DNA from: Halorussus marinus
GTDB taxonomy: Archaea; Halobacteriota; Halobacteria; Halobacteriales; Haladaptataceae
Direction: 5' to 3'
NCBI RefSeq assembly: GCF_004765795.1
Contig: NZ_SBIV01000001.1
Span: 1 to 64,000, forward strand
Length of the DNA: 64,000 nt
In this document: positions 1 to 64,000 of the stretch, piece by piece
Numbering within the stretch: the first letter of the stretch is position 1
How the letters are laid out: every line of letters begins with the position of its first letter
The notes under the pieces: generated by a model
The model's input: only the letters and a program-made list of their open reading frames with translations
Database searches by the model: none
What the model was told of the DNA's origin: nothing
Made by a program: the position numbers and the translations under genes

Positions 1-2
1 GC

Positions 3-1445
3 GGGCGGTGCGTCTCGCTGATCGCGGAGTACCTCCCGCTCCAGGATGGCGGGTCGACGGTGTTCGACAAGGCGTTCGACGCCGAGGATGTCCTCGTCGA
101 GGACACCGATCCGGGGGAGTTCGACGTTGAACCGTACCGTGAGGTCATCGACGCGGTCGCGAGCCGCGACGACCCGGTGGACGTGCTGGTTGAGTCGGTC
201 GCACCGAGCCATCTCGGCGATCGTCACATCAAGGAGGCGCTGATCTGCCAGCTGGTCGGGGCGAACGCGCCGACGGGCGCCGACGGGAAGGACTACCGCG
301 GGCAGATTCACATGTTCCTGCTGGGTGATCCCGGCGCGGGCAAGACCGACTTCGGGGAGGCGCTGGTGCGGCTGGCGCCGCGTTCGCAGAAGTCGAGCGG
401 GAACGAGGGGACGTCGGCGGCCGGGTTGACGGCGGCGATCACTCGCGACGATTTCTCGGACGCGGAGTTCACGGTGACGGCGGGCGCGATCCCGAAGTGT
501 TCTGGCGGGGCGCTGTTCCTGGACGAACTCGACAGCGCTGGCGACCAGGAGCAGAACGCGCTGTTGGAGGCGATGGAGTCGGGCGTGATCAACATCGAGA
601 AGGCCGGGCAGAAGGCCACACTGGAGGCCGAGACGGCGATCCTCGCGGCGGGCAACCCGTCGGGCGGGCACTTCGATCCGGAGCGGTCGCCCGCGGAGCA
701 GACGAACGTGCTGTCGCCGCTGCTCGACCGGTTCGACCTGATCTTCTGTCCCGAGGAGAAGACCGATCCGGACGCGGTCGAGGCGATCGCGGACCACATC
801 ACCGCTGGTCGTGACGCCGCGCAACGCCGGGAGCTCGACAAGAACGTCCCCGAGTCGGCGGACGCGGTCGAGCCGGAGCTGTCGACCGAGGAACTCCGGG
901 CGTACTTGGCGGCGGCGCGGGAGAAACGGCCGGTGTTCGGGAGCGACGAGGTACGCCAGACGCTCCGGGACTGGTACGTTGAGGTGAAAACGCGGATCGT
1001 CCGCCAGGAGGACGAGGACGGTCGGGAGTATCCGGTGACCCCGCGCGCGGTTGGGGACATCGCGCGGCTGGCCGAGGCGTCGGCGAAGGCGCGGCTCTCA
1101 GACGAGATAGAGATGGTGGATGTCGAGCGGGCGACGCGGTTGAAGGGCCGGTCGTTCGCAGAGTTTGGGCTCGACCCGGGCGTCGAGGTCGTTGCGGACG
1201 ACGAGGACGGTGACGAGGGTGGGCTCGACCTCGCGGGGTCGACGCCGACCGCGACCATCACCGAGGTCGTCGACGATCTCACGCTTCAGGGCGCGGACTA
1301 CGGCGCGCCGCGCGAGCAGGTCGTTGCGCGGACAGTCGAGGCTGAGGACGACCTCGATCGAGAGGACGTTCAGGCGTTAGTTGAGGAGATGCTCGCGGCC
1401 GAGACGCTCGACGAGGTCGCGGACGATCGCATGATCAGCGTGTGA
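3..1445 (+). CDS. mcm: MCM-family replicative helicase, 5'-partial (AAA+ domain and C-terminal wHTH-like tail)
   Basis: Walker A GDPGAGKT, AAGLTAA motif, Walker B LFLDELD, hairpin INIEKAG, sensor I AAGNP, Arg finger LLDRFDL, sensor II TPR..ARLAEASAKARLS; frame is open to the window start. Confidence 0.9.
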   Translation, partial: GRCVSLIAEYLPLQDGGSTVFDKAFDAEDVLVEDTDPGEFDVEPYREVIDAVASRDDPVDVLVESVAPSHLGDRHIKEALICQLVGANAPTGADGKDYRGQIHMFLLGDPGAGKTDFGEALVRLAPRSQKSSGNEGTSAAGLTAAITRDDFSDAEFTVTAGAIPKCSGGALFLDELDSAGDQEQNALLEAMESGVINIEKAGQKATLEAETAILAAGNPSGGHFDPERSPAEQTNVLSPLLDRFDLIFCPEEKTDPDAVEAIADHITAGRDAAQRRELDKNVPESADAVEPELSTEELRAYLAAAREKRPVFGSDEVRQTLRDWYVEVKTRIVRQEDEDGREYPVTPRAVGDIARLAEASAKARLSDEIEMVDVERATRLKGRSFAEFGLDPGVEVVADDEDGDEGGLDLAGSTPTATITEVVDDLTLQGADYGAPREQVVARTVEAEDDLDREDVQALVEEMLAAETLDEVADDRMISV

Positions 1446-1607
1446 CCCGGTTTCGACGCGACCACATGGGGTTGCACATCTATAGAATCCATTGCCGAAA
1501 ATTGAACACATCTCTCTGACCTTTGACGACGGACGTGTTCAATTTTCGACCGCGACCAATTGCATAGACCCTCTTTGTCGCGCCGACCAGGGTGGATCAC
1601 CCACTTC

Positions 1608-1652
1608 TTTTATAAATAGCGAAGCTTTCAGTTGTTCCAGATTCCCCTGGAA
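1608..1652 (+). promoter_or_regulatory. TATA box plus inverted-repeat operator candidate upstream of the 1672 gene
   Basis: TTTTATAAATA at 1608-1618; TTCCAG-N6-CTGGAA at 1635-1652. Confidence 0.5.
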
Positions 1653-1671
1653 TCACGAGGTGTGTTCAAAA

Positions 1672-1965
1672 ATGGCCGACTCATATCGCTGGCGACTGTC
1701 TGGAAACCGAGACCTCCTTTTGGAGGACTTGGAGGATGCAACCGGAGAGAACACCAAAGCAAAGGCACTGGAGCGGGCCGTCCTCGGCTACCTCCGGTTG
1801 ACCGGGCAGAACGCGGTTACCTCTGGCGCAGGCGCGTTTGAGGAACTACTGGCGACCGCCGATGAACGTGGGAGCCTGAATGCAGAGGAAATCGCCGAAA
1901 TCCTTGCGACTGACGAACTCCCGATCGAGTACGAGCCCGCCACTTGGTCTGTCGGCGAAGAGTAA
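1672..1965 (+). CDS. Small putative DNA-binding protein (RHH/CopG-like N-terminus), 97 aa
   Basis: ATG 1672 downstream of a TATA box; SYRWRLSGNRDLLLEDLEDATGENTKAKALERAV fits strand-helix-helix; acidic composition. Confidence 0.6.
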   Translation: MADSYRWRLSGNRDLLLEDLEDATGENTKAKALERAVLGYLRLTGQNAVTSGAGAFEELLATADERGSLNAEEIAEILATDELPIEYEPATWSVGEE

Positions 1966-1998
1966 GAAAACGTTCGGCCACGCGCATTATGCGCGGGA

Positions 1999-2316
1999 TC
2001 AGATGAGGCCCTGGTTCATCGCCCACCTACCAATGATCAGAAGGAGAAACAGGACCATGACTACGTCAAATGTGTCGATTTCGTCGGTATCGAGTACGCT
2101 GTTCCCGGGTTGAGGAGGATTCTTCGCGGTCCCTGCCACAGTCTGTAGTTCTTGGCTGACCTTGCTTTCGCTGACCTTCTGCTCGTACTTCCGGCGGACT
2201 TCGCCGACCCACTCCTCCGAGCAGTCGAGTATCTCGGCGATCTCCTCGTTGGTCATCTCGGGGTTCTCTACCGCGAGCGTGAGAATGTCCTCCTGGAGGT
2301 CGGTCAGTTCAATCAT
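1999..2316 (-). CDS. HTH protein with C-terminal transmembrane segment
   Basis: LTDLQEDIL..NPEMTNEEIAEILDCSEEWVGEVRRKY HTH; C-terminal VVMVLFLLLIIGRW; GGAGG upstream of ATG 2316. Confidence 0.7.
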   Translation of the reverse strand: MIELTDLQEDILTLAVENPEMTNEEIAEILDCSEEWVGEVRRKYEQKVSESKVSQELQTVAGTAKNPPQPGNSVLDTDEIDTFDVVMVLFLLLIIGRWAMNQGLI

Positions 2317-2574
2317 CGTGCCGCCCTCCGACGAACGCAAGATTGACGGGACTGGTAGCTCTCGCTTTCAATGCGGGTGGTTCGGCCACCCTCAAACATG
2401 TCCTTCCGCATACGACCCACCTAGCAGTATTTTGACTTGAATTTTATCTTAGAGGATGTTCATGCACCACTGGAATTATTAGATGAATCCTGAGTTTGGA
2501 CTTCCACCTGAATCGTAGGATAAGTTAATATCTGCGCAGGGATTTATAAGTAAGTCGTTAGTACCGGCCCGTAT

Positions 2575-3582
2575 ATGATCACGGACGCCCGAGCACTTCG
2601 CCAAGATCACGTCCCCCAAGAGCTGCATCATCGGGAAGGGAAAATCGACGAGATCTCGTCTGCCCTCAAGCCCGTATCAAACGACGATCCTGGTGAAGAC
2701 ATCCTGATCCATGGAAAGAGTGGGACTGGCAAAACCACTATCGCGAAGTACGTTCTCGATCATCTCAAGCGCGAAACCCTCGATGTCGAGTGGGGGTACA
2801 CGAATTGCATCTCGAACGCGTCGAAAACCGATATTCTCTACTCGTTGCTCCGAGACACCGACCGAGGCGCGGATCTCCGAAAGGAGGGTACCTCGGCGTC
2901 GACGTTCCTTGATCGTCTCCAAGAGATCGACGGTCAGTTCGTCGCGATCCTCGACGAGGTCGACGTCGTCGACGATATGACTACGCTACTCTCGCTCTAC
3001 GAGCTGTCGAACGTCACGATGGTCCTGATTTGCGTCGACGAGGATCGACTCTTCCGCGACCTCGACATCCGTGTGGACTCTCGGCTCCGGTCGGCCCAGA
3101 AAGTCGAACTCGATCCCTACGACAATGACGAACTCGCCGACATCCTGTGGGGCCGCGCCGAGGCGGGCCTGGAGTTCGGCGCGATCAACGACAAGACCAT
3201 CAACTACATCGCCGACATTGCCGCGGGCGACGCTCGGCTCGCGATCGCGCTGCTCCGGCAGTCCGCACGGTACGTCGAGGACACGGACATCGAGGACCGG
3301 ATTACCGTCGGCGTCGTAAACCGCATCGCCGACGATGCGAAGGCGGACATCGCTACACGGTACGTCGAGAAGCTCTCAACACATCAGCGGATTCTCTACG
3401 AGATCATCGCGGACGCGGGCGAGATTAGCGGTGGCGACCTGCACTCGAAGTACGAGCACCGAGCGACGGAGCCGAAAGGGAAGTCGATGCGCCGGAAGTA
3501 TCTCCAGTCGATGAGCCGCGAGGATCTAATCGAGAAAGAGGGCGAGGGCCGTGGGCGACGGTACCGGCTCATCGATCATTGA
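2575..3582 (+). CDS. orc1/cdc6: Orc1/Cdc6 family replication initiator
   Basis: MITDARAL...P..L.HRE N-terminus, Walker A GKSGTGKTT, Walker B ILDEVD, GDARLAI sensor II, C-terminal wHTH; TTTATAA at 2543-2549 suggests a leaderless start. Confidence 0.93.
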   Translation: MITDARALRQDHVPQELHHREGKIDEISSALKPVSNDDPGEDILIHGKSGTGKTTIAKYVLDHLKRETLDVEWGYTNCISNASKTDILYSLLRDTDRGADLRKEGTSASTFLDRLQEIDGQFVAILDEVDVVDDMTTLLSLYELSNVTMVLICVDEDRLFRDLDIRVDSRLRSAQKVELDPYDNDELADILWGRAEAGLEFGAINDKTINYIADIAAGDARLAIALLRQSARYVEDTDIEDRITVGVVNRIADDAKADIATRYVEKLSTHQRILYEIIADAGEISGGDLHSKYEHRATEPKGKSMRRKYLQSMSREDLIEKEGEGRGRRYRLIDH

Positions 3583-3583
3583 T

Positions 3584-3713
3584 TTCCGATAATTCGATAA
3601 TCGACAGAGGGCTGTACTTCCGATAATTTCCGATAATTTCCGACAACGATGATAGAGGCGCTCTTCCCTCCGTGTAGCGGTAAATAGGTCGCTTTCGATT
3701 TACTTCCGATAAT
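3584..3713 (+). repeat. TTCCGATAAT direct repeats (iteron/operator-like)
   Basis: Perfect copies at 3584, 3618, 3628 and 3704; degenerate copies at 3593 (TTCGATAAT) and 3638 (TTCCGACAAC). Confidence 0.85.
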
Positions 3714-3755
3714 GACCGCCCCAGCGCTATATAACAGTGGTTTCTCGCTTCGCGT

Positions 3756-4019
3756 ATGCCGGTACAAACGACAGACACGGCGACTGTTCGGCTCCCCAAC
3801 GATCGGAAGGCGACCGTCGAGAAAAAGAACACGCGGTCGAGCTACTCGGCGCGGGTCAGCGTCTCGCTTGACCGAGAGTGGGTGTTCGGCGTCGACGACG
3901 ATCGGTACGCCGAGCTGCTCGCGACCTACAACGAGCGCGGCGACCTCGCGACCGTCCCGATCCCCGACTGGATGCCCTACGTTCTGGACGAGATCGGGCT
4001 GGAGGGATTCGACGCGTGA
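3756..4019 (+). CDS. Hypothetical protein, 87 aa
   Basis: Acidic ORF with haloarchaeal codon usage; TATATAA about 22-28 nt upstream of the ATG. Confidence 0.7.
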   Translation: MPVQTTDTATVRLPNDRKATVEKKNTRSSYSARVSVSLDREWVFGVDDDRYAELLATYNERGDLATVPIPDWMPYVLDEIGLEGFDA

Positions 4020-4024
4020 TTTGC

Positions 4025-4288
4025 TTAGCTCTCAACCTCAAGCTCGGTAAATACCCGCTCCCCCTTGAGATACGCTTTCCCTCTATCAGTCAAGACGTAG
4101 ACTCCATTCCCGATGTTCTCCAAAAGGCCGTGGTTTGTGAGCACACGACATCGGTTTCCGACATGTTGAGAACCGTATGGGATTCGTTCATCCGAAGCAA
4201 TCTTCGAGGGAATCAGTGGGCCTTCCTCAGAAATAAGTTCCAGAATCCTATCGTCAAGAAGAATCATCCATCGCGGAGAGACGCGCAT
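4025..4288 (-). CDS. PhiH1-repressor-like winged-helix regulator
   Basis: MRVSPRWMILLDDRILELISEEG...V.NRCRVL..HGLLENIGNGVYVLTDRGKAYLKGE is typical of halovirus repressors. Confidence 0.85.
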   Translation of the reverse strand: MRVSPRWMILLDDRILELISEEGPLIPSKIASDERIPYGSQHVGNRCRVLTNHGLLENIGNGVYVLTDRGKAYLKGERVFTELEVES

Positions 4289-4525
4289 ACTATCGAAGTA
4301 TCGGGCAAGGGTGTTATATGCGGGGTTGAGGATACGATAATAATTTCCCATCCGACTATAGAACCACTTGGGAAAACTATAATACCCCGTAGAATACAAT
4401 CATATCATCACGGAACCGACACGCGGACCCGTCGCTCGCCGATGGGTCCATCTCGAAAACGAAGCGGTCCCCGATGTTGGTGGCATCGGGTCCGCGTTAG
4501 GTCCCGTATCCGTGGTACGGAACCC
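4289..4525. promoter_or_regulatory. Divergent promoter (genetic-switch) region with structured leader
   Basis: AT-rich; TATA-like GTTATATG (~4313-4320) for the repressor and CTATAATA (~4377-4384) rightward; TTTCCCA/TGGGAAA inverted repeat at 4344-4375; hairpins at 4421-4525. Confidence 0.65.
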
Positions 4526-5695
4526 ATGTACGACAATATCTTCCGGGGTCTTGAAAGCCCCGAACGAGACGGCGACGGATCGGAGTTCAACTGTCCTTTC
4601 TGTGGCCGCACAGTGTCGGGTCTCAACTCGGAGGGGCCGGACGCGCACAGCTTCGAACCGTGCGGGTGCTCGACGGGCGAGACGACAGCGCGCGAGCTCG
4701 GCGACAGCAGGCCGCGCGTGATGACCGACGGCGGTGTGGCGCGCGGTCACTCCGAGCCGACTGCGGCGAAGAACTACCCGAACGGCCGGTGCCGTGGGAT
4801 CTCGAAGGCGGCAGGGCGACGGTGCCGGAACTCGGCGGGACACGGTCCGACCGGGTCGCTGTGCGCGACGCACGCACTCGAAAGCTCACCGGTGACCATT
4901 GACAGCGACCCGGAGACGTTGATCCGGGAGGTGTCGGAGACGTTTCCGGCGCGGTGCCGGGCGATCGAGCACGACGGCGACCGCTGCACGACGGGGTGTG
5001 GAGCGACCGACCGGTTCTGCGCGCTCCACGAGACGATCAAGGTGCCTGAGGTGGTCGACCAGCTCGACGCGGGCGAACTCGACGTGGTGCTGATCAAGAA
5101 CGCGCTGTCGGCGGCGCGGGGGAGCGACGGGCGGCGGGCAATGACCGACGGCGGGGAAGAGACCGCCGACCAACTTACGCGGCTTGACTGTCCCAATTGC
5201 GAGGACGCCGTTGATGCACGGTATCTCGGGACTGCCCACACCGACGAACACGACGGCCACATCGTCGGCTGGGAGTGCACCGAGTGCGACACAGAACTTC
5301 AGGAACATGTCGACCGCCGCGGTAGTTCCTTCGACCTCGAAGTAGTTGGCGATGAGTCCAGTGCGGAGGCCGAATCTGACGAGACTCGAACCGATGGCGG
5401 TCTTGACACGCGGAGGCTTCGCGTCGGCCCGGCGCGGACGGTCGCCTACGGTCCTGCCGGAGCTAATTCTGGCGAGTGGGCGCTCCGGTTCACGTCGGAG
5501 GACGGCGAGCGCGTGGTGGTCCGACTCGAGGAGGATTCGATGTACGAGCTCTGGACCGAGGTTCACAACGTGCCGTGGCCGAGCCGTGAGGATTCGCGTC
5601 ACGACCTTCAGCGGGAGATCGTCGCTCGGGCGGAGCGTGCGGACGAGGAGATGCTCCGGGACGTCCTCGATGTCCTCGGTGGTGAGTCGACGTGA
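4526..5695 (+). CDS. Modular multi-Zn-finger protein with three TDGG-delimited junctions, 389 aa
   Basis: Likely start MYDNIF at 4526; CPFC..CGC, two C-x10-C-xn-C-x2-H units, CPNC..CTEC; VMTDGG, AMTDGG, TRTDGG. Confidence 0.75.
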   Translation: MYDNIFRGLESPERDGDGSEFNCPFCGRTVSGLNSEGPDAHSFEPCGCSTGETTARELGDSRPRVMTDGGVARGHSEPTAAKNYPNGRCRGISKAAGRRCRNSAGHGPTGSLCATHALESSPVTIDSDPETLIREVSETFPARCRAIEHDGDRCTTGCGATDRFCALHETIKVPEVVDQLDAGELDVVLIKNALSAARGSDGRRAMTDGGEETADQLTRLDCPNCEDAVDARYLGTAHTDEHDGHIVGWECTECDTELQEHVDRRGSSFDLEVVGDESSAEAESDETRTDGGLDTRRLRVGPARTVAYGPAGANSGEWALRFTSEDGERVVVRLEEDSMYELWTEVHNVPWPSREDSRHDLQREIVARAERADEEMLRDVLDVLGGEST

Positions 5696-5895
5696 GTTCG
5701 ACGCGGCCAACGGGCGACCCGCGGATGACGGTCGACCGCGTCGAGGCGTGCGACGACTGCGAAGGCGAGATGCCGCACTCGGTGACGATCGAGATGCGGG
5801 CGGAGGGCGCTTCGATATTCTCGCGCGAGCCGTATCGGGTGGCTGAGTGTCTGGAGTGCGGGTGCGAAACGACATGGAGGATGAACAATGCCTGA
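5692..5895 (+). CDS. Small CxxC..CxxC Zn-ribbon protein of the haloarchaeal FSREPYRV..RMNNA type
   Basis: CDDC...H.V.IE...FSREPYRVAECLECG...RMNNA; GTGA overlap with the upstream stop. Confidence 0.8.
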   Translation: MSSTRPTGDPRMTVDRVEACDDCEGEMPHSVTIEMRAEGASIFSREPYRVAECLECGCETTWRMNNA

Positions 5896-6184
5896 ATCTA
5901 TCGACCAGGACGACAGCGACGGCGACGATCAGATCATCGAAGGCGAGACGGCGACGATCACGGTCCGGCGGATGGGACCGCTCGCATCCCGCGAGTACGA
6001 GATCGAGCTCGACGGTGGGCTACCGCTCGGGACGATCAAGCAGGAAGCCCGTGAGAAGGCTCACGAGGACGGCCTCGACGTGTTCCAAGTCACGCAGGTC
6101 AACGAGAAGATGCTGCGCCAGATTGGCGGCGGGTTCTACGACACCCAGCCCGAGGACCAAGGGCCGGGAGGTGAGTCGGCGTGA
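5888..6184 (+). CDS. Hypothetical protein, 98 aa
   Basis: GGAGG upstream of the ATG; overlaps both neighbours; acidic. Confidence 0.7.
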   Translation: MPESIDQDDSDGDDQIIEGETATITVRRMGPLASREYEIELDGGLPLGTIKQEAREKAHEDGLDVFQVTQVNEKMLRQIGGGFYDTQPEDQGPGGESA

Positions 6185-6762
6185 CGCTTGACTGGCCTGC
6201 GGGATTCGATCGGACGCCGTCGGTGGAGCGCGAGCGGAACCACAGCTTTCAGGCGACGCTCGGTCAGACGACGGAAGACCTCGCGACCGAGATGGAGCGC
6301 CTCGATCCCGACGACTGGCGAGCGGAGATCGGGAACCAGCACACCAAGTCGAACGGGCTCCCGCTGCACAATGCGAACCCGGACGATCCCGGCTTCGTCC
6401 TGCGGTGGCGCATGGACGGCGAGGAGTTCGCGGTCGCCTGCGACGAGTCGCCGCGACTGCGAGATAACGTTCGGACGGTCTATCTGTGGGTTCACGAGAC
6501 GCGGATGCGGAACCAGCGGACAGTTCAGACCGGTGAGGACGAGTTTGCGGCGGCTCGGCTGCCGTCGGGCGATTCCGAGGCCGACGCGGTCGTGGCTCGC
6601 GAACCGCTCCACGAGGTCCTCGACGTCGCGCCGGACGCTGACGAGGCGGTCGTCGAGGCTGCGGCGCGCCAGCTGAAGAAGAAGCACCACCCGGATGCGG
6701 GTGGGGACGAATCGCGGTTCAAGCAGGTTGTCGACGCGGAGGAGGCGATGCTCGGTGAGTGA
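6181..6762 (+). CDS. Virus-type protein with C-terminal DnaJ (J) domain
   Basis: LDWPAGFDRTP N-terminus; HEVLDV...KKHHPDAGG with HPD motif; GGAGGTGA SD. Confidence 0.85.
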   Translation: MTLDWPAGFDRTPSVERERNHSFQATLGQTTEDLATEMERLDPDDWRAEIGNQHTKSNGLPLHNANPDDPGFVLRWRMDGEEFAVACDESPRLRDNVRTVYLWVHETRMRNQRTVQTGEDEFAAARLPSGDSEADAVVAREPLHEVLDVAPDADEAVVEAAARQLKKKHHPDAGGDESRFKQVVDAEEAMLGE

Positions 6763-7789
6763 AGACCTGGAACCGCTCCCGCCGGCGCAGGCGGTGAACT
6801 TGTACCTGAACCACCGCGAGCCGGAACTGTCGGAGAAGTCGGTGGAGAACCAGCGCTACCGGCTGGACGCGTTCATCGCATTCTGCCAAGAGGAGCACAT
6901 CGAGAACATGAACGAGTTGACCGGCCGCGATCTCCACCGGTACCGTGTCTGGCGTCGGAACGGAGAAGGTGACGGGTACGACGACGATGGCGTTTCGAAG
7001 ACGACGCTTCGGACGAATCTCGCTACGCTCCGCGTCTTCTTGGAGTTCTGCGCGGGGATTGACGCGGTCGAGCAGGGGATGCGCGAGCGCGTTCTTCTCC
7101 CAGAGCTCGACCCCGAGGAGGAAGCGAAGGAGGAGAGAGTGTCCGAGGACCGCGCGGAAGCGATCCTCGAACACGTTAACCGATTCCACTACGCGAGCCG
7201 CGACCACGTGATCCTCGCGCTGCTGTGGCACACGGGCATCCGTCTGGGAAGCCTGCGCGCGTTCGACGTGGACGACTTCGACCCGGACTCCCCCTGCCTC
7301 GAACTCCGTCATCGTCCGGAGTCGGGAACGCCGTTGAAGAACGGGCAGGCCGCGAACCGGACGATCGCGGTCGGCGAGCACTACGCCGAGGTACTCCAGA
7401 ATTACATCGCGCATAACCGCCACGATGTGACCGACGAGGACGGCCGCGAGCCACTGATCACGAGCAGTCAGGGCCGACTTACGGAGACCCCGATCCGCCG
7501 GACGGTGTACCAGTGGACGCGGCCGTGCATGGTCGCGGACTGTCCGCACGACGAGGACCCGGAGGAGTGTGTGTACATGATCCGCGACCGCGCGAGCCAG
7601 TGTCCTTCGTCGCGGTCACCTCACGGTATCCGACGCGGCGCGATCACGAAGCATCTCCGCGACGGCACCCCCGAAGAGATCGTCACGGATCGATGCAACG
7701 TGAGCAGTGACGTTCTCGACCAGCACTACGATCAGCGAACGGAACGCGAGAAAATGGAGCTCCGTCGCGAGTTCCTCGAAGACGCATGA
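6755..7789 (+). CDS. int: Tyrosine recombinase/integrase, SNJ2-like family
   Basis: GTG start (VSEDLEPL); TGIRLG (R), LKNG (K), HGIRR (HxxR), DQHYD (Y); Cys-rich insert CMVADCPH..C..C. Confidence 0.92.
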   Translation: MSEDLEPLPPAQAVNLYLNHREPELSEKSVENQRYRLDAFIAFCQEEHIENMNELTGRDLHRYRVWRRNGEGDGYDDDGVSKTTLRTNLATLRVFLEFCAGIDAVEQGMRERVLLPELDPEEEAKEERVSEDRAEAILEHVNRFHYASRDHVILALLWHTGIRLGSLRAFDVDDFDPDSPCLELRHRPESGTPLKNGQAANRTIAVGEHYAEVLQNYIAHNRHDVTDEDGREPLITSSQGRLTETPIRRTVYQWTRPCMVADCPHDEDPEECVYMIRDRASQCPSSRSPHGIRRGAITKHLRDGTPEEIVTDRCNVSSDVLDQHYDQRTEREKMELRREFLEDA

Positions 7790-7867
7790 TTTCGAGCAAT
7801 TCTCCCACCACGACGAGCGAGACTCGGCATGGAATCAGAACCCGCGCTATCCCCGAGAAGTTCACTA

Positions 7868-7880
7868 CCCGGCGAGTCCA
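7868..7880 (+). other. Putative att site: copy of the 3' end of tRNA-Ala (CCCGGCGAGTCCA)
   Basis: About 80 bp after the int stop; matches the recalled haloarchaeal tRNA-Ala 3' end GTTCAAATCCCGGCGAGTCCA; preceded by T-loop-like GTTCACTA. Confidence 0.7.
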
Positions 7881-8261
7881 CTCCCCTCGTTGCACTCGCT
7901 CCGTTTTTTCGCCGACATCACGCTCGCGCGATACCCGTCGTGTCCCTTCATTTCGTCACTCCGTGCTCCGCCCGTCGGACTGTCCGGCGACAGGCCGGCT
8001 ACGCATAGCGATTCGCGGAGCTTCGAGGCGCATCGCCGGGAGCGACGCCGTCGCACGTCGGACGGCTCAAGGGGCCGTTACCTGACCGACCCGCTACCAC
8101 TCGCGGCCAATACCCCCGTCGGGAGTGCCCGAAGCGGTGTTGGGAGTCTGATGCGCTCGGCGGCGTAAACGCGAGCGTACGAAATTCGAATCCGTACCGA
8201 CGCGGCGGAACGCTACGGACGGACTCGGTCGTTCAAAAGGACGGGGACCGAAGCGGTGGGT

Positions 8262-8600
8262 ATGATCGATTCGACCCGCGAGATCCTCGATTACGACCTC
8301 GACTCGGGGACCCTCCGGACCACGTACAGCTACCCGTCTCAGCCGCCCTCGATCGCGGTCCCGATCGCGCTCGGCGCGCTCACCCGGACGTCGCCGACCG
8401 AACTGACTCCGATGTACGAGGCCGCCGGCGTCGACCCCGACTCGCTCGATGACCTGTTTCGGCCCACGCCCGGCGGCGCCGAGCGGAACGCGACGGTGTC
8501 GTTCGACTATCGCGGCCACCGCGTCACGGTCAAAGGCTACGGGCGGGTCGTAATCCGAACCGACGACGCCGACTCCGGGGAGCGTGATCTCGGCTCGTGA
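8262..8600 (+). CDS. HalOD1 (halobacterial output domain 1) protein
   Basis: PSIAV..ALGAL....PTELTPMYE..VDPDSLDDLF...VSFDYRGHRVTV. Confidence 0.8.
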   Translation: MIDSTREILDYDLDSGTLRTTYSYPSQPPSIAVPIALGALTRTSPTELTPMYEAAGVDPDSLDDLFRPTPGGAERNATVSFDYRGHRVTVKGYGRVVIRTDDADSGERDLGS

Positions 8601-8651
8601 GCTCAGGGGAGCGTGACCCCGATCCGTGAGGTCCGGTTCGCGGCGCCGGCC

Positions 8652-8843
8652 TCAGAACTCCGCCCGGGAGATCCACTCGCGGGCGACCGCCACGAACCAC
8701 GCCATCCAGACGGCGAAGGCGCCGAGCCACGCCGCGTATCGAACGGGCGGACCGAGGGAGAGACACGACGCCGCGCCGATCAGTCCGGCGCCGACCGCCA
8801 GCGCGGCGAGGTCGCGAGAAGAGAGTCGGGAAAATCCGGTCAT
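8652..8843 (-). CDS. Small two-TM membrane protein
   Basis: 63 aa with two hydrophobic helices; same strand as the adjacent HalOD1 gene. Confidence 0.5.
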   Translation of the reverse strand: MTGFSRLSSRDLAALAVGAGLIGAASCLSLGPPVRYAAWLGAFAVWMAWFVAVAREWISRAEF

Positions 8844-8891
8844 GGCCGTCGGCTACGAGCCCGAGACACATCGTTCTCACGCCGCGCTCCG

Positions 8892-9221
8892 CTACGTCTG
8901 GACGACCACGCGGCCGCTCGAATGGACGATGACGGTGTAGACGTCGTAGGGGAACGACACCGAAACGTCGTCGCGTAGATCGCCGTACCGCCGGGGCTGA
9001 AACAGCAACTGGAGGGCGTCGCAGTCGACGACCGACGCGAGCGGCGTCATGTGGTCTGCGGGCTGGTCGGTGACCTCTGCGAGCGCGAGCGCGATTCCCG
9101 TGCACACCTCGCCCGAGAGCATGTAGTCGGTCAGGTCGAGCATGTAGGTCGAGCTCGTGTCGCCGTCGGCGGCCGCCACTTCGATCTGGACCGGATCGAT
9201 GTTCTCGTTCGGCATGTTCAT
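8892..9221 (-). CDS. HalOD1 protein
   Basis: IALALAEVTDQPADHMTPLASVVDCDALQLLF...VSFPYDVYTVIVHSSGRVVV. Confidence 0.8.
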   Translation of the reverse strand: MNMPNENIDPVQIEVAAADGDTSSTYMLDLTDYMLSGEVCTGIALALAEVTDQPADHMTPLASVVDCDALQLLFQPRRYGDLRDDVSVSFPYDVYTVIVHSSGRVVVQT

Positions 9222-9446
9222 CTCGTTGGTACGCGTTCTCAGGCTGGACCGTACATAGCCCTTCCGGTGGAAATAATCGGTGCCGGAATCTCAATCTCTC
9301 GCCACACCGAACGCGCCACGCGACCGAGGACCCGGCCGTCGCTCCCGGGTCGCGTTCGGATTCGCTTCCGAGCGCGACCCCCCGAAACGAAAGAACTCCT
9401 ACCATTTACTAGGTGATTTATACTGGTGTAGTTCTTCGCCCACCGT

Positions 9447-10949
9447 ATGTTCGGGCGTGGACCGGCGACCGGAGGCGATCCGCGCGGTCAGTCGGAGATC
9501 GTCGGTCTCGCGTTGCTGTTCGGGTTCACGCTGTTGACCGCCGTCGGGGTCGTTCTCGTCGGCGGGACCGCGATGGACGCTCTGGAGGGGTCGGCGTCCC
9601 TCCAGCAGGCCGAAAACAGCATGCGCGAGGCCGACGCTCGGCTGAGTCAGGTCGCGTTCAGCACGAACGACGCCCACACGATCGACTTCAGCGGACAGGC
9701 GGGCGACGTTCGGGTGACCGACAGCGGGAACGTGACGGTGACGGTCGTCAACGGCTCGGACACCTGCACCGCCCAGATCGGGTTCGGCTCGATAGAGTAC
9801 CAGAACCGGAACGGCGACCTCGTCACGTACCAGGCGGGCGGCGTCTGGAAGCGGGTCGACGGCGGGAGCGTGATGCTCTCGCCGCCGGACATGCAGTATC
9901 GAAACGGGACGTTCAGCTTCCAGTTGGTCAACGTCAGCGGGTCGGTCGAGGGACCGGTCGAGTCGCTCCGAGCCAACAGGAACGCCGAGGCGTCCCGGGA
10001 TCAGAGCGAACAGCTTCGGCGGACGTTCGGCGACCCGGCGTGCAATCCGCCCGACGAGGTCGTCGTCACCGTCGACAGCAAGTACTACCGCGCGTGGGGC
10101 GACTACTTCCGGGAGTACGTCGGCGGCAACGTCTCGACCGACCCCGCCGACGGCACCGCGTCGGTCGAACTGATCAGCGTCGGCTCCTCGGTGTCGATCT
10201 CTGGCGAGAACAACACCGTCGAGTCGTCGTCGGACTTCTCGGCGACCGTCGAGGTGCTGGGGACCGAACTGTCGGGGATCAGCGGCGATTCGATCCTGTA
10301 CGGGCCGACGACCTTCGACGTGACGGTGAACGGGACCGAACTCACTCCCTGGCCGGACGGCGACCCCGACGACGGACTCGCGGCCGACCCCGCCGAGGAC
10401 GACCTCAACGACCCGACGGCGGGCGAACAGTTCGTCTACGACCTGCGGAACCGCTCGTCGGGGACGACGATCACCGTCGGAGCCACCTCGTGGGAGTGTT
10501 CGTCGTGGTACTGGGAGGACACCGGGCAGGACCGCTACGTCGAGGGGTACGGCGACCTCGACCAGTACCGGTGTGGGGCGGTCACCGACGAGCGCATCGC
10601 CATCGACTCCGACTCGAACTCCGACAACCTCGTGTTGCTTCAGGACGGCGAGCGGGTGCCGGACTTCGGCGAGGCGGGCCCCGAGCAGCGAAACCTGACC
10701 GAGGTCCTCGGCGACCGGATCAACGACACGGGACACGTCCAACTGTCGGCCAACGAGGTCGTCTTCCTCTACGAACTGTCGAAAGCGGACGCAGACCCCG
10801 ACAACGCCGACGACGCCGACGACCCCGACTACAACGACGCGGTCGTGTTGCTGACCATCGAGGAGGACAACGGCGTCGAGGACCCCGAGAGCTTCGCGGT
10901 CCACGTCTCGACCAACCACGTCGAGGTCACGGCCGACTCCGAGAGCTAA
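9447..10949 (+). CDS. Large type IV pilin-like protein/adhesin, 500 aa
   Basis: Class III signal RG|QSEIVG followed by a hydrophobic helix; beta-rich acidic body with many N-x-S/T sequons; DPDYNDAVV near the C-terminus. Confidence 0.8.
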   Translation: MFGRGPATGGDPRGQSEIVGLALLFGFTLLTAVGVVLVGGTAMDALEGSASLQQAENSMREADARLSQVAFSTNDAHTIDFSGQAGDVRVTDSGNVTVTVVNGSDTCTAQIGFGSIEYQNRNGDLVTYQAGGVWKRVDGGSVMLSPPDMQYRNGTFSFQLVNVSGSVEGPVESLRANRNAEASRDQSEQLRRTFGDPACNPPDEVVVTVDSKYYRAWGDYFREYVGGNVSTDPADGTASVELISVGSSVSISGENNTVESSSDFSATVEVLGTELSGISGDSILYGPTTFDVTVNGTELTPWPDGDPDDGLAADPAEDDLNDPTAGEQFVYDLRNRSSGTTITVGATSWECSSWYWEDTGQDRYVEGYGDLDQYRCGAVTDERIAIDSDSNSDNLVLLQDGERVPDFGEAGPEQRNLTEVLGDRINDTGHVQLSANEVVFLYELSKADADPDNADDADDPDYNDAVVLLTIEEDNGVEDPESFAVHVSTNHVEVTADSES

Positions 10950-11680
10950 ACGCGGATCGCCACCGAGAGGACGGTCCGCCGAACGAACGCCCGGGCGGTC
11001 GTACACTCGTAGCGGTCGCCCGACCGGACCCACCCGTTGTCGGTGAGATACCGGTCCCACGCGTCGCGGTTCGCCGACGAGGCGACCTCGAACCGGACGA
11101 CCGTGTCCTCGTCGTCGGTCTGGGCCGTCGCGGTTCGCGGGAACACCGTCGACGCCTCGGCCCGCCGACCGACGACCACGACCGTCCCGTCGCTCGTCAC
11201 CGACGCGGTGTCGGCGGTCGGGCGGACCGAGACGGTCGAGACGAGCGCCCGGTCGTCCGAACACTCGAACGCGGGCCGTCTGACGAGTACGCTCCCGCCG
11301 TCGGCCTGCCGGAACACCGCGCCCGCCTCGTACCGGATCGCGGTGTCGTCGTACCGGTAGACGAGCGCGCCGACCCCGACGTCCTCGGTGACGACGTCGC
11401 CGTCGTGAGCGACCGTCACCCGGAACCCGGTCGTCTCGTTGATGCTCAGCGTGCCGCCGTTGAGTCGGACCTCGCCCGCACGACCGGGCGCGCGACCGCG
11501 GTGGACCGCCTCGAAGTTCTGGGCGAGCGCCGCGACGGCTCGCTCGGCGTTGTTGACCTGTTCGGCGTCCCGAACCCCTTCGAGCGACCCGATCCCCGAC
11601 CCGTAGAGGGCGCCGATCGAGACCACCACCACGGCGAACACGAGCACGAACCCGACGACGTTGCTGACGCCGCGGCTCAC
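10946..11680 (-). CDS. Type IV pilin-like protein
   Basis: GTG start MSRG|VSNVVGFVLVFAVVV; YEAGAVFR..DGGSVL resembles YQAGGVWK..DGGSVM of the 500-aa paralog. Confidence 0.8.
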   Translation of the reverse strand: MSRGVSNVVGFVLVFAVVVVSIGALYGSGIGSLEGVRDAEQVNNAERAVAALAQNFEAVHRGRAPGRAGEVRLNGGTLSINETTGFRVTVAHDGDVVTEDVGVGALVYRYDDTAIRYEAGAVFRQADGGSVLVRRPAFECSDDRALVSTVSVRPTADTASVTSDGTVVVVGRRAEASTVFPRTATAQTDDEDTVVRFEVASSANRDAWDRYLTDNGWVRSGDRYECTTARAFVRRTVLSVAIRV

Positions 11681-12138
11681 GCCGTCCCCTCCAGCGCGAG
11701 CGTTCCGTTCTCTGGCTCGTACGCCACGACGACGTCTCCGCCCGACACCGCGGTCGACCGGACCGGGGTCGCGTTCGCGAGCGTAATCGTCACGCTCGTC
11801 TCGGGGTTCGACGCGTTCAGCGCGAGACAGGGCGAGCGGTCGCACGGTCCCGATGGACCCGCCACTAGCGCGACCGTGTATCGGGCGCCGGCGAGTCGGG
11901 CGGGATGGGTCGTCCGGAGCCGAAGCTCCGCTTCGCGGTCGGCCACCAGTCGGTCGGCGCCTTCGAGTTCCGCCGCGAGTCGTTCGCCGACGACGCCGAG
12001 TTCGTTTCGCACCGCTCGCTCGCGCTGATCGGAGACGGCGCTCCCGGCGGCGATGACCAGCCCGCTCACCAGCACCGTCGTGACGGCGATGGCCATGGTG
12101 TACGTGACGGTGGTCGTGACGGCGCGTTCGTCGGTCAT
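11677..12138 (-). CDS. Type IV pilin-like protein
   Basis: MTDERA|VTTTVTY followed by a hydrophobic helix. Confidence 0.8.
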   Translation of the reverse strand: MTDERAVTTTVTYTMAIAVTTVLVSGLVIAAGSAVSDQRERAVRNELGVVGERLAAELEGADRLVADREAELRLRTTHPARLAGARYTVALVAGPSGPCDRSPCLALNASNPETSVTITLANATPVRSTAVSGGDVVVAYEPENGTLALEGTA

Positions 12139-13055
12139 GGGTTCTCGATCGTGAGGTTGGTCGTGGTTCTGTAGCGCAGTTCGGGGGTCGCGTACGTGAC
12201 GTTCACCGCGAGCGCGTCGACGGCGTAACTGCGGTACGGCGACGCCCACGGTGCGGCCGTCTCGACCGCGCCCAGCGAGGCGTCGGTCCCGTCGAGGACG
12301 AGTCGGTACCGGCCGGTCGCGTTGGTCGCGTTCGCGTAGCCGAGTTCGTATGGCTCGCTCACGCCCGCGCCGAACTCGAACTCACAGCCCTCGGCGGCGG
12401 TTCCGTTGACGAAGTCGACGTCGACGGCGCCGTCGGCGGGCGACACCGTGCAGGTCGACACCGAGCCGTCGGGCGCGACTCGGTCGAGGGCCACGTCGCT
12501 CCCGTCGGCGTGAATCCGCATCGTCCACTCGTCGCCGCCCGACGCGACCCGGACCCGGAACGCCTCCTCGTCGCTCGTCGCCAGCGACCCGGCGTCGACG
12601 CGCATCCGATAGCGCTGGACGGTCGCCGGGTCGGCGACGGTCCACTCGGCGTCGCCGTCCCGGTCGGTGAACGGCCTGCCGTCGTCGTCGTGACCGACGA
12701 CGAGTCCGACCGACTCGCGTCCGGCGACCCGCGTGCCGATCGACGCCGGCCGTCGGCGGGTGACCGACGTGCCGACCAGCGCGCCGTACCGAGCGACGGT
12801 CTCGTTGATCGCGTCCCTGACCGCGCCGGCGCTCGCATAGGTGGCGTTCCGGTTGGCCCGCCCGACGAGCCCGGGGATCTCGGCGACGACGGAGGCTTCG
12901 AGCGCCGCGGCGTCGGCGGTCGCGTCGAGCGCCTCGCGGTTCGTGACGTTCTGCGTGTACAGCACCGTATTGAGGACGACGACCAGCCCGACGACGGCGA
13001 TCGCCAGCACGACCGCACCGATCAAAAGGAGCTGTCCGCGGTCGTCGCTCACCAT
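12135..13055 (-). CDS. Type IV pilin-like protein
   Basis: DDRG|QLLLIGAVVLAI class III signal. Confidence 0.82.
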   Translation of the reverse strand: MVSDDRGQLLLIGAVVLAIAVVGLVVVLNTVLYTQNVTNREALDATADAAALEASVVAEIPGLVGRANRNATYASAGAVRDAINETVARYGALVGTSVTRRRPASIGTRVAGRESVGLVVGHDDDGRPFTDRDGDAEWTVADPATVQRYRMRVDAGSLATSDEEAFRVRVASGGDEWTMRIHADGSDVALDRVAPDGSVSTCTVSPADGAVDVDFVNGTAAEGCEFEFGAGVSEPYELGYANATNATGRYRLVLDGTDASLGAVETAAPWASPYRSYAVDALAVNVTYATPELRYRTTTNLTIENP

Positions 13056-13693
13056 ACGACGAGTCGCACCTCCACGACGTTGAACACGGGACCGGGGTCG
13101 GCGTCGGCCGCGTAGAAGTGGCGCTCGTCGTCGGCGTCGAGCTCCGCGAGCGTCCGCCCGTCGGCGTCCTCCGGGGCGGTGAGTCCCATGTCGTCGTAGA
13201 GGACGACGGTGTGGGTCGCGATCACCGCGTTGTCCGACGGGACGCCCCGGTAGACGACGCGCTCGGTCTCGGTCCGGCGGGGCGCCGAGGCGTTCCGGTA
13301 GTCGACGTAGAGGTTGTAGACGTACCCCTCCGAGGCGAACGTCTCGTTCGGCAGTTCGCCGAGACCGTCACACACCTCGGCTCGCCCCGGCGGGCCGCGG
13401 GTGCAGGGCGGGTCCGAGCCGTACCCGCGGTCCCGACTGTAGGCGTAGGCGAAGGTTCTGGAGGAGTTGTTCCAGTACCGAGCGAGCGGGCGGAGCTGGC
13501 GCTTCTCGGCCGCGACCGCGAGCGCGTCCTCGGCCTCTACGCGGAGCTGGGCCTTCACGTCCTGGTCGACCGTGCCCGCGGTCGTCGGCGTGAGGACGAC
13601 CGCCTGTAGCGCGAACAGCACCGCGGTCAGCACCACGATGCTTGCGACGATCCCCTCGAGCGCGAACGCCTGCCCGCGATCGTCGCCTACCAT
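13049..13693 (-). CDS. Type IV pilin-like protein
   Basis: DDRG|QAFALEG class III signal; ends FNVVEVRLVVW. Confidence 0.82.
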   Translation of the reverse strand: MVGDDRGQAFALEGIVASIVVLTAVLFALQAVVLTPTTAGTVDQDVKAQLRVEAEDALAVAAEKRQLRPLARYWNNSSRTFAYAYSRDRGYGSDPPCTRGPPGRAEVCDGLGELPNETFASEGYVYNLYVDYRNASAPRRTETERVVYRGVPSDNAVIATHTVVLYDDMGLTAPEDADGRTLAELDADDERHFYAADADPGPVFNVVEVRLVVW

Positions 13694-14130
13694 AGGTACA
13701 CCGTGAATCGGTAGGTCTCGTCGCGTATCGTGACGATTCTGGACGAGGCGGCGGCGGGCCGGTCGCCGAGCGCGCCACCGCCCCGGAGCGACTCCCCGTC
13801 GACGGTCGCCACCGACTCCGTCTCGGGATCGGTGACGGTGACGTTGATCCGGGTCGTCGCCGACAGCCCGTACGACGACCGGAGCGCGGTCTCGGTCCCG
13901 TTGGTCGCGTCGAATCGGTTCGCGGCCCGATCGGGGTCAAGCGCGTTGCCCCCGGTCGAGAGGTCCGCCAGCGCGGTCGCCGCGGTCCGGTCGGCCCGCG
14001 TCGTCAGCCCGTCGTCGATGGGCGCGTTGAACGGGGCGAAAAGCGACGGGATCAGCCCGAACGCGAACGCGACCGTGAGCACGAAGACGCTGACTCCGAG
14101 CGCGAAGTCGATGGTTGTCTGTCCTCTCAT
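13687..14130 (-). CDS. Type IV pilin-like protein
   Basis: MRG|QTTIDFALGVSVF at the 3' end of the 13687..16203 frame; ends VYLW. Confidence 0.82.
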   Translation of the reverse strand: MRGQTTIDFALGVSVFVLTVAFAFGLIPSLFAPFNAPIDDGLTTRADRTAATALADLSTGGNALDPDRAANRFDATNGTETALRSSYGLSATTRINVTVTDPETESVATVDGESLRGGGALGDRPAAASSRIVTIRDETYRFTVYLW

Positions 14131-14132
14131 GG

Positions 14133-16166
14133 TCAGATGAAGCTGAAGACGACGAGCGCGACCGTCGGGAGCGCGACCGCGAACTTCACGCCCGACAAGA
14201 GCGAGGCGTCGCGGATGTACCCCGCGATGAACCCCGAGAGGATCGCCTGAAGGGTGACGGCGTGGAAAAACAGCATCGACAGCAGGGTGCTGTCGACGCC
14301 CCCACCGAAGTCCATCCCGCCCGATCCGACGGCTTCCCCGCCGCTCGTGGCGGCCTGCCCGGAAAGACCGGTCATCACGTCGAGGAACTTCACTTTCAGG
14401 ATCGCCATCACCGCGAGCAGGGTGAGGTAGGTCATCACGATGATGACGACCTGCATCCGGGCGCGCGACCGGCGCTCGCGGTCGATGTCGTCTTGGTTCT
14501 CGCTGGCCTGGGCCGCGGTCGACAGCACCGCCGAGATCTGGCTCGAGGCCTCTTGGGACTTCGAGACGAGCTTGACCGTCCGGGCGAGCCGCGGGACGTG
14601 ATACCGGTTGTTGAACTCGATGAGCGCGGGCCTGAGCCCCATGCCGTACTCGACTTTGGCGTGGAGCACGTCGAACTCCTCGGCGAGCTTCCCCGAGGAG
14701 GTGTCGGCGACCGTCCGGATCGATTCGAGCAGGGTCAGCCCGGTGTCGTTCGCGCTCGATAGCTTCCGGAGGCTGTCCGAGAGCTTCGTGACGATCGCGC
14801 GTCGCGACCGGAGGTTCCACGAGTGGAACACCGCAAGCGGGAGGAAAATCACGTATATCGGGACGTACACGTAGACGAACGTCCCCCACACCGGGTTCTC
14901 TATCATCCCGTCGACGGTCCGGGGCGCCGCCCCCGACCAGACCGCGTTGCCCACGAGCACCAGCGCGGCCGGCACCGTGAGCCCCAGCGTGAAAAGCGGT
15001 CGGTCCCGAAAGAAGACGTGGGGTCGCTTGAGCAGCGACACCGTCTCGTGGGTTCCCTCCCGGCTCTTGATGCGGTCGAACACCGAAAACTCCCCGACGT
15101 AGCGCTCGATCAGCCCGAGGTGGAGCAGGCCGGCGCCGGTCCGGGCCGCGAGTCGGTCGCCGCCCGCCTCGGGGTCGAGGTAGCCGTCGCCGGGGTCGTC
15201 CTGCTTGACCGTCGAGACCAACACGAGGAAGCCGACGCCGGTCAGCGGGATCAGCCCGTAGACGGTCGCGTACAGCAGTCGCTCCTGGGCCTGCCCGAGC
15301 ATCGACATGATCACGAGGATGATGATGAGCAACAGCGGGAACAGCGAGAGGGTCATGTACATCTCCCCGAACAGTTCGAGGGTCTCGAGGGTCATCTCCT
15401 GTTCCTGCTTGGCGGTCCGCATGTGCTTGTCCTTCTTGTCGTCCAGGAACGCGCTCATGTCGCCGCCGGAGTTGACGATCGAGAGCATGTCGGTCAGAAA
15501 CTGCCCGAACTCGTCGCTCGGAGTCTCCAGCGAGCGCTTGCGGATGGCGGTCCGGTAGTCGGTGTCGAAGTACTCGGTCTCCTGGACGATCGACTGGAAC
15601 TCCCGGGCGACCTCGCCGTAGGTGTCGTCGGCTTTGGCCATCGCCTCCAGTATTTCGAGTTGATTCAGTCCGCCGACCGACAGCGCGTACATGAACGAGA
15701 CCGCGTCGGGCAGCAGCATGTTGATCTCGCGCTCGCGCTCGCCGGCCCGGTAGTAGGGGATCGCGGCGATCGTCCCGAACCCGGCTCCCATCCCGATCGC
15801 GCCGAAGACCAGCCCGCTTCCCGCGACCAGCGCCGGCACCTTCAGAGTCTCGACGAGCGCGAGCGCCGCGTCGTTCGGCACCGGCACGCCGATGAGGACG
15901 TCGACGCCGACGACGCCCGTGGCGAACAGCGCGTAGCCGACCAGCGTGCCGAGCACCCAGAGGACGCCCCCGAGGATCGCGCCGATCGCGAGCCCCCGCG
16001 AGAGGTACAGTTCGACGGTGTCGGCCATCCGGGCCTCCGCGAGCTTTCGCTCGACGTCGGCCACGAAGTCGCCCTCGGCGTCGAACAGGTAGTCGAACAC
16101 CGGGTAGAAGGCGTCGGCCAGCGCGTCGCCCGACCGGCGGGTCCCGGTCGCGGTGCCGTGGCTCAT
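14133..16166 (-). CDS. pilC: Type IV pilus membrane platform protein PilC (T2SS F family)
   Basis: Two GspF-like domains (LPDAVSFMYALS..; LSDSLRKLSSANDTG), multiple TM segments, LFFHAVTLQAILSGFIAG. Confidence 0.9.
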   Translation of the reverse strand: MSHGTATGTRRSGDALADAFYPVFDYLFDAEGDFVADVERKLAEARMADTVELYLSRGLAIGAILGGVLWVLGTLVGYALFATGVVGVDVLIGVPVPNDAALALVETLKVPALVAGSGLVFGAIGMGAGFGTIAAIPYYRAGEREREINMLLPDAVSFMYALSVGGLNQLEILEAMAKADDTYGEVAREFQSIVQETEYFDTDYRTAIRKRSLETPSDEFGQFLTDMLSIVNSGGDMSAFLDDKKDKHMRTAKQEQEMTLETLELFGEMYMTLSLFPLLLIIILVIMSMLGQAQERLLYATVYGLIPLTGVGFLVLVSTVKQDDPGDGYLDPEAGGDRLAARTGAGLLHLGLIERYVGEFSVFDRIKSREGTHETVSLLKRPHVFFRDRPLFTLGLTVPAALVLVGNAVWSGAAPRTVDGMIENPVWGTFVYVYVPIYVIFLPLAVFHSWNLRSRRAIVTKLSDSLRKLSSANDTGLTLLESIRTVADTSSGKLAEEFDVLHAKVEYGMGLRPALIEFNNRYHVPRLARTVKLVSKSQEASSQISAVLSTAAQASENQDDIDRERRSRARMQVVIIVMTYLTLLAVMAILKVKFLDVMTGLSGQAATSGGEAVGSGGMDFGGGVDSTLLSMLFFHAVTLQAILSGFIAGYIRDASLLSGVKFAVALPTVALVVFSFI

Positions 16167-19100
16167 TCTCGGTCCTCCCGGTCGCCGTCGGTGTCGTCGT
16201 CACTCGCCTCGCGCTCGGCCTCTTCGTCCTCCCCGTCGAAGGCGGCCTCGAAGCCGCCGAACGAGTCGTCGTCGGCTTCGTCGTAGGCCTCGGGGAAGCT
16301 CCCCAGTTCGCCGCCCTCGTGGGTCTCCCGGACGCTGTCTTCGGGACCGACCGACTCGGTGTCGCGGACTCGTTCGCCCTCCGGCGGACCGGTATCGGGG
16401 CGGTCGCCCGCCGCGTCCGGATACGACTCGGCCGGGGTATCGGCGGGTTCGGCGCTCTCGGCGAGCGCGACCGCGAGTCCCTCGACGTCGGCGTCGGCGC
16501 CGCGGTAGTCGTCGAGGATGCGCTCGTCGGCTTCCGCGAGGATACCCTGTGCGAGCTCGTAAGTCTCCTCGTCGGGGTCGGGCCGGGGCACCATCTCCTC
16601 TTTTTTTGGGTCGATGTCGATGTGGACGCTCTCCATCTCCCGGAGGTCCGCCAGACTCGCTTCGAGTTCGCCGTTGGCGATCAGCGTGAGGATGGTGTCG
16701 GGGTCGTTGATGAACGCCTGGGCGGTGGCCGCGACCTGCGTGTACTCGTTGAGCCCGTTGGTGATGAGGTATGCGAGGATGACCCGGCGCTTGAGAATCT
16801 CGTCTTCCAGTCGCTCGCGGGACCACCCCCGGTCGAACATGATATCTTCCATCGTCGACGACCCCGACAGCCGCATGAACTCGTCGTCCTCGGCGCGCCA
16901 CTGGAAGATGTCCTGAACGTTTATCTCGTCGTTCTCGGCGCTGTACTCGTTGATCTCGGTGAGCGACTTGTTCCGACGCACCTTGCTCCCCTGGACCCGG
17001 GTCTGGGTCTGGATCGACACCAGATCGAGCGCGGTGAACAGGGTCTTCGAGACGTTGATGGGCTCGGTCGTGAACCGCTTGAGCACCTCGCCGACCGTGT
17101 CGGCGTGGAAGGTGGTGTAGGTGGTGTGGCCCGTCGACATGACCTGAAAGAGCGTCCGGCCCTCCTCGCCGCGGATCTCGCCCATCACGATGTAGTCGGG
17201 GCGCTGGCGGAGCGCCGCCTCCAGCAGGTCGAACTCGTCGACGTCGCCCTTGTCGTCGTCCGAGAACGAGGGTCGGGTCACGCTCGCGATCCAGTTGCGC
17301 TGGGGGAGTTCGACCTCCCGGGTGTCCTCGATGGAGACGATCTTGGTGTTGCTCGGGATGAAAAGTGAGACGGCGTTCAGGCTGGTGGTCTTGCCCGAGG
17401 CGGTCCCGCCCGCGAAGATCAGCGACTTGTGGTTCTCGATGGCGAGCCACATGAACGCCATCTCCTCCAGCGAGAACGTGTTCCAGTTCACCAGATCGAT
17501 CGGGGTGAACGGCACGTCCTTGAACTGTCGAATGGTGTAGTTGGTGCCGTGGTCGCTGACCTCCCGGCCGAGCGTGAGCTGGGCGCGCGAGCCGTCGGGC
17601 AGGGTGGCGTCGACCTGGGGCTGGCGCTTGCTGATGCCCTTGCCCGAGCGCTGGGCGAGCTTCACCACGAAGTCGTCGAGTTCGGACTCGCCGTGGTGGA
17701 CGTTGGTGATGATCTGCTCGTAGTCGGTGTGGTAGACGAAGATCGGGGCGTTGTAGCCGTCGCAGGAGATGTCTTCGACGTTGATGTCGTGTTTGATGCC
17801 GTCGATGCGCTCGTAGCCGATGAAGTCCCGTTCGAGAAAGTACAGGAGCTTCTCGGTCTGGTACTCAGAGAGGCTGTCGTCGTCCTCTTCGAGCAGGGCG
17901 GGCTCGGGGCGGGCCGCGATGCCGTCGAGACCGCCCGACTCGTCGGGTTCGAGCGCCTCGATCTCGGCCTCGATCGCGGCCCGGACCTGCTCGCGGAGGC
18001 TCCCCGAGGCGTCGAACTCCAGATCGAGGTGCTCGTCGAGTCGGACCAGCGGCTCGTCGTCCGAATCGGAATCTGGGTGGGTCTCGCCCGGCGGGTCGTC
18101 CTCGCCCGCGAGTTCGGGATCGGCCGGCGACTCCGGGCCGCCGGGCGAGTCGGTCGCGGTCGTGTCCTCGCCCACCGCGCCGCCGTCCGCGACCGCCTTC
18201 TCGGCGTCCCCGTCGGGGCTCGGTTCGTCGTCGTCCTCGCGCTCGTCGCTCTTGTCGTCGTCCCGGTCGCCGGCGTCCGCTTCCGAGTCGGCGGCGCCCG
18301 CTTCACTCGGGTAAGACCGCCCCTCCGCGAGCGCTTCCCGGAGGGGTTCGATCGCCGCGTCGGCGCCCTCCCGAGCGCGCGCGAGATACTCCGAAACGAC
18401 GTCTCTGGTCTCGTCGTAGCGGTCGAGCAGTTCCCGGAGCTGTTCGGCGCGCTCGCCGTCGTTCTCGGCGTAGAGGTCGTAACGCGCCAGCAGGTCGAGG
18501 GTCTCGCGCTCGATGACCGCCGCCCGATCCTCGGCTTCGGCGTCGACCACCACGTCGTCGCTGGAGTACTTGATCGCGGCCCGGAGCTTTCCCGTCAGGA
18601 ACTCGGTCAGGTCGGCCTCGATCGGCGTTCGGTACGGCTCCACGAGGTAGTACTTGGTCTCGTTTTCCTTCGTGGAGTGAAAGAGCACGACGAACGCGTA
18701 GGGTTTGTTGACCCAGTAGCGATCGACCTCCCGGAAGTGTTGTTTCTTCGGGAGCGAGACGGCCTTCTCGAGGTCGTACCTGTTGACCAGCGTCGTGTGG
18801 CCCTCGACCGTCGAGAAGAACGCGTCCTCGTCGAGTTCCGGGGGCACGTCGAGGGTGCGCTCGTCTTCGACCGCCAGCATGTGCTCGGCGTCGGCCGCCC
18901 CCTGCGCGAGTCGGGCTTCGAGGTCCTCTTCGGGGAAGCCGAGCCACTCCGCCTCGTCGAAGCGCTCGATCTCGCCGTCCTCGTCGCGCGGGCGCTCGGG
19001 CGCGGTGGTGTCTGTGTCCTGATAGTAGTACTCGTACTTGAAGTGCTCCCAGTAGTACTCGCCCTTCCGTACGGGCGTGGTCGCGGGGTCGAGCCACGAC

Positions 19101-19645
19101 TCGAAGTCCGCGCTCAGGTCGGTGACGGCGACGCCGGCCTCGAAGACGCTCGCGCCCACGTCGTCGTGGCCGGTCCACTCGCTGGGATCGAACGCGACGA
19201 CCTCGCCGTCTTCGTCTCGCGGGCGCGCGAGCGCCTCGCCGGTCTCCTCGTAGTAGTGTTCGTACTTGAAGTGCTCCCAGCGGTACTCGCCGAGCGCGAC
19301 CGGCGTCTGCTCGGGGTCGAGAAACGCCTCGAAGGACGCGCTCAGTCGTGCCGCGCGCTCGGCCGCGGTCTCGACCCGCGCGGGCGTCTCCTCGGGCGTG
19401 TGACCGAGGTACGCCTCGCGGTCGAACTGCCGGGCCTTCCCCCGCCAGTTCGTCGGCGGGTCCCCGTCCTCGTAGAAGTACTCGTCTTTGAACGCCTCCC
19501 AGTCGTACTCGCCGACCGTCACGCGGTCCGACGCGAGCGTCTCGTCCGGGACGTCGAGTTCGTCCACCCCCGAAGACCCTCCGGTCGCCTCGCCCCCGTC
19601 GCGCTCGTCGTCGCCTCCCTCGACCGGGGCGTCTTCCTCACTCAT
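16163..19645 (-). CDS. pilB: Type IV pilus assembly ATPase PilB with long repeated N-terminal extension, 1160 aa
   Basis: EDISCDG, GGTASGKTT, IEDTRE, LRQRPDYIVMGEIRG, TGHTTYTTFHA. Confidence 0.92.
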   Translation of the reverse strand: MSEEDAPVEGGDDERDGGEATGGSSGVDELDVPDETLASDRVTVGEYDWEAFKDEYFYEDGDPPTNWRGKARQFDREAYLGHTPEETPARVETAAERAARLSASFEAFLDPEQTPVALGEYRWEHFKYEHYYEETGEALARPRDEDGEVVAFDPSEWTGHDDVGASVFEAGVAVTDLSADFESWLDPATTPVRKGEYYWEHFKYEYYYQDTDTTAPERPRDEDGEIERFDEAEWLGFPEEDLEARLAQGAADAEHMLAVEDERTLDVPPELDEDAFFSTVEGHTTLVNRYDLEKAVSLPKKQHFREVDRYWVNKPYAFVVLFHSTKENETKYYLVEPYRTPIEADLTEFLTGKLRAAIKYSSDDVVVDAEAEDRAAVIERETLDLLARYDLYAENDGERAEQLRELLDRYDETRDVVSEYLARAREGADAAIEPLREALAEGRSYPSEAGAADSEADAGDRDDDKSDEREDDDEPSPDGDAEKAVADGGAVGEDTTATDSPGGPESPADPELAGEDDPPGETHPDSDSDDEPLVRLDEHLDLEFDASGSLREQVRAAIEAEIEALEPDESGGLDGIAARPEPALLEEDDDSLSEYQTEKLLYFLERDFIGYERIDGIKHDINVEDISCDGYNAPIFVYHTDYEQIITNVHHGESELDDFVVKLAQRSGKGISKRQPQVDATLPDGSRAQLTLGREVSDHGTNYTIRQFKDVPFTPIDLVNWNTFSLEEMAFMWLAIENHKSLIFAGGTASGKTTSLNAVSLFIPSNTKIVSIEDTREVELPQRNWIASVTRPSFSDDDKGDVDEFDLLEAALRQRPDYIVMGEIRGEEGRTLFQVMSTGHTTYTTFHADTVGEVLKRFTTEPINVSKTLFTALDLVSIQTQTRVQGSKVRRNKSLTEINEYSAENDEINVQDIFQWRAEDDEFMRLSGSSTMEDIMFDRGWSRERLEDEILKRRVILAYLITNGLNEYTQVAATAQAFINDPDTILTLIANGELEASLADLREMESVHIDIDPKKEEMVPRPDPDEETYELAQGILAEADERILDDYRGADADVEGLAVALAESAEPADTPAESYPDAAGDRPDTGPPEGERVRDTESVGPEDSVRETHEGGELGSFPEAYDEADDDSFGGFEAAFDGEDEEAEREASDDDTDGDREDRE

Positions 19646-19817
19646 CGCTCATCCCCTCGCGGGATCGCCGAAGAAACGACAGAAGATATAAAATACGTTT
19701 CTTCATAACGTACGTTACATCGTAAATGAGAAGGTAATGAATGTTTCGGCCAAAGATTTCTAAACTGACACGATAGAAGCGCCGACTCCGCGTCCGACGC
19801 CGACGACCCGCGACCGA

Positions 19818-20513
19818 TCAGGCGGTCTGGGTAGCGCCGAGCGCTTCGAGCAGCGCGTCCGCGCCGGCGTGAGACGACTCGGGGCCACGCGCGGTGAGGA
19901 GGTCGCCATCGACGGTGACGCTGGTGTCCGAATCGAGCTCGGCGTCCCAGTCGCCGCCCGCCGCGATCACTTCGTCCTCGGTCCAGTAGGGGAGCTTGCG
20001 CCCGTCGGGCATGCGGTCTTTCTCGTCGACGATGTCTTGTTCCCACTCGTTGGGGAACCCGGTCACCTCGCGGTCCTCGACGAGGAAGCCGCCGTCGCTA
20101 CGCCGCGCGAATCCGAGGATTCCGACCGCGTGACAGACGACCAGCGCCTTCCCGCCGTCCTCGCGCTCGACGACCTCCCGGAGGAGCGCGCGGGCGTGCT
20201 TGTCCTGGTTGACGTCCCACGCGGTGCCGTGGCCGCCCGGAATCACGAGGGCGTCGTACGCGTCGGCGTCGGCGTCCGCGACCGCCATCGGATTCTGGAG
20301 TCGCTCGTCGTTCTCGTGGGCCTTCCTCACCCGTTCGGCGGTCTCCTCGCCGACGTTCTCGGGGTCGATCGACCGTTCGTCGACGACCGGCACGTCCCCG
20401 CTCGGGGTCGCCACGTCGACGTCGACGCCGGCGTCCGAAAGCGCCTCCAGCGGATCGACACATTCCTCTGCCCAGTAGCCCTCCTCGCTGACGACGAACA
20501 GTGCTGATGTCAT
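19818..20513 (-). CDS. DJ-1/PfpI family (class I GAT-like) protein
   Basis: GYWAEE, IPGGHG, VVCHA nucleophile, VTVDGDLLTARGPES. Confidence 0.88.
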   Translation of the reverse strand: MTSALFVVSEEGYWAEECVDPLEALSDAGVDVDVATPSGDVPVVDERSIDPENVGEETAERVRKAHENDERLQNPMAVADADADAYDALVIPGGHGTAWDVNQDKHARALLREVVEREDGGKALVVCHAVGILGFARRSDGGFLVEDREVTGFPNEWEQDIVDEKDRMPDGRKLPYWTEDEVIAAGGDWDAELDSDTSVTVDGDLLTARGPESSHAGADALLEALGATQTA

Positions 20514-20623
20514 CACCAGTGGTAGGCCCCGTAGTTCAATAAGCGGCGTGGCCTCTCACCGGCTTGCCGCTTCCGGAAGATGTCGCCGTCGTGGAGCCCC
20601 GCGTCGAGTAGGTCGCACAAAAC

Positions 20624-20690
20624 AGCGGGAGGTAGATTCGAACGACGGCCGCTCCGGGACGCTCCACTCTCGTTCGAATCTACTTCGCGC
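20624..20690. repeat. Hairpin cassette with a copy of the tRNA-iMet 3' end and its inverted copy
   Basis: AGCGGGAGGTAGATTCGAAC (20624-20643) vs tRNA 20760-20779, one mismatch; inverted arm TCGTTCGAATCTACTTC at 20670-20686. Confidence 0.85.
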
Positions 20691-20758
20691 GAGAGTGCCG
20701 AACTCGACGGGGACGCTCGGCGACGAAGCGTCTCGCGGAACTGAGTTCGGCAAAAGTA

Positions 20759-20833
20759 TAGCGGGAGGTAGATTTGAACTACCGATCTGCGGGTTATGAG
20801 CCCGCCGGAATCTCCTGGCTATCCCATCCCGCT
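20759..20833 (-). tRNA. tRNA-Met initiator (CAT)
   Basis: AGCGGGATGGGATAGCCAGGAGATTCCGGCGGGCTCATAACCCGCAGATCGGTAGTTCAAATCTACCTCCCGCTA; A1-U72 pair and GGG/CCC anticodon stem. Confidence 0.96.
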
Positions 20834-21010
20834 ACTATCTCGTAACCCCGTTTGACGGATAAGGATTGTGATTCGGTCGCCCTGTGTGGGTTTGTGGCGG
20901 TGAACCACCCCGGCTCGACCCCGACGGTCCCGGGGTCTCGGGGCCGCTACGTCCGTCGAGACTCCCAGAAACCCCAAGAGGTTTATCGGTTCGCGGCCCG
21001 CCTATTGTCG

Positions 21011-23317
21011 ATGGAGTACGCGCTCGTCGTGCTGTGGCTCGCCGCGTTTCAGGCGCTGGCGTTCGCCGCGCTGCCGATCGCCGCCCGGCTGTTCGTCCGG
21101 TTTCCCGACCGGGGCGCGAGCTTCGCGGTCCCGGTCGGGCTGGCGGTCACGACCACCGCGGTCTTTCTGGTCGGACACGTCGGGTTCGGTCGGTGGACCG
21201 CCTTCCTCGGGGTGGCGGTGCTCGCGGGGCTGTCGCTGGTCGTCCTCCGGCGCGAGACGGACTCGCGGGTGATCCGCCCCCGCGGGTACGCCGAGGCCGC
21301 GCTCGTCTTCACCGTCGCTTTCCTGTTGCTGGTGGCGGTCCGTGCGGTCGATCCCGCGATCGTCCCCGGGGGCGGCGAGAAGTTCCTCGACTACGGCATC
21401 TACCGGTCGTTACTCCGGGCCGACGCCCTGCCGCCGGCCGACATGTGGTGGGCCGGCGACCACGTCCGCTACTACTACGGCGGCCACCTGATGGCGGCGG
21501 TCCTCACCCACCTCACCGGCACCGCGCCCGAGTACGGCTACAACCTCGCGCTCTCGGGGTTCTACGCCTCGCTCGTCACCGCGGCCTACGGGCTGGCCGC
21601 GGCGCTCGGCGATGCTCGCGGCGCCTCGCGGACGACCGCGGGCGCTCTCGGGGCCTTCTTCGTGGGGGTGGCGAGCAACCTCGTCGTTCCCGTGACCGGG
21701 CTGGTCTGGCTGGTTCCGGACCCGATCGCGTCGGGGATCGCCGACCGCCTCTCGGGAGCGATCGACGGGAGCTCGGCGAGCGACCTCGTCGCCTCGGGAC
21801 TCTCGGAGTTTGGCTACTGGGCGCCGAGCCGCGTGATCCCCGGCACGATCAACGAGTTCCCGCTGTTCGCGTTCCTCAACGGCGACCTGCACGGCCACAT
21901 GCTCAGCACCCAGTTCCTGTTGGTGATCGCCGCGCTGGGGTTCGCCTACTACCGGACCGACCCCGGGAACCGCCGACGGCGTCGGGTCCTCGCGCTCGTC
22001 GCGCTCCCGCCGGTGGTCGCTCTCCTCACGCTCGTCAACGTCTGGAGCCTCCCGACCGGGCTCGGGGTGGCGTGGCTCGCGTTCGCGTTCGGTCCCGCCG
22101 ATCCCCTCACCCTCCTGCCGGGCGTCGCGACCGGGGCCCGGAGCGCCTCGGTTCCGGACGGCGGGACGGCCTCGCCCGGGGCCGCTGTCGCCGCCGAAGC
22201 CCGCCGGATCGGCGCGGCGTTCGTCGGGGCGGCCGCGGTCGGCGCGCTCGCGGTCGTCTGGCTCTCGCCGTTCGTCGTGGGCGTGTTGCTCCAGTCGGCG
22301 AGCAACCGGAGCCTCGGCGTCCTGCCGACCCCGACCACCGCGACCGGCCTCCTGCTCGTCCACGGCGCCTTTTTGCTCGCGTTCGCGCTGTTCCTCTGGC
22401 CGCGGGCCCGCGAGTCGCTGTCGGTCGACCCCGGCCGGTTCGGCGTCCTCGCGGCCGCGCTGGTCGCGGTCGGGTGGTGGCTCGGGTACCCGGTCGTCGT
22501 CCTCGTGGTCCCGCTGGTGGTCGCGGGGTGGCTCGTCCTCCGGGCCGACGGCGACGTCGGCTACGAGACCGTGTTGGTAATCGCGGGCGCGGGGCTGGTC
22601 ACGCTCGTGGAGTTCGTCTACGTCGAAGACAGCGCAATCTCCGGTCGGTTCAACACCGTGTTCAAGGTGTACATGCAGGTGTGGGTGCTCTGGGGCCCGG
22701 CCGCCGGGGCCGCGCTGGCGACTCTGATGAGCCAGCGAGCCGACTTTGAGTGGTCGGTGCCGGGCTTCGACGTCTCGCGGGGCGACGTCGCGACCGGCGT
22801 CGCCGTCGCGCTCGTGCTCTCGACCGGCATGTACGGCGGGCTCGCGCTGGAGAACCACTTCGAGTCGACCGGCGCCGACGGGGCGACCCTCGACGGCCTC
22901 GCCTATCTCGACGACCGCCACGCCGACGAGGGCGAGGCGATCCGGTGGCTCGACCGCAAGTCGGGCCAGCCCCACGTCGTCACCGCGCCGGGTCGGAGCC
23001 CCTACTCGTGGTCGAGCCCGGTCCCGTCGCTGACCGGTCTGCCCGCGGTCGTCGGCTGGGTGTACCAGGAGGGCGTCTACCGCGGGTCGACCGTCGCCGA
23101 ACGCCGGGCCGAGGACGTCGATCTCATCTATCGGGGCCAGTGGAGCGACCGCGCCGAACTGCTGAAGCGCTACGATGTCGAGTACGTCTACGTCGGCCCG
23201 CTCGAACGCGAGGCCTACGCCGACGAGAACCTCGACTTCGGGCGGTATCCCGGCATCGAACCGGCGTTCCGGAACGACGGGGTGGTCGTCTACGAGGTGA
23301 ATCAGTCGGCGGTGTAG
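21011..23317 (+). CDS. DUF2298 / YYY-domain polytopic membrane protein (GT-C-like)
   Basis: GGEKFLD, P.DMWWAG..VRYYYGG, INEFP.FAFLNGDLHGH, RFNTVFK.Y.Q.W, YVYVGPLER. Confidence 0.85.
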   Translation: MEYALVVLWLAAFQALAFAALPIAARLFVRFPDRGASFAVPVGLAVTTTAVFLVGHVGFGRWTAFLGVAVLAGLSLVVLRRETDSRVIRPRGYAEAALVFTVAFLLLVAVRAVDPAIVPGGGEKFLDYGIYRSLLRADALPPADMWWAGDHVRYYYGGHLMAAVLTHLTGTAPEYGYNLALSGFYASLVTAAYGLAAALGDARGASRTTAGALGAFFVGVASNLVVPVTGLVWLVPDPIASGIADRLSGAIDGSSASDLVASGLSEFGYWAPSRVIPGTINEFPLFAFLNGDLHGHMLSTQFLLVIAALGFAYYRTDPGNRRRRRVLALVALPPVVALLTLVNVWSLPTGLGVAWLAFAFGPADPLTLLPGVATGARSASVPDGGTASPGAAVAAEARRIGAAFVGAAAVGALAVVWLSPFVVGVLLQSASNRSLGVLPTPTTATGLLLVHGAFLLAFALFLWPRARESLSVDPGRFGVLAAALVAVGWWLGYPVVVLVVPLVVAGWLVLRADGDVGYETVLVIAGAGLVTLVEFVYVEDSAISGRFNTVFKVYMQVWVLWGPAAGAALATLMSQRADFEWSVPGFDVSRGDVATGVAVALVLSTGMYGGLALENHFESTGADGATLDGLAYLDDRHADEGEAIRWLDRKSGQPHVVTAPGRSPYSWSSPVPSLTGLPAVVGWVYQEGVYRGSTVAERRAEDVDLIYRGQWSDRAELLKRYDVEYVYVGPLEREAYADENLDFGRYPGIEPAFRNDGVVVYEVNQSAV

Positions 23318-23532
23318 TCGGAGTTCCGGTCGCGCTCGCGGACCCACGCGCTCCGGCAGTCCTCACAGCAGAAGTCGTGTATCTGTATCCGGCCGTCCTC
23401 GTCGCGTCGGGTCGCGACCGGATGCCAGTCGTCGGTGTCTATCGGGTCGCCACAGCAGTGACACCCGATCGATGCGCTGTCGTTCCCGCGTTCGCGAGAC
23501 TCCCTCGACGTGTGATCGAACCGGTCGGTCAT
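23302..23532 (-). CDS. Small Zn-binding protein (CxxC...FCxxxC)
   Basis: CHCCGDPIDTDDWHPV...HDFCCEDCRSAW; downstream of a HalOD1 gene. Confidence 0.75.
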   Translation of the reverse strand: MTDRFDHTSRESRERGNDSASIGCHCCGDPIDTDDWHPVATRRDEDGRIQIHDFCCEDCRSAWVRERDRNSDYTAD

Positions 23533-23588
23533 CGCTATCGGCTCGCCGTCGCTCGACGTCGTTTCCGTCTCACTGTTCGAGGTCGGAC

Positions 23589-23888
23589 CTACGTCCGGTC
23601 GCGGTCGGTATCGACGCCGCCGTCGGTCGCCGAGTCGAGGCGCTCGACCTCGATTTCGCCGTCGCCCCGGACGACGACGTCACAGCCGCCGAAGGTGAAC
23701 GTGACGTGGCCGGCCCTGACGGCGCCCCGGTTGGTCGGCGCGAACAGTCGGTCGAGCGCGTCGGGATCGACGACGTGGTAGAGCGGGCCGACGTCGGTCG
23801 GATCGCTGTCGGTGGCGTCGGCGACGGCCTCGATGACTCGCTCGCTGGTCGCGGCTTCGAACGTGGTCGGAGTTGCTGTCTGGCTCAT
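23589..23888 (-). CDS. HalOD1 protein
   Basis: SERVIEAVADATDSDPTDVGPLYHVVDPDALDRLF...VTFTFGGCDVVVRGDG. Confidence 0.88.
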   Translation of the reverse strand: MSQTATPTTFEAATSERVIEAVADATDSDPTDVGPLYHVVDPDALDRLFAPTNRGAVRAGHVTFTFGGCDVVVRGDGEIEVERLDSATDGGVDTDRDRT

Positions 23889-24069
23889 TCTCTGTCCCAT
23901 CGGAGGTACCGTACGTAAAAATCGGTTCCCGGTAGGTGTATACGCGAGTCGATCCCGGTGGGGTTATATGTATAAATTGTCTCCGGACGGGTCCGAACCG
24001 ATCTCGTGTGTGATATAGTGACACAGTAGATCGCGTCGGGGTTTCCGGCGGGTCGGCGTTCGATGGGGC

Positions 24070-26805
24070 TCACTCCGCGTCCTCGAAGTACAGCGAGAAC
24101 AGCGCGCGCTCGCCCGCTCGGACGTGTCGGCTCACGGTCGGCTGGGACACTCCGAGCATCTCGGCGATGTCCTCGGCGGTGGCGTCCCGGGGCCACTCGA
24201 AGAAGCCGCCGAAGTAGGCGACTTCGAGCACCTCGCGCTGTCGCTCGGTCAGCCGGCCCTCCAGTTTCGAGGCGAATGCCTGCTCGGACAGCACGGGCTC
24301 GTCGCGCTCGCGGCGCGCGACCAGTTCGACTTCCTCGAACGCCGACTCGAACAGCTCCACGAACGTCCGGACGTTCGCGCTCTCGGGGATTCGGACCACG
24401 ACTCGGCCCTCACCGTCGCTCGCGGTCAGCGACTGGGGGACCGCGCCGCGATTCACAAGCGACGCCAGGAACGACGACGCGACCAGCTCTCCCTCGTAGC
24501 GGTACTCGCCGTCGCGTTCGGCGACGAGCCGGGTGTTCTCGATCTCGGTCAGCGCCTCGGCGAACGTCAGCGTCTCCGTCGGCTCGGCCCCTCGCACGGT
24601 GAAAAACAGGTGGAGACTGCCGTCGCCGCGCTGGACCACGCTCTCGAACTCGAACTCCCCGTCGGTCTCGGTGACGAACGTCAGTATCGGGTACTCGGAC
24701 CCTCGGACCCGGAAGTCGAGATCGATCGACCGGTCGCTCACGAGCGCCTGCTTGCGTTCGAGGGCGTTGAGCGCGTAGCCGGTGATGTCGCCGAGTTCGG
24801 CGAGCACGATTCGTTCGGTCTCGTCGAAGACGTCGGGCTCGCCCGCGTAGATGTTGAGCACGCCGTAGCGGTTCTCGTCGTAGACGACCGGGATCGCCGC
24901 GCTCGACCGATAGCCGCGCTTGAGCGCCTGTTCGCGCCACGGCTCGAACGGCGGGTCGCCGAAGATGTCGTTTTGGACCTGTGGCTCGCCGGTCCGGATC
25001 GCCCGACCCGACGGTCCCTGACTCTCAGGATCGTCCGACTTGGCCCGGACGGTCACGCTCTCCAGATACCCCTCCTCGACGCCGGCCGTCGCGGCCGGGA
25101 CGACCTCCCCGGTCGCCCGATCGTACTCGCCGAACCACGCGAACCGGTAAGGGCCGCTCTCGGTCAGGCGCTCGCACACCGACCGCAACAGTTCGTCGCG
25201 GGTCGCGGCCTCGATCAGCGCCCGGGTCAGCTTCCGAATCACCTCGTTCAGCCTGTTCGCGCGCTCGAGCTCGCGGTTTTTGGCTTCGAGTTCGTCCCGG
25301 CGGCGTCTGAGCGTCTCCTCGCGTTCGGCCCGGTCGAGCGCCGCGGTGACGGTCGCACAGAGTAGTTCCGCGAGCGAGCGGTCGGTCTCGTCGAACGCGC
25401 CGGGCTCGGGGTCGCCCGCGAGAAACGCGCCGTGGCGCCCGAGCGGGACTGCCAGCACGCTCGCCATCGCCGCCTCGTCGCCCCGCTCGACCCGGAGGTC
25501 GTCGACGCTCCGGCTCTCGCTCGCCGCGAACGCCTCCCACGCGACGCCGTCGCCGCGCCGCCCCACGAGCGCGTCGTCGATCTCACCTCCGGCCCACTCG
25601 CGGGCCGCCGGGACCAGCGCGCCCGACTCGTAGCTGACGATCGCCACGTTCTCGAACCCGAGCGTCCCCACGCCGGCGTCGACGGCGGTGTCGTACACCT
25701 CGGCGTCCGTCTCCGCGTCCGCCAGCGACTGCACCAGATCGTGGAGCGAGGTGAGCTTCGCCTCCCGTCGCTTGCGGGCCGAGATGTCCCGAACGATCCC
25801 GACCCGCCCCGTCTCGCCGCCCTCGAGCGGGCACCGGGACAGCCGGATCTCGACGGGGCGCGACTCGCCGTCGGCGCTCGGTACTGTCGTCTCTATCGTC
25901 GCGGGGCCGCCCGACCCGTCGGCGATCTCCCGGAGGCGATCCGGGCTCCCGGCGAGCGACTCTCCGAAGACGCTCGCGGCGCGCTCGCCGAGCAGTTCGG
26001 TTCGGTCGATCCCCGTCAGTCGACAGTAGGCGTCGTTGACCGCGATGAACCGCGAGTCGGCGTCGAGCGCGTAGATGCCGTCGTCGACCGCTTCGACCAT
26101 CGCCTCGTACGGTTCGAGCCGGCGCTCGCGCTCGGTCACGTCTCGGATCACGCCCGCGAACCGGCGTTCCCCGCCGCGGGTGAACTCGCTGAACGAGACG
26201 CCGAGCGCGAGCTCGCGGCCGTCGCGGTGACGACCGGGGAACTCGACGTACTCCCGGTCGAGGGTCCGATCGCCCTCCCGGAGGGAGCGTGCCATCGCCC
26301 CGCGGTGGCGCTCGGGGACGAGCCGCGCCAGCGGTTCGCCGATCAGCTCCGCCGGCTCGTACCCGAACACGCCCTCGACCGCGTCGTTCGCGAAGCGGAC
26401 GACGCCGTCGGCGTCGACGACGAGCACGGCGTCGGACGCCGCCCGCGCGACCGCGCCGAACTCGGGTTCGGGTGACATCGGTCGATCGCCGTTCGCGGTC
26501 GCCGCGCGGGCGATCCGGTCGGCGAGCGCGCGCGCCGCGACGTCGGTTGACGCCTCCGGGGGCGCGGCCAGCGTCTCGACCGGCAGATCGGGGTCGGCCG
26601 CCCGGAGCGTTGCGGCCGCGTCCGCGACGTGTTCGTCGACGACCGCCCGGTCGATATCCCGGTCGTCGATCGCGGCGAGCGCCTCGGCGGCGGTCGTCGC
26701 GACCGAGACGTCGACCCCCGAGGGGCCGGCCGCGAGGTACGACTCGACGGCGTCCCCCCGCTCGGGGGTCGGTGCGACGTAGAGTACGCGGGCGAGGTCA
26801 GTCAT
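24070..26805 (-). CDS. Bat-like transcriptional regulator (degenerate REC, two PAS, two GAF, C-terminal HTH_10)
   Basis: PAS motifs (ANDAVEGVFGYEPAELIGEP; VNDAYCRLTG), GAF segments, LTERQREVLEVAYFGGFFEWPR..TAEDIAEMLGVSQPTVSRH. Confidence 0.9.
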   Translation of the reverse strand: MTDLARVLYVAPTPERGDAVESYLAAGPSGVDVSVATTAAEALAAIDDRDIDRAVVDEHVADAAATLRAADPDLPVETLAAPPEASTDVAARALADRIARAATANGDRPMSPEPEFGAVARAASDAVLVVDADGVVRFANDAVEGVFGYEPAELIGEPLARLVPERHRGAMARSLREGDRTLDREYVEFPGRHRDGRELALGVSFSEFTRGGERRFAGVIRDVTERERRLEPYEAMVEAVDDGIYALDADSRFIAVNDAYCRLTGIDRTELLGERAASVFGESLAGSPDRLREIADGSGGPATIETTVPSADGESRPVEIRLSRCPLEGGETGRVGIVRDISARKRREAKLTSLHDLVQSLADAETDAEVYDTAVDAGVGTLGFENVAIVSYESGALVPAAREWAGGEIDDALVGRRGDGVAWEAFAASESRSVDDLRVERGDEAAMASVLAVPLGRHGAFLAGDPEPGAFDETDRSLAELLCATVTAALDRAEREETLRRRRDELEAKNRELERANRLNEVIRKLTRALIEAATRDELLRSVCERLTESGPYRFAWFGEYDRATGEVVPAATAGVEEGYLESVTVRAKSDDPESQGPSGRAIRTGEPQVQNDIFGDPPFEPWREQALKRGYRSSAAIPVVYDENRYGVLNIYAGEPDVFDETERIVLAELGDITGYALNALERKQALVSDRSIDLDFRVRGSEYPILTFVTETDGEFEFESVVQRGDGSLHLFFTVRGAEPTETLTFAEALTEIENTRLVAERDGEYRYEGELVASSFLASLVNRGAVPQSLTASDGEGRVVVRIPESANVRTFVELFESAFEEVELVARRERDEPVLSEQAFASKLEGRLTERQREVLEVAYFGGFFEWPRDATAEDIAEMLGVSQPTVSRHVRAGERALFSLYFEDAE

Positions 26806-26913
26806 CCGTTAGGTGGGGATCGTTTCGGTGGCGCACTGCCGGCGTCTCGTACCGGAACCAATGACTGGGACGGTAAAATAACACCGGCTACCGGGCTCCG
26901 GCCTCGCGACGGC

Positions 26914-27426
26914 TCAGACGTTCGATCCGAACCACGTCCCGAGCGTGAGCCCGTACACGACGTGGCTGAGGTGGAAGACGAGTCGCTCGTCGGGGTCGAG
27001 GTCCACGCCGAGCGCGCGGCCGAGTAGGACCCGGACGCCGAACGCCGACAGCGCCAGCCCGTAGGCGACCCCCAGCGCGGTCGCGCGCGCCTCGCGGCCC
27101 GCCTCCGAACCGCAGTCGCCGTCCGGAGTCGTCGCGCCGAGCGCTCGCGCGGCGAGTCCGCCGAAGACGCCGCCGGCGGCCGTCCCGTAGCCGAGGTGAA
27201 GCGCGAGCGCCTCCCAGCCGTAGTCGCCGGGCTCGCCCCCGAGATACTTCGCCAGAAACGGTCCGGTGGGCGGGAGCGACCTGCTGATCGGCATCCGGAA
27301 CGCGGTCATCGCGACCGTCGCGACGGCGCCGCCGATCGCTCCCAGTCCGAGCTCGCGGCGGTTCGTCGGGCGGGCGTCGGTCGGTTCGTACGCGTCGTCG
27401 AGCGCGTCCCGGCGTTGCTGGCTCAT
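26914..27426 (-). CDS. Membrane protein, about 4 TM
   Basis: GGAVATVAMTAFRMP, LHLGYG, HLSHVVYGLTLG. Confidence 0.7.
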   Translation of the reverse strand: MSQQRRDALDDAYEPTDARPTNRRELGLGAIGGAVATVAMTAFRMPISRSLPPTGPFLAKYLGGEPGDYGWEALALHLGYGTAAGGVFGGLAARALGATTPDGDCGSEAGREARATALGVAYGLALSAFGVRVLLGRALGVDLDPDERLVFHLSHVVYGLTLGTWFGSNV

Positions 27427-27593
27427 CGGTTCGCGTCTCGACGCCGGGCGCGAAAGCTCTGGTGGCGGTCGGGCGTGCGTTCTCGGTGGTCGGCGTCGGC
27501 GACACTCGAATCCACCCGACAATTCTCGGGTCGCGGTAACGTCCCACTACTGCTTTCCGTCTCAGTGTCCAAGTCTCGTACGGGGGAAAACCA

Positions 27594-28016
27594 ATGCCAA
27601 TCGAAGACCTCGCACGCGACGACGTCGTCAGCGCCGGCGCCGAAACGACAGTTTCGGACCTCGCGACGACGATGCGAGACGAACGAGTGGGGAGTATCGT
27701 TATCACCGACGGCGCGACGCCGGTCGGCATCGTCACGGACAGGGACCTCGCGATGCGCGTGCTGGCCGACGGCGACGCGGCGGCCGACTCGACGGCCGAG
27801 GCGGTGATGTCAGAAGACCTCGTCACGATCGAGCGCGATCACGGCTTCTACGAGGCCGCGGACCTGATGAGCGACAACGGCGTCCGACGCTTGCCGGTCT
27901 GTGACGCCGACGGCGAGCTGACGGGCATCATCACCGCCGACGACCTCTCGGAACTCATCGCCGACGAACAACAGCACCTCGCGGACGTCATCCGGGCACA
28001 GCGGCCGCCGTACTGA
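27594..28016 (+). CDS. CBS domain pair protein
   Basis: VGIVTDRDL and VRRLPV..LTGIITADDL. Confidence 0.92.
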   Translation: MPIEDLARDDVVSAGAETTVSDLATTMRDERVGSIVITDGATPVGIVTDRDLAMRVLADGDAAADSTAEAVMSEDLVTIERDHGFYEAADLMSDNGVRRLPVCDADGELTGIITADDLSELIADEQQHLADVIRAQRPPY

Positions 28017-28150
28017 GTCGCGGGCTCAGTTCGGACGGACCCCGGCGGCGACCGGGAGTCGGCCCGGCCGGCACGCTCCCGGTCGCGTCGCGAAGGGGAG
28101 GGCCGGTCGGGAGTCGACGCTCTCTATTCTCGTTTGCGTCCTTCGAAGAA

Positions 28151-28234
28151 TGCGCCGACCGGGATTTGAACCACGGTCGTTCCCGTTCGCTCGCTCCGCT
28201 CTCTCACCTCCCATTCGCTGATTCAAATCCTCGT
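28151..28234. repeat. Cassette with a copy of the tRNA-Gly 3' end and a partial inverted copy
   Basis: TGCGCCGACCGGGATTTGAACC at 28151-28172 is identical to 28268-28289; inverted TTCAAATCC at 28222-28230. Confidence 0.85.
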
Positions 28235-28267
28235 AGCGATTTTCGCCTCGCTTCACTCGCCAGAAAG

Positions 28268-28338
28268 TGCGCCGACCGGGATTTGAACCCGGGCCATGAG
28301 CTTGGAAGGCTCAGGTCCTACCACTAGACCATCGGCGC
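28268..28338 (-). tRNA. tRNA-Gly (TCC)
   Basis: GCGCCGATGGTCTAGTGGTAGGACCTGAGCCTTCCAAGCTCATGGCCCGGGTTCAAATCCCGGTCGGCGCA folds as a cloverleaf. Confidence 0.95.
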
Positions 28339-28435
28339 TCACTCTCGTTAGTCGCTCGCGCCGCGCATCGACGGACTTCGTCCGTCTCACCATCGGCGCT
28401 CGCACTCCTAAATTCCCCAGCCGACGTTAAGGGCC

Positions 28436-29086
28436 TTACTGTTTCGCGCCGCGGACGGTGGCGTAGCAGTTGCCCGACGACACCTTGAACTCGATCGGAT
28501 CGAGGTCGCTGTCGGCCACGTCGGCCTCGAACTCGGCGGGAGCGTAGATGTGGTAGAACCGCGGGACGGTCTCGCCGCCGGGGAGCGTCCAGTCGACCTC
28601 GGTGTCGAAGCCCGCCTCCTCGTCGAACCGGTCGTGGGCCGTCGACCACGCGCTCACCAGCGCCCGGCCGTCTTGGGTCAGGACGCGGGCGAGTTCGTTC
28701 AGGCTCGCGACTCTGGCGTCCCGGCTCGGCAGGTGGTGGAGGGTCGCGACGTACACCGCCCGGCCGACGGCGTCGTCGCCGAGCGGAACCCCGGCGGCGT
28801 CACACTGCAGGAGGTCGGCGTCGAACCCCCGATCCGCGGCGCGGTCGCGGGCCTCGCGCAGGAGCCGGCCGCTCGCGTCGGCGCCGACCACGCGGTCGGC
28901 CGACTCCGCCAGTAGCTCGGCGTGGCGGCCGTTACCGCACCCGAGGTCGAGCGCGACCCCGACTCGCGGCGCGTCCGCCAGAAACGCCTCGATCTCGGGC
29001 CAGGCGTGTTCGCGGGTCTTCGAGAAGTGGGCCGCGATGCGGTCGTAGGTCGCTCGCACCTCGCGGCGCTCGTCCGCTCCGTCCAT
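28436..29086 (-). CDS. trm9: Trm9/ALKBH8-like SAM-dependent tRNA U34 methyltransferase
   Basis: YDRIAAHFSKTREHAWP, LDLGCGNGRH, ATLHHL, ALVSAW and RFYHIY match Trm9-family motifs. Confidence 0.75.
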   Translation of the reverse strand: MDGADERREVRATYDRIAAHFSKTREHAWPEIEAFLADAPRVGVALDLGCGNGRHAELLAESADRVVGADASGRLLREARDRAADRGFDADLLQCDAAGVPLGDDAVGRAVYVATLHHLPSRDARVASLNELARVLTQDGRALVSAWSTAHDRFDEEAGFDTEVDWTLPGGETVPRFYHIYAPAEFEADVADSDLDPIEFKVSSGNCYATVRGAKQ

Positions 29087-29149
29087 ACCCGACGGTGGGC
29101 GTCCCGGCGGGAAAACCGCTCCGGGTTCCGTGCGCCGGCTCGGGGCCGG

Positions 29150-31294
29150 TCACGGCAACAGCAGGAACACCGCGTACGCGATCGCCAGCATGACCGCGGC
29201 GTGTTTCGCGCCGTTCTTCACGCTGGTCTCGCCCATCTGGCCGGCGACCAGCCCGGAGAAAAGCGCCTGTACCAGCGCGGTGTGGAAAAACAGGAGGGTG
29301 TAGGCTTCGACGTCGACCTCCGAGATGCCCGCGAGCGGGCCGCCGCTGATCGCGCCCCCGGTGTCCGGTGCGGCCGCGCCGGTCGGGAGGCTCGGGATGA
29401 GGATGCTGTTGAGCGAGCCGATGATGACCAGAAAGACCACGAACGCGAGGTAGATGATCACGACGTAGGTCACCATCTCCTGGCGGCGCTTGCGCTTGAG
29501 CCGGCGGGTGTCCTGCGCTTCGTCGGCCGCGATCCGGAGCACGCGCGCGAGGTCGCTACTTGCGTGCATCGCGTTACCGAGTAGCGTGGTGACCCGCGTG
29601 ATCACCGGCGCGTCGATCCGGTCTTCGAGCCGGTAGAGCGCGGTCCGGGCCTCGACGCCCCACGCCATGTCGGTCCGGAGACGCTCGACCTCGGCGTCGA
29701 GGGCCCCGAGTTCGGTGTCGGCGACTCGTTCGAGGCTCTCGACGATCGACATGCCCGCCTCGTTGACGCTGGCGAGCCGATCGAGGAAGTCGGGCACCGC
29801 GGCCTCGATCGCGTCGATCCGCCGGCGGTGGAGCTCCTGGACGACCGCGAACGAGCCGACCACGACGAGCGCGGCCTGCACCACGAAGTCGTCGAGCGTC
29901 TCGACGGTGAGCGTCCCGGCCACGAGGTGGGGCCACGCCCGGAGCACCACCGAGAGCACCCCGAGCGGGACGGTCGCGTACAGCACGTACACGGGGTTTT
30001 CCCGGAGCGTGCGGGCCGGGTTCGACAGCAGGTCCCGGAGCCACCGGACCCGTTCGAAGGCCGCGAGACGCTCGAAGGCGAGCCCGGCCGACGAGTCGGC
30101 AGCGGGGCGCTCGCCCCCGTCGCTCCGGACCGCCGACCCCTCGACCGCCGGGCGCTCGGTCCCGGTCCGGTCGGCGTCGGGGTCGTCGGTCCGCCGGACC
30201 CCCGCCAACAGCCCGGGCGCGGCGTCGATCTCGCGGGCCTCTCGGGTCGCCCGGAGCGACTCGGTGATGCTGTCGAGGTAGATGATGAAGCCGACGTTCG
30301 CCAGCGGGACGGCGAAGTACGCGATGACCCGGAGCAACGGCAGGGTCCGGCCGATCGCCATCAGCCCCATGATGACGAGGATCGTGATGAAAAGGAGCGG
30401 CGCGACCACGAACACCGACACGTACGCCTCCGCGAGCGTGGCGAGCAGTTCGAGGAACGCCTCCTGTTCGGCTTCGGCGTCCTCGCGGTAGCGCTCGTAC
30501 TGGTCGTCGAGGTACGCCGGGATCGACTGGCCGCTCTGGAGGACGCTGGCGAGGTTGTCGGTGAACTCCCGGAACTTCTGGCTCGGCGTGCGGTCGGCGA
30601 GGCGTTCGATCGCCGACAGCATGTCGAGGCCGGCGTAGTCCATCGACTTGACCGCGACCGCGACCTCCTCGGCGGTCTCGCCGTAGACGCTGCGGTTGCG
30701 CGCGAGGCTCCGCATGATCTCGGGAAACGCCATTCCGCTCCGGGACAGCGCGTAGAAGAACGCCACCGTCCGGGCGATGCTCTCGTCGATCTGGCGGGCG
30801 CGGGCGTTCGCCCGGTACGAGAGGTTCTCCCACCGGATCCAGTACGTGATCGCCCCGCCCGCCACCCCGAGGGTCGCGCTGCTGAACGCCAGCAGGGTGA
30901 ACAGTTCCCCGAGCGAGAGATCCGGGAACACGAGCAGGTCCGCGAGAAACCAGAGCTGTTGGGGGAGCGTCGCCCGCACTGTTTCGGGCGAGATCTTGAA
31001 CAGCGCGAGCACGCCCGCCGCCAGATACACCCCGACGACGCTCCCGGCGAGCGCGACCAGCCCCGCGTACAGCAGGGTCTTCGAGGCGTACATCCGGTAG
31101 GTGTCTTCGAGGTGGACCTCGTAGAGTAGTTCGCGGCGCTCGCGCTGGCGCCGCCCGCGGTCGGCGACCCACCCGTCGAACAGCGCCAGCGCGAGCCGGG
31201 TGAGCGCCCGATCGCCCCGGCGGGTCAGCGCCGCGAGCGCGAGCGGGACGCCGACGATCGCGACCACCGCGAGCGGGAGGTATTCGAGCATCAT
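29150..31294 (-). CDS. pilC: Type IV pilus platform protein PilC (probably pilC3-type)
   Basis: Two GspF-like domains (VAFFYALSRSG; VPDFLDRLASVNEAG); LFFHTALVQALFSGLVAG. Confidence 0.9.
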   Translation of the reverse strand: MMLEYLPLAVVAIVGVPLALAALTRRGDRALTRLALALFDGWVADRGRRQRERRELLYEVHLEDTYRMYASKTLLYAGLVALAGSVVGVYLAAGVLALFKISPETVRATLPQQLWFLADLLVFPDLSLGELFTLLAFSSATLGVAGGAITYWIRWENLSYRANARARQIDESIARTVAFFYALSRSGMAFPEIMRSLARNRSVYGETAEEVAVAVKSMDYAGLDMLSAIERLADRTPSQKFREFTDNLASVLQSGQSIPAYLDDQYERYREDAEAEQEAFLELLATLAEAYVSVFVVAPLLFITILVIMGLMAIGRTLPLLRVIAYFAVPLANVGFIIYLDSITESLRATREAREIDAAPGLLAGVRRTDDPDADRTGTERPAVEGSAVRSDGGERPAADSSAGLAFERLAAFERVRWLRDLLSNPARTLRENPVYVLYATVPLGVLSVVLRAWPHLVAGTLTVETLDDFVVQAALVVVGSFAVVQELHRRRIDAIEAAVPDFLDRLASVNEAGMSIVESLERVADTELGALDAEVERLRTDMAWGVEARTALYRLEDRIDAPVITRVTTLLGNAMHASSDLARVLRIAADEAQDTRRLKRKRRQEMVTYVVIIYLAFVVFLVIIGSLNSILIPSLPTGAAAPDTGGAISGGPLAGISEVDVEAYTLLFFHTALVQALFSGLVAGQMGETSVKNGAKHAAVMLAIAYAVFLLLP

Positions 31295-32955
31295 TCGAAC
31301 CCGGCGTCGATCTCGGTGTCGAGGTCGATGGCGTCGAGCACGCGCTCGGGGTGGGCGTAGTACTCGTTTATCATCGCGGTGAACCGGCGGTAGTCGGTGA
31401 CCCCCCGATCGCGGAGATACTCCAGGACTCGCTTGCGATTCCGGATCTCTTTGAGGAGTTCGCTACGCGACCAGCCCCGCTCGTCTTGGATCTCGTCGAG
31501 GACGGAGCTGTCGTTGCGCCGGAACGTGTCCTCGCCGGCGTTCCACGAGAAGGTCGTCGAGTAGTCGAGGTCGCCGGTGCGCTGGTCGATCCCCTCGATC
31601 TCGGCGAGCACCTTGTTCCGGCGGACTCGCTCGTCGCCGACGTACGTCAGCGTCTGGACCGACAGGATGTCCAGACTCTGGATCATCGCCCGGGGGACGT
31701 TGATGGGGTCGTTCTCGAGTCGATTGATGACCGTCTGGACCGAGTCGGCGTGCATCGTCGAGTAGGTGGTGTGGCCGGTGTTCATCGCCTGAAACAGCGT
31801 CATCGCCTCCTCGCCACGGACCTCCCCGACCACGATGTACTCGGGGCGGTGGCGAAGCGCCGACCGAAGCAGGTCGTACATCGTGATGTCGGCGGCCGAC
31901 CCCCGGCGCTCGCGGGTGACCGACGACAGCCAGTTGTCGTGGTACAGCGCCAGCTCGCGGGTGTCTTCGATTGTGAGCACCTTCGAGCGCGGCGGGATGA
32001 ACATCGAGATCGCGTTCATCGACGTGGTCTTGCCCGAGGCGGTCCCGCCCGCGAAGATCAGCGACTTGTTGGACTCGATGGCCAGCCAGAGGTACGCCAT
32101 CTGGTCGAGGCTGAACGTACCGTACTCGATGAGGTCGACCGGCGTGAACGGCTCGTCGGCGTACTTCCGGATGGTGAACGCCGACCCGCGGGGCGTGACC
32201 TCCTCGCCGAGGGCGAGTTCGGCGCGCGAGCCGTCGGGTAGCGTGGTCTCGACGACGGGGTCGCCGATGCTGACGTGCTTGCCCGACCGCTGGGCCAGCC
32301 GCATCACGAGGTTGTCGAGTTCGCGCTGGCCGTACGCGATGTTGGTCTCGATGTCGGTGTAGTCGTCGTGGTAGACGAAGATCGGGAGGTCGTAGCCGTC
32401 ACAGGAGATGTCCTCGATGCGGGGGTCGGCCAACAGCGGATCGAGCTTCCCGAACCCCCGAAACGACCGGTGGAGGTAGTAGAAGAGCCGATAGAAGCTC
32501 GCGGGCTCGACCTCGACGCCGTACACCGACAGCAGTTCGCGGAGCTCCTCTTTCAGCGCGGTCTCGGCCACGCGCTCGGCGGTCGCCTCGGCGTCGGGGT
32601 CGCCCTCGTCGGCGGTCTCCCCGCGGTGGATGAGCGAGTCGCGGATGTCGTCGATCAGCCGGTCGAGCAGTTCGGTTTCGAGGTCGTCGAGGTCGGGCTC
32701 GACCACCTGATACAGGTGTTCGTTCTCGACGTCGTCGTAGTTGACCGAGACGAACGCGAACGGGGCGTCGACCCAGTAGCGGTCGACCTCCTCGTAGCCG
32801 TCGAGCCCCGAGAACGAGACCAGCGGTCCGTGGTCGTCGGGATCGTAGCCGTCGACCTCGACCGACGAGCCCCGGAGCACCTCGGCGGTCCGGCGGAGCC
32901 TGCGCTCGAACTCCCGGATTCGGATCCGAACGTCGTCGGCGGTAAGCTCGGGCAT
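31291..32955 (-). CDS. pilB: Type IV pilus ATPase PilB (probably pilB3-type)
   Basis: EDISCDG, GGTASGKTT, LRHRPEYIVVGEVRG, TGHTTYSTMHA; start MPELT chosen. Confidence 0.92.
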   Translation of the reverse strand: MPELTADDVRIRIREFERRLRRTAEVLRGSSVEVDGYDPDDHGPLVSFSGLDGYEEVDRYWVDAPFAFVSVNYDDVENEHLYQVVEPDLDDLETELLDRLIDDIRDSLIHRGETADEGDPDAEATAERVAETALKEELRELLSVYGVEVEPASFYRLFYYLHRSFRGFGKLDPLLADPRIEDISCDGYDLPIFVYHDDYTDIETNIAYGQRELDNLVMRLAQRSGKHVSIGDPVVETTLPDGSRAELALGEEVTPRGSAFTIRKYADEPFTPVDLIEYGTFSLDQMAYLWLAIESNKSLIFAGGTASGKTTSMNAISMFIPPRSKVLTIEDTRELALYHDNWLSSVTRERRGSAADITMYDLLRSALRHRPEYIVVGEVRGEEAMTLFQAMNTGHTTYSTMHADSVQTVINRLENDPINVPRAMIQSLDILSVQTLTYVGDERVRRNKVLAEIEGIDQRTGDLDYSTTFSWNAGEDTFRRNDSSVLDEIQDERGWSRSELLKEIRNRKRVLEYLRDRGVTDYRRFTAMINEYYAHPERVLDAIDLDTEIDAGFE

Positions 32956-33119
32956 GGATAGGCGAGTGACGGCGAGCGCGCCCGCCGTCGGGTTCACCCG
33001 GCAAATCGAATCGGGGGTACTTAAATCACGGGTCGACTCTCCCGCGGCGAGGGCTCGCCACATCGACGGTCCGGCGGCGTTACGTTCATGACGCGTCGGA
33101 CCGTACGTCGAAGTACGGA

Positions 33120-33593
33120 ATGAGGCGCGATTACTTCACGCTGGACGTTCGGAACGTCGACTGGGTCGAGGAGGGCGACGACGCTCGGAAGCCGACGGTA
33201 CTCATCGATTTCGAGGGACCGTCCTCGACGCTCCGAGAGCGCCTCAGCGGGACCGACGGCGACCTGCTCGACGCGGGTGAGACCGACGTCGCGTTCCGGC
33301 TGCAGGGGCCGGTCGACGGCGAGGACACCACGGGGGTGGTGAGCGTCACCAACCGCATCACCGGAGACTTCGTGCTCGAACTCAATCAGGACGCCGACGA
33401 CGTGCTGAAGTTCATCCGGGCCGCCCGCGAGTACGGCAAGGCCACCGGCGACCCCGACGGCCGGTACCACGTCGAGATCAGCATCAACGGCGAGGACCTC
33501 GTCGAGTACGACAAGGAGACGTTCCTCGTCTACAACCGCGACGGGAACCTCCTCCGCCAGCACAGCCTGATCCCGAGCGGCGTCGAGCTCTGA
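33120..33593 (+). CDS. Conserved haloarchaeal protein (DUF5793-like)
   Basis: MRRDYFTLDV...TNRITGDFVLELN...LLRQHSLIPSGVEL. Confidence 0.75.
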   Translation: MRRDYFTLDVRNVDWVEEGDDARKPTVLIDFEGPSSTLRERLSGTDGDLLDAGETDVAFRLQGPVDGEDTTGVVSVTNRITGDFVLELNQDADDVLKFIRAAREYGKATGDPDGRYHVEISINGEDLVEYDKETFLVYNRDGNLLRQHSLIPSGVEL

Positions 33594-33610
33594 GCCCTCG
33601 GCCCGGTCGA

Positions 33611-33724
33611 TCAGTACGTTCCGAACGCCAACAGCGCGATCCCGATGAGCGCCGACAGCGCCACGATTCCCCACAGTAGATAGTCGAACAGTCCCTCCGG
33701 CGTGGTCGGACTCGGTAGTTCCAT
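33611..33724 (-). CDS. 37-aa single-TM small protein (not in the ORF track)
   Basis: MELPSPTTPEGLFDYLLWGIVALSALIGIALLAFGTY*; fills the gap between two genes. Confidence 0.6.
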   Translation of the reverse strand: MELPSPTTPEGLFDYLLWGIVALSALIGIALLAFGTY

Positions 33725-33886
33725 GTGCTCCCGTACGCAAGTCGACGGTTTAGGTTTCACGGGTCACCGATTCGGCCCGCTCCGGCTCAGGCCGGCCCGG
33801 CCGGTCGCCGGCCGATCTGTCAGCGCCCGGAGGGTCGCGCCCCGAACCGCGGAAAGCTAAGTGGTCCCGGACGCGAGATAGGCCAC

Positions 33887-35275
33887 ATGGATCTGTTCGG
33901 AACCGCGGGTATCCGCGGCAGCGCAGTCGAGACCGTGACCCCGGAGCTCGCGCTCGCGGTCGGCCGCGCGGCCGGCCGCGAGGCGGTCGAGCGCGCCGGG
34001 ACCGACGCCGACCGGACGGCGTTCGTCGTCGCCCGCGACGGTCGCCAGACCGGCCCCGCGCTGGCGGCCGCGATGGAAGCGGGACTGGAGAGTGCGGGCG
34101 CGGACGTGCGCCGGGCCGGCCAGCTCCCGACCCCCGCGCTCGCGTTCGCCTCGCGCGGCCGGCGGGGCGCGATGCTCACCGCGAGCCACAACCCCCCGAC
34201 CGACAACGGCATCAAGCTGTTCGTCGACGGACAGGAGTACGACCGCGACGCCGAGCTGACGGTGAACGACCGGGTCGAGGCCGACGAGCCGCCGGTCGCG
34301 TGGGACGAGTGGGGCGGCGGCGAGCGCACCGACGTGCTCGACGCCTACCGGGACGCGGTCACCGACTACGCGATCGGTCACGGCGCGCCTCTCGACGGGC
34401 TCCGGATCGCGGTCGACTGTGGCAACGGGATGGCGGCGGTCGCCACCCCGCAGGTGCTTCGGGCGCTCGGGGCCGACGTGGTCGCGCTCAACGCCAACGT
34501 CGACGGCCACTTCCCCGGCCGGGAGAGCAAGCCGACGCCCGAGACGCTCGCGGACCTCCGGGAGTTCGTCGCGGCCGACGAGGCGGCGTTCGGGATCGGT
34601 CACGACGGCGACGCCGACCGCATCGTCGTCGTCGACGGCGACGGCGAGGTCGTCCACGAAGACACCGTGGTCGCGATTCTGGCGTCCCACTACACCGCGG
34701 CCAGCGACGCCGACGACCCCGTGGTCGTGACGACGCCGAACGCCTCGGGCCGCATCGACGAGCAGGTCGAGGCCGCGGGCGGGCGGGTCGAGCGGGTCCG
34801 ACTCGGCGCGCTCCACGAGGGGATCGGGGCGGCCCGGGCGGCGGGCGCCGAGGGGACCGAGGTCGCGTTCGCGGCCGAGCCGTGGAAGCACGTCCACACC
34901 AGGTTCGGCGGGTGGATCGACGGCGTCGCGAGCGCGGCGGTGATCGCCCGACTGGTCGCGGCCGCCGGCGGGCTCGGGCCCCTCCGTGACCCCGTGACCG
35001 AGCGCCCGTACCGCAAGCAGAGCGTCGCCTGTCCCGACGACGCCAAGACCGCGGCGATGGGGCGACTGGAGACGGCGATCCCCGAACGATACCCCGAGGC
35101 GTCGGTCGAGACCGAGTACGGCGTCCGGGCGACCCTGCCCGACGGGTCGTGGGTGCTGGTCCGCCCCAGCGGCACCGAACCGTACGTGCGAGTGTACGCA
35201 GAGAGCGACGACGTCGACGAACTGGTGGGGTCGGCGGTCGCGGCGGTCGAGGCGGCGATCGACGCCGCGAAGTAG
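33887..35275 (+). CDS. pmm: Phosphohexomutase (phosphomannomutase/phosphoglucosamine mutase family)
   Basis: LFGTAGIRG, TASHNP, HDGDADR, VRPSGTEP. Confidence 0.9.
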   Translation: MDLFGTAGIRGSAVETVTPELALAVGRAAGREAVERAGTDADRTAFVVARDGRQTGPALAAAMEAGLESAGADVRRAGQLPTPALAFASRGRRGAMLTASHNPPTDNGIKLFVDGQEYDRDAELTVNDRVEADEPPVAWDEWGGGERTDVLDAYRDAVTDYAIGHGAPLDGLRIAVDCGNGMAAVATPQVLRALGADVVALNANVDGHFPGRESKPTPETLADLREFVAADEAAFGIGHDGDADRIVVVDGDGEVVHEDTVVAILASHYTAASDADDPVVVTTPNASGRIDEQVEAAGGRVERVRLGALHEGIGAARAAGAEGTEVAFAAEPWKHVHTRFGGWIDGVASAAVIARLVAAAGGLGPLRDPVTERPYRKQSVACPDDAKTAAMGRLETAIPERYPEASVETEYGVRATLPDGSWVLVRPSGTEPYVRVYAESDDVDELVGSAVAAVEAAIDAAK

Positions 35276-35366
35276 TCGCTTCGCTGAATTCTCAAACCGC
35301 TGAGTATTCGGGTTTCAGCCCCGAAGCGACGGGTTTATGCGTAGGTGACGGAACCGATACCGTAAG

Positions 35367-36491
35367 ATGACGAAGATCGACGACCGGAGACGGCAGATCG
35401 TGAAAGTCGGCGGTGCGAGCGCGCTCGGACTCGGCCTCGCCGGCTGTCTCGGCGGCGGCGACGGGAACGAGGAGACCACCGCGGCCGACGACGCCGACGG
35501 AAACGGAGAGACCACCGAGAGCGGCGGAGTCACCGACGTCGGGATGGTGTACGCGACCGGCGGGCTCGGCGACAACTCGTTCAACGACATGGCCCACCAG
35601 GGCGTCCAGGACGCCGCCGACGAGTACGACGTGGAGTTCACGAACGCCGAACCCGGGAGTCCGAGCGAGGTCGCGAACCTCCAACAACGGTTCGCCCAGT
35701 CGACCGACCCCGACTACGATCTCATCCCCTGCATCGGATTCGTCCAGCAGGACTCCCTCTCGCAGAACGCCGCGAACTTCCCCGATCAGAACTTCATGGT
35801 CGTCGACACCACCGTCGACGCCGACAACGTCGCCAACTACGTGTTCAAAGAACAAGAGGGGTCGTTCCAGGCCGGCCACATGGCGGGGCTACTCACCCAG
35901 ATGGACTTCAGCGCGGGCGCGGGCGAGACCACCGACGACGCGGTCGTCGGCTTCGTCGGCGGGAAAGAGACCCCGCTGATCAAGAAGTTCGAGGCGGGAT
36001 ACCGCGCGGGCGTCGCCCACGCCGACGGGGACGTCGAGGTCCGGACCGCCTACGCCGGGTCGTGGAGCGACTCCGCGCAGGGCCAGGAGATCGCGCTGTC
36101 GATGTACGACAAGGGTGCAGACTTCGTCTACCACGCCGCGGGCGGGACGGGCAACGGCGTCTTCAAGGCCGCCCAGGAGGCGGGCCGGTTCGCGATCGGC
36201 GTCGACGCCGACCAGTCCAAGAGCCTCGCGAAGTACGACGACGTGATCCTCGCGAGCATGGTAAAGCGGGTCGACGAGGCGGTGTACCGGTCGATCGAGA
36301 ACGTGGTCAACGGCGAGTTCGAGGGCGGGAGCACCGAGACGCTCGGCCTCGAACAGGACGGCGTCTCGGTCGTCTACGGCAACAACATCGGCTCGGAGGT
36401 CCCCGAAGACGTACGGTCGGCGCTCGAAGAGTCCGAGACCGCCATCGTCGAGGGCGACATCGAGGTGCCGACCGACCCCAGCGACCTGTAA
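35367..36491 (+). CDS. BMP-family ABC substrate-binding Tat lipoprotein (nucleoside)
   Basis: RRR plus LAGC lipobox; GGLGDNSFND, AIGVDADQ, SMVKRVD. Confidence 0.9.
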   Translation: MTKIDDRRRQIVKVGGASALGLGLAGCLGGGDGNEETTAADDADGNGETTESGGVTDVGMVYATGGLGDNSFNDMAHQGVQDAADEYDVEFTNAEPGSPSEVANLQQRFAQSTDPDYDLIPCIGFVQQDSLSQNAANFPDQNFMVVDTTVDADNVANYVFKEQEGSFQAGHMAGLLTQMDFSAGAGETTDDAVVGFVGGKETPLIKKFEAGYRAGVAHADGDVEVRTAYAGSWSDSAQGQEIALSMYDKGADFVYHAAGGTGNGVFKAAQEAGRFAIGVDADQSKSLAKYDDVILASMVKRVDEAVYRSIENVVNGEFEGGSTETLGLEQDGVSVVYGNNIGSEVPEDVRSALEESETAIVEGDIEVPTDPSDL

Positions 36492-36564
36492 CGGTCTTTC
36501 GTCGGGGCGGCCGGTCGAGCAACAAAGCGTCGATTTCATCACGGACGATGGTGATGGTACCGGT

Positions 36565-37611
36565 ATGCGGGGGAGACACACGAGACGACGCTTCTTGGGG
36601 GGAATCGCCGGTGTCGCGGCGCTCGGCACCGCCGGATTCGTACAGGACGACGTGACGAACGTCGGGATGGTGTACGCGACCGGCGGGCTCGGGGACAACT
36701 CGTTCAACGACATGGCCCATCAGGGCGTCCAGAACGCCGCCGACGAGTACGACGTGGCGTTCACGAACGCCGAGCCCGGGAGTCCGAGCGAGGTCGCGAA
36801 CCTCCAGCAACGGTTCGCCCAGTCGAGCAGTCCCGACTACGACCTGCTCTGTTGTATCGGGTTCGTCCAGCAGGAACCGCTCCGGCGCAACGCCGAGCGG
36901 TTCCCCGACCAGCGGTTCATGGTCGTCGACACCACCGTCGACGCCGACAACGTCGCCAGTTACACGTTCCGCGAGCAGGAGGGGTCGTTTCAGGTCGGCC
37001 ACATGGCGGGGCTACTCACCCAGATGGAGTTCAGCGCGGGCGCCGGCGAGACGAACGACGACGCGGTCGTCGGGTTCGTCGGCGGCCGGGAGGTGCCGTT
37101 GATCGAGAAGTTCGAGGCGGGGTACAAGGCGGGCGTCGCCCACGCCGACGAGGACATCGAAGTCCGGACCGCGTACGCGGGCGCGTGGAACGACCCGGCA
37201 CAGGGCCAAGAGATCGCGCTGTCGATGTACAACGAGGGTGCAGACGTCGTCTACCACGCCGCGGGCGGCACCGGGAGCGGGGTGTTTCAGGCGGCCCAGG
37301 AGGTGGGCCGATTCGCGATCGGTGTCGACGCCGACCAGTCCGAGAGCCTGCCCGAGTACGCCGACGTGATCCTCGCGAGCATGGTAAAGCGTGTCGATCG
37401 GGCCGTGTTCCGGTCGATCGAGAGCGTCGTCGACGACGAGTTCGATGGCGCGACCAACGTCCTGGGGCTCGAACGCGACGGTGTCGCGGCGGTGTACGGC
37501 GCCGAACTCGGCGACGCCATCCCCGAGTCGGTCACCGAGAGCCTCGCGGCGTCCCGGGAGGCGATCGTCGCGGGCGAGATCGAAGTGCCGACCGAGATCA
37601 GCGAGCTGTAA
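36565..37611 (+). CDS. Second BMP-family binding protein (Tat signal, no lipobox Cys)
   Basis: TRRRFL; close paralog of the upstream gene; TAGF where the first copy has LAGC. Confidence 0.88.
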   Translation: MRGRHTRRRFLGGIAGVAALGTAGFVQDDVTNVGMVYATGGLGDNSFNDMAHQGVQNAADEYDVAFTNAEPGSPSEVANLQQRFAQSSSPDYDLLCCIGFVQQEPLRRNAERFPDQRFMVVDTTVDADNVASYTFREQEGSFQVGHMAGLLTQMEFSAGAGETNDDAVVGFVGGREVPLIEKFEAGYKAGVAHADEDIEVRTAYAGAWNDPAQGQEIALSMYNEGADVVYHAAGGTGSGVFQAAQEVGRFAIGVDADQSESLPEYADVILASMVKRVDRAVFRSIESVVDDEFDGATNVLGLERDGVAAVYGAELGDAIPESVTESLAASREAIVAGEIEVPTEISEL

Positions 37612-37688
37612 CCGTCGTGTCGGCCGTCCGAGACTCCGGAAAATAATTCCGGGTTCCTTAAGCACGCCGGCCCGGAACACCGAGACAG

Positions 37689-39245
37689 ATGAGCGCAGCC
37701 GTCTATCTCGAGGGGATAACAAAGCGGTTCCCCGGCGTGGTCGCCAACGACGAGGTCGACCTCGAAGTCGAGGAGGGCTCGATCCACGCCCTGCTCGGTG
37801 AGAACGGCGCGGGAAAGACGACGCTGATGAACGTCCTCTACGGACTGTATCAGCCGGACGGCGGGACCGTCCACCTCGACGGGGAACCCCGGGAGTTCGA
37901 AACGCCGCGGGACGCCATCGACGCGGGGGTCGGGATGATTCACCAGCACTTCATGCTCGTGGACACGCTCACCACCGCCGAGAACATCGTCCTCGGTCAC
38001 GAGCCCCGCAAGTGGGGCGGGCTCGCGATAGATCGCGTCCGGGCCGATCGGGAGGTCCGGGAGCTGAGTCGGCGCTACGGGTTCGACGTCGACCCGGAGG
38101 CCCGGGTCGAGAACGTGAGCGTCGGGGTCCAACAGCGCGTCGAGATTCTAAAGGCGCTGTACGGCGGCGCCGACGTGCTGATCCTCGACGAGCCGACCGC
38201 GGTGTTGACCCCACAGGAGGTCGCGGACCTCTTCGAGGTGTTCGACGAACTGGCGGCCGAGGACAAGACGATCATCTTCATCACTCACAAGCTCGGGGAG
38301 GCGATGGAGGCCGCCGACGACATCACCGTCCTCCGGAACGGGAAGAACGTCGGCACCGTCGACGCCGACGCCACCACCCGCGAGGAGCTCGCGGAGCTGA
38401 TGGTCGGCCGGGAGGTGTTGCTCGAAGCCGACAAGGAGCCCGCCGACCCCGGCGCGGTGGGGCTCGCGGTCTCGGACCTCCGAGTCACAGACGACCGCGG
38501 GGTCGAGCAGGTCCGCGGCGTCGACATCGACGCCAGAGAGGGCGAGGTGTTCGGGATCGCGGGCGTGGACGGCAACGGCCAGTCCGAACTCGTCGAGGCC
38601 GTCACCGGGCTCAGGACGCCCGAGTCGGGGCGGGTCGAGATCGGCGGCGAGGACGTGACCGACCGGTCTCGGCGCGAGCGCATCGACGCCGGGATGGCCT
38701 ACATCCCCGAGGACCGCCAGGAGCGCGGGCTCGTGATGGAGTTCGACCTCGTGGAGAACGGACTGCTCGGGAGCCAGCACACGAGCGAGTTCGCCGCCGG
38801 CGGCCGCATCGACTGGGAGCACACCCGCGAGCACGCCGAGGAGATCATCGCGGAGTACGACGTGCGCCCGCCGAACGCCGACGCCGAGTCGGCGTCGCTG
38901 TCGGGGGGAAACCAGCAGAAGTTCATCGTGGGCCGGGAGTTCGCCCGCGACCCGGACGTGATCGTGGCCTCTCACCCGACCCGCGGGGTCGACGTGGGCT
39001 CGATCGAGTTCATCCACGACCGCCTGCTCGACCTCCGGCGGGCGGGCAAGACGGTGTTGCTCGTCTCCTCGAAGCTCGACGAGGTCCAGCAGCTCTCGGA
39101 CAGGCTCGGCGTCATGCACGAGGGCGAACTCGTCGACGTGGTCGATCCCGATCGGGTGACCGAGGAGGAGCTCGGCCTGCTGATGGCGGGCGAGACCCCC
39201 GAGGACGCCCCGAGCATCGCCGACCCCCCGGGTGGTGACCGATGA
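37689..39245 (+). CDS. ABC transporter ATP-binding protein (two ATPase domains, nucleoside/sugar type)
   Basis: GENGAGKTT, LILDEPTAVL, LSGGNQQK, PTRGVDVG. Confidence 0.93.
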   Translation: MSAAVYLEGITKRFPGVVANDEVDLEVEEGSIHALLGENGAGKTTLMNVLYGLYQPDGGTVHLDGEPREFETPRDAIDAGVGMIHQHFMLVDTLTTAENIVLGHEPRKWGGLAIDRVRADREVRELSRRYGFDVDPEARVENVSVGVQQRVEILKALYGGADVLILDEPTAVLTPQEVADLFEVFDELAAEDKTIIFITHKLGEAMEAADDITVLRNGKNVGTVDADATTREELAELMVGREVLLEADKEPADPGAVGLAVSDLRVTDDRGVEQVRGVDIDAREGEVFGIAGVDGNGQSELVEAVTGLRTPESGRVEIGGEDVTDRSRRERIDAGMAYIPEDRQERGLVMEFDLVENGLLGSQHTSEFAAGGRIDWEHTREHAEEIIAEYDVRPPNADAESASLSGGNQQKFIVGREFARDPDVIVASHPTRGVDVGSIEFIHDRLLDLRRAGKTVLLVSSKLDEVQQLSDRLGVMHEGELVDVVDPDRVTEEELGLLMAGETPEDAPSIADPPGGDR

Positions 39246-40480
39246 GCGGCGACGACTCGACGATCGGTCGCGCGCTCGGCGGGCTGGTCGACGCCTCGGC
39301 GATCGAGCGCATCCTGATCAGCCTCGCCGCGCTCGGGCTGTCGGTCGTGGTCGGGGCGGTGGTCGTGCTGATCTCCGGGTGGGTGTTGTCGCCGTGTCCG
39401 TCCGCGCCGTTCGCCACGCTCGGCGGCCTCGGTGAGTTCTGTTACAACCCGATCGAGGTGTACTGGGTCCTCCTGAAGGGAGCGTTCGGCTCGACGTTCA
39501 ACCTCGCGACCACGCTCCAGGAGACGACGCTGTTGCTGTTCACCGGGCTGTCGGTCGCGGTCGCATTTCGGGCGGGCATGTTCAACATCGGGACGCAGGG
39601 CCAGCTCGTGCTGGGCGCGCTCGGCACCGGCCTGTCGGTGCTGTGGGTCGCGCCGGTCGTGCCGGCCGGCCTGGTCGGCGGGGTCGTCCTCGTCGCGGTC
39701 GGCCTGCTGGTCGGGGCGGCGGTCGGCGGCTTCTGGGGGGCGATTCCCGGGGCGCTGAAGGCGTACGCCGACGCCAACGAGGTCATCACCACGATCATGC
39801 TCAACTTCGTCGCGACGGGCATCGCGTTCACCCTCGTCTCGGAGGTGTTCAAAGACCCCGGGAGCCAGACGGTCCAGACCCGGTTCGTCCCCGAGTACGC
39901 CCAGCTCCCGGCGTTGGTCCTCGGGATCGACGGGTTCTCGATGCTGGCGCTCGTCGGCGGGCTGGCGCTCGCCGGACTCGTCTACTGGGTGCTTCGGGGG
40001 ACCAGCTTCGGCTACGATCTCCGGACCAGCGGGGTCCAGCCCGACGCCGCCGAGTACGGCGGCGTCGACGCCAAGAAGACGATGGTCTCCAGCATGGCGC
40101 TGTCGGGCGCGCTCGGCGGCGTCGGCGGCGCGGTGTACGTGCTGATGGTCGCCGGCCAGTGGCAGAGCGGCATCCCGTCGCTCGGGTTCGACGGCATCAC
40201 CGTCTCCATTCTGGCGGGCAACAACCCGATCGGCGTGGTCCCGGCCGCGCTCCTGTTCGGTGCGCTGAAGGGCGGGAGCCTCGTCATCGAGTTCGACCTC
40301 GCGGTCCCCCAACAGCTCGTGGGGGTGCTCCGCGGGCTGGTCATCCTGTTCGTCGCCATGCCGGAGTTCTTCCGGATGGCGGGAATCCGCTACGGCTACG
40401 GCGACGACGAGCCGGCGGTCGCGACCGACGGCGGGACGCCTCGGGAGGGCGGCGCCGACGACGGAGGTGACTCCGAATGA
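39242..40480 (+). CDS. ABC transporter permease
   Basis: AFRAGMFNIGTQGQ, NEVITTIMLN, GFDGITVSILA. Confidence 0.9.
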   Translation: MSGDDSTIGRALGGLVDASAIERILISLAALGLSVVVGAVVVLISGWVLSPCPSAPFATLGGLGEFCYNPIEVYWVLLKGAFGSTFNLATTLQETTLLLFTGLSVAVAFRAGMFNIGTQGQLVLGALGTGLSVLWVAPVVPAGLVGGVVLVAVGLLVGAAVGGFWGAIPGALKAYADANEVITTIMLNFVATGIAFTLVSEVFKDPGSQTVQTRFVPEYAQLPALVLGIDGFSMLALVGGLALAGLVYWVLRGTSFGYDLRTSGVQPDAAEYGGVDAKKTMVSSMALSGALGGVGGAVYVLMVAGQWQSGIPSLGFDGITVSILAGNNPIGVVPAALLFGALKGGSLVIEFDLAVPQQLVGVLRGLVILFVAMPEFFRMAGIRYGYGDDEPAVATDGGTPREGGADDGGDSE

Positions 40481-41559
40481 GCTACGCCGACACCTCGCGC
40501 AAACGGCGGTGGCTCCTCGGCGCGGTCGGACTGGTGGTCGCGGCGCTGATCGCGATCGAGGTGCTGTTCCCTGCCAACCCGTTCACCGGGCTCGCGGTCG
40601 TGTTGCTCACGCTGGTCACCGACCCCAACTACGTCGGCTCGGTGCTCCGGCTGACCGTTCCGATCGCGTTCGCGGCGCTCGGCGGGATCTTCGCCGAGAA
40701 GTCCGGAGTCATCAACATCGGGCTCGAAGGCCTGCTCATCATCTCGGCGTTCACCTCGATCGCGGTTGCGGCGACGCTGGGCGGGGGCACCCCGAGTCAG
40801 TTCGACCTCTGGGTCGCGTTCGGCGTCGCGGTGCTGGCGAGCGTCCTGTTCGCGCTGCTGTTCGCGGTGGTCTGCATCGAGTACAAGGCCGACCAGATCA
40901 TCGCGGGGCTGGCGGTGTGGCTGATCGCGCTCGGGCTCGCGCCGTTCGCCAGCAAGGTCATCTGGGGGCAGGTCAACAGCCCGCCGATCGCGACGCTCAA
41001 CGACTGGACCGTGCCCGTCCTCTCGGAGATCCCGTTCTTCGGGCCGGTGCTTTTCGACGCCAACCCCACCGTCTACATGCTGCTGGTCGCGGTCGCGGCG
41101 TCGTGGTACACGCTCAACCGCACCGCGTTCGGCCGGTGGATCGAGGCCAGCGGCGAGAACCCTAAGGCGCTCGACACCGTCGGCGTCGACGTCCGGAAGG
41201 TCAGGTACGCCGGCGTCCTGCTCTCGGGACTGTTCTCGGGGATCGGTGGCGCCGGGCTCGCGCTCGGTCGCGTCGGCCAGTTCATCGGCGGCGGCACCAC
41301 GATGATCAACGGCCGCGGGTGGATCGGCATCACCGCCTACCTGTTCGGCAACTACAACCCGCTCGGGGCGTTCGGCGCGTCGTTCCTCTTCGCGAGCCTC
41401 GACGCGCTCCAGATCCGACTCCAGCAGTTGGGGTACAGTATTCCGAGCGAACTCATCGGGATCATCCCGTACGTGACCGTCGTCGTCGTGCTCGCGTTCG
41501 TCGGCCGGACCCAGATTCCGGACGCCGCGGGCGAGCACTACGACTCGGGCGAGGACTAA
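40477..41559 (+). CDS. ABC transporter permease
   Basis: EKSGVINIGLEG, GENPKALDTVG, GRGWIGI, IPYV. Confidence 0.9.
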   Translation: MSYADTSRKRRWLLGAVGLVVAALIAIEVLFPANPFTGLAVVLLTLVTDPNYVGSVLRLTVPIAFAALGGIFAEKSGVINIGLEGLLIISAFTSIAVAATLGGGTPSQFDLWVAFGVAVLASVLFALLFAVVCIEYKADQIIAGLAVWLIALGLAPFASKVIWGQVNSPPIATLNDWTVPVLSEIPFFGPVLFDANPTVYMLLVAVAASWYTLNRTAFGRWIEASGENPKALDTVGVDVRKVRYAGVLLSGLFSGIGGAGLALGRVGQFIGGGTTMINGRGWIGITAYLFGNYNPLGAFGASFLFASLDALQIRLQQLGYSIPSELIGIIPYVTVVVVLAFVGRTQIPDAAGEHYDSGED

Positions 41560-41568
41560 GCGCGACCG

Positions 41569-41722
41569 TTTGCTGCGGGCGGCGCATACGCGCGCCACCC
41601 TTGCAAAAGCCCGATCAAAAACCTGCGCTCGTCCCTTCGGTCCTCGCTTGGTCCGCTCGCTCGGGCTTCGCCCTCGCTCGCGGGGACAACGTCCCTTGAT
41701 GCTTGATTGGGGTAGCTCAATC
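41569..41722. repeat. Intergenic multi-hairpin REP/MITE-like element
   Basis: TTTGC..GGCGC..GCGCC..GCAAA; CTCGCTCG repeats flanking GGGC-TTC-GCCC; GATTGGG..CTCAATC. Confidence 0.5.
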
Positions 41723-41806
41723 CTCCCGTGTTCGGCCGGGCGAGTTCGATCCTCCACCGACCGACAGCGGGAGATATATGCCGGCCGCCCGCCAACGTCC
41801 GCCACC

Positions 41807-42199
41807 ATGGACGACCTCGTCGAAGCCGCCCGCGACGTACAGATCAAGGCCCACGTCCCGTACTCGGACTACCCGGTCGGGGCCGCGATCCGGACGGCCG
41901 ACGGCACCGTCTACGTCGGGTGCAACATCGAGAACGCCAACTACAGCAACAGCCTCCACGCCGAGGAGGTCGCGATCGCGGAGGCGGTCAAGGAGGGCCA
42001 CCGGGAGTTCGACGCGCTGGCGGTGAGCTCCGCGGCCCGGGACGGGGTGACCCCCTGCGGGATGTGTCGCCAGACGCTCGCGGAGTTCTGCGACGACGAC
42101 CTGCGGGTGTACTGCGACGAGGGCGAGAGCCGAGAGCCCTCGGCGTACGCCCTCGGCGAACTGTTGCCCGACACCATCAGCGAGGACATGCTGGAGTGA
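41807..42199 (+). CDS. cdd: Cytidine deaminase
   Basis: AHVPYSDYPVGAA, GCNIENANY, HAE, PCGMCRQ. Confidence 0.93.
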   Translation: MDDLVEAARDVQIKAHVPYSDYPVGAAIRTADGTVYVGCNIENANYSNSLHAEEVAIAEAVKEGHREFDALAVSSAARDGVTPCGMCRQTLAEFCDDDLRVYCDEGESREPSAYALGELLPDTISEDMLE

Positions 42200-42667
42200 C
42201 TACCCGTCCACGTCGGCGAAGCAGTTGAACTCGATCGTCAGCGAGTCGACCGTCCGGTCGCCGGCGACCGCTTCGATGCGGTATCGGCCGTGGAGCGGAC
42301 GCTCGCCGAGATACTGCTCGTAGTAGAGCTGACCGTCGCCGGCCCGGCCCTTGTTCGCCATCACGTCGGCGTCGCCCGGCGACACCGGGACGAAGTGGGC
42401 TAACCGACCGTCCGCGTCGGACAGTTCGAGCGCGTCGACGTCGTGTGTTCGCACGTCCTCGACCGCGAGCGCGACTCCGAGCCGGACGTCCTCGCCGTCG
42501 ACGAACGCCTGCGCGCCGGCGTCGAGGAGGTCGCCGTCGCCGTGGTCGACCGCGCCCGTCTGGCAGTCTCTGGTGGCCGATCCGCCCGACCCGGAGCCGC
42601 CACAGCCGGCGAGGCCGACCGCCGTCGCGCTCCCGACCGCGGCGAGTAGCTGTCGTCTGGAGGGCAT
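42200..42667 (-). CDS. Tat-exported lipoprotein, unknown function
   Basis: MPSRRQLL...LAGC. Confidence 0.78.
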   Translation of the reverse strand: MPSRRQLLAAVGSATAVGLAGCGGSGSGGSATRDCQTGAVDHGDGDLLDAGAQAFVDGEDVRLGVALAVEDVRTHDVDALELSDADGRLAHFVPVSPGDADVMANKGRAGDGQLYYEQYLGERPLHGRYRIEAVAGDRTVDSLTIEFNCFADVDG

Positions 42668-42760
42668 CGTCCGGAGTTCTCCGAGCGGTCCGATAAGCGT
42701 TGGCTCTCGGACGCCGGCGCGACGAACCCTTTATACCCGCCGACCGAGTCAGCCATCGGC

Positions 42761-43582
42761 ATGACCGGCGACAGCGAAGACCCGAACGACGAGGTCCAGT
42801 ATCACGTCGAGGTCGGCGAGGGCGACGTGGCCGACGCGGTGCTCCTGCCCGGGAACCCCGAGCGGATCGAGAAGATCACCCGGTTCTGGAACGACGCCGA
42901 GGAGGTCGCGCGCCACCGCGAGTACCGCACCGTCACCGGCGACTACGAGGGGACGCCGATCAGCGTCACTTCGACCGGGATCGGGAGTCCCTCGGCCGCC
43001 ATCGCGGTCGAGGAGCTCGCGCGGGTCGGCGTCGACACCTTCCTCCGGGTCGGCTCCTGTGGCGCGATCCAGCCCGAGATGGACGTCGGCGATCTGGTCA
43101 TCACGACCGGCGGCGTCCGCCAGGAGGGGACCAGCGACGAGTACGTCCGGGAAGACTACCCTGCGGTCGCCGACTACGAGGTGGTGTCGGCGCTGGTCGC
43201 GGCCGCCGAGCGGCTCGACTACGACTACCACACCGGGCTCACGATGAGCGCCGACAGCTTCTACGCCGGGCAGGGCCGGCCCGGCTTCGAGGGGTTCGAG
43301 GCCGCGGGGAGCGACGACCTCGTCGACGAACTCAAGCGGGCCAACGTCAAGAACATCGAGATGGAGGCCAGCGCCATCCTCACGCTCGCGAACGTCTACG
43401 GTCTGCGGGCGGGCGCGGTGTGTTCGGTCTACGCTAACCGCGAGACCGGGGAGTTCCGCACCGAGGGCGAGAACCGAGCGGCCGAGACCGCGAGCCTCGC
43501 GGTGAAACTGCTGGCCGAGATGGACGAACGGAAGGCCGAGGCAGGCGTCGATCGGTGGCACCCCGGTCTCCAGTTGGAGTAA
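42761..43582 (+). CDS. udp: Uridine (nucleoside) phosphorylase
   Basis: LLPGNPER, HREY, STGIGSPSAAIAVEEL, RVGSCG, DSFYAGQGR, IEMEA. Confidence 0.92.
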   Translation: MTGDSEDPNDEVQYHVEVGEGDVADAVLLPGNPERIEKITRFWNDAEEVARHREYRTVTGDYEGTPISVTSTGIGSPSAAIAVEELARVGVDTFLRVGSCGAIQPEMDVGDLVITTGGVRQEGTSDEYVREDYPAVADYEVVSALVAAAERLDYDYHTGLTMSADSFYAGQGRPGFEGFEAAGSDDLVDELKRANVKNIEMEASAILTLANVYGLRAGAVCSVYANRETGEFRTEGENRAAETASLAVKLLAEMDERKAEAGVDRWHPGLQLE

Positions 43583-43588
43583 GCGCCG

Positions 43589-45001
43589 TCAGTCGTCGGC
43601 GTCCGGAACGGCGTCGACTCCGCCTCGAACGTGCTCGCCGACGTTCTCTCGGAGGTCGGCTTCGATCGCCTCCAGCGACCGCCCCTTCGTCTCGGGGACG
43701 AAGTAGTAGGTGAACGCCAGCGCGGCGGCGCTGAACCCGCCGAACAGCCAGAACGTCACGGAGGTGCCGACGTTCGCCGTCAGAATCGGGAAGGTCAGCG
43801 ACACCGCGAGGTTCGCCCCCCAGTTGGCGACCGTCACCAGCCCCATGGCGGTCCCGCGGGCTTCGAGCGGGTAGATCTCGGAGATGAGTAGCCAGAACAC
43901 CGGCCCGAGCCCGATCGCGAAGAAGGCGACGTACAGCATCAGGCTCCCGGTGGCGAACCAGCCGAGCGCGCCCGAGAACCCCGGCAGGTAGAACACGCCC
44001 CCGAGGATCGCGAGCGTGACGACCATCCCCGAGACGCCGACCAGCAGGAGCGCGCGGCGCCCGACCCGGTCGATGACCGCGATGGCGACCACGGTCATGA
44101 GGACGTTGATGAGCCCGATGCCGACCGTCGCGAGGATCGAGGTCGTGCTCCCGAAGCCGGTCGATTCGAGCACGGTCGGCGCGTAGTACATCACCGCGTT
44201 GATGCCGGTGACCTGCTGGAACACCGCCAGCCCGAGTCCCACGATCAGCGCGGGCCGGAGCCACGGCGCGAGCAGGTCCCCGAGCCCGGCGGCCGACTGC
44301 TCGGCGACCGTCTCCTCGATCCCGGTGAGCTCCTCGTCGACGCCGCCCTGCCGGGTGCGTTCGAGGACCTCGCGGGCCTCCTCGCGGCGGCCCCGCTCGA
44401 ACAGCCACCGCGGGCTCTCGGGCATCTTGAGCATGCCGATCGCGAGAACGACCGCCGGCACCGTCCCCGCGCCGAGCATGAGCCGCCACGCGCCCGCGTC
44501 CGCGAACGCGTAGTTCACGAAGTACGAGACGAGGATGCCCACCGTCACCATGAGCTGATTGAGCGAGGTGAGCGCCCCGCGGATCTTCGGCGGCGCGATC
44601 TCGGAGATGTACAGCGGCCCGACGATCGAGGCGAACCCGATCGCCACGCCGTCGATCAGCCGCCCGGCGACCAGCACGGGGACGTTCGGGGCGACCGCCA
44701 TCGTGAACGACCCGACGAAAAAGACCCCCGCGCCGAGCAGGATGAGCCGCCGCCGGCCGATCTCGTCGGCCAGCTTCCCGCCGAGCGCCGCCCCCGCCGC
44801 GGCGCCCGCCATCGCCCCGCTGACGACGATCCCCCGGACGAGCGGCGACATCTCGAACGTCTGTTTGATGTAGAGGAACGCTCCCGAGATGATTCCGGTG
44901 TCGAACCCGAACAACAGCCCGTTGAGGGCGGCGAGCGCGGCCGTCACGTACACGAACCGATCGCGACCGCGGATGCTACCCCCAGTATCGATTGTGGACA
45001 T
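43589..45001 (-). CDS. Sugar porter family MFS transporter
   Basis: LFGFDTG, D.IGRR, YISEIAP..IRG, PESPRW, QQVTGINAVMYY, PETKG. Confidence 0.93.
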   Translation of the reverse strand: MSTIDTGGSIRGRDRFVYVTAALAALNGLLFGFDTGIISGAFLYIKQTFEMSPLVRGIVVSGAMAGAAAGAALGGKLADEIGRRRLILLGAGVFFVGSFTMAVAPNVPVLVAGRLIDGVAIGFASIVGPLYISEIAPPKIRGALTSLNQLMVTVGILVSYFVNYAFADAGAWRLMLGAGTVPAVVLAIGMLKMPESPRWLFERGRREEAREVLERTRQGGVDEELTGIEETVAEQSAAGLGDLLAPWLRPALIVGLGLAVFQQVTGINAVMYYAPTVLESTGFGSTTSILATVGIGLINVLMTVVAIAVIDRVGRRALLLVGVSGMVVTLAILGGVFYLPGFSGALGWFATGSLMLYVAFFAIGLGPVFWLLISEIYPLEARGTAMGLVTVANWGANLAVSLTFPILTANVGTSVTFWLFGGFSAAALAFTYYFVPETKGRSLEAIEADLRENVGEHVRGGVDAVPDADD

Positions 45002-45162
45002 AACGCTCTAATCCGGTCGGTTTCCCGCGGTCGGTAAGGAACCTTTTGCATTCTTACTACGATGGTAGTAAATAGTTAATCGTTATGAAATCCCGGCGGC
45101 GATCGCGCGACGTCGGGACGGGCGGGACGGAGTTCGGGCGTCGAAAACAGCGTGGGCCGAAC

Positions 45163-46305
45163 TTACAGCAGGTCGGCGTCGACGAGTCGGTCGACGGCCT
45201 CGCCGATGCGTTCTTTGCTGTTGGCGTACGAGATGCGTGCGTAGCCGGGCGCTCCGAACGCGCTCCCCGGAACGGTGGCGACGTGGGCGTCTTCCAGAGC
45301 CGACTCACACCACTGCTGGTCGTCCTCGTCGACAGGGATCATGAGGTAGAACGCGCCGTCTGGCTCGGGGGCCCCGACCCCTTCCTCGTCGAGGCGGTCG
45401 AGCAGGAACGTCCGGCGCTCGGCGAACGCCTCGACCATCTCGTCGACGGCGTCGTCGGTGTTTTCGAGGGCCTCGACGCCCGCCCGCTGGACGAAGTTGG
45501 TCGCACAGGACACCGAGTGCGAGTGGAGCTTGCCGGCCTCCGAGACGAGCTCCTCGGGGCCCGCGACGTAGCCGAGCCGCCAGCCGGTCATCGAGTAGGC
45601 CTTCGAGAAGCCGTTGACCGTGACGGTCCGGTCGGCCATCCCGTCGAACGTGCCGAGGCTGGTCGGCTCCTCGCCGTAGGTGATCTCGGCGTAGATCTCG
45701 TCGCTGAGGACGGTCACGTCGTTGTCGACCGCGAGGTCGGCGACCCCTTCGAGGGCGGCGTCGGAGTAAACCGCGCCCGTGGGGTTGTTCGGGGAGTTGA
45801 CCACGAGCAGTTCGGTGTCCTCGGAGATCGCGCCCGCCAGCTCGTCCAGCGCGGGCTCGAGCTGGAAGTCGTGGGGCGCGAGGTCGACCCGGTTCAGCTC
45901 TCCGCCCGCGAGCTTCACCATCGCCTCGTAGGAGACCCACGCCGGGTCGAGCAGGACGACCTCGTCGCCGTCGTCGACGAGCGTCTGCATCGTCTCGTAG
46001 AGCGCCTGCTTCGCGCCGGGGGTGACGATGACGTTCTCGGGGCCGTGATCGAGGCCGTCCTCCCGGAGCTTCGCCGCGATCGCCTCCCGAAGCTCGGGGA
46101 TGCCGTTCGAGGAGGTGTAGCCCGTGTGGCCCGCGTCCATCGCCGCCTTCCCGGCGTCGACGACGTTCTCGGGCGTCGGGAAGTCGGGCTCGCCCACGCT
46201 CAGGTCGACGACGTCCGCGCCGTCGGCCTCCAGCTCGGCCGCGAGGTTGCTGATCGCGAGCGTCGCGCTCGGTTCGACCCGCCGGATGCGTTCGCTGAAG
46301 TTCAT
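45163..46305 (-). CDS. aspC: PLP-dependent aspartate aminotransferase (class I)
   Basis: GEPDF, NSPNNPTG, SDEIY, NGFSKAYSMTGWRLG. Confidence 0.9.
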   Translation of the reverse strand: MNFSERIRRVEPSATLAISNLAAELEADGADVVDLSVGEPDFPTPENVVDAGKAAMDAGHTGYTSSNGIPELREAIAAKLREDGLDHGPENVIVTPGAKQALYETMQTLVDDGDEVVLLDPAWVSYEAMVKLAGGELNRVDLAPHDFQLEPALDELAGAISEDTELLVVNSPNNPTGAVYSDAALEGVADLAVDNDVTVLSDEIYAEITYGEEPTSLGTFDGMADRTVTVNGFSKAYSMTGWRLGYVAGPEELVSEAGKLHSHSVSCATNFVQRAGVEALENTDDAVDEMVEAFAERRTFLLDRLDEEGVGAPEPDGAFYLMIPVDEDDQQWCESALEDAHVATVPGSAFGAPGYARISYANSKERIGEAVDRLVDADLL

Positions 46306-46703
46306 AGCGCTTGTACCATCTCGACCGCGGCGTTTACCGCTTCCGCTCCCTTGTCGACGCGCTCGCGGGCCTCCGCGCCCGACATCCCGGGACCGCTGAC
46401 GCCGAAGGCGACCGGGGTGTCCCGATCGAGGCTCACGTCGGTCAGCCCCTGGGCGGCGGCGTCGGCGATGACCCGATCGTGGTCGGTGTCTCCGGTCACG
46501 ATCGTGCCCACGACCGCCACGGCGTCGATCTCTTCTTGGCGGGCGAGTCGGTCGGCGGCCAGCGGCGAGTCGTACGCGCCGGGCACGCGGAGGGTCTCGA
46601 CGATCTCCGCACCCCGGTCGGCGGCCGCCTCGCGGGCGCGCTCCTCCATCTGCTCGGTCACCTCGCGGTTGAACCGCGAGACGACGAGGCCGAGTGCAGT
46701 CAT
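46302..46703 (-). CDS. ribH: 6,7-dimethyl-8-ribityllumazine synthase
   Basis: VSRFN, VPGAYDSPL, GDTDHD, PVAFGVSGPG. Confidence 0.92.
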   Translation of the reverse strand: MTALGLVVSRFNREVTEQMEERAREAAADRGAEIVETLRVPGAYDSPLAADRLARQEEIDAVAVVGTIVTGDTDHDRVIADAAAQGLTDVSLDRDTPVAFGVSGPGMSGAEARERVDKGAEAVNAAVEMVQAL

Positions 46704-46783
46704 ACCGCAAGGGTGGCTTGGGCGAGTGAAAGAACTACCGCTCTCCGGAAAACTTGTGTGCGCCCGGATAGTTCCCGGGAACG

Positions 46784-48565
46784 ATGGGAACCGACGAGCC
46801 GACGGCGGACGCGGGTCGGGTCGCCGACGACCGCCTGTCGGGGCTCTTTCGCGACGCCCGGACGCGGACGGCGGCCGCGATTCTCGCGGTGGTGGTGCTG
46901 GCGCTCTCGATCAGGCTGTTCGGGCTCGGAGCGCGGGTGTTCCACTGGGACGAGGGGCGGGTCGGCTACTGGATCCTGCGGTACGCCGAGACCGGCGTCT
47001 GGGAGTACCGCGCGGTCATCCACGGCCCCTTCTTCTACCACGTCAACAAGTACCTCTTCGGGCTGTTCGGCGCGAGCGACTTTCTGGCGCGAGTCCCGGT
47101 CGCGGTCGTCTCGGGGCTCCTCCCGGCGTCGGCGTGGCTGTTCCGCGAGCGACTGAACCGCGTCGAGGTGGTCGCGCTCGGAGTGCTGTTCGCGCTCGAT
47201 CCGATCGTGCTCTACTACTCGCGGTTCATGCGCAACGACGTGTTGCTGGCGGCGTTCATGCTCCACGCGCTGGCGTTCTACGTCCGACTGTTCGACACCC
47301 GACGGCCGCGATACCTCTATCTCGGGACGCTGTTGGTCGCGCTGGCGTTCACCACCAAAGAGAACGTGCTGGTGTACGCGGTGACGTGGCTCGGCGCGGC
47401 GGCGCTGTTGGTCGATCACCGGCTGGTCCTCGCGGCGGACGCCGACGACCGAAAGGAGTACGTCGTGTCGTCGCTCCGGTCGCTCCGATCGGGCGGCTGG
47501 CTCGTCCACGCCGGCCTCGCGATCGGCCTCTTTTTCGCGGTCGTGATCTTCTTTTACGCGCCGCGGGCGCGCACAACCCCGGACCCCGGCCTCTGGAAAG
47601 CGTTCGCGAATCCCGGCATGTTCCCGGCGGTGATCGAGGAGGCGACCGTCGGCTCGTGGGAGAAGTTCCTCGGCAAGTGGGGCGAGGGCAACCAGACGGC
47701 GTACCTCGACACCTTCGAGGCGCTCGGGCGGGTCCTCTGGGAAGGCGGGGCGCTCACGCTCGCGCTCGCGGCCGCCGGCTTCCTGTTCGATCGGTACCGG
47801 CGCGACCGACCCCGCGACCTCGTCGCGTTCACGTTCTACTGGGGGGCCGTGACGGTGGTCGGCTACCCCGTCATCGTGGAGAACCCGTTCCCGTGGGAGG
47901 TCGTCCACGCCGTCGTGCCGCTGGCGGTCCCCGCCGCGGTCGCGCTTGGCGCGCTGGTGACGCTGGCGGCGAACGCGAGTGCGGACGGCGACGGACTCAG
48001 CGCCGCCCTCGCGGTCTTGCTGGTCCTCGTCGTCGTGGGCCAGACCGCGACAACGGCGGTCGCCGCGTCGTTCGTCCACCCGCAGGACCGGTATCTGGAC
48101 GACGCCGAGACGCCCAACCGACTCGTCCAGTACGGTCAGCCCGCGGAGGGACTCCGACCCACCCTGGAGACGATAGAACGCGTGATCGCCGCGAACGACG
48201 GCACCGACGTGCTCTGGTACGGGTCGGACTTCTACGTGGCCGACGAGTCCGAAAACGACGACTGGGCCGCGGGCGGCGGGTGGTACGACCGGTTGCCGAT
48301 CCCGTGGTACACCGAACTCTACGGCGCAGACGTCGACAGCACCGTCGAGCGCGAGGCGGTGGGCGCGGACCCGCCGCCGATCGTGATCGCGCGCGCCGCC
48401 GATCGGGAACAAGTCGGCGAGGCGCTCGACGGCTATCGCGCGTTCGAACACGAACTGACGATCTACGGGAGCGAGACCGTCTTCTTCGTCGATGCGTCGT
48501 CGCTCGACGACGGAGCGTCGGCGGCCGGCTCGCGCGGTAGCCCCGACACGGACGCGCGGATGTAA
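46784..48565 (+). CDS. Agl23-like GT-C membrane protein (TIGR03663-like)
   Basis: HWDEGRV, YRAVIHGP, YYSRFMRND, TTKEN, PWEVVH, DRLPIPWY. Confidence 0.78.
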   Translation: MGTDEPTADAGRVADDRLSGLFRDARTRTAAAILAVVVLALSIRLFGLGARVFHWDEGRVGYWILRYAETGVWEYRAVIHGPFFYHVNKYLFGLFGASDFLARVPVAVVSGLLPASAWLFRERLNRVEVVALGVLFALDPIVLYYSRFMRNDVLLAAFMLHALAFYVRLFDTRRPRYLYLGTLLVALAFTTKENVLVYAVTWLGAAALLVDHRLVLAADADDRKEYVVSSLRSLRSGGWLVHAGLAIGLFFAVVIFFYAPRARTTPDPGLWKAFANPGMFPAVIEEATVGSWEKFLGKWGEGNQTAYLDTFEALGRVLWEGGALTLALAAAGFLFDRYRRDRPRDLVAFTFYWGAVTVVGYPVIVENPFPWEVVHAVVPLAVPAAVALGALVTLAANASADGDGLSAALAVLLVLVVVGQTATTAVAASFVHPQDRYLDDAETPNRLVQYGQPAEGLRPTLETIERVIAANDGTDVLWYGSDFYVADESENDDWAAGGGWYDRLPIPWYTELYGADVDSTVEREAVGADPPPIVIARAADREQVGEALDGYRAFEHELTIYGSETVFFVDASSLDDGASAAGSRGSPDTDARM

Positions 48566-48634
48566 CCACGTTCGTGTATATCGAGCACCGCGGTTGGGAA
48601 ATTTTATGCAGGTGCGCCCATAACCTCGGCGTAG

Positions 48635-49786
48635 ATGAACGACACGGAGACGCTCGGCGTCGTCGGGGGCGGTCAGCTCGGGCGGATGCTCGCGGAGGCG
48701 GCCGCGCCGCTCGGCATCGAGGTGGTCGTCCTCGACCCGACGCCGGACTGCCCGGCATCGCCGGTCGCCCGCGATCAGATCGTCGGCGACTTCGACGACG
48801 AGGACGGCGTCCGCGAACTCGCCTCGCGGGCGGACTACCTCACGTTCGAGATCGAACTGGCGGATCCCGACCTGCTCGAAGCCGCCGCCTCGGAGTTCGA
48901 CGTGCCGGTCCATCCGGACCCGGCGACGCTCCGGACGATTCAGGACAAACTGGTCCAGAAAGAGCGCCTGCGCGAGGCCGGGGTTCCGGTCCCGGAGTTC
49001 CGGCGCGTCGACGACCGGGCGGACCTCGAAGCCGCGGCCGCGGAGTTCGGCTACCCCCTGATGCTCAAGGCCCGCGAGGGCGGCTACGACGGCCGGGGCA
49101 ACGTCCCGGTCGAGAGCGAGGCCGACCTCGACGCGCTCGACGAACTGGCCGGACCGGCGATGGCCGAGCGGTTCGTCGACTTCGAGCGAGAGGTCTCGGT
49201 CATCGGGGTCAAAGGCGAGACGGCGACCGCGACGTTCCCGCTCGGCGAGAACTTCCACCGCGAGGAGATCCTGCGCGAGACCGTCGTGCCCGCCCGGACC
49301 GACCCGGCAGTGGCCGACCGCGCCCGCGAAGTGGCCGACGACGTGCTCGACCTGCTCTCGGGCCGGGGCGCCTACGGGATCGAACTCTTCGAGACCGCCG
49401 ACGGCGAGATCCTGCTCAACGAGATCGCGCCCCGCCCGCACAACTCCGGCCACTACACGATCGAAGGCGCGCTCTGTTCGCAGTTCGAGCAACACGCCCG
49501 CGCGGTCACGGGTCGGCCGCTCGGCTCGACCGAACTCCGGAGTCCGATCGCGATGGCGAACCTGCTCGGCGACGGCGACGAGCGCCGGCCCGCCGAGCCC
49601 GCGGGCGAGGAGGCGGCGTTGGCCCACCCCGACGCGAGCCTCCACTGGTACGGCAAGCGCGAGGTGTACCCGCTCCGGAAGATGGGCCATCTCACCGTCG
49701 CGGGCGACGGCGACAGCGACGAGACCGACTTCGACCGCCTGCTCGATGACGCCCGGGAACTGCGGGCGGAGGTGACCTTCGAATGA
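48635..49786 (+). CDS. purK: N5-carboxyaminoimidazole ribonucleotide synthase
   Basis: GGGQLGRM, GYDGRG, NEIAPRPHNSGH, RKMGH. Confidence 0.95.
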   Translation: MNDTETLGVVGGGQLGRMLAEAAAPLGIEVVVLDPTPDCPASPVARDQIVGDFDDEDGVRELASRADYLTFEIELADPDLLEAAASEFDVPVHPDPATLRTIQDKLVQKERLREAGVPVPEFRRVDDRADLEAAAAEFGYPLMLKAREGGYDGRGNVPVESEADLDALDELAGPAMAERFVDFEREVSVIGVKGETATATFPLGENFHREEILRETVVPARTDPAVADRAREVADDVLDLLSGRGAYGIELFETADGEILLNEIAPRPHNSGHYTIEGALCSQFEQHARAVTGRPLGSTELRSPIAMANLLGDGDERRPAEPAGEEAALAHPDASLHWYGKREVYPLRKMGHLTVAGDGDSDETDFDRLLDDARELRAEVTFE

Positions 49787-50400
49787 CCGAGTTACAGGCA
49801 CTCATCGACGATCTCCGAGCCGAGGCACAGCGCGACCGCGACCCCGAGGACACTCCCGAAGTCGGCATCGTCATGGGGAGCGACTCGGACCTCGACATGA
49901 TGGCGGGCGCCTACGAGGCGCTCGAAGAACTCGGGTTCGCGGAGCTGACCGACTACGACGACCCGCCCGAGGCGCGGTTCACGTTCGAGAGCTACGTGGT
50001 GTCGGCCCACCGCACGCCCGGTCTGATGTACGCCTACGCTGAGACCGCGGAGGCCCGCGGCCTCGACGTGATCATCGCCGGCGCGGGCGGGAAGTCTGCG
50101 GACCTGCCGAACATGACCGCGTCGCTGGCCTACCCCCTGCCGGTGGTCGGCGTCCCGGTCCAGGAGAAGTCGGTGCCCTCGGTCATCGGGATGCCGACCG
50201 GCGCGCCCATCGTGGCGGTCGACGCGGGCAAGTCGTTCAACGCCGGGCTGTCGGCGGTCCAAATCCTCGCGCGCGAGCACGACCGGCTCCGGGACGCGCT
50301 CGTCGACTACCACGACGACCTGCAGGCCGGCGTCGCGGACGTCTCCCGGCGGCTCCACGAGCGGGGCATCGATCGGTTCCGCGACGGCGCCAGCGAGTAG
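49783..50400 (+). CDS. purE: N5-CAIR mutase
   Basis: IVMGSDSD, VVSAHRTP, AGAGG, PVVGVP. Confidence 0.95.
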   Translation: MTELQALIDDLRAEAQRDRDPEDTPEVGIVMGSDSDLDMMAGAYEALEELGFAELTDYDDPPEARFTFESYVVSAHRTPGLMYAYAETAEARGLDVIIAGAGGKSADLPNMTASLAYPLPVVGVPVQEKSVPSVIGMPTGAPIVAVDAGKSFNAGLSAVQILAREHDRLRDALVDYHDDLQAGVADVSRRLHERGIDRFRDGASE

Positions 50401-50649
50401 CGCGGCCGATTCGACACGTTTCTGCGAATAAGTCCGACTTACCGGCCCGCACGCCCGCGCCCGGAGGGGGTTCCGCGGCGATCGGTGCGTGCGACTCCGT
50501 CACTATTCACCGAACCGAAACGTCCCGTTTCCCGACAGCAACCGTCAGAGCGATTACGCGTGCTTGAGCCGCCGAAACACGCGAGAACAACAAGAATCAA
50601 CGTTTATAGGGGTGCGCTCGTAACTCCCGGATGGTAGGAGAATATCGGC

Positions 50650-51060
50650 ATGAATCCATGGATAGCTATTGGCGCGTTGGCGCTGGTGGGGCTGTTGATA
50701 CCGCTCGGGATGATGTCGGTGTCCAGCCTGCTCCGGCCCACCGTGCCCGAGAAAGGCAAAACCACCGTGTACGAGAGCGGTGAGATCCCGACGGGTGGCA
50801 CGCGCGTCCGCTTTAACATTCAGTACTACATGGTCGCGCTGCTGTTCCTCGTCTTCGACATCGAGACCCTCCTCATCTTCCCTTGGACGGTCATCTACCG
50901 AGAGGCGGTCTCGATGGACGGCGTCGGGCTCTCAGGTGCGCTGTACCCGATGCTCGCGTTCGTCGGCATCCTCGTCGTCGGCCTCGCGTGGGCGTGGCGG
51001 CAGGGCGCCATCGAATGGGTCCGCAACCCCACCGACTCACAACGGAGCGTGGAGAGATAA
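50650..51060 (+). CDS. nuoA: Complex I-like subunit A
   Basis: YESGE, QYYMVALLFLVFDIE; TTTATA at 50603-50608. Confidence 0.93.
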   Translation: MNPWIAIGALALVGLLIPLGMMSVSSLLRPTVPEKGKTTVYESGEIPTGGTRVRFNIQYYMVALLFLVFDIETLLIFPWTVIYREAVSMDGVGLSGALYPMLAFVGILVVGLAWAWRQGAIEWVRNPTDSQRSVER

Positions 51061-51764
51061 TGAGCAACGAACCACGGGACGCAATCAGCGGTAGCACAGA
51101 CCCACAAACGAAGACCCGCGAGGCCCGAATCGGTCCGGACCTCGACAACCGGTTCAACTCGAAGCTCCGGGAGGCGTTCGGCTCCTCGCCGTTCATCCTC
51201 ACGAAGTTCGACAAGTTCATGAACTGGGTTCGGGGGTCGTCGATGTTCATGCTGCAGTTCGGGATCGCCTGCTGCAGCATCGAGATGATGCACACCTACG
51301 CGGTCAAACACGACCTCGACCGTTTCGGGTCGGGCGTGCCGCGGGCCTCGCCCCGGCAGGCAGACGTGATGATCGTGCCCGGCACGATCGTCTCGAAGTT
51401 CGCGCCGCGGATGAAGCGCGTCTACGACCAGATGCCCGAGCCCAAGTTCGTCGTGAACATGGGTTCGTGTGCCATCTCCGGCGGGCCGTTCCAGGAGGGG
51501 TACAACGTCATCAAGGGCGCCGAGGAGGTCATCCCGGTGGACATCCACGTCCCCGGCTGTCCGCCTCGCCCCGAGGCGCTCGTCTACGGCGTCGTCAAGC
51601 TACAAGAGCGGATCGCCAACGGCGAGAGCAGTCCGGTGACGGTAAAGCCCTACGAGCTCGAGCAGTTCGGCGACCTCGAACAGGACGAGCTCGTCGACAA
51701 GCTCGCGGCGGAGATCGACGAAGAGGACCTCGTGATGCGGTACAACTGGGCTGATTCGCCATGA
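51060..51764 (+). CDS. nuoB: Complex I-like subunit B
   Basis: [28 protein letters not shown]. Confidence 0.95.
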
Positions 51765-53425
51765 GTCTCCAAGAACGCCAGCCCGTCGGCGTGACCGAAG
51801 ACGGGCTCGATTACGACGCGCTCGCCGACCTGCTCGGCGATCGAGTCATCGGCCGAGAGCACCACCTCAACGCCGAGGGGTTCGTCGTCCGGCCGACGGA
51901 CGTCGAGGAGACGCTCGAACTCCTCCGCGACGAGGCGGGGTTCGACCACCTCTCGTGTCTCACGGCCCAGGAGTACGAGGACCGCTACGAGAGCATCTAT
52001 CACCTCACGAAGTACGACGACCGGACCCAGGAGCTCAGCGTCGTCGTTCCGGCCGATCCGGAGGACCCGGTGAGCGAGTCGGCCGCCGGCGTCTACGAGA
52101 CGGCCAACTGGCACGAGCGTGAGGCCTACGACCTCGTCGGCGTCGATTACGACGACCACCCGGACCTCCGTCGGATCCTGCTCCCCGAGACGTGGCAGGG
52201 CCACCCCCTGGCGAACGACTACCACCAGGACCGGCCCCAGCTCGTCCCGTTCCAAGAGCACAAGAACCCCCTCGAGGACGACCACCACGACGCCGAGTCG
52301 GACACGATGTTCCTCAACATCGGTCCCCACCACCCGGCGACTCACGGCGTGCTCCACCTCAAGACCACCCTCGACGGCGAGCAGGTGGCCGACGTCGACC
52401 CCGACATCGGCTACCTCCACCGGTGTGAGGAGCAGATGGCCCAACAGGGCACCTACCGCCACCAGATCATGCCCTACCCCGACCGGTGGGACTACGCGTC
52501 GGCCGGCCTGCTCAACGAGTGGGCGTACGCGCGCGTGGCGGAGGACCTCAACGACATCGAGGTGCCCGAGTACGCCCAAGTCATCCGGACGATGGGCGCC
52601 GAGCTCTGCCGGATCGCGGCCCACATGCTGGCGGTCGGGACGTTCGCGCTCGACATCTACGGCGACTTCACCGCCATCTTCATGTACGCGATGCGCGACC
52701 GCGAGAAGGTCCAGAACATCCTCGAAGACCTCACGGGCCAGCGGATGATGTTCAACTACTTCCGGCTCGGCGGGGTCGTCTGGGACCTCCCGGAGCCCCG
52801 CGAGGAGTTCTTCGAGCAGACTCGGGACTTCCTCGACGACCTGCCCGAGACCCTCGAGGAGTACCACGACCTCATCACGAACAACGAGATCTTCCAGAAG
52901 CGAGTCATCGACACGGGCGTACTCGACCCCGAGGACGCCAAGTCCTACGGCTGTACCGGGCCGGTCGCCCGGGCGTCGGGCATCGACTACGACCTCCGCC
53001 GGGACGACCCCTACGGCTACTACGACGAGCTCGACTGGGACGTCATCACCGAGAACGGCGGGGACAACTACTCGCGGTTCCTCGTCCGGATGCAGGAGGT
53101 CGAACAGTCCGCCCGGATCATCGAGCAGTGTGTCGACCTGCTCGAAGACTGGCCGGAAGACGAGCGGACGATCCAGTCGAACGTCCCCCGGACGCTGAAA
53201 CCAGAGCCCGACACGGAGACCTACCGGGCGGTCGAGGGCGCGAAGGGCGAACTCGGCATCTACGTCCGGTCGGACGGCACCGACAAGCCCGGCCGGTTCA
53301 AGATCCGGAGCCCGTGTTTCTCGAACCTCTCGGCGCTCGAATCGATGTCGGAGGGCGAGTACGTCCCCGACCTCGTGGCGACGCTGGGTAGCCTCGACGT
53401 GATCCTCGGGGAGGTGGACCGCTGA
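51761..53425 (+). CDS. nuoCD: Complex I-like fused subunit C/D
   Basis: WHEREAYDL, NIGPHHPATHGVL, GYLHR, LGEVDR. Confidence 0.95.
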   Translation: MSLQERQPVGVTEDGLDYDALADLLGDRVIGREHHLNAEGFVVRPTDVEETLELLRDEAGFDHLSCLTAQEYEDRYESIYHLTKYDDRTQELSVVVPADPEDPVSESAAGVYETANWHEREAYDLVGVDYDDHPDLRRILLPETWQGHPLANDYHQDRPQLVPFQEHKNPLEDDHHDAESDTMFLNIGPHHPATHGVLHLKTTLDGEQVADVDPDIGYLHRCEEQMAQQGTYRHQIMPYPDRWDYASAGLLNEWAYARVAEDLNDIEVPEYAQVIRTMGAELCRIAAHMLAVGTFALDIYGDFTAIFMYAMRDREKVQNILEDLTGQRMMFNYFRLGGVVWDLPEPREEFFEQTRDFLDDLPETLEEYHDLITNNEIFQKRVIDTGVLDPEDAKSYGCTGPVARASGIDYDLRRDDPYGYYDELDWDVITENGGDNYSRFLVRMQEVEQSARIIEQCVDLLEDWPEDERTIQSNVPRTLKPEPDTETYRAVEGAKGELGIYVRSDGTDKPGRFKIRSPCFSNLSALESMSEGEYVPDLVATLGSLDVILGEVDR

Positions 53426-54507
53426 TGTTCGCGCCGTTGCAGGCCGAGCCCACCCTGCTCCCGGAGACGATCGGGCGATTCCTCTTCGGCTCCGAGATGG
53501 CGATCTGGCAGGAGATGATCGCCGCGTTCCTCGCGGCGTTCGTCGTCGCGAACGTCATGCTGGCGCAGGCCGGCGTGGCGGGTCCGTGGGCCAAGCGGAA
53601 GATCACCGCGGCGTTCACCGACCGGATCGCGGTCAACCGCCACGGCCCCGCGGGGCTGCTCATCATCCCCGCCGCCGCCGTCCAGCTGATGGCCAAAGAG
53701 CTCATCATCCCCGACGGCGTCGATCGGCCGGCCTACGACCTCGCTCCCATTCTGCTCGCGTTCTCGGCGCTCATCGGTTTCGCGGTGATCCCGATGGGTT
53801 CGATCTTCGGCATCAACCTCCAGATCGCCGACCCCGAGAGCGGAGTCGCGTACGTCTTCGCGGCCGCGTCGATCGCGACGCTCGCGCTCACGATGGCGGG
53901 CTACGCGTCGAACAACAAGTACTCGCTGATGGGCGGACTCCGCGCGATCGCCCAGAACATCGCCTACGAGATCCCGCTCATCGTCACGGGCGCGTCGGTC
54001 ATCATCTTCACCGGTACGCTCCAGACCAGCGAGATCGTCGCCCAGCAGGCCGAGCCGCTGGTGACGATCGCGGGCGTCTCGATCCCGTCGTGGTTCGCGT
54101 TCGTCAACCCGTTCGCGTTCGTGCTGTTCATGGTGGCGAACCTCGCGGAGGTCGGCCGGAACCCGTTCGACATCCCCGAGGCCCCGACCGAGATCGTCGC
54201 GGGGTACATGACCGAGTACTCCAGCATCTACTTCGTCCTGTTCTACATGGGCGAGTTCATCCACATCTTCCTCGGCGGCGCCATCGTCACGACGCTGTTC
54301 CTCGGCGGTCCGTCGGGTCCGGTGTTGCCCGGGTTCGTCTGGTTCGTGATCAAGATCTGGGCGATCTTCCTGTTCACCCAGTGGGCGCGGTCGGCCGTGC
54401 CGCGCGTCCGCATCGACCAGTTGATCGAGATCGGCTGGAAGGGCATGCTCGTCCTTTCGTTCGCCAATCTCATCCTCACGGCCGTCATCGTCGGGGTGAT
54501 GCTCTAA
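53425..54507 (+). CDS. nuoH: Complex I-like subunit H
   Basis: YASNNKYSLMGGLR, RNPFDIPEA, PRVRIDQL. Confidence 0.95.
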   Translation: MFAPLQAEPTLLPETIGRFLFGSEMAIWQEMIAAFLAAFVVANVMLAQAGVAGPWAKRKITAAFTDRIAVNRHGPAGLLIIPAAAVQLMAKELIIPDGVDRPAYDLAPILLAFSALIGFAVIPMGSIFGINLQIADPESGVAYVFAAASIATLALTMAGYASNNKYSLMGGLRAIAQNIAYEIPLIVTGASVIIFTGTLQTSEIVAQQAEPLVTIAGVSIPSWFAFVNPFAFVLFMVANLAEVGRNPFDIPEAPTEIVAGYMTEYSSIYFVLFYMGEFIHIFLGGAIVTTLFLGGPSGPVLPGFVWFVIKIWAIFLFTQWARSAVPRVRIDQLIEIGWKGMLVLSFANLILTAVIVGVML

Positions 54508-54968
54508 TGATCGGAGTCCTCAAATCAATGGCGACGACGCTGAAGCACGCACTGGACGGGTCCACGTTCACGGTCGAGTATCCGGACGTGGCGCCCGAAG
54601 TAAGTCCGCGGTTCCGCGGGGTCCACAAGTTCAGCCAGGAGCGGTGTATCTGGTGTCGCCAGTGCGAGAACGTCTGTCCGAACGACACGATCCAGATCGT
54701 GCAGGACGACCAGCGCAACGGCGAGCAGTACAACCTCCACATCGGACAGTGTATCTACTGTCGGCTGTGCGAGGAGGTCTGTCCGGTGGACGCCATCCTG
54801 CTCACCCAGAACTTCGAGTTCACGGGCGACACCAAAGACGATCTGGTGTACAACAAAGAGCAGTTGAAAAACGTCCCGTGGTACAAGGACATCGACCCGC
54901 TCGAATCCCGCGAGCCCGATCGGGGCGCGTGGATCGGCGAGGGCGAAGGAGAGTTGGACTACCAGTGA
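54507..54968 (+). CDS. nuoI: Complex I-like subunit I (2x4Fe-4S)
   Basis: CIWCRQCENVCP and CIYCRLCEEVCP; TAATG overlap with nuoH. Confidence 0.95.
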   Translation: MIGVLKSMATTLKHALDGSTFTVEYPDVAPEVSPRFRGVHKFSQERCIWCRQCENVCPNDTIQIVQDDQRNGEQYNLHIGQCIYCRLCEEVCPVDAILLTQNFEFTGDTKDDLVYNKEQLKNVPWYKDIDPLESREPDRGAWIGEGEGELDYQ

Positions 54969-54982
54969 CGAGACGCCCATCT

Positions 54983-54996
54983 CGAAACGTTAAAAG
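54983..54996 (+). promoter_or_regulatory. Putative internal promoter (BRE plus TATA) before nuoJ1
   Basis: CGAAACGTTAAAA about 25-35 nt upstream of the nuoJ1 start, in the only gap of the operon. Confidence 0.5.
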
Positions 54997-55026
54997 GGCG
55001 ATTCCGAGAATTTCAAGGTGACTCAA

Positions 55027-55293
55027 ATGGTGTACGAAATGCTCGCGTTCGGACTGTTCGCGCTCGTGACGGTAGCGAGCAGTCTGGGCGTCGTCCTGGT
55101 GCGGGACGTGTGGCACTCGGCGTTACTGCTGGGTGTCGCGCTCCTCTCCGTCGCCGTCCACTACGTGATGCTGGAGGCGGAGTTCCTCGCGGCGATGCAG
55201 GTCCTCGTCTACGTCGGCGGGGTCCTCATCCTCATCACGTTCGCGGTGATGCTGACGCGCCAGGCAACGACCGAGGAGGTGGCAGAGGTATGA
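55027..55293 (+). CDS. nuoJ1: Complex I-like subunit J, N-terminal half
   Basis: HSALLL, AEFLAAMQVLVYVGGVLILITFAVML. Confidence 0.9.
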   Translation: MVYEMLAFGLFALVTVASSLGVVLVRDVWHSALLLGVALLSVAVHYVMLEAEFLAAMQVLVYVGGVLILITFAVMLTRQATTEEVAEV

Positions 55294-55691
55294 CAAACAA
55301 CACTGACGACCGAAGCAGTTTGGTACCGGGGCTGGCGGCCGTCGCGCTGTTCGGCGTGCTCGCCGTCGTGTTCGTCCGGGCGTCGTTCGGCGACGCCGCG
55401 GGCTTCACGGGCGGAGAGGGCGTGGTCGCGAGCATCGGCTACGCGCTGTTGAACATCCAGCACCCCGACGCGATCCCCAGCGAGGGCTTTCTGGTCGCGT
55501 TGCTCCTGATCGCGGTAGTGCTCGACGCCGCGCTCGACGGCGCGGTGCTGCTCGCGCGCCGCGACGAGAACGGCGAGATCACGACCGCCCTGCGGTCGAA
55601 CGCGGCCGACGACGAGGCGACCAGCGAACCCGTCGCCGCCGCTGACGGCGGCGTCGTCGCGTCCGACGACTCCGAGGAGGTGACCGGCTGA
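55290..55691 (+). CDS. nuoJ2: Complex I-like subunit J, C-terminal half
   Basis: SIGYALL, LDAALDGAVLLARR; ATGA overlap. Confidence 0.85.
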   Translation: MTNNTDDRSSLVPGLAAVALFGVLAVVFVRASFGDAAGFTGGEGVVASIGYALLNIQHPDAIPSEGFLVALLLIAVVLDAALDGAVLLARRDENGEITTALRSNAADDEATSEPVAAADGGVVASDDSEEVTG

Positions 55692-55993
55692 TGGTGCCTG
55701 TCCAGTACTACCTCCTGGTGTCGGCCGCCGTGTTCTGTATCGGCGTGTTCGGCATCCTGACCCGCCGGAACGCCCTGGTGTTCCTGATGAGCGTCGAGCT
55801 GATGCTCAACGCGGCGAACATCAACCTCGTGGCGTTCTCGCGGTTCCACGGGAACCTGACGGGACAGATGTTCAGCCTGTTCACGCTCGCGGTCGCGGCG
55901 GCGGAGGTGGCCATCGGCATCGGCATCATCCTCGTGCTGTACCGCAACTTCGCGGACGTGGACGTGACCAACGCGACGACTATGAGGTGGTGA
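55691..55993 (+). CDS. nuoK: Complex I-like subunit K
   Basis: RRNAL..LMSVELMLNAANIN, AAAEVAIG. Confidence 0.95.
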   Translation: MVPVQYYLLVSAAVFCIGVFGILTRRNALVFLMSVELMLNAANINLVAFSRFHGNLTGQMFSLFTLAVAAAEVAIGIGIILVLYRNFADVDVTNATTMRW

Positions 55994-55997
55994 AACG

Positions 55998-58034
55998 ATG
56001 GCAGCACTCTCCTTCGAACTGGCTCCGGTCATCGCGGCCCTGCCGTTCGTCTCGTTTTTGATCGCACTGCTCGCCGGCGCGTTCGCCCCGCGGCTCCTGC
56101 CGAAGGGCGGCGCGATCCCCGGCATCGCCGCCACCGCCGGCTCGCTGTTGCTGTCTGCGTGGGCGGCCCTGGCGGTCTGGAACAGCTCCGAGGGCGTCTA
56201 CCACGAGTCGATAACGTGGGTCGCGGGCGTGGGCGACGCGGCCTTCGACCTGCACTTTGGCATCCTGCTGGACCCCCTCTCGACGATGATGCTCGTCATC
56301 GTCTCGCTGGTCGCCGTGCTGGTCCACGTCTTCAGCCTCGGCTACATGAACGACGAGGGCGAGACCGGCCTGCCGCGGTACTACGCCGGCCTCGGCCTGT
56401 TCACCGCGAGCATGCTCTCGTTCGTGTTCGCGTCGAACCTGCTGATGGCGTTCATGTTCTTCGAGCTGGTCGGGCTCTGCTCGTGGCTCCTGATCGGGTT
56501 CCACTTCCGCGAGCCCGGTCCGCCGAGCGCGGCAAAGAAGGCGTTCCTCGTCACGCGGTTCGGGGACTACTTCTTCCTCGTCGGCGTCGTCGGCGTCTTC
56601 GCGACGTTCGGGACGACGGCGTTCGCGGGCAGCGAGTCGTTCCCGCACCTCGCCGAGCAGGTGCTCGCCGGTGAGGCGAGCGCGACCACGTTCCTCGGCC
56701 TCGACCCCCAGGCGTGGTTCGCCGTTCTCGGATTGCTCGTGCTGGGCGGGGTCGTCGGCAAGTCCGCCCAGTACCCGCTTCACACCTGGCTTCCCGACGC
56801 GATGGAGGGTCCGACTCCGGTCTCGGCGCTGATCCACGCGGCCACGATGGTCGCGGCCGGCGTCTACCTCGTCGCGCGGATGTACGGCTTCTACGCCCTG
56901 CTTCCGCAGGTGCTCGCGTTCATCGCGTTCGTCGGCGGCTTCACCGCGCTGTTTGCCGCCTCGATGGGCGTCGTCAAGAAGGAGCTCAAGCAGGTGCTCG
57001 CGTACTCGACCATCTCCCAGTACGGGTACATGATGCTCGGGCTGGGCGCTGGCGGCTACGTCGCCGCGACCTTCCACCTGATGACCCACGCGTTCTTCAA
57101 GGCGCTGCTGTTCCTCGGCGCCGGCTCGGTCATCATCGCCATGCACCACAACGAGAACATGTGGGACATGGGCGGGCTCAAAGAGAAGATGCCCGTGACC
57201 TACTACGCGTTCCTCTCGGGATCGCTCGCGCTCGCGGGCATCGTGCCGTTCTCGGGCTTCTGGTCGAAAGACGAGGTCCTCTACGAGGCGCTCGTCCACG
57301 GCCTCGACAGCCCGCTGTTGCTCGGCGCGTACGCCATGGGGCTCCTCGCGGTGTTTTTCACCGGGTTCTACACCTTCCGGATGGTCGCGCTGACCTTCCA
57401 CGGTGACCCCCGGACCGACACCGCCCGGGACCCCCACGGCGTCGGCTGGAACGTGAAGCTCCCGCTCGTCGTGCTGGGGACCCTCGCCGCGGTCGCCGGG
57501 CTGGTCAACATGGTGCCGGTCGCCGAACTGACCGGCGCTCATCTGGAGTTCCTCCACGACTGGCTTGACGCCGGTCCGGAGGCGCTGACCGCCCACCACT
57601 ACGGCGACCTGCTTCCCTACTCGTCGGGGACGATCGGGACCGAGCTGACGACCGTGCTCCTCAGCGCGGGCGTCTCGCTCGGACTGGCGCTCGCGGGCGC
57701 CGGCCTCGCGTGGAAGCTCTACGCGGTGGCCGACCCCGACGAGCACACCGACAAGCTCGGGAGCGCCAAGACGGTGCTGTTCAACAACTACTATCAGGAC
57801 GAGTATCAGGTCTGGATCGCGACCGGCCTCACTCTGCCGCTCGCGCGGGCCGCCGACAAGTTCGACCAGGGCGTCATCGACGGCGTGGTCAACGGCGTCT
57901 CCAGCGTGAGCCTGCTGAGCGGGAGCCGGGTCAAGCGGATCCAGAGCGGCGTGGTCACGAACTACGCCTTCCTGCTGACGGCGAGTCTCGTCGTCTTGCT
58001 CGTCGCGATCGGACTCATCGGAGGTTGGTTCTGA
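55998..58034 (+). CDS. nuoL: Complex I-like subunit L
   Basis: GKSAQYPLHTWLPDAMEGPTPVSALIHAATMV, HAFFKALLFL. Confidence 0.95.
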   Translation: MAALSFELAPVIAALPFVSFLIALLAGAFAPRLLPKGGAIPGIAATAGSLLLSAWAALAVWNSSEGVYHESITWVAGVGDAAFDLHFGILLDPLSTMMLVIVSLVAVLVHVFSLGYMNDEGETGLPRYYAGLGLFTASMLSFVFASNLLMAFMFFELVGLCSWLLIGFHFREPGPPSAAKKAFLVTRFGDYFFLVGVVGVFATFGTTAFAGSESFPHLAEQVLAGEASATTFLGLDPQAWFAVLGLLVLGGVVGKSAQYPLHTWLPDAMEGPTPVSALIHAATMVAAGVYLVARMYGFYALLPQVLAFIAFVGGFTALFAASMGVVKKELKQVLAYSTISQYGYMMLGLGAGGYVAATFHLMTHAFFKALLFLGAGSVIIAMHHNENMWDMGGLKEKMPVTYYAFLSGSLALAGIVPFSGFWSKDEVLYEALVHGLDSPLLLGAYAMGLLAVFFTGFYTFRMVALTFHGDPRTDTARDPHGVGWNVKLPLVVLGTLAAVAGLVNMVPVAELTGAHLEFLHDWLDAGPEALTAHHYGDLLPYSSGTIGTELTTVLLSAGVSLGLALAGAGLAWKLYAVADPDEHTDKLGSAKTVLFNNYYQDEYQVWIATGLTLPLARAADKFDQGVIDGVVNGVSSVSLLSGSRVKRIQSGVVTNYAFLLTASLVVLLVAIGLIGGWF

Positions 58035-59564
58035 ATGTGGATCGAAGCACTCATCGCGGTGACGCTGGCCAGCGCGGGCGCGGTCTTCCTCTCGCCCAAC
58101 AAGGTCGCGGGGAAGATCGCGTTCGTGCTCAGCCTGCTCCCGGTCGGCGGGAGCCTCTGGATGTACAGCACGTACGAGGCCAGCGGGAACGCGCTCCTTG
58201 AAGGGAGCACCCTGGCCTTCGAGACGAACGCCGATTGGATCGTCGCCGGCCCGTACAGCCTGAACTGGCACGTCGGGCTCGACGGCATCAGCATGCCGCT
58301 GATCGCGCTCACCACGGTGCTCACGTCGCTGGCGCTGCTGGCGTCGTGGACGCCGATCGACGAGCGCCAGAGCCAGTTCTACGGCCTGATGCTGTTCCTG
58401 GAAGCGAGCCTGCTCGGCGTCTTCTCGGCGCTCGACTTTTTCGTCTGGTTCGTCTTCTGGGAGATGGTGCTCGTCCCGATGTACGTCCTCATCGGCGTCT
58501 GGGGCGGCCCCCGTCGGAAGTACGCGGCCATCAAGATGTTCGTGTACACGAACATCGCGAGCCTCGCGCTGTTCATCGGCTTCACGGCGCTGGTGTTCGG
58601 CTTGGGCGATGCGGTCAACACCTTCGACATGGCCGCGGTCGCACAAGCGCTCCGGGCCGGCGAGCTCGGTGCGCTCGGTCCGATCGGCGCCGGGACCCTG
58701 AAGCTGGTGGCGTTTGTCGCCATGTTCGTCGGCTTCGCGGTCAAGGTGCCGGTCGTCCCGTTCCATACGTGGCTCCCGGACGCCCACGTCGAAGCCCCGA
58801 CCCCGGTTTCGATCATGCTGGCCGGCGTCCTGCTGAAGATGGGCACCTACGCGTTGCTCCGGTTCAACTTCACGATGCTGCCGGACATCGCCCAGCAGAA
58901 CGCTCAGCTCATCGCGCTGTTCGCGGTGATCAGCGTGATCTACGGCGCGATGCTCGCGCTGGCCCAGACCGACCTCAAGCGCATCGTGGCGTACTCTTCG
59001 GTCTCCTCGATGGGGTACGTCATCCTCGGACTGGTCGCCTACACCGTCTACGGGATGGGCGGTGCGACCTTCCAGATGGTCGCACACGGCCTCATCTCGG
59101 GGCTGATGTTCATGGCGGTCGGCGTCATCTACAACACGACTCACACCCGGATGGTCTCGGACATGTCCGGGCTCGCGAGCAAGATGCCCATCACCGTCGC
59201 GGTGTTCGTCGCGGGCGCGTTCGGTTACATGGGCCTGCCGCTGATGGCCGGGTTCGCGGCCGAACTGTTCATCTTCCTCGGCGCGTTCGGCGCGTTCGAG
59301 GGGTCGGTACTGTTCACCGCGGCCGCGATGTTCGGCATCGTCATCGTCGCGGGCTACCTGCTGTTGGCGATGCAGCGCACCCTGTTCGGACCGTTCGAGA
59401 TCGAGACCGACTACGAGGTCAGCCCGGCGGCGTTCCACGACGTGGCGCCGCTCGTGGTGCTCATCCTGCTAGTTGTCTTGCTCGGCGTCGATCCGAACAT
59501 CTTCTTCGAGATGATCCAGAACGCGGTCGATCCGCTCGCCCCGGCCGCGGGAGGTGGTGTATAG
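58035..59564 (+). CDS. nuoM: Complex I-like subunit M
   Basis: PFHTWLPDAHVEAPT, LLKMGTY, DLKRIVAYSS. Confidence 0.95.
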   Translation: MWIEALIAVTLASAGAVFLSPNKVAGKIAFVLSLLPVGGSLWMYSTYEASGNALLEGSTLAFETNADWIVAGPYSLNWHVGLDGISMPLIALTTVLTSLALLASWTPIDERQSQFYGLMLFLEASLLGVFSALDFFVWFVFWEMVLVPMYVLIGVWGGPRRKYAAIKMFVYTNIASLALFIGFTALVFGLGDAVNTFDMAAVAQALRAGELGALGPIGAGTLKLVAFVAMFVGFAVKVPVVPFHTWLPDAHVEAPTPVSIMLAGVLLKMGTYALLRFNFTMLPDIAQQNAQLIALFAVISVIYGAMLALAQTDLKRIVAYSSVSSMGYVILGLVAYTVYGMGGATFQMVAHGLISGLMFMAVGVIYNTTHTRMVSDMSGLASKMPITVAVFVAGAFGYMGLPLMAGFAAELFIFLGAFGAFEGSVLFTAAAMFGIVIVAGYLLLAMQRTLFGPFEIETDYEVSPAAFHDVAPLVVLILLVVLLGVDPNIFFEMIQNAVDPLAPAAGGGV

Positions 59565-61058
59565 ATGGTGTACCAGCTCCCGCCGTGGGCGGCGCTCGCA
59601 CCGACGCTACTGTTCGTGGCGGTGGCGCTCGTGCTGTTCGTGATCGACAGCATCAACCCCGACACCGAGAACCGCCTCCTGCTCGCGGCCACCGCGACCG
59701 CCGGGTCGCTGGCGGCCGCCGGCGTCTCGGTGTGGTACCTGCTCGCCGGCACGGGCGAGGCACCGATCCGGCTGTTCCAGAACACGCTCGTCGTCGACAC
59801 GATGAGCCTGTTCTTCGCGTTCGTGTTCGCCAGCGTCACCGCGCTCGTGGTCGTGGCGAGCTACGACTACATGCGCGATCACTCCTATCAGGCCGAGTAC
59901 TACGCGCTCGTCGCGCTGGCCGCCTCGGGGATGACCCTGATGCCCGCCGCCAACAGCCTCGCGGTGGTGTTCATCAGCCTCGAACTCTCCAGCCTGCCGT
60001 CCTACGCGCTCGTCGCGATCCTCAAGCGTAACCGCGGGAGCGTCGAGGCGGGGCTGAAGTACTTCCTGATCGGCGCGCTGTCGTCGTCGATCCTGGCGTA
60101 CGGCATCAGCCTCGTCTACGCGGTCAGCGGTTCGCTGTTGCTCCCGCAGGTCGCCGAGGCCGCGAGCGTCGAGGGGCTGACCGGCGTGCTCGGCATCGGC
60201 GTGTTGATGGTGCTTGGCGGGTTCGCGTTCAAGACCGCGAGCGTCCCGTTCCACTTCTGGGCGCCCGAGGCCTACGAGGGCGCGCCCGCGCCCGTCTCGG
60301 CGTTCCTCTCCTCGGCGTCGAAGGCCGCCGGCTTCGCGGTCGCGTTCCGCGTGTTCACGGTGGCGTTCCCCGTCGAGACGTACGTCCAGACCGCGGCCGC
60401 GAGCATCGACTGGGTGCTGGCGGTCCAGATTCTGGCGGTCGTCACCATGACGCTTGGCAACTTCGCCGCCGCGACCCAGGACACGGTAAAGCGGATGCTC
60501 GCGTACTCGTCGGTCGGCCACGCCGGCTACGCCCTCATCGGGCTGGCCGCGCTGACCGGCGGTAACGACCAGTTCGTGCTGGGTGCGAGCATGGCCCACC
60601 TGCTGGTCTACGGCTTCATGAACACCGGCGCGTTCCTGTTCATCGCGCTGGCGGAGTACTGGTCGGTCGGTCGCACGTTCGAGGACTACAACGGTCTCGC
60701 CACCCGGGCGCCGTTCGCGTGCGCCGCGATGACCGTGTTCATGTTCAGCCTCGCCGGCCTCCCGCCGTTCGGCGGGTTCGCGAGCAAGTACCTGCTGTTC
60801 GCCGGCGCGGTCGGCGCGGGCTTCTGGTGGCTCGCGGCGGTCGGCGCGATCAACAGCGCGCTGTCGCTGTACTACTACTCGCGGGTCGTCAAGGCGATGT
60901 GGATCGAGGAGCCGTCCTCGGAGTTCGCCATCGAGTCGAAGCCGGTCGGACTCTACGCCGCCATCGCGGCGGCCGCGGTCGCGACCGTCCTGCTCCTGCC
61001 GGGCTTCGCCCCGGTCTGGGAGTACGCCCAGAGCGCCGCCGCGGCGCTCGTGGCGTGA
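59565..61058 (+). CDS. nuoN: Complex I-like subunit N
   Basis: EAGLKYFLIGALSS, PFHFWAPEAYEGAP, KRMLAYSS, SLAGLPP. Confidence 0.95.
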   Translation: MVYQLPPWAALAPTLLFVAVALVLFVIDSINPDTENRLLLAATATAGSLAAAGVSVWYLLAGTGEAPIRLFQNTLVVDTMSLFFAFVFASVTALVVVASYDYMRDHSYQAEYYALVALAASGMTLMPAANSLAVVFISLELSSLPSYALVAILKRNRGSVEAGLKYFLIGALSSSILAYGISLVYAVSGSLLLPQVAEAASVEGLTGVLGIGVLMVLGGFAFKTASVPFHFWAPEAYEGAPAPVSAFLSSASKAAGFAVAFRVFTVAFPVETYVQTAAASIDWVLAVQILAVVTMTLGNFAAATQDTVKRMLAYSSVGHAGYALIGLAALTGGNDQFVLGASMAHLLVYGFMNTGAFLFIALAEYWSVGRTFEDYNGLATRAPFACAAMTVFMFSLAGLPPFGGFASKYLLFAGAVGAGFWWLAAVGAINSALSLYYYSRVVKAMWIEEPSSEFAIESKPVGLYAAIAAAAVATVLLLPGFAPVWEYAQSAAAALVA

Positions 61059-61195
61059 CGACGACCGCCGCGTAACACGCGATCCGGTCGGTCTTTCCAT
61101 TTTCTCGTTCGTCGAGGCGGAGTCCCCGATTCGGTCGGGCGCCGGATACCGTTAGACGGAAAACACTTACCGCGGCCGCCGGTAGGTTCGGCGGC

Positions 61196-61369
61196 ATGGT
61201 ACACTGCCCGGAATGCGACGGAGAGATAGCGGAGGAATCGGACGTCGAATTTCTCGACCTCGACGCGAAGATGGCCGGCCTCTTCCGGTCGTCCAAGCGC
61301 TTCTACGTCGTCGCGTGCAACGACTGTGGCGCCGCGATCGGTAGCGGCGTCGCCGGCGGCGGCGGGTAG
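61196..61369 (+). CDS. 57-aa CPxC Zn-finger microprotein (not in the ORF track)
   Basis: MVHCPECDGEIAEESDVEFLDLDAKMAGLFRSSKRFYVVACNDCGAAIGSGVAGGGG*. Confidence 0.75.
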   Translation: MVHCPECDGEIAEESDVEFLDLDAKMAGLFRSSKRFYVVACNDCGAAIGSGVAGGGG

Positions 61370-61466
61370 TCCTGACAACGGGCCCGACCGCGAGTCACAC
61401 GGCCGGCGGGCGGGTCGTCGCGTAGACGGTAGACTTTAGGCCGAGCAAGCGAAATCGCGGGCTACA

Positions 61467-62954
61467 ATGGTCTCCCGGCTCGTCCTGGGCTGTGGCACCG
61501 TCGGCCAGACCCTCGTCGACGCGTTAGCCGGCATGTCGGGCGAGCTGTTGGTCGTCGACGACAGCGAGAACAGGGTCGAGACCCTCCGCGACGACAAGGT
61601 GTCTGCGAACTGCGAGGACCCCACCGACTCGGCGGCGGTCCTCGAGGCGGTCGACGCCCCCGAGATGGTGGTGATCGCCGACGAGGATCCGGTCGCCAAC
61701 CGCGAGGCCGCCTCGCTCGCGGCCAACTACTTCCCCGACGCCTACCTCGTGGTGTACGTCGGCCGGGACGCCGCCGAGCGCGACCGAGCGGCGATGGCGG
61801 CGGTCGCGGATCGGCTCGTCGATCCGACCGACGCGCTGGCAGCGCGGGTGCTGTCGGTGTCGCTGGGCGAGAGCGCCGACCGCACCGCGAACCTCCAGCG
61901 GACCCTCCGGGGCATCGACGGGACGCTCGGAGTGTTCATGCACGACAACCCCGACCCGGACGCCATCGCCAGCGCGGTCGCGCTCGGGCGGATCGCGGCG
62001 GCGCTCGGCGTCGACGCGGAGCTCTGTTATTTCGGAGAGATCTCCCACCAGGAGAACCGGGCGTTCGTCAATCTCCTCGAGATCGACCTCCGGCACCTCG
62101 ACCCCGAGGACTTCGACCGCTCGGAGTTCGGGGGGATCGCGCTGGTCGACCACTCCAGACCGGGGGTCAACGATCAGCTTCCGGCCGACACCCCCGTCGA
62201 CATCGTCGTCGACCACCACCCGCCGAAAGAGCCGGTCGAGGCGACGTTCGTCGACCTGCGGCGCAACGTGGGCGCGACCTCGACCCTGCTCGCCGAGCAC
62301 GTCCAGCGGTTGGGGATCGAACTCACCGAGGACGTCGCGACGGGACTGCTGTACGGTATCCGAGTCGACACCAAGGACTTCGCCCGCGAGGTCTCGATCG
62401 CGGACTTCGAGGCCGCCTCCTTCCTGTTGCCCCACGCCGACACCGGCGTCCTCGACCGCGTCGAGAGCCCCTCGGTCAGCGCCGACACCTTCGAGACGAT
62501 CGCCCGAGCCATTCGAAATCGACGCATCGAGGGCACCGTGCTCGCGAGTTGCGTCGGGTCGCTCTCCGATCGGGACGCGCTGGCCCAAGCCGCCGACCGA
62601 CTGCTCGACATGGAACAGGTGACGACCACCCTCGTCTACGGCTTTATGGACGGGACGGTGTTCGTCTCCGCGCGCTCGCGGGGGACCGACATCGATCTCG
62701 GCGAGACGGTGCGGGCGGCGTTCGGCCAGATCGGGAGCGCCGGTGGTCACGCCGACATGGCGGGCGCCCAGATCCCGCTGGGACTGCTCGGGGAAGTCGA
62801 AGACGAAGAAGAGTCGTCGCTGACCGAGGTGGTCAGCGAGGTGATCACCGACCGCTTTTTCGAGACGGTGCGTTCGATCCCCGAAGATGACGGGGAGTAC
62901 GCCCGCGAGGGCGAGATGCGGTTCGACACCCCGGTCGCCGAACCCGAGGACTGA
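61467..62954 (+). CDS. DHH-family phosphoesterase with N-terminal TrkA-N/RCK-like domain
   Basis: VLGCGTVG, HDNPDPDAIAS, VDHS, VVDHH, SAGGHADMAG. Confidence 0.88.
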   Translation: MVSRLVLGCGTVGQTLVDALAGMSGELLVVDDSENRVETLRDDKVSANCEDPTDSAAVLEAVDAPEMVVIADEDPVANREAASLAANYFPDAYLVVYVGRDAAERDRAAMAAVADRLVDPTDALAARVLSVSLGESADRTANLQRTLRGIDGTLGVFMHDNPDPDAIASAVALGRIAAALGVDAELCYFGEISHQENRAFVNLLEIDLRHLDPEDFDRSEFGGIALVDHSRPGVNDQLPADTPVDIVVDHHPPKEPVEATFVDLRRNVGATSTLLAEHVQRLGIELTEDVATGLLYGIRVDTKDFAREVSIADFEAASFLLPHADTGVLDRVESPSVSADTFETIARAIRNRRIEGTVLASCVGSLSDRDALAQAADRLLDMEQVTTTLVYGFMDGTVFVSARSRGTDIDLGETVRAAFGQIGSAGGHADMAGAQIPLGLLGEVEDEEESSLTEVVSEVITDRFFETVRSIPEDDGEYAREGEMRFDTPVAEPED

Positions 62955-62975
62955 GCCGGCCCGGCGCCCGAGCGA

Positions 62976-63998
62976 TCAGTCGCCGACCTTCGTCTGGATG
63001 TCCTCGACGACGTCGGGGTTGCGTAGCGTCGAGGTGTTGCCGAGTTCCTCGCCGTTCGCGATGTCTTCGAGCAGTCGGCGCATGATCTTGCCCGATCGAG
63101 TCTTCGGCAGTTCGGGCGTGAACACGACCTGTTCGGGGCGGGCGATCGGACCGATCGCGTCCTCGACGCCCTCGACGATCCGCGAGCGCATCTCCTCGTC
63201 GCCCTCGTAGCCGTCCTCGGTGATCACGTACGCGTAGACGGCCTCGCCTTTGATCTCGTGGTCGCCCCCGACGACCGCGGCCTCGGCGACGCCCTCGACG
63301 CCGACGATCGCCGACTCGATCTCCATCGTCCCCAGCCGGTGGCCCGAGACGTTGAGCACGTCGTCGACCCGGCCCAGTACCGTGATGTAGCCGTCGTCGT
63401 CGATCTTCGCGCCGTCCTCCGGGAAGTACACCCAGTCGTCGGGGTCCTCGGAGTCGGTGTCCGAGTACTCCGCCCAGTACTCGTCGACGTAGCGCTCGTC
63501 GTTGTCGTAGAGGGTGCGGAGCATGCCGGGCCAGGGCTTGTTGACGGTGAGATAACCCGCGCGGCCCGCCTCGACCTCCTCGCCCTCGGTGTCGACGATC
63601 CGGACGTCGACGCCCGGGAGCGGCGGGCCCGCGCTTCCGGGCTTCATCGTTTTGACGCCGGGCAGCGTGGTCACCATCATGCCGCCGGTCTCGGTCTGCC
63701 ACCATGTATCGACGATGGGACACGACTCGTCGCCGATGTGCTTGTAGTACCACTTCCACGCCCGCGGGTTGATGGGTTCGCCCACCGTCCCGAGCAAGCG
63801 CAACGACGAGAGATCGTGGTCGTCGGGGTACTCGGTGCCCCACTTCATGAACGCCCGGATGGCGGTGGGCGCGGTGTACAGCTGGGTCGCCTCGTACTCC
63901 TCGACGATCTCCCAGAGGCGGTCGCGCTCGGGGTAGTCCGGGGTGCCCTCGTACATCATCGTCGTCGTCCCCAGCGCGAGCGGGCCGTAGACGATGTA
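62976..63998 (-). CDS. acs: Acetyl-CoA synthetase, 5'-partial
   Basis: YTAPTAIR, VGEPINP, DTWWQTETGG, GRVDDVLNVSGHRLG, LPKTRSGKIMRR. Confidence 0.95.
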   Translation of the reverse strand, partial: YIVYGPLALGTTTMMYEGTPDYPERDRLWEIVEEYEATQLYTAPTAIRAFMKWGTEYPDDHDLSSLRLLGTVGEPINPRAWKWYYKHIGDESCPIVDTWWQTETGGMMVTTLPGVKTMKPGSAGPPLPGVDVRIVDTEGEEVEAGRAGYLTVNKPWPGMLRTLYDNDERYVDEYWAEYSDTDSEDPDDWVYFPEDGAKIDDDGYITVLGRVDDVLNVSGHRLGTMEIESAIVGVEGVAEAAVVGGDHEIKGEAVYAYVITEDGYEGDEEMRSRIVEGVEDAIGPIARPEQVVFTPELPKTRSGKIMRRLLEDIANGEELGNTSTLRNPDVVEDIQTKVGD

Positions 63999-64000
63999 CG

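Follow-up and report, generated by a model that had tools for sequence, protein, structure and literature searches.

The window, a stretch of 64,000 nucleotides from the start of a Halorussus marinus contig, had a GC content of 67.6% and encoded acidic proteins. The genome carries a haloarchaeal Mre11 equivalog. Judged from their genes, bases 1-7800 of the window are an integrative element, with the following features:

60-1445, + strand: MCM helicase, a replication gene of the element, entering from the contig start
2575-3582, + strand: Orc1/Cdc6, a replication gene of the same element as MCM
4025-4399, - strand: divergent small winged-helix-like gene, a probable repressor (weak hits only)
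4372-4525, + strand: AT-rich TATA-like box and conserved structured 5' leader ahead of M1, outside the tag
4526-5695, + strand: P0001, four-module ORF of 389 aa, first gene of an operon that closes with a tyrosine integrase
4526-4735, + strand: module M1, CPxC...PCGC zinc-finger-like, no Pfam or PHROG family
4718-4735, + strand: tag 1, V-M-T-D-G-G, residues 65-70, containing the 14-mer at 4721
4736-5155, + strand: module M2, two CCCH-type fingers and a helical part, phrog_23711
5138-5155, + strand: tag 2, A-M-T-D-G-G, residues 205-210, containing the 14-mer at 5141
5156-5401, + strand: module M3, CxxC...CxxC zinc-ribbon-like, weak DUF7838 under the Pfam cut-off
5384-5401, + strand: tag 3, T-R-T-D-G-G, residues 287-292, with Thr where a hydrophobic residue is usual
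5402-5695, + strand: module M4, alpha/beta domain that lacks Cys and belongs to no known family
5692-5895, + strand: DUF7835 zinc-finger gene (E 5.7e-20), overlapping the P0001 stop
5888-6184, + strand: 98-aa ORF of the same operon, no family match
6181-6762, + strand: protein with a J-domain-like C-terminal part, phrog_9210
6695-7789, + strand: tyrosine integrase (Pfam and PHROG)

The TATA-like box within 4372-4525 may act as the promoter of the operon, and no Rfam match was found between 3500 and 8300, the leader included. Aligned relatives of P0001 shared its ATG, likewise downstream of the conserved leader, which supports the start at 4526. The integrase probably starts at a GTG near 6757 that overlaps the preceding stop. 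A blastn search of the phage collection gave no match for it, and neither an att site nor an adjoining tRNA was found, the nearest tRNA of the window lying at 20758.

Translation of P0001 placed TDGG at residues 67, 207 and 289 and confirmed the initial annotation, which had described four modules joined at TDGG motifs. The 14-bp repeat was also found as described, with ATGACCGACGGCGG exact at 4721 and 5141 and ACCGATGGCGG at 5390. The cysteine patterns described for M1 and M3 and the lack of Cys in M4 matched the sequence, in which M1 has C23-x2-C26 ... C46-x-C48 and M3 has C222-x2-C225 ... C251-x2-C254. For M2, a spacing of ten residues had been assigned to both fingers; this was correct for the first (C89-x10-C100-x12-C113-x2-H116) but the second has nine (C144-x9-C154-x3-C158-x6-C165-x2-H168). 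TDGG occurred 91 times in the 1.04 M residues of our own gene calls for this genome, which gives three copies in one 389-aa protein a per-gene probability of ~6e-6, more than chance would produce. Three copies were found in none of the other called genes, the caller itself having begun P0001 at 4892 and given it two.

Pfam scans of P0001 and 40 further proteins (the four modules and 36 relatives) returned only PadR, DUF7123, DUF7838 and zinc ribbons, with PadR domains as frequent module partners. No peptidase domain was detected in the Pfam and PHROG scans of P0001 and its relatives. A single-sequence AlphaFold prediction of P0001 was uninformative (mean pLDDT 38). The model of M4 alone (pLDDT 66) had no clear fold match (best Z 4.1, rmsd 2.3 over 45 aligned residues) and no Foldseek hit at E 0.001, which does not in itself demonstrate a new fold. 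In the ESM Atlas neither M4 nor M2 was matched at 0.9 or above, and M2 had a DUF5763-like lead at 0.85. The closest named records for M4 came from haloarchaea such as Halorussus, Halobaculum and Halosimplex. M4 ends with a Shine-Dalgarno-like GGTGGTGAG and a GTGA overlap with the next gene. Because of the likeness of M2 to ORF79 of halovirus phiCh1, the frequent PadR partners and an operon that, as in SNJ2, ends in an integrase, the modules are likely to be regulators of the element life cycle or host-interaction proteins.

We collected 155 distinct contexts of the motif and found a six-residue tag, hydrophobic-x-[T/A/P/S]-D-G-(G/A/S). The position three before Asp was mostly V (58), L (45), A (18), I (16) or P (9), the next A (52), V (38), R (22) or M (14), and the one directly before Asp T (105), A (33) or P (12), followed by D-G-G with little conservation beyond. 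The acidic residue was specific, with 137 occurrences of [TA]DGG against 4 of [TA]EGG and 1 of [TA]NGG, and at element joints the variants TDGA and TDGD were also seen. TDGG was about twice as frequent in the genome as expected (91 against 41-48). The pattern matched 228 times in 27 haloarchaeal genomes, against 24 for its reversed form, and 106 times in 174 further genomes from the phylum, but this serves only as a hint of range, since the reversed control was not codon-matched and a permuted-peptide control in the own genome gave just 13 against 6-7. No account of the tag was found in a literature whose subscription papers fell mostly outside coverage. The readable ArcPP supplements contained no peptide strings with the motif (PMC7305310).

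The proposal that in-frame cassettes are shuffled at the motif was supported by both protein and DNA. Searches module by module found homologues that were solitary, fused or reordered rather than always full-length and collinear. A search with the whole of P0001 gave 10 matches, each with a different subset of modules and only its own entry at full length. P0001 has the order M1-M2-M3-M4 and its paralog on contig C6 of the same genome, which lacks M2 and has I-R-T-D-G-G at the position of tag 3, the order M1-M3-M4; other relatives had M2-M4, M2-X, M1-Y-M2-X, W-M4 and M1-PadR. DNA identity of 90% between P0001 and the C6 paralog starts at 5128, 13 bases ahead of the second 14-mer.

M4 was matched in 29 of 401 genomes, as a separate gene in many elements and fused behind the tag in others. 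In a search with a tag-free M4 profile (A2), the tag lay directly upstream of M4 in 18 of 24 longer proteins, two of them from the own genome, and the remaining six fusions were tag-free and joined M4 to small helical or HTH domains. M1 was matched in 76 of the 401 genomes, many of the matches being weak CPxC micro-proteins. It ended either at a stop, as a solitary protein in many relatives, or continued through the tag into another module, with 47 different downstream neighbours. An M1 profile search gave 150 proteins with the motif in 75, a share that is biased upward because the profile included the tag. When viral contigs were scanned with M4, M1 and the M4 alignment, the sole match was a chance one to L001, an unrelated RNA-virus-like contig that was excluded from all counts.

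A set of 109 proteins of at least 100 aa, with query duplicates and three unrelated repeats left out, contained 86 tag-bearing proteins in 53 arrangements. Cutting these at the tag produced 234 modules in 78 single-linkage families. The right ends of pairwise alignments fell at the tag in both proteins, within -2 to +8 of the last Gly, in 530 of 1073 cases (mean 9 and maximum 19 in 500 trials of random placement), and left starts did so in 109 of 388 (random mean 5), although these breakpoints are not independent and alignments tend to continue through a shared motif. Among 115 DNA windows around tags, 23 pairs were similar on one side only (at least 72% alike on one side, below 50% on the other), with the switch a few codons from the tag.

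The tag was also present in housekeeping proteins of the host, where we examined its conservation in 41 genomes of the order. Among own-genome tags, 18 of 51 had flexible flanks with few order-promoting residues, compared with 9 of 194 control hexamers (p 4e-8). In AtpI the tag occupied a variable acidic loop in 35 of 39 loci (30/30 of the best loci and 5/9 further ones), although the length of the loop varied from ~30 to 68 residues across the first 30 loci. In five non-halophile genomes of the phylum, the three AtpI loops inspected had no such tag. An insertion in SdhA, missing from solved homologues, carried the tag in 35 of 40 (30/30 and 5/10 further loops). The first 30 SdhA loops comprised 22 with strict DGG and 8 with DGA or DGS, and the further 10 included 2 with DGR and 3 without the insertion. 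Two of the sampled families lack both the AtpI and the SdhA loop. CoxA tails had the tag in 20 of the 22 read, from 30 loci, and two of four long CoxA fusions had it at the joint. All 27 linkers of Amt-GlnK fusions contained one to four copies at the joint, and the tails of split Amt proteins had it in 3 of 3 from the same search and in 12 of 14 from a further, partly overlapping set. Copies in CetZ were not conserved and those in AcnA only in 3 of 8 loops; both were put down to chance, and neither protein was counted as support.

At the peptide level, the tag is thus under purifying selection in AtpI, SdhA, CoxA and Amt. Of 132 host copies, 11 had Ala or Ser instead of the second Gly. Every loop that was present retained Asp and the first Gly, a statement that rests on the loop tallies, as the 132-copy count itself selects on Asp-Gly. 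Conservation of the tag across most of the haloarchaea sampled is strong and unexpected, whichever factor reads it.

Codon usage separated the peptide from its DNA. In the own genome, Thr before Asp was ACC in 84%, Asp before Gly was GAC in 96% and Gly before Gly was GGC in 81%, and as these preferred codons usually spell MTDGG in the same way, the identity of the 14-bp repeat adds little. The 14-mer has four copies in the genome, two of them in P0001. In the 132 host copies, codons matched the background of the same genes (ACC 64 v 66%, GCC 53 v 61%, GAC 90 v 91%, first Gly GGC 67 v 70%), so selection acts on the peptide. The suggestion that the DNA repeat is itself selected was therefore not supported, the motif being kept in housekeeping proteins that are not shuffled. 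Element genes had a mild excess of ACC (30/39 v 60%, p 0.03) and of GGC for the first Gly (49/59 v 65%, p 0.003), which implies some pull at the DNA level there and is expected if crossovers also favour near-identical DNA. We conclude that the 14-bp repeat mainly reflects the preferred codons of MTDGG, reused as microhomology for crossover.

It could be argued that the motif is a DNA site only, a recombination hot spot or target of a mobile repeat, with the peptide a tolerated by-product in flexible regions. Crossovers do map to the motif, and the codon excess in element genes agrees with such a site, as does the repeat-mediated deletion at 10-19-bp repeats described in Haloquadratum (PMC3119063). 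A small two-hairpin repeat, which ends in the same tag word, was also found inserted in frame just past GACGG in SdhA, Amt, CoxA and AtpI of several genomes. However, host copies change at synonymous positions as often as the background does yet always keep Asp-Gly in the loop, the hydrophobic position is written with many codons for V, L, I and A, and 30 of the 33 exact 11-mers within the genes of the locus shared a single frame. We therefore consider a purely DNA-level site improbable.

The ends of cassettes suggested another origin for the motif, a fossil gene boundary at which Gly-Gly spells a Shine-Dalgarno sequence and an ATG or GTG restarts translation. Within the last 10 residues of own-genome proteins, [TA]DGG stood at three times its expected frequency (23 v 7.3). 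Terminal copies wrote the first Gly as GGA, GGT or GGG in 10 of 11 and ended in an overlapping stop-start in 9 of 11, and stop-start overlaps mediate translational coupling in Haloferax volcanii (PMC6728339). Sister modules also occurred in both fused and split forms (e.g., L041 vs L064), and together with the terminal codons this indicates one cassette boundary that serves both. Internal copies, in contrast, used GGC (49/59) and not Shine-Dalgarno codons, and Met preceded the motif in only 14 of the 155 contexts and rarely followed it, so the internal ATG restart put forward earlier was not borne out. As restart also leaves the internal loops of SdhA and AtpI and the conserved hydrophobic-x-Thr-Asp part unexplained, we regard it as very unlikely.

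A protease site was the best reading of the tag, as the initial annotation had offered among its options, but the position it gave for the cut, after Gly-Gly, was disfavoured. Cleavage there, as in SAMP or ubiquitin precursors and GG|X viral polyproteins, would leave modules ending in di-glycine. The strong conservation upstream with a sharp drop past the second Gly would suit it, as would the tails of 2-4 residues on many copies, which resemble those of ubiquitin precursors. Yet those short tails are accounted for by the overlapped Shine-Dalgarno, the modules are not beta-grasp proteins, and element joints include TDGA and TDGD. In SdhA, the 8 of 30 loops without a strict copy had Ala or Ser in place of the second Gly and two more genomes had Arg. 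Since the second Gly is often Ala or Ser and Asp and the first Gly are never lost from the loop, a cut after Asp is likelier, and one after Gly-Gly is unlikely.

Sites of the caspase-8 and granzyme-B type have a hydrophobic P4, a small P2, a strict Asp followed by Gly, and an unstructured setting. The tag shares this pattern, with strict Asp at P1, a small P1' residue, a hydrophobic P4 and unstructured surroundings, and it sits at joints between units that are separate proteins elsewhere. We tentatively propose, with a probability of about 45%, that the tag is the cut site (Asp|Gly) of a putative Asp-specific host protease that would release the modules as small proteins. In published work, extracts of H. 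volcanii had very high activity on LEVD, VEID and IETD, which zVAD preferentially blocked, with no caspase homologue; VDVAD-AMC was poorly cleaved, at 9-47% of the IETD rate (PMC3615174). H. mediterranei AmtB1 with a C-terminal Flag appeared mostly as a cleaved fragment whose cut was unmapped, while AmtB2-Flag gave no signal; this fragment was recovered with the membranes, and its start was assigned to a point before the last helix (PMC3831643).

Several observations argue against cutting. The reported start of the AmtB1 fragment lies upstream of the tag position in the Amt tails examined, a comparison in which the AmtB1 sequence itself was not included. P3 of the tag is Ala, Val or Arg, but the best substrates reported have Glu, which was found in 4 of 155 contexts. 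The tag lies inside SdhA and AtpI, in the CoxA and Amt tails and, in terminal copies, 2-4 residues from the C-terminus, where nothing obvious would be separated. Tag-free fusions also exist, namely the phiCh1 relative of M2 and the six M4 fusions mentioned above. No match to Peptidase_C14 or CHAT of the clan CD proteases was found in any of the five genomes searched, the own genome included.

The same observations leave room for a short linear motif that is not cut, such as a docking site, a degron or a site of modification through Asp methylation or isoaspartate formation at Asp-Gly, which we consider the main rival, somewhat less probable than cutting after Asp. An abundant host factor, for instance a membrane quality-control protease or adaptor, would then handle the element proteins, and the modules would stay fused and shuffle via microhomology. 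This would explain why the tag is kept within single subunits such as SdhA and AtpI and in tails with nothing to release, and why tandem copies stand only 6-14 residues apart. The flexible parts of polytopic membrane proteins also had some eight times the tag density of those of soluble proteins (7 in 4,011 residues against 8 in 38,559), although the numbers are small. If modules function fused or split, release may not be needed. However, the tag lies exactly at the joint in all 27 Amt-GlnK fusions and in two of the four long CoxA fusions, its Asp never becomes Glu in the conserved loop, which would be stricter than most docking motifs, and no partner is known.

The mechanism we propose for the cut-site reading would start from the modules observed as solitary, fused and reordered, in relatives whose similarity switches at the tag in protein and DNA. 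As preferred codons make the DNA of the tag a near-identical word of 12-20 bases, it may serve as the crossover point for repeat-mediated deletion or exchange between elements, and crossovers there would preserve the reading frame. In a last module, the Gly codons turn Shine-Dalgarno-like 2-4 codons ahead of the overlapping stop-start, and a cassette would accordingly work fused or split. With the same tag under purifying selection in AtpI, SdhA, CoxA and Amt, a putative cytoplasmic or membrane-bound host protease would cut after Asp, separate Amt from GlnK and the element modules from each other, and trim or nick the tails and loops. A wider version of this model, a proteome-wide system, is held more tentatively: a putative non-caspase Asp-protease would cut hydrophobic-x-[TA]-D|G-G in core complexes of most haloarchaea, namely ATP synthase subunit I, succinate dehydrogenase, cytochrome oxidase and the Amt-GlnK fusions, and viruses and elements would exploit it for combinatorial polyproteins of micro-domains shuffled at the DNA of the cut site.

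Strong selection on a lineage-wide motif within proteins central to bioenergetics implies an unrecognised host factor of haloarchaea, whichever reading holds. If the tag is a protease site, a question open since 2010, the identity and targets of the haloarchaeal caspase-like activity, becomes directly testable. Cutting would also mean that the fused Amt-GlnK is processed and that many proteins annotated as hypothetical in haloviruses and integrative elements each give rise to several micro-proteins. Proteome-wide cutting, if true, would reveal what the archaeal caspase-like activity naturally acts on and offer a route to purifying the enzyme. A tag that is not cut still provides a practical rule for dividing these mosaic ORFs into domains and accounts for their shuffling in frame.

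Among known systems, precursors of SAMP and ubiquitin and of the GG|X type carry a di-glycine followed by a short variable tail, as the tag does. Unlike in these, the terminal Gly-Gly is not invariant here and the second Gly is replaceable. No beta-grasp domain preceded the tags and Pfam scans gave no ThiS, MoaD or Ubl hit; Cys/His fingers, PadR or other domains stood there instead. Integron attC and shufflon sfx sites have a conserved DNA core regardless of frame and codon choice, in contrast to the tag, which keeps one frame and has background codons in host copies. By the tests made, P0001 is neither a SAMP-type precursor nor a DNA system of the integron or shufflon type.

Polyvalent proteins of phages and conjugative elements, for which proteolytic release of domains has been proposed (Iyer et al. 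2017, PMC5512222), likewise join unrelated domains of a mobile element in one variable chain. The 53 arrangements among 86 tag-bearing proteins, and an element with integrase, MCM and Orc1/Cdc6, agree with this description. However, polyvalent proteins as described there are large and mostly have their own peptidase (MPTase, assemblin-like), whereas the chains here are micro-domains in 100-480 aa and their joint is a motif common to host housekeeping proteins. In P0001, at 389 aa, the Pfam scans revealed no MPTase, ArdC-N, ART or embedded peptidase, nor does it have the large size.

The caspase-like activity of H. volcanii resembles the proposed one in lineage, hydrophobic P4, Asp at P1 and the lack of a caspase homologue, as in the five genomes searched here. 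It differs in that the work, as far as described, used synthetic tetrapeptides only, and P3 and P2 of the tag differ from LEVD (PMC3615174). For Haloquadratum, repeat-mediated deletion and deletion-coupled insertion have been described, with exact exchange or loss at direct repeats of 10-19 bases (PMC3119063). This is short-repeat exchange in haloarchaea and fits the crossover step, but the repeats described there are unrelated from case to case, while here one coded motif stands at every joint and the frame is kept.

In the operon of SNJ2, small genes aid integration (PMC5861418). The P0001 operon is similar to this type in its small overlapping genes, including a winged-helix gene, co-oriented with the integrase and with a divergent neighbour, but differs in that the available description of SNJ2 mentions no tag or module shuffling. 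Module M2 resembles ORF79 of halovirus phiCh1 (GenBank MK450543.1, annotated as 'repressor protein'), whose N-terminal part is 44% identical to it over 91 aa and is fused to another C-terminal domain with no tag. Its neighbour, phiCh1 ORF75, carries the tag between two modules.

A conserved structured leader was found upstream of the first, Zn-finger-like module (M1) of the four-module ORF at 10 loci, with the following position in the window:
4372-4525, structured leader, 5' of M1
Comparison of the 10 loci gave 20 predicted pairs, 6 of them with compensatory change, and the Rfam search of window 3500-8300 returned no match for this leader. A GGAAGC-like word occurs in it twice, at the 5' end and immediately before the ATG, and these two words could compete for one common partner.

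The host's own genome contains related elements (C numbers denote contigs):
C6:277286-283647, paralogous operon lacking M2, the module with two CCCH-type fingers
C13:14412-15842, second Cys-rich polyprotein with two tags
C19:4767-5300, M1-tag-PadR-like gene
C4:364194-365579 and C21:6839-8217, nearly identical MCM genes (93-96%) at contig ends
The location of these MCM genes at contig ends indicates that the left part of the window's integrative element is unassembled.

Further copies of the tag were present in chromosomal genes of the window, placed in C-terminal tails or loops:
40418-40480 (+), tag copy
55635-55691 (+), tag copy
near 23627 (-), tag copy
near 18190 (-), tag copy
One window copy, EPAVATDGG, lies in a membrane protein 14 residues from the C-terminal end. 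Outside the host, IIADGG joins the two modules of ORF75 in phiCh1 (L313, phiCh1 45971-46591), and this well-studied halovirus is a possible system for testing the tag. A haloarchaeal-type element with tags was also observed on a contig labelled Rhizobium sp. (L085), a label that likely reflects contamination or mislabelling.

Two haloarchaeal families (G010, G027, G011, G028; L293-L300, L244-L248) have neither the tagged loop of AtpI nor the tagged insertion of SdhA. One of these families retains the Amt-tail tags and the other carries a degenerate AVDGG, and together they provide a natural contrast for tracing the factor behind the tag.

Of the 30 best loci from 41 haloarchaeal genomes, 27 (L209-L233, L237 and L238) encode Amt and GlnK (P-II) fused in frame as one ORF. 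For H. mediterranei, only separate genes for the ammonium transporter and GlnK are described in the accessible part of PMC3831643.

Long cytochrome oxidase subunit I fusions of 849-860 aa showed two tags at the joint. The joint of two other long forms, of 763-764 aa, has no tag (long forms, with and without tags: L278, L279, and L274, L275).

In several genomes, a two-hairpin REP-like repeat of 45-55 bases was found within genes for SdhA, Amt, CoxA and AtpI (L139, L140, L142, L147, L148, L227, L237, L238, L263, L308-L310). It is inserted directly after the GACGG of the tag with the reading frame kept, and its 3' end, CCGACGG, thereby creates a second xSDGG. All 3 clear copies in the host's own genome are in coding frame:
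C9:90510-90563, REP-like repeat (L139)
C1:614098 (-), REP-like repeat
C4:92385 (-), REP-like repeat
The second hairpin of the repeat has CGTC/GACG arms and in this resembles the CGTC-tagged REPs described in PMC3733652.
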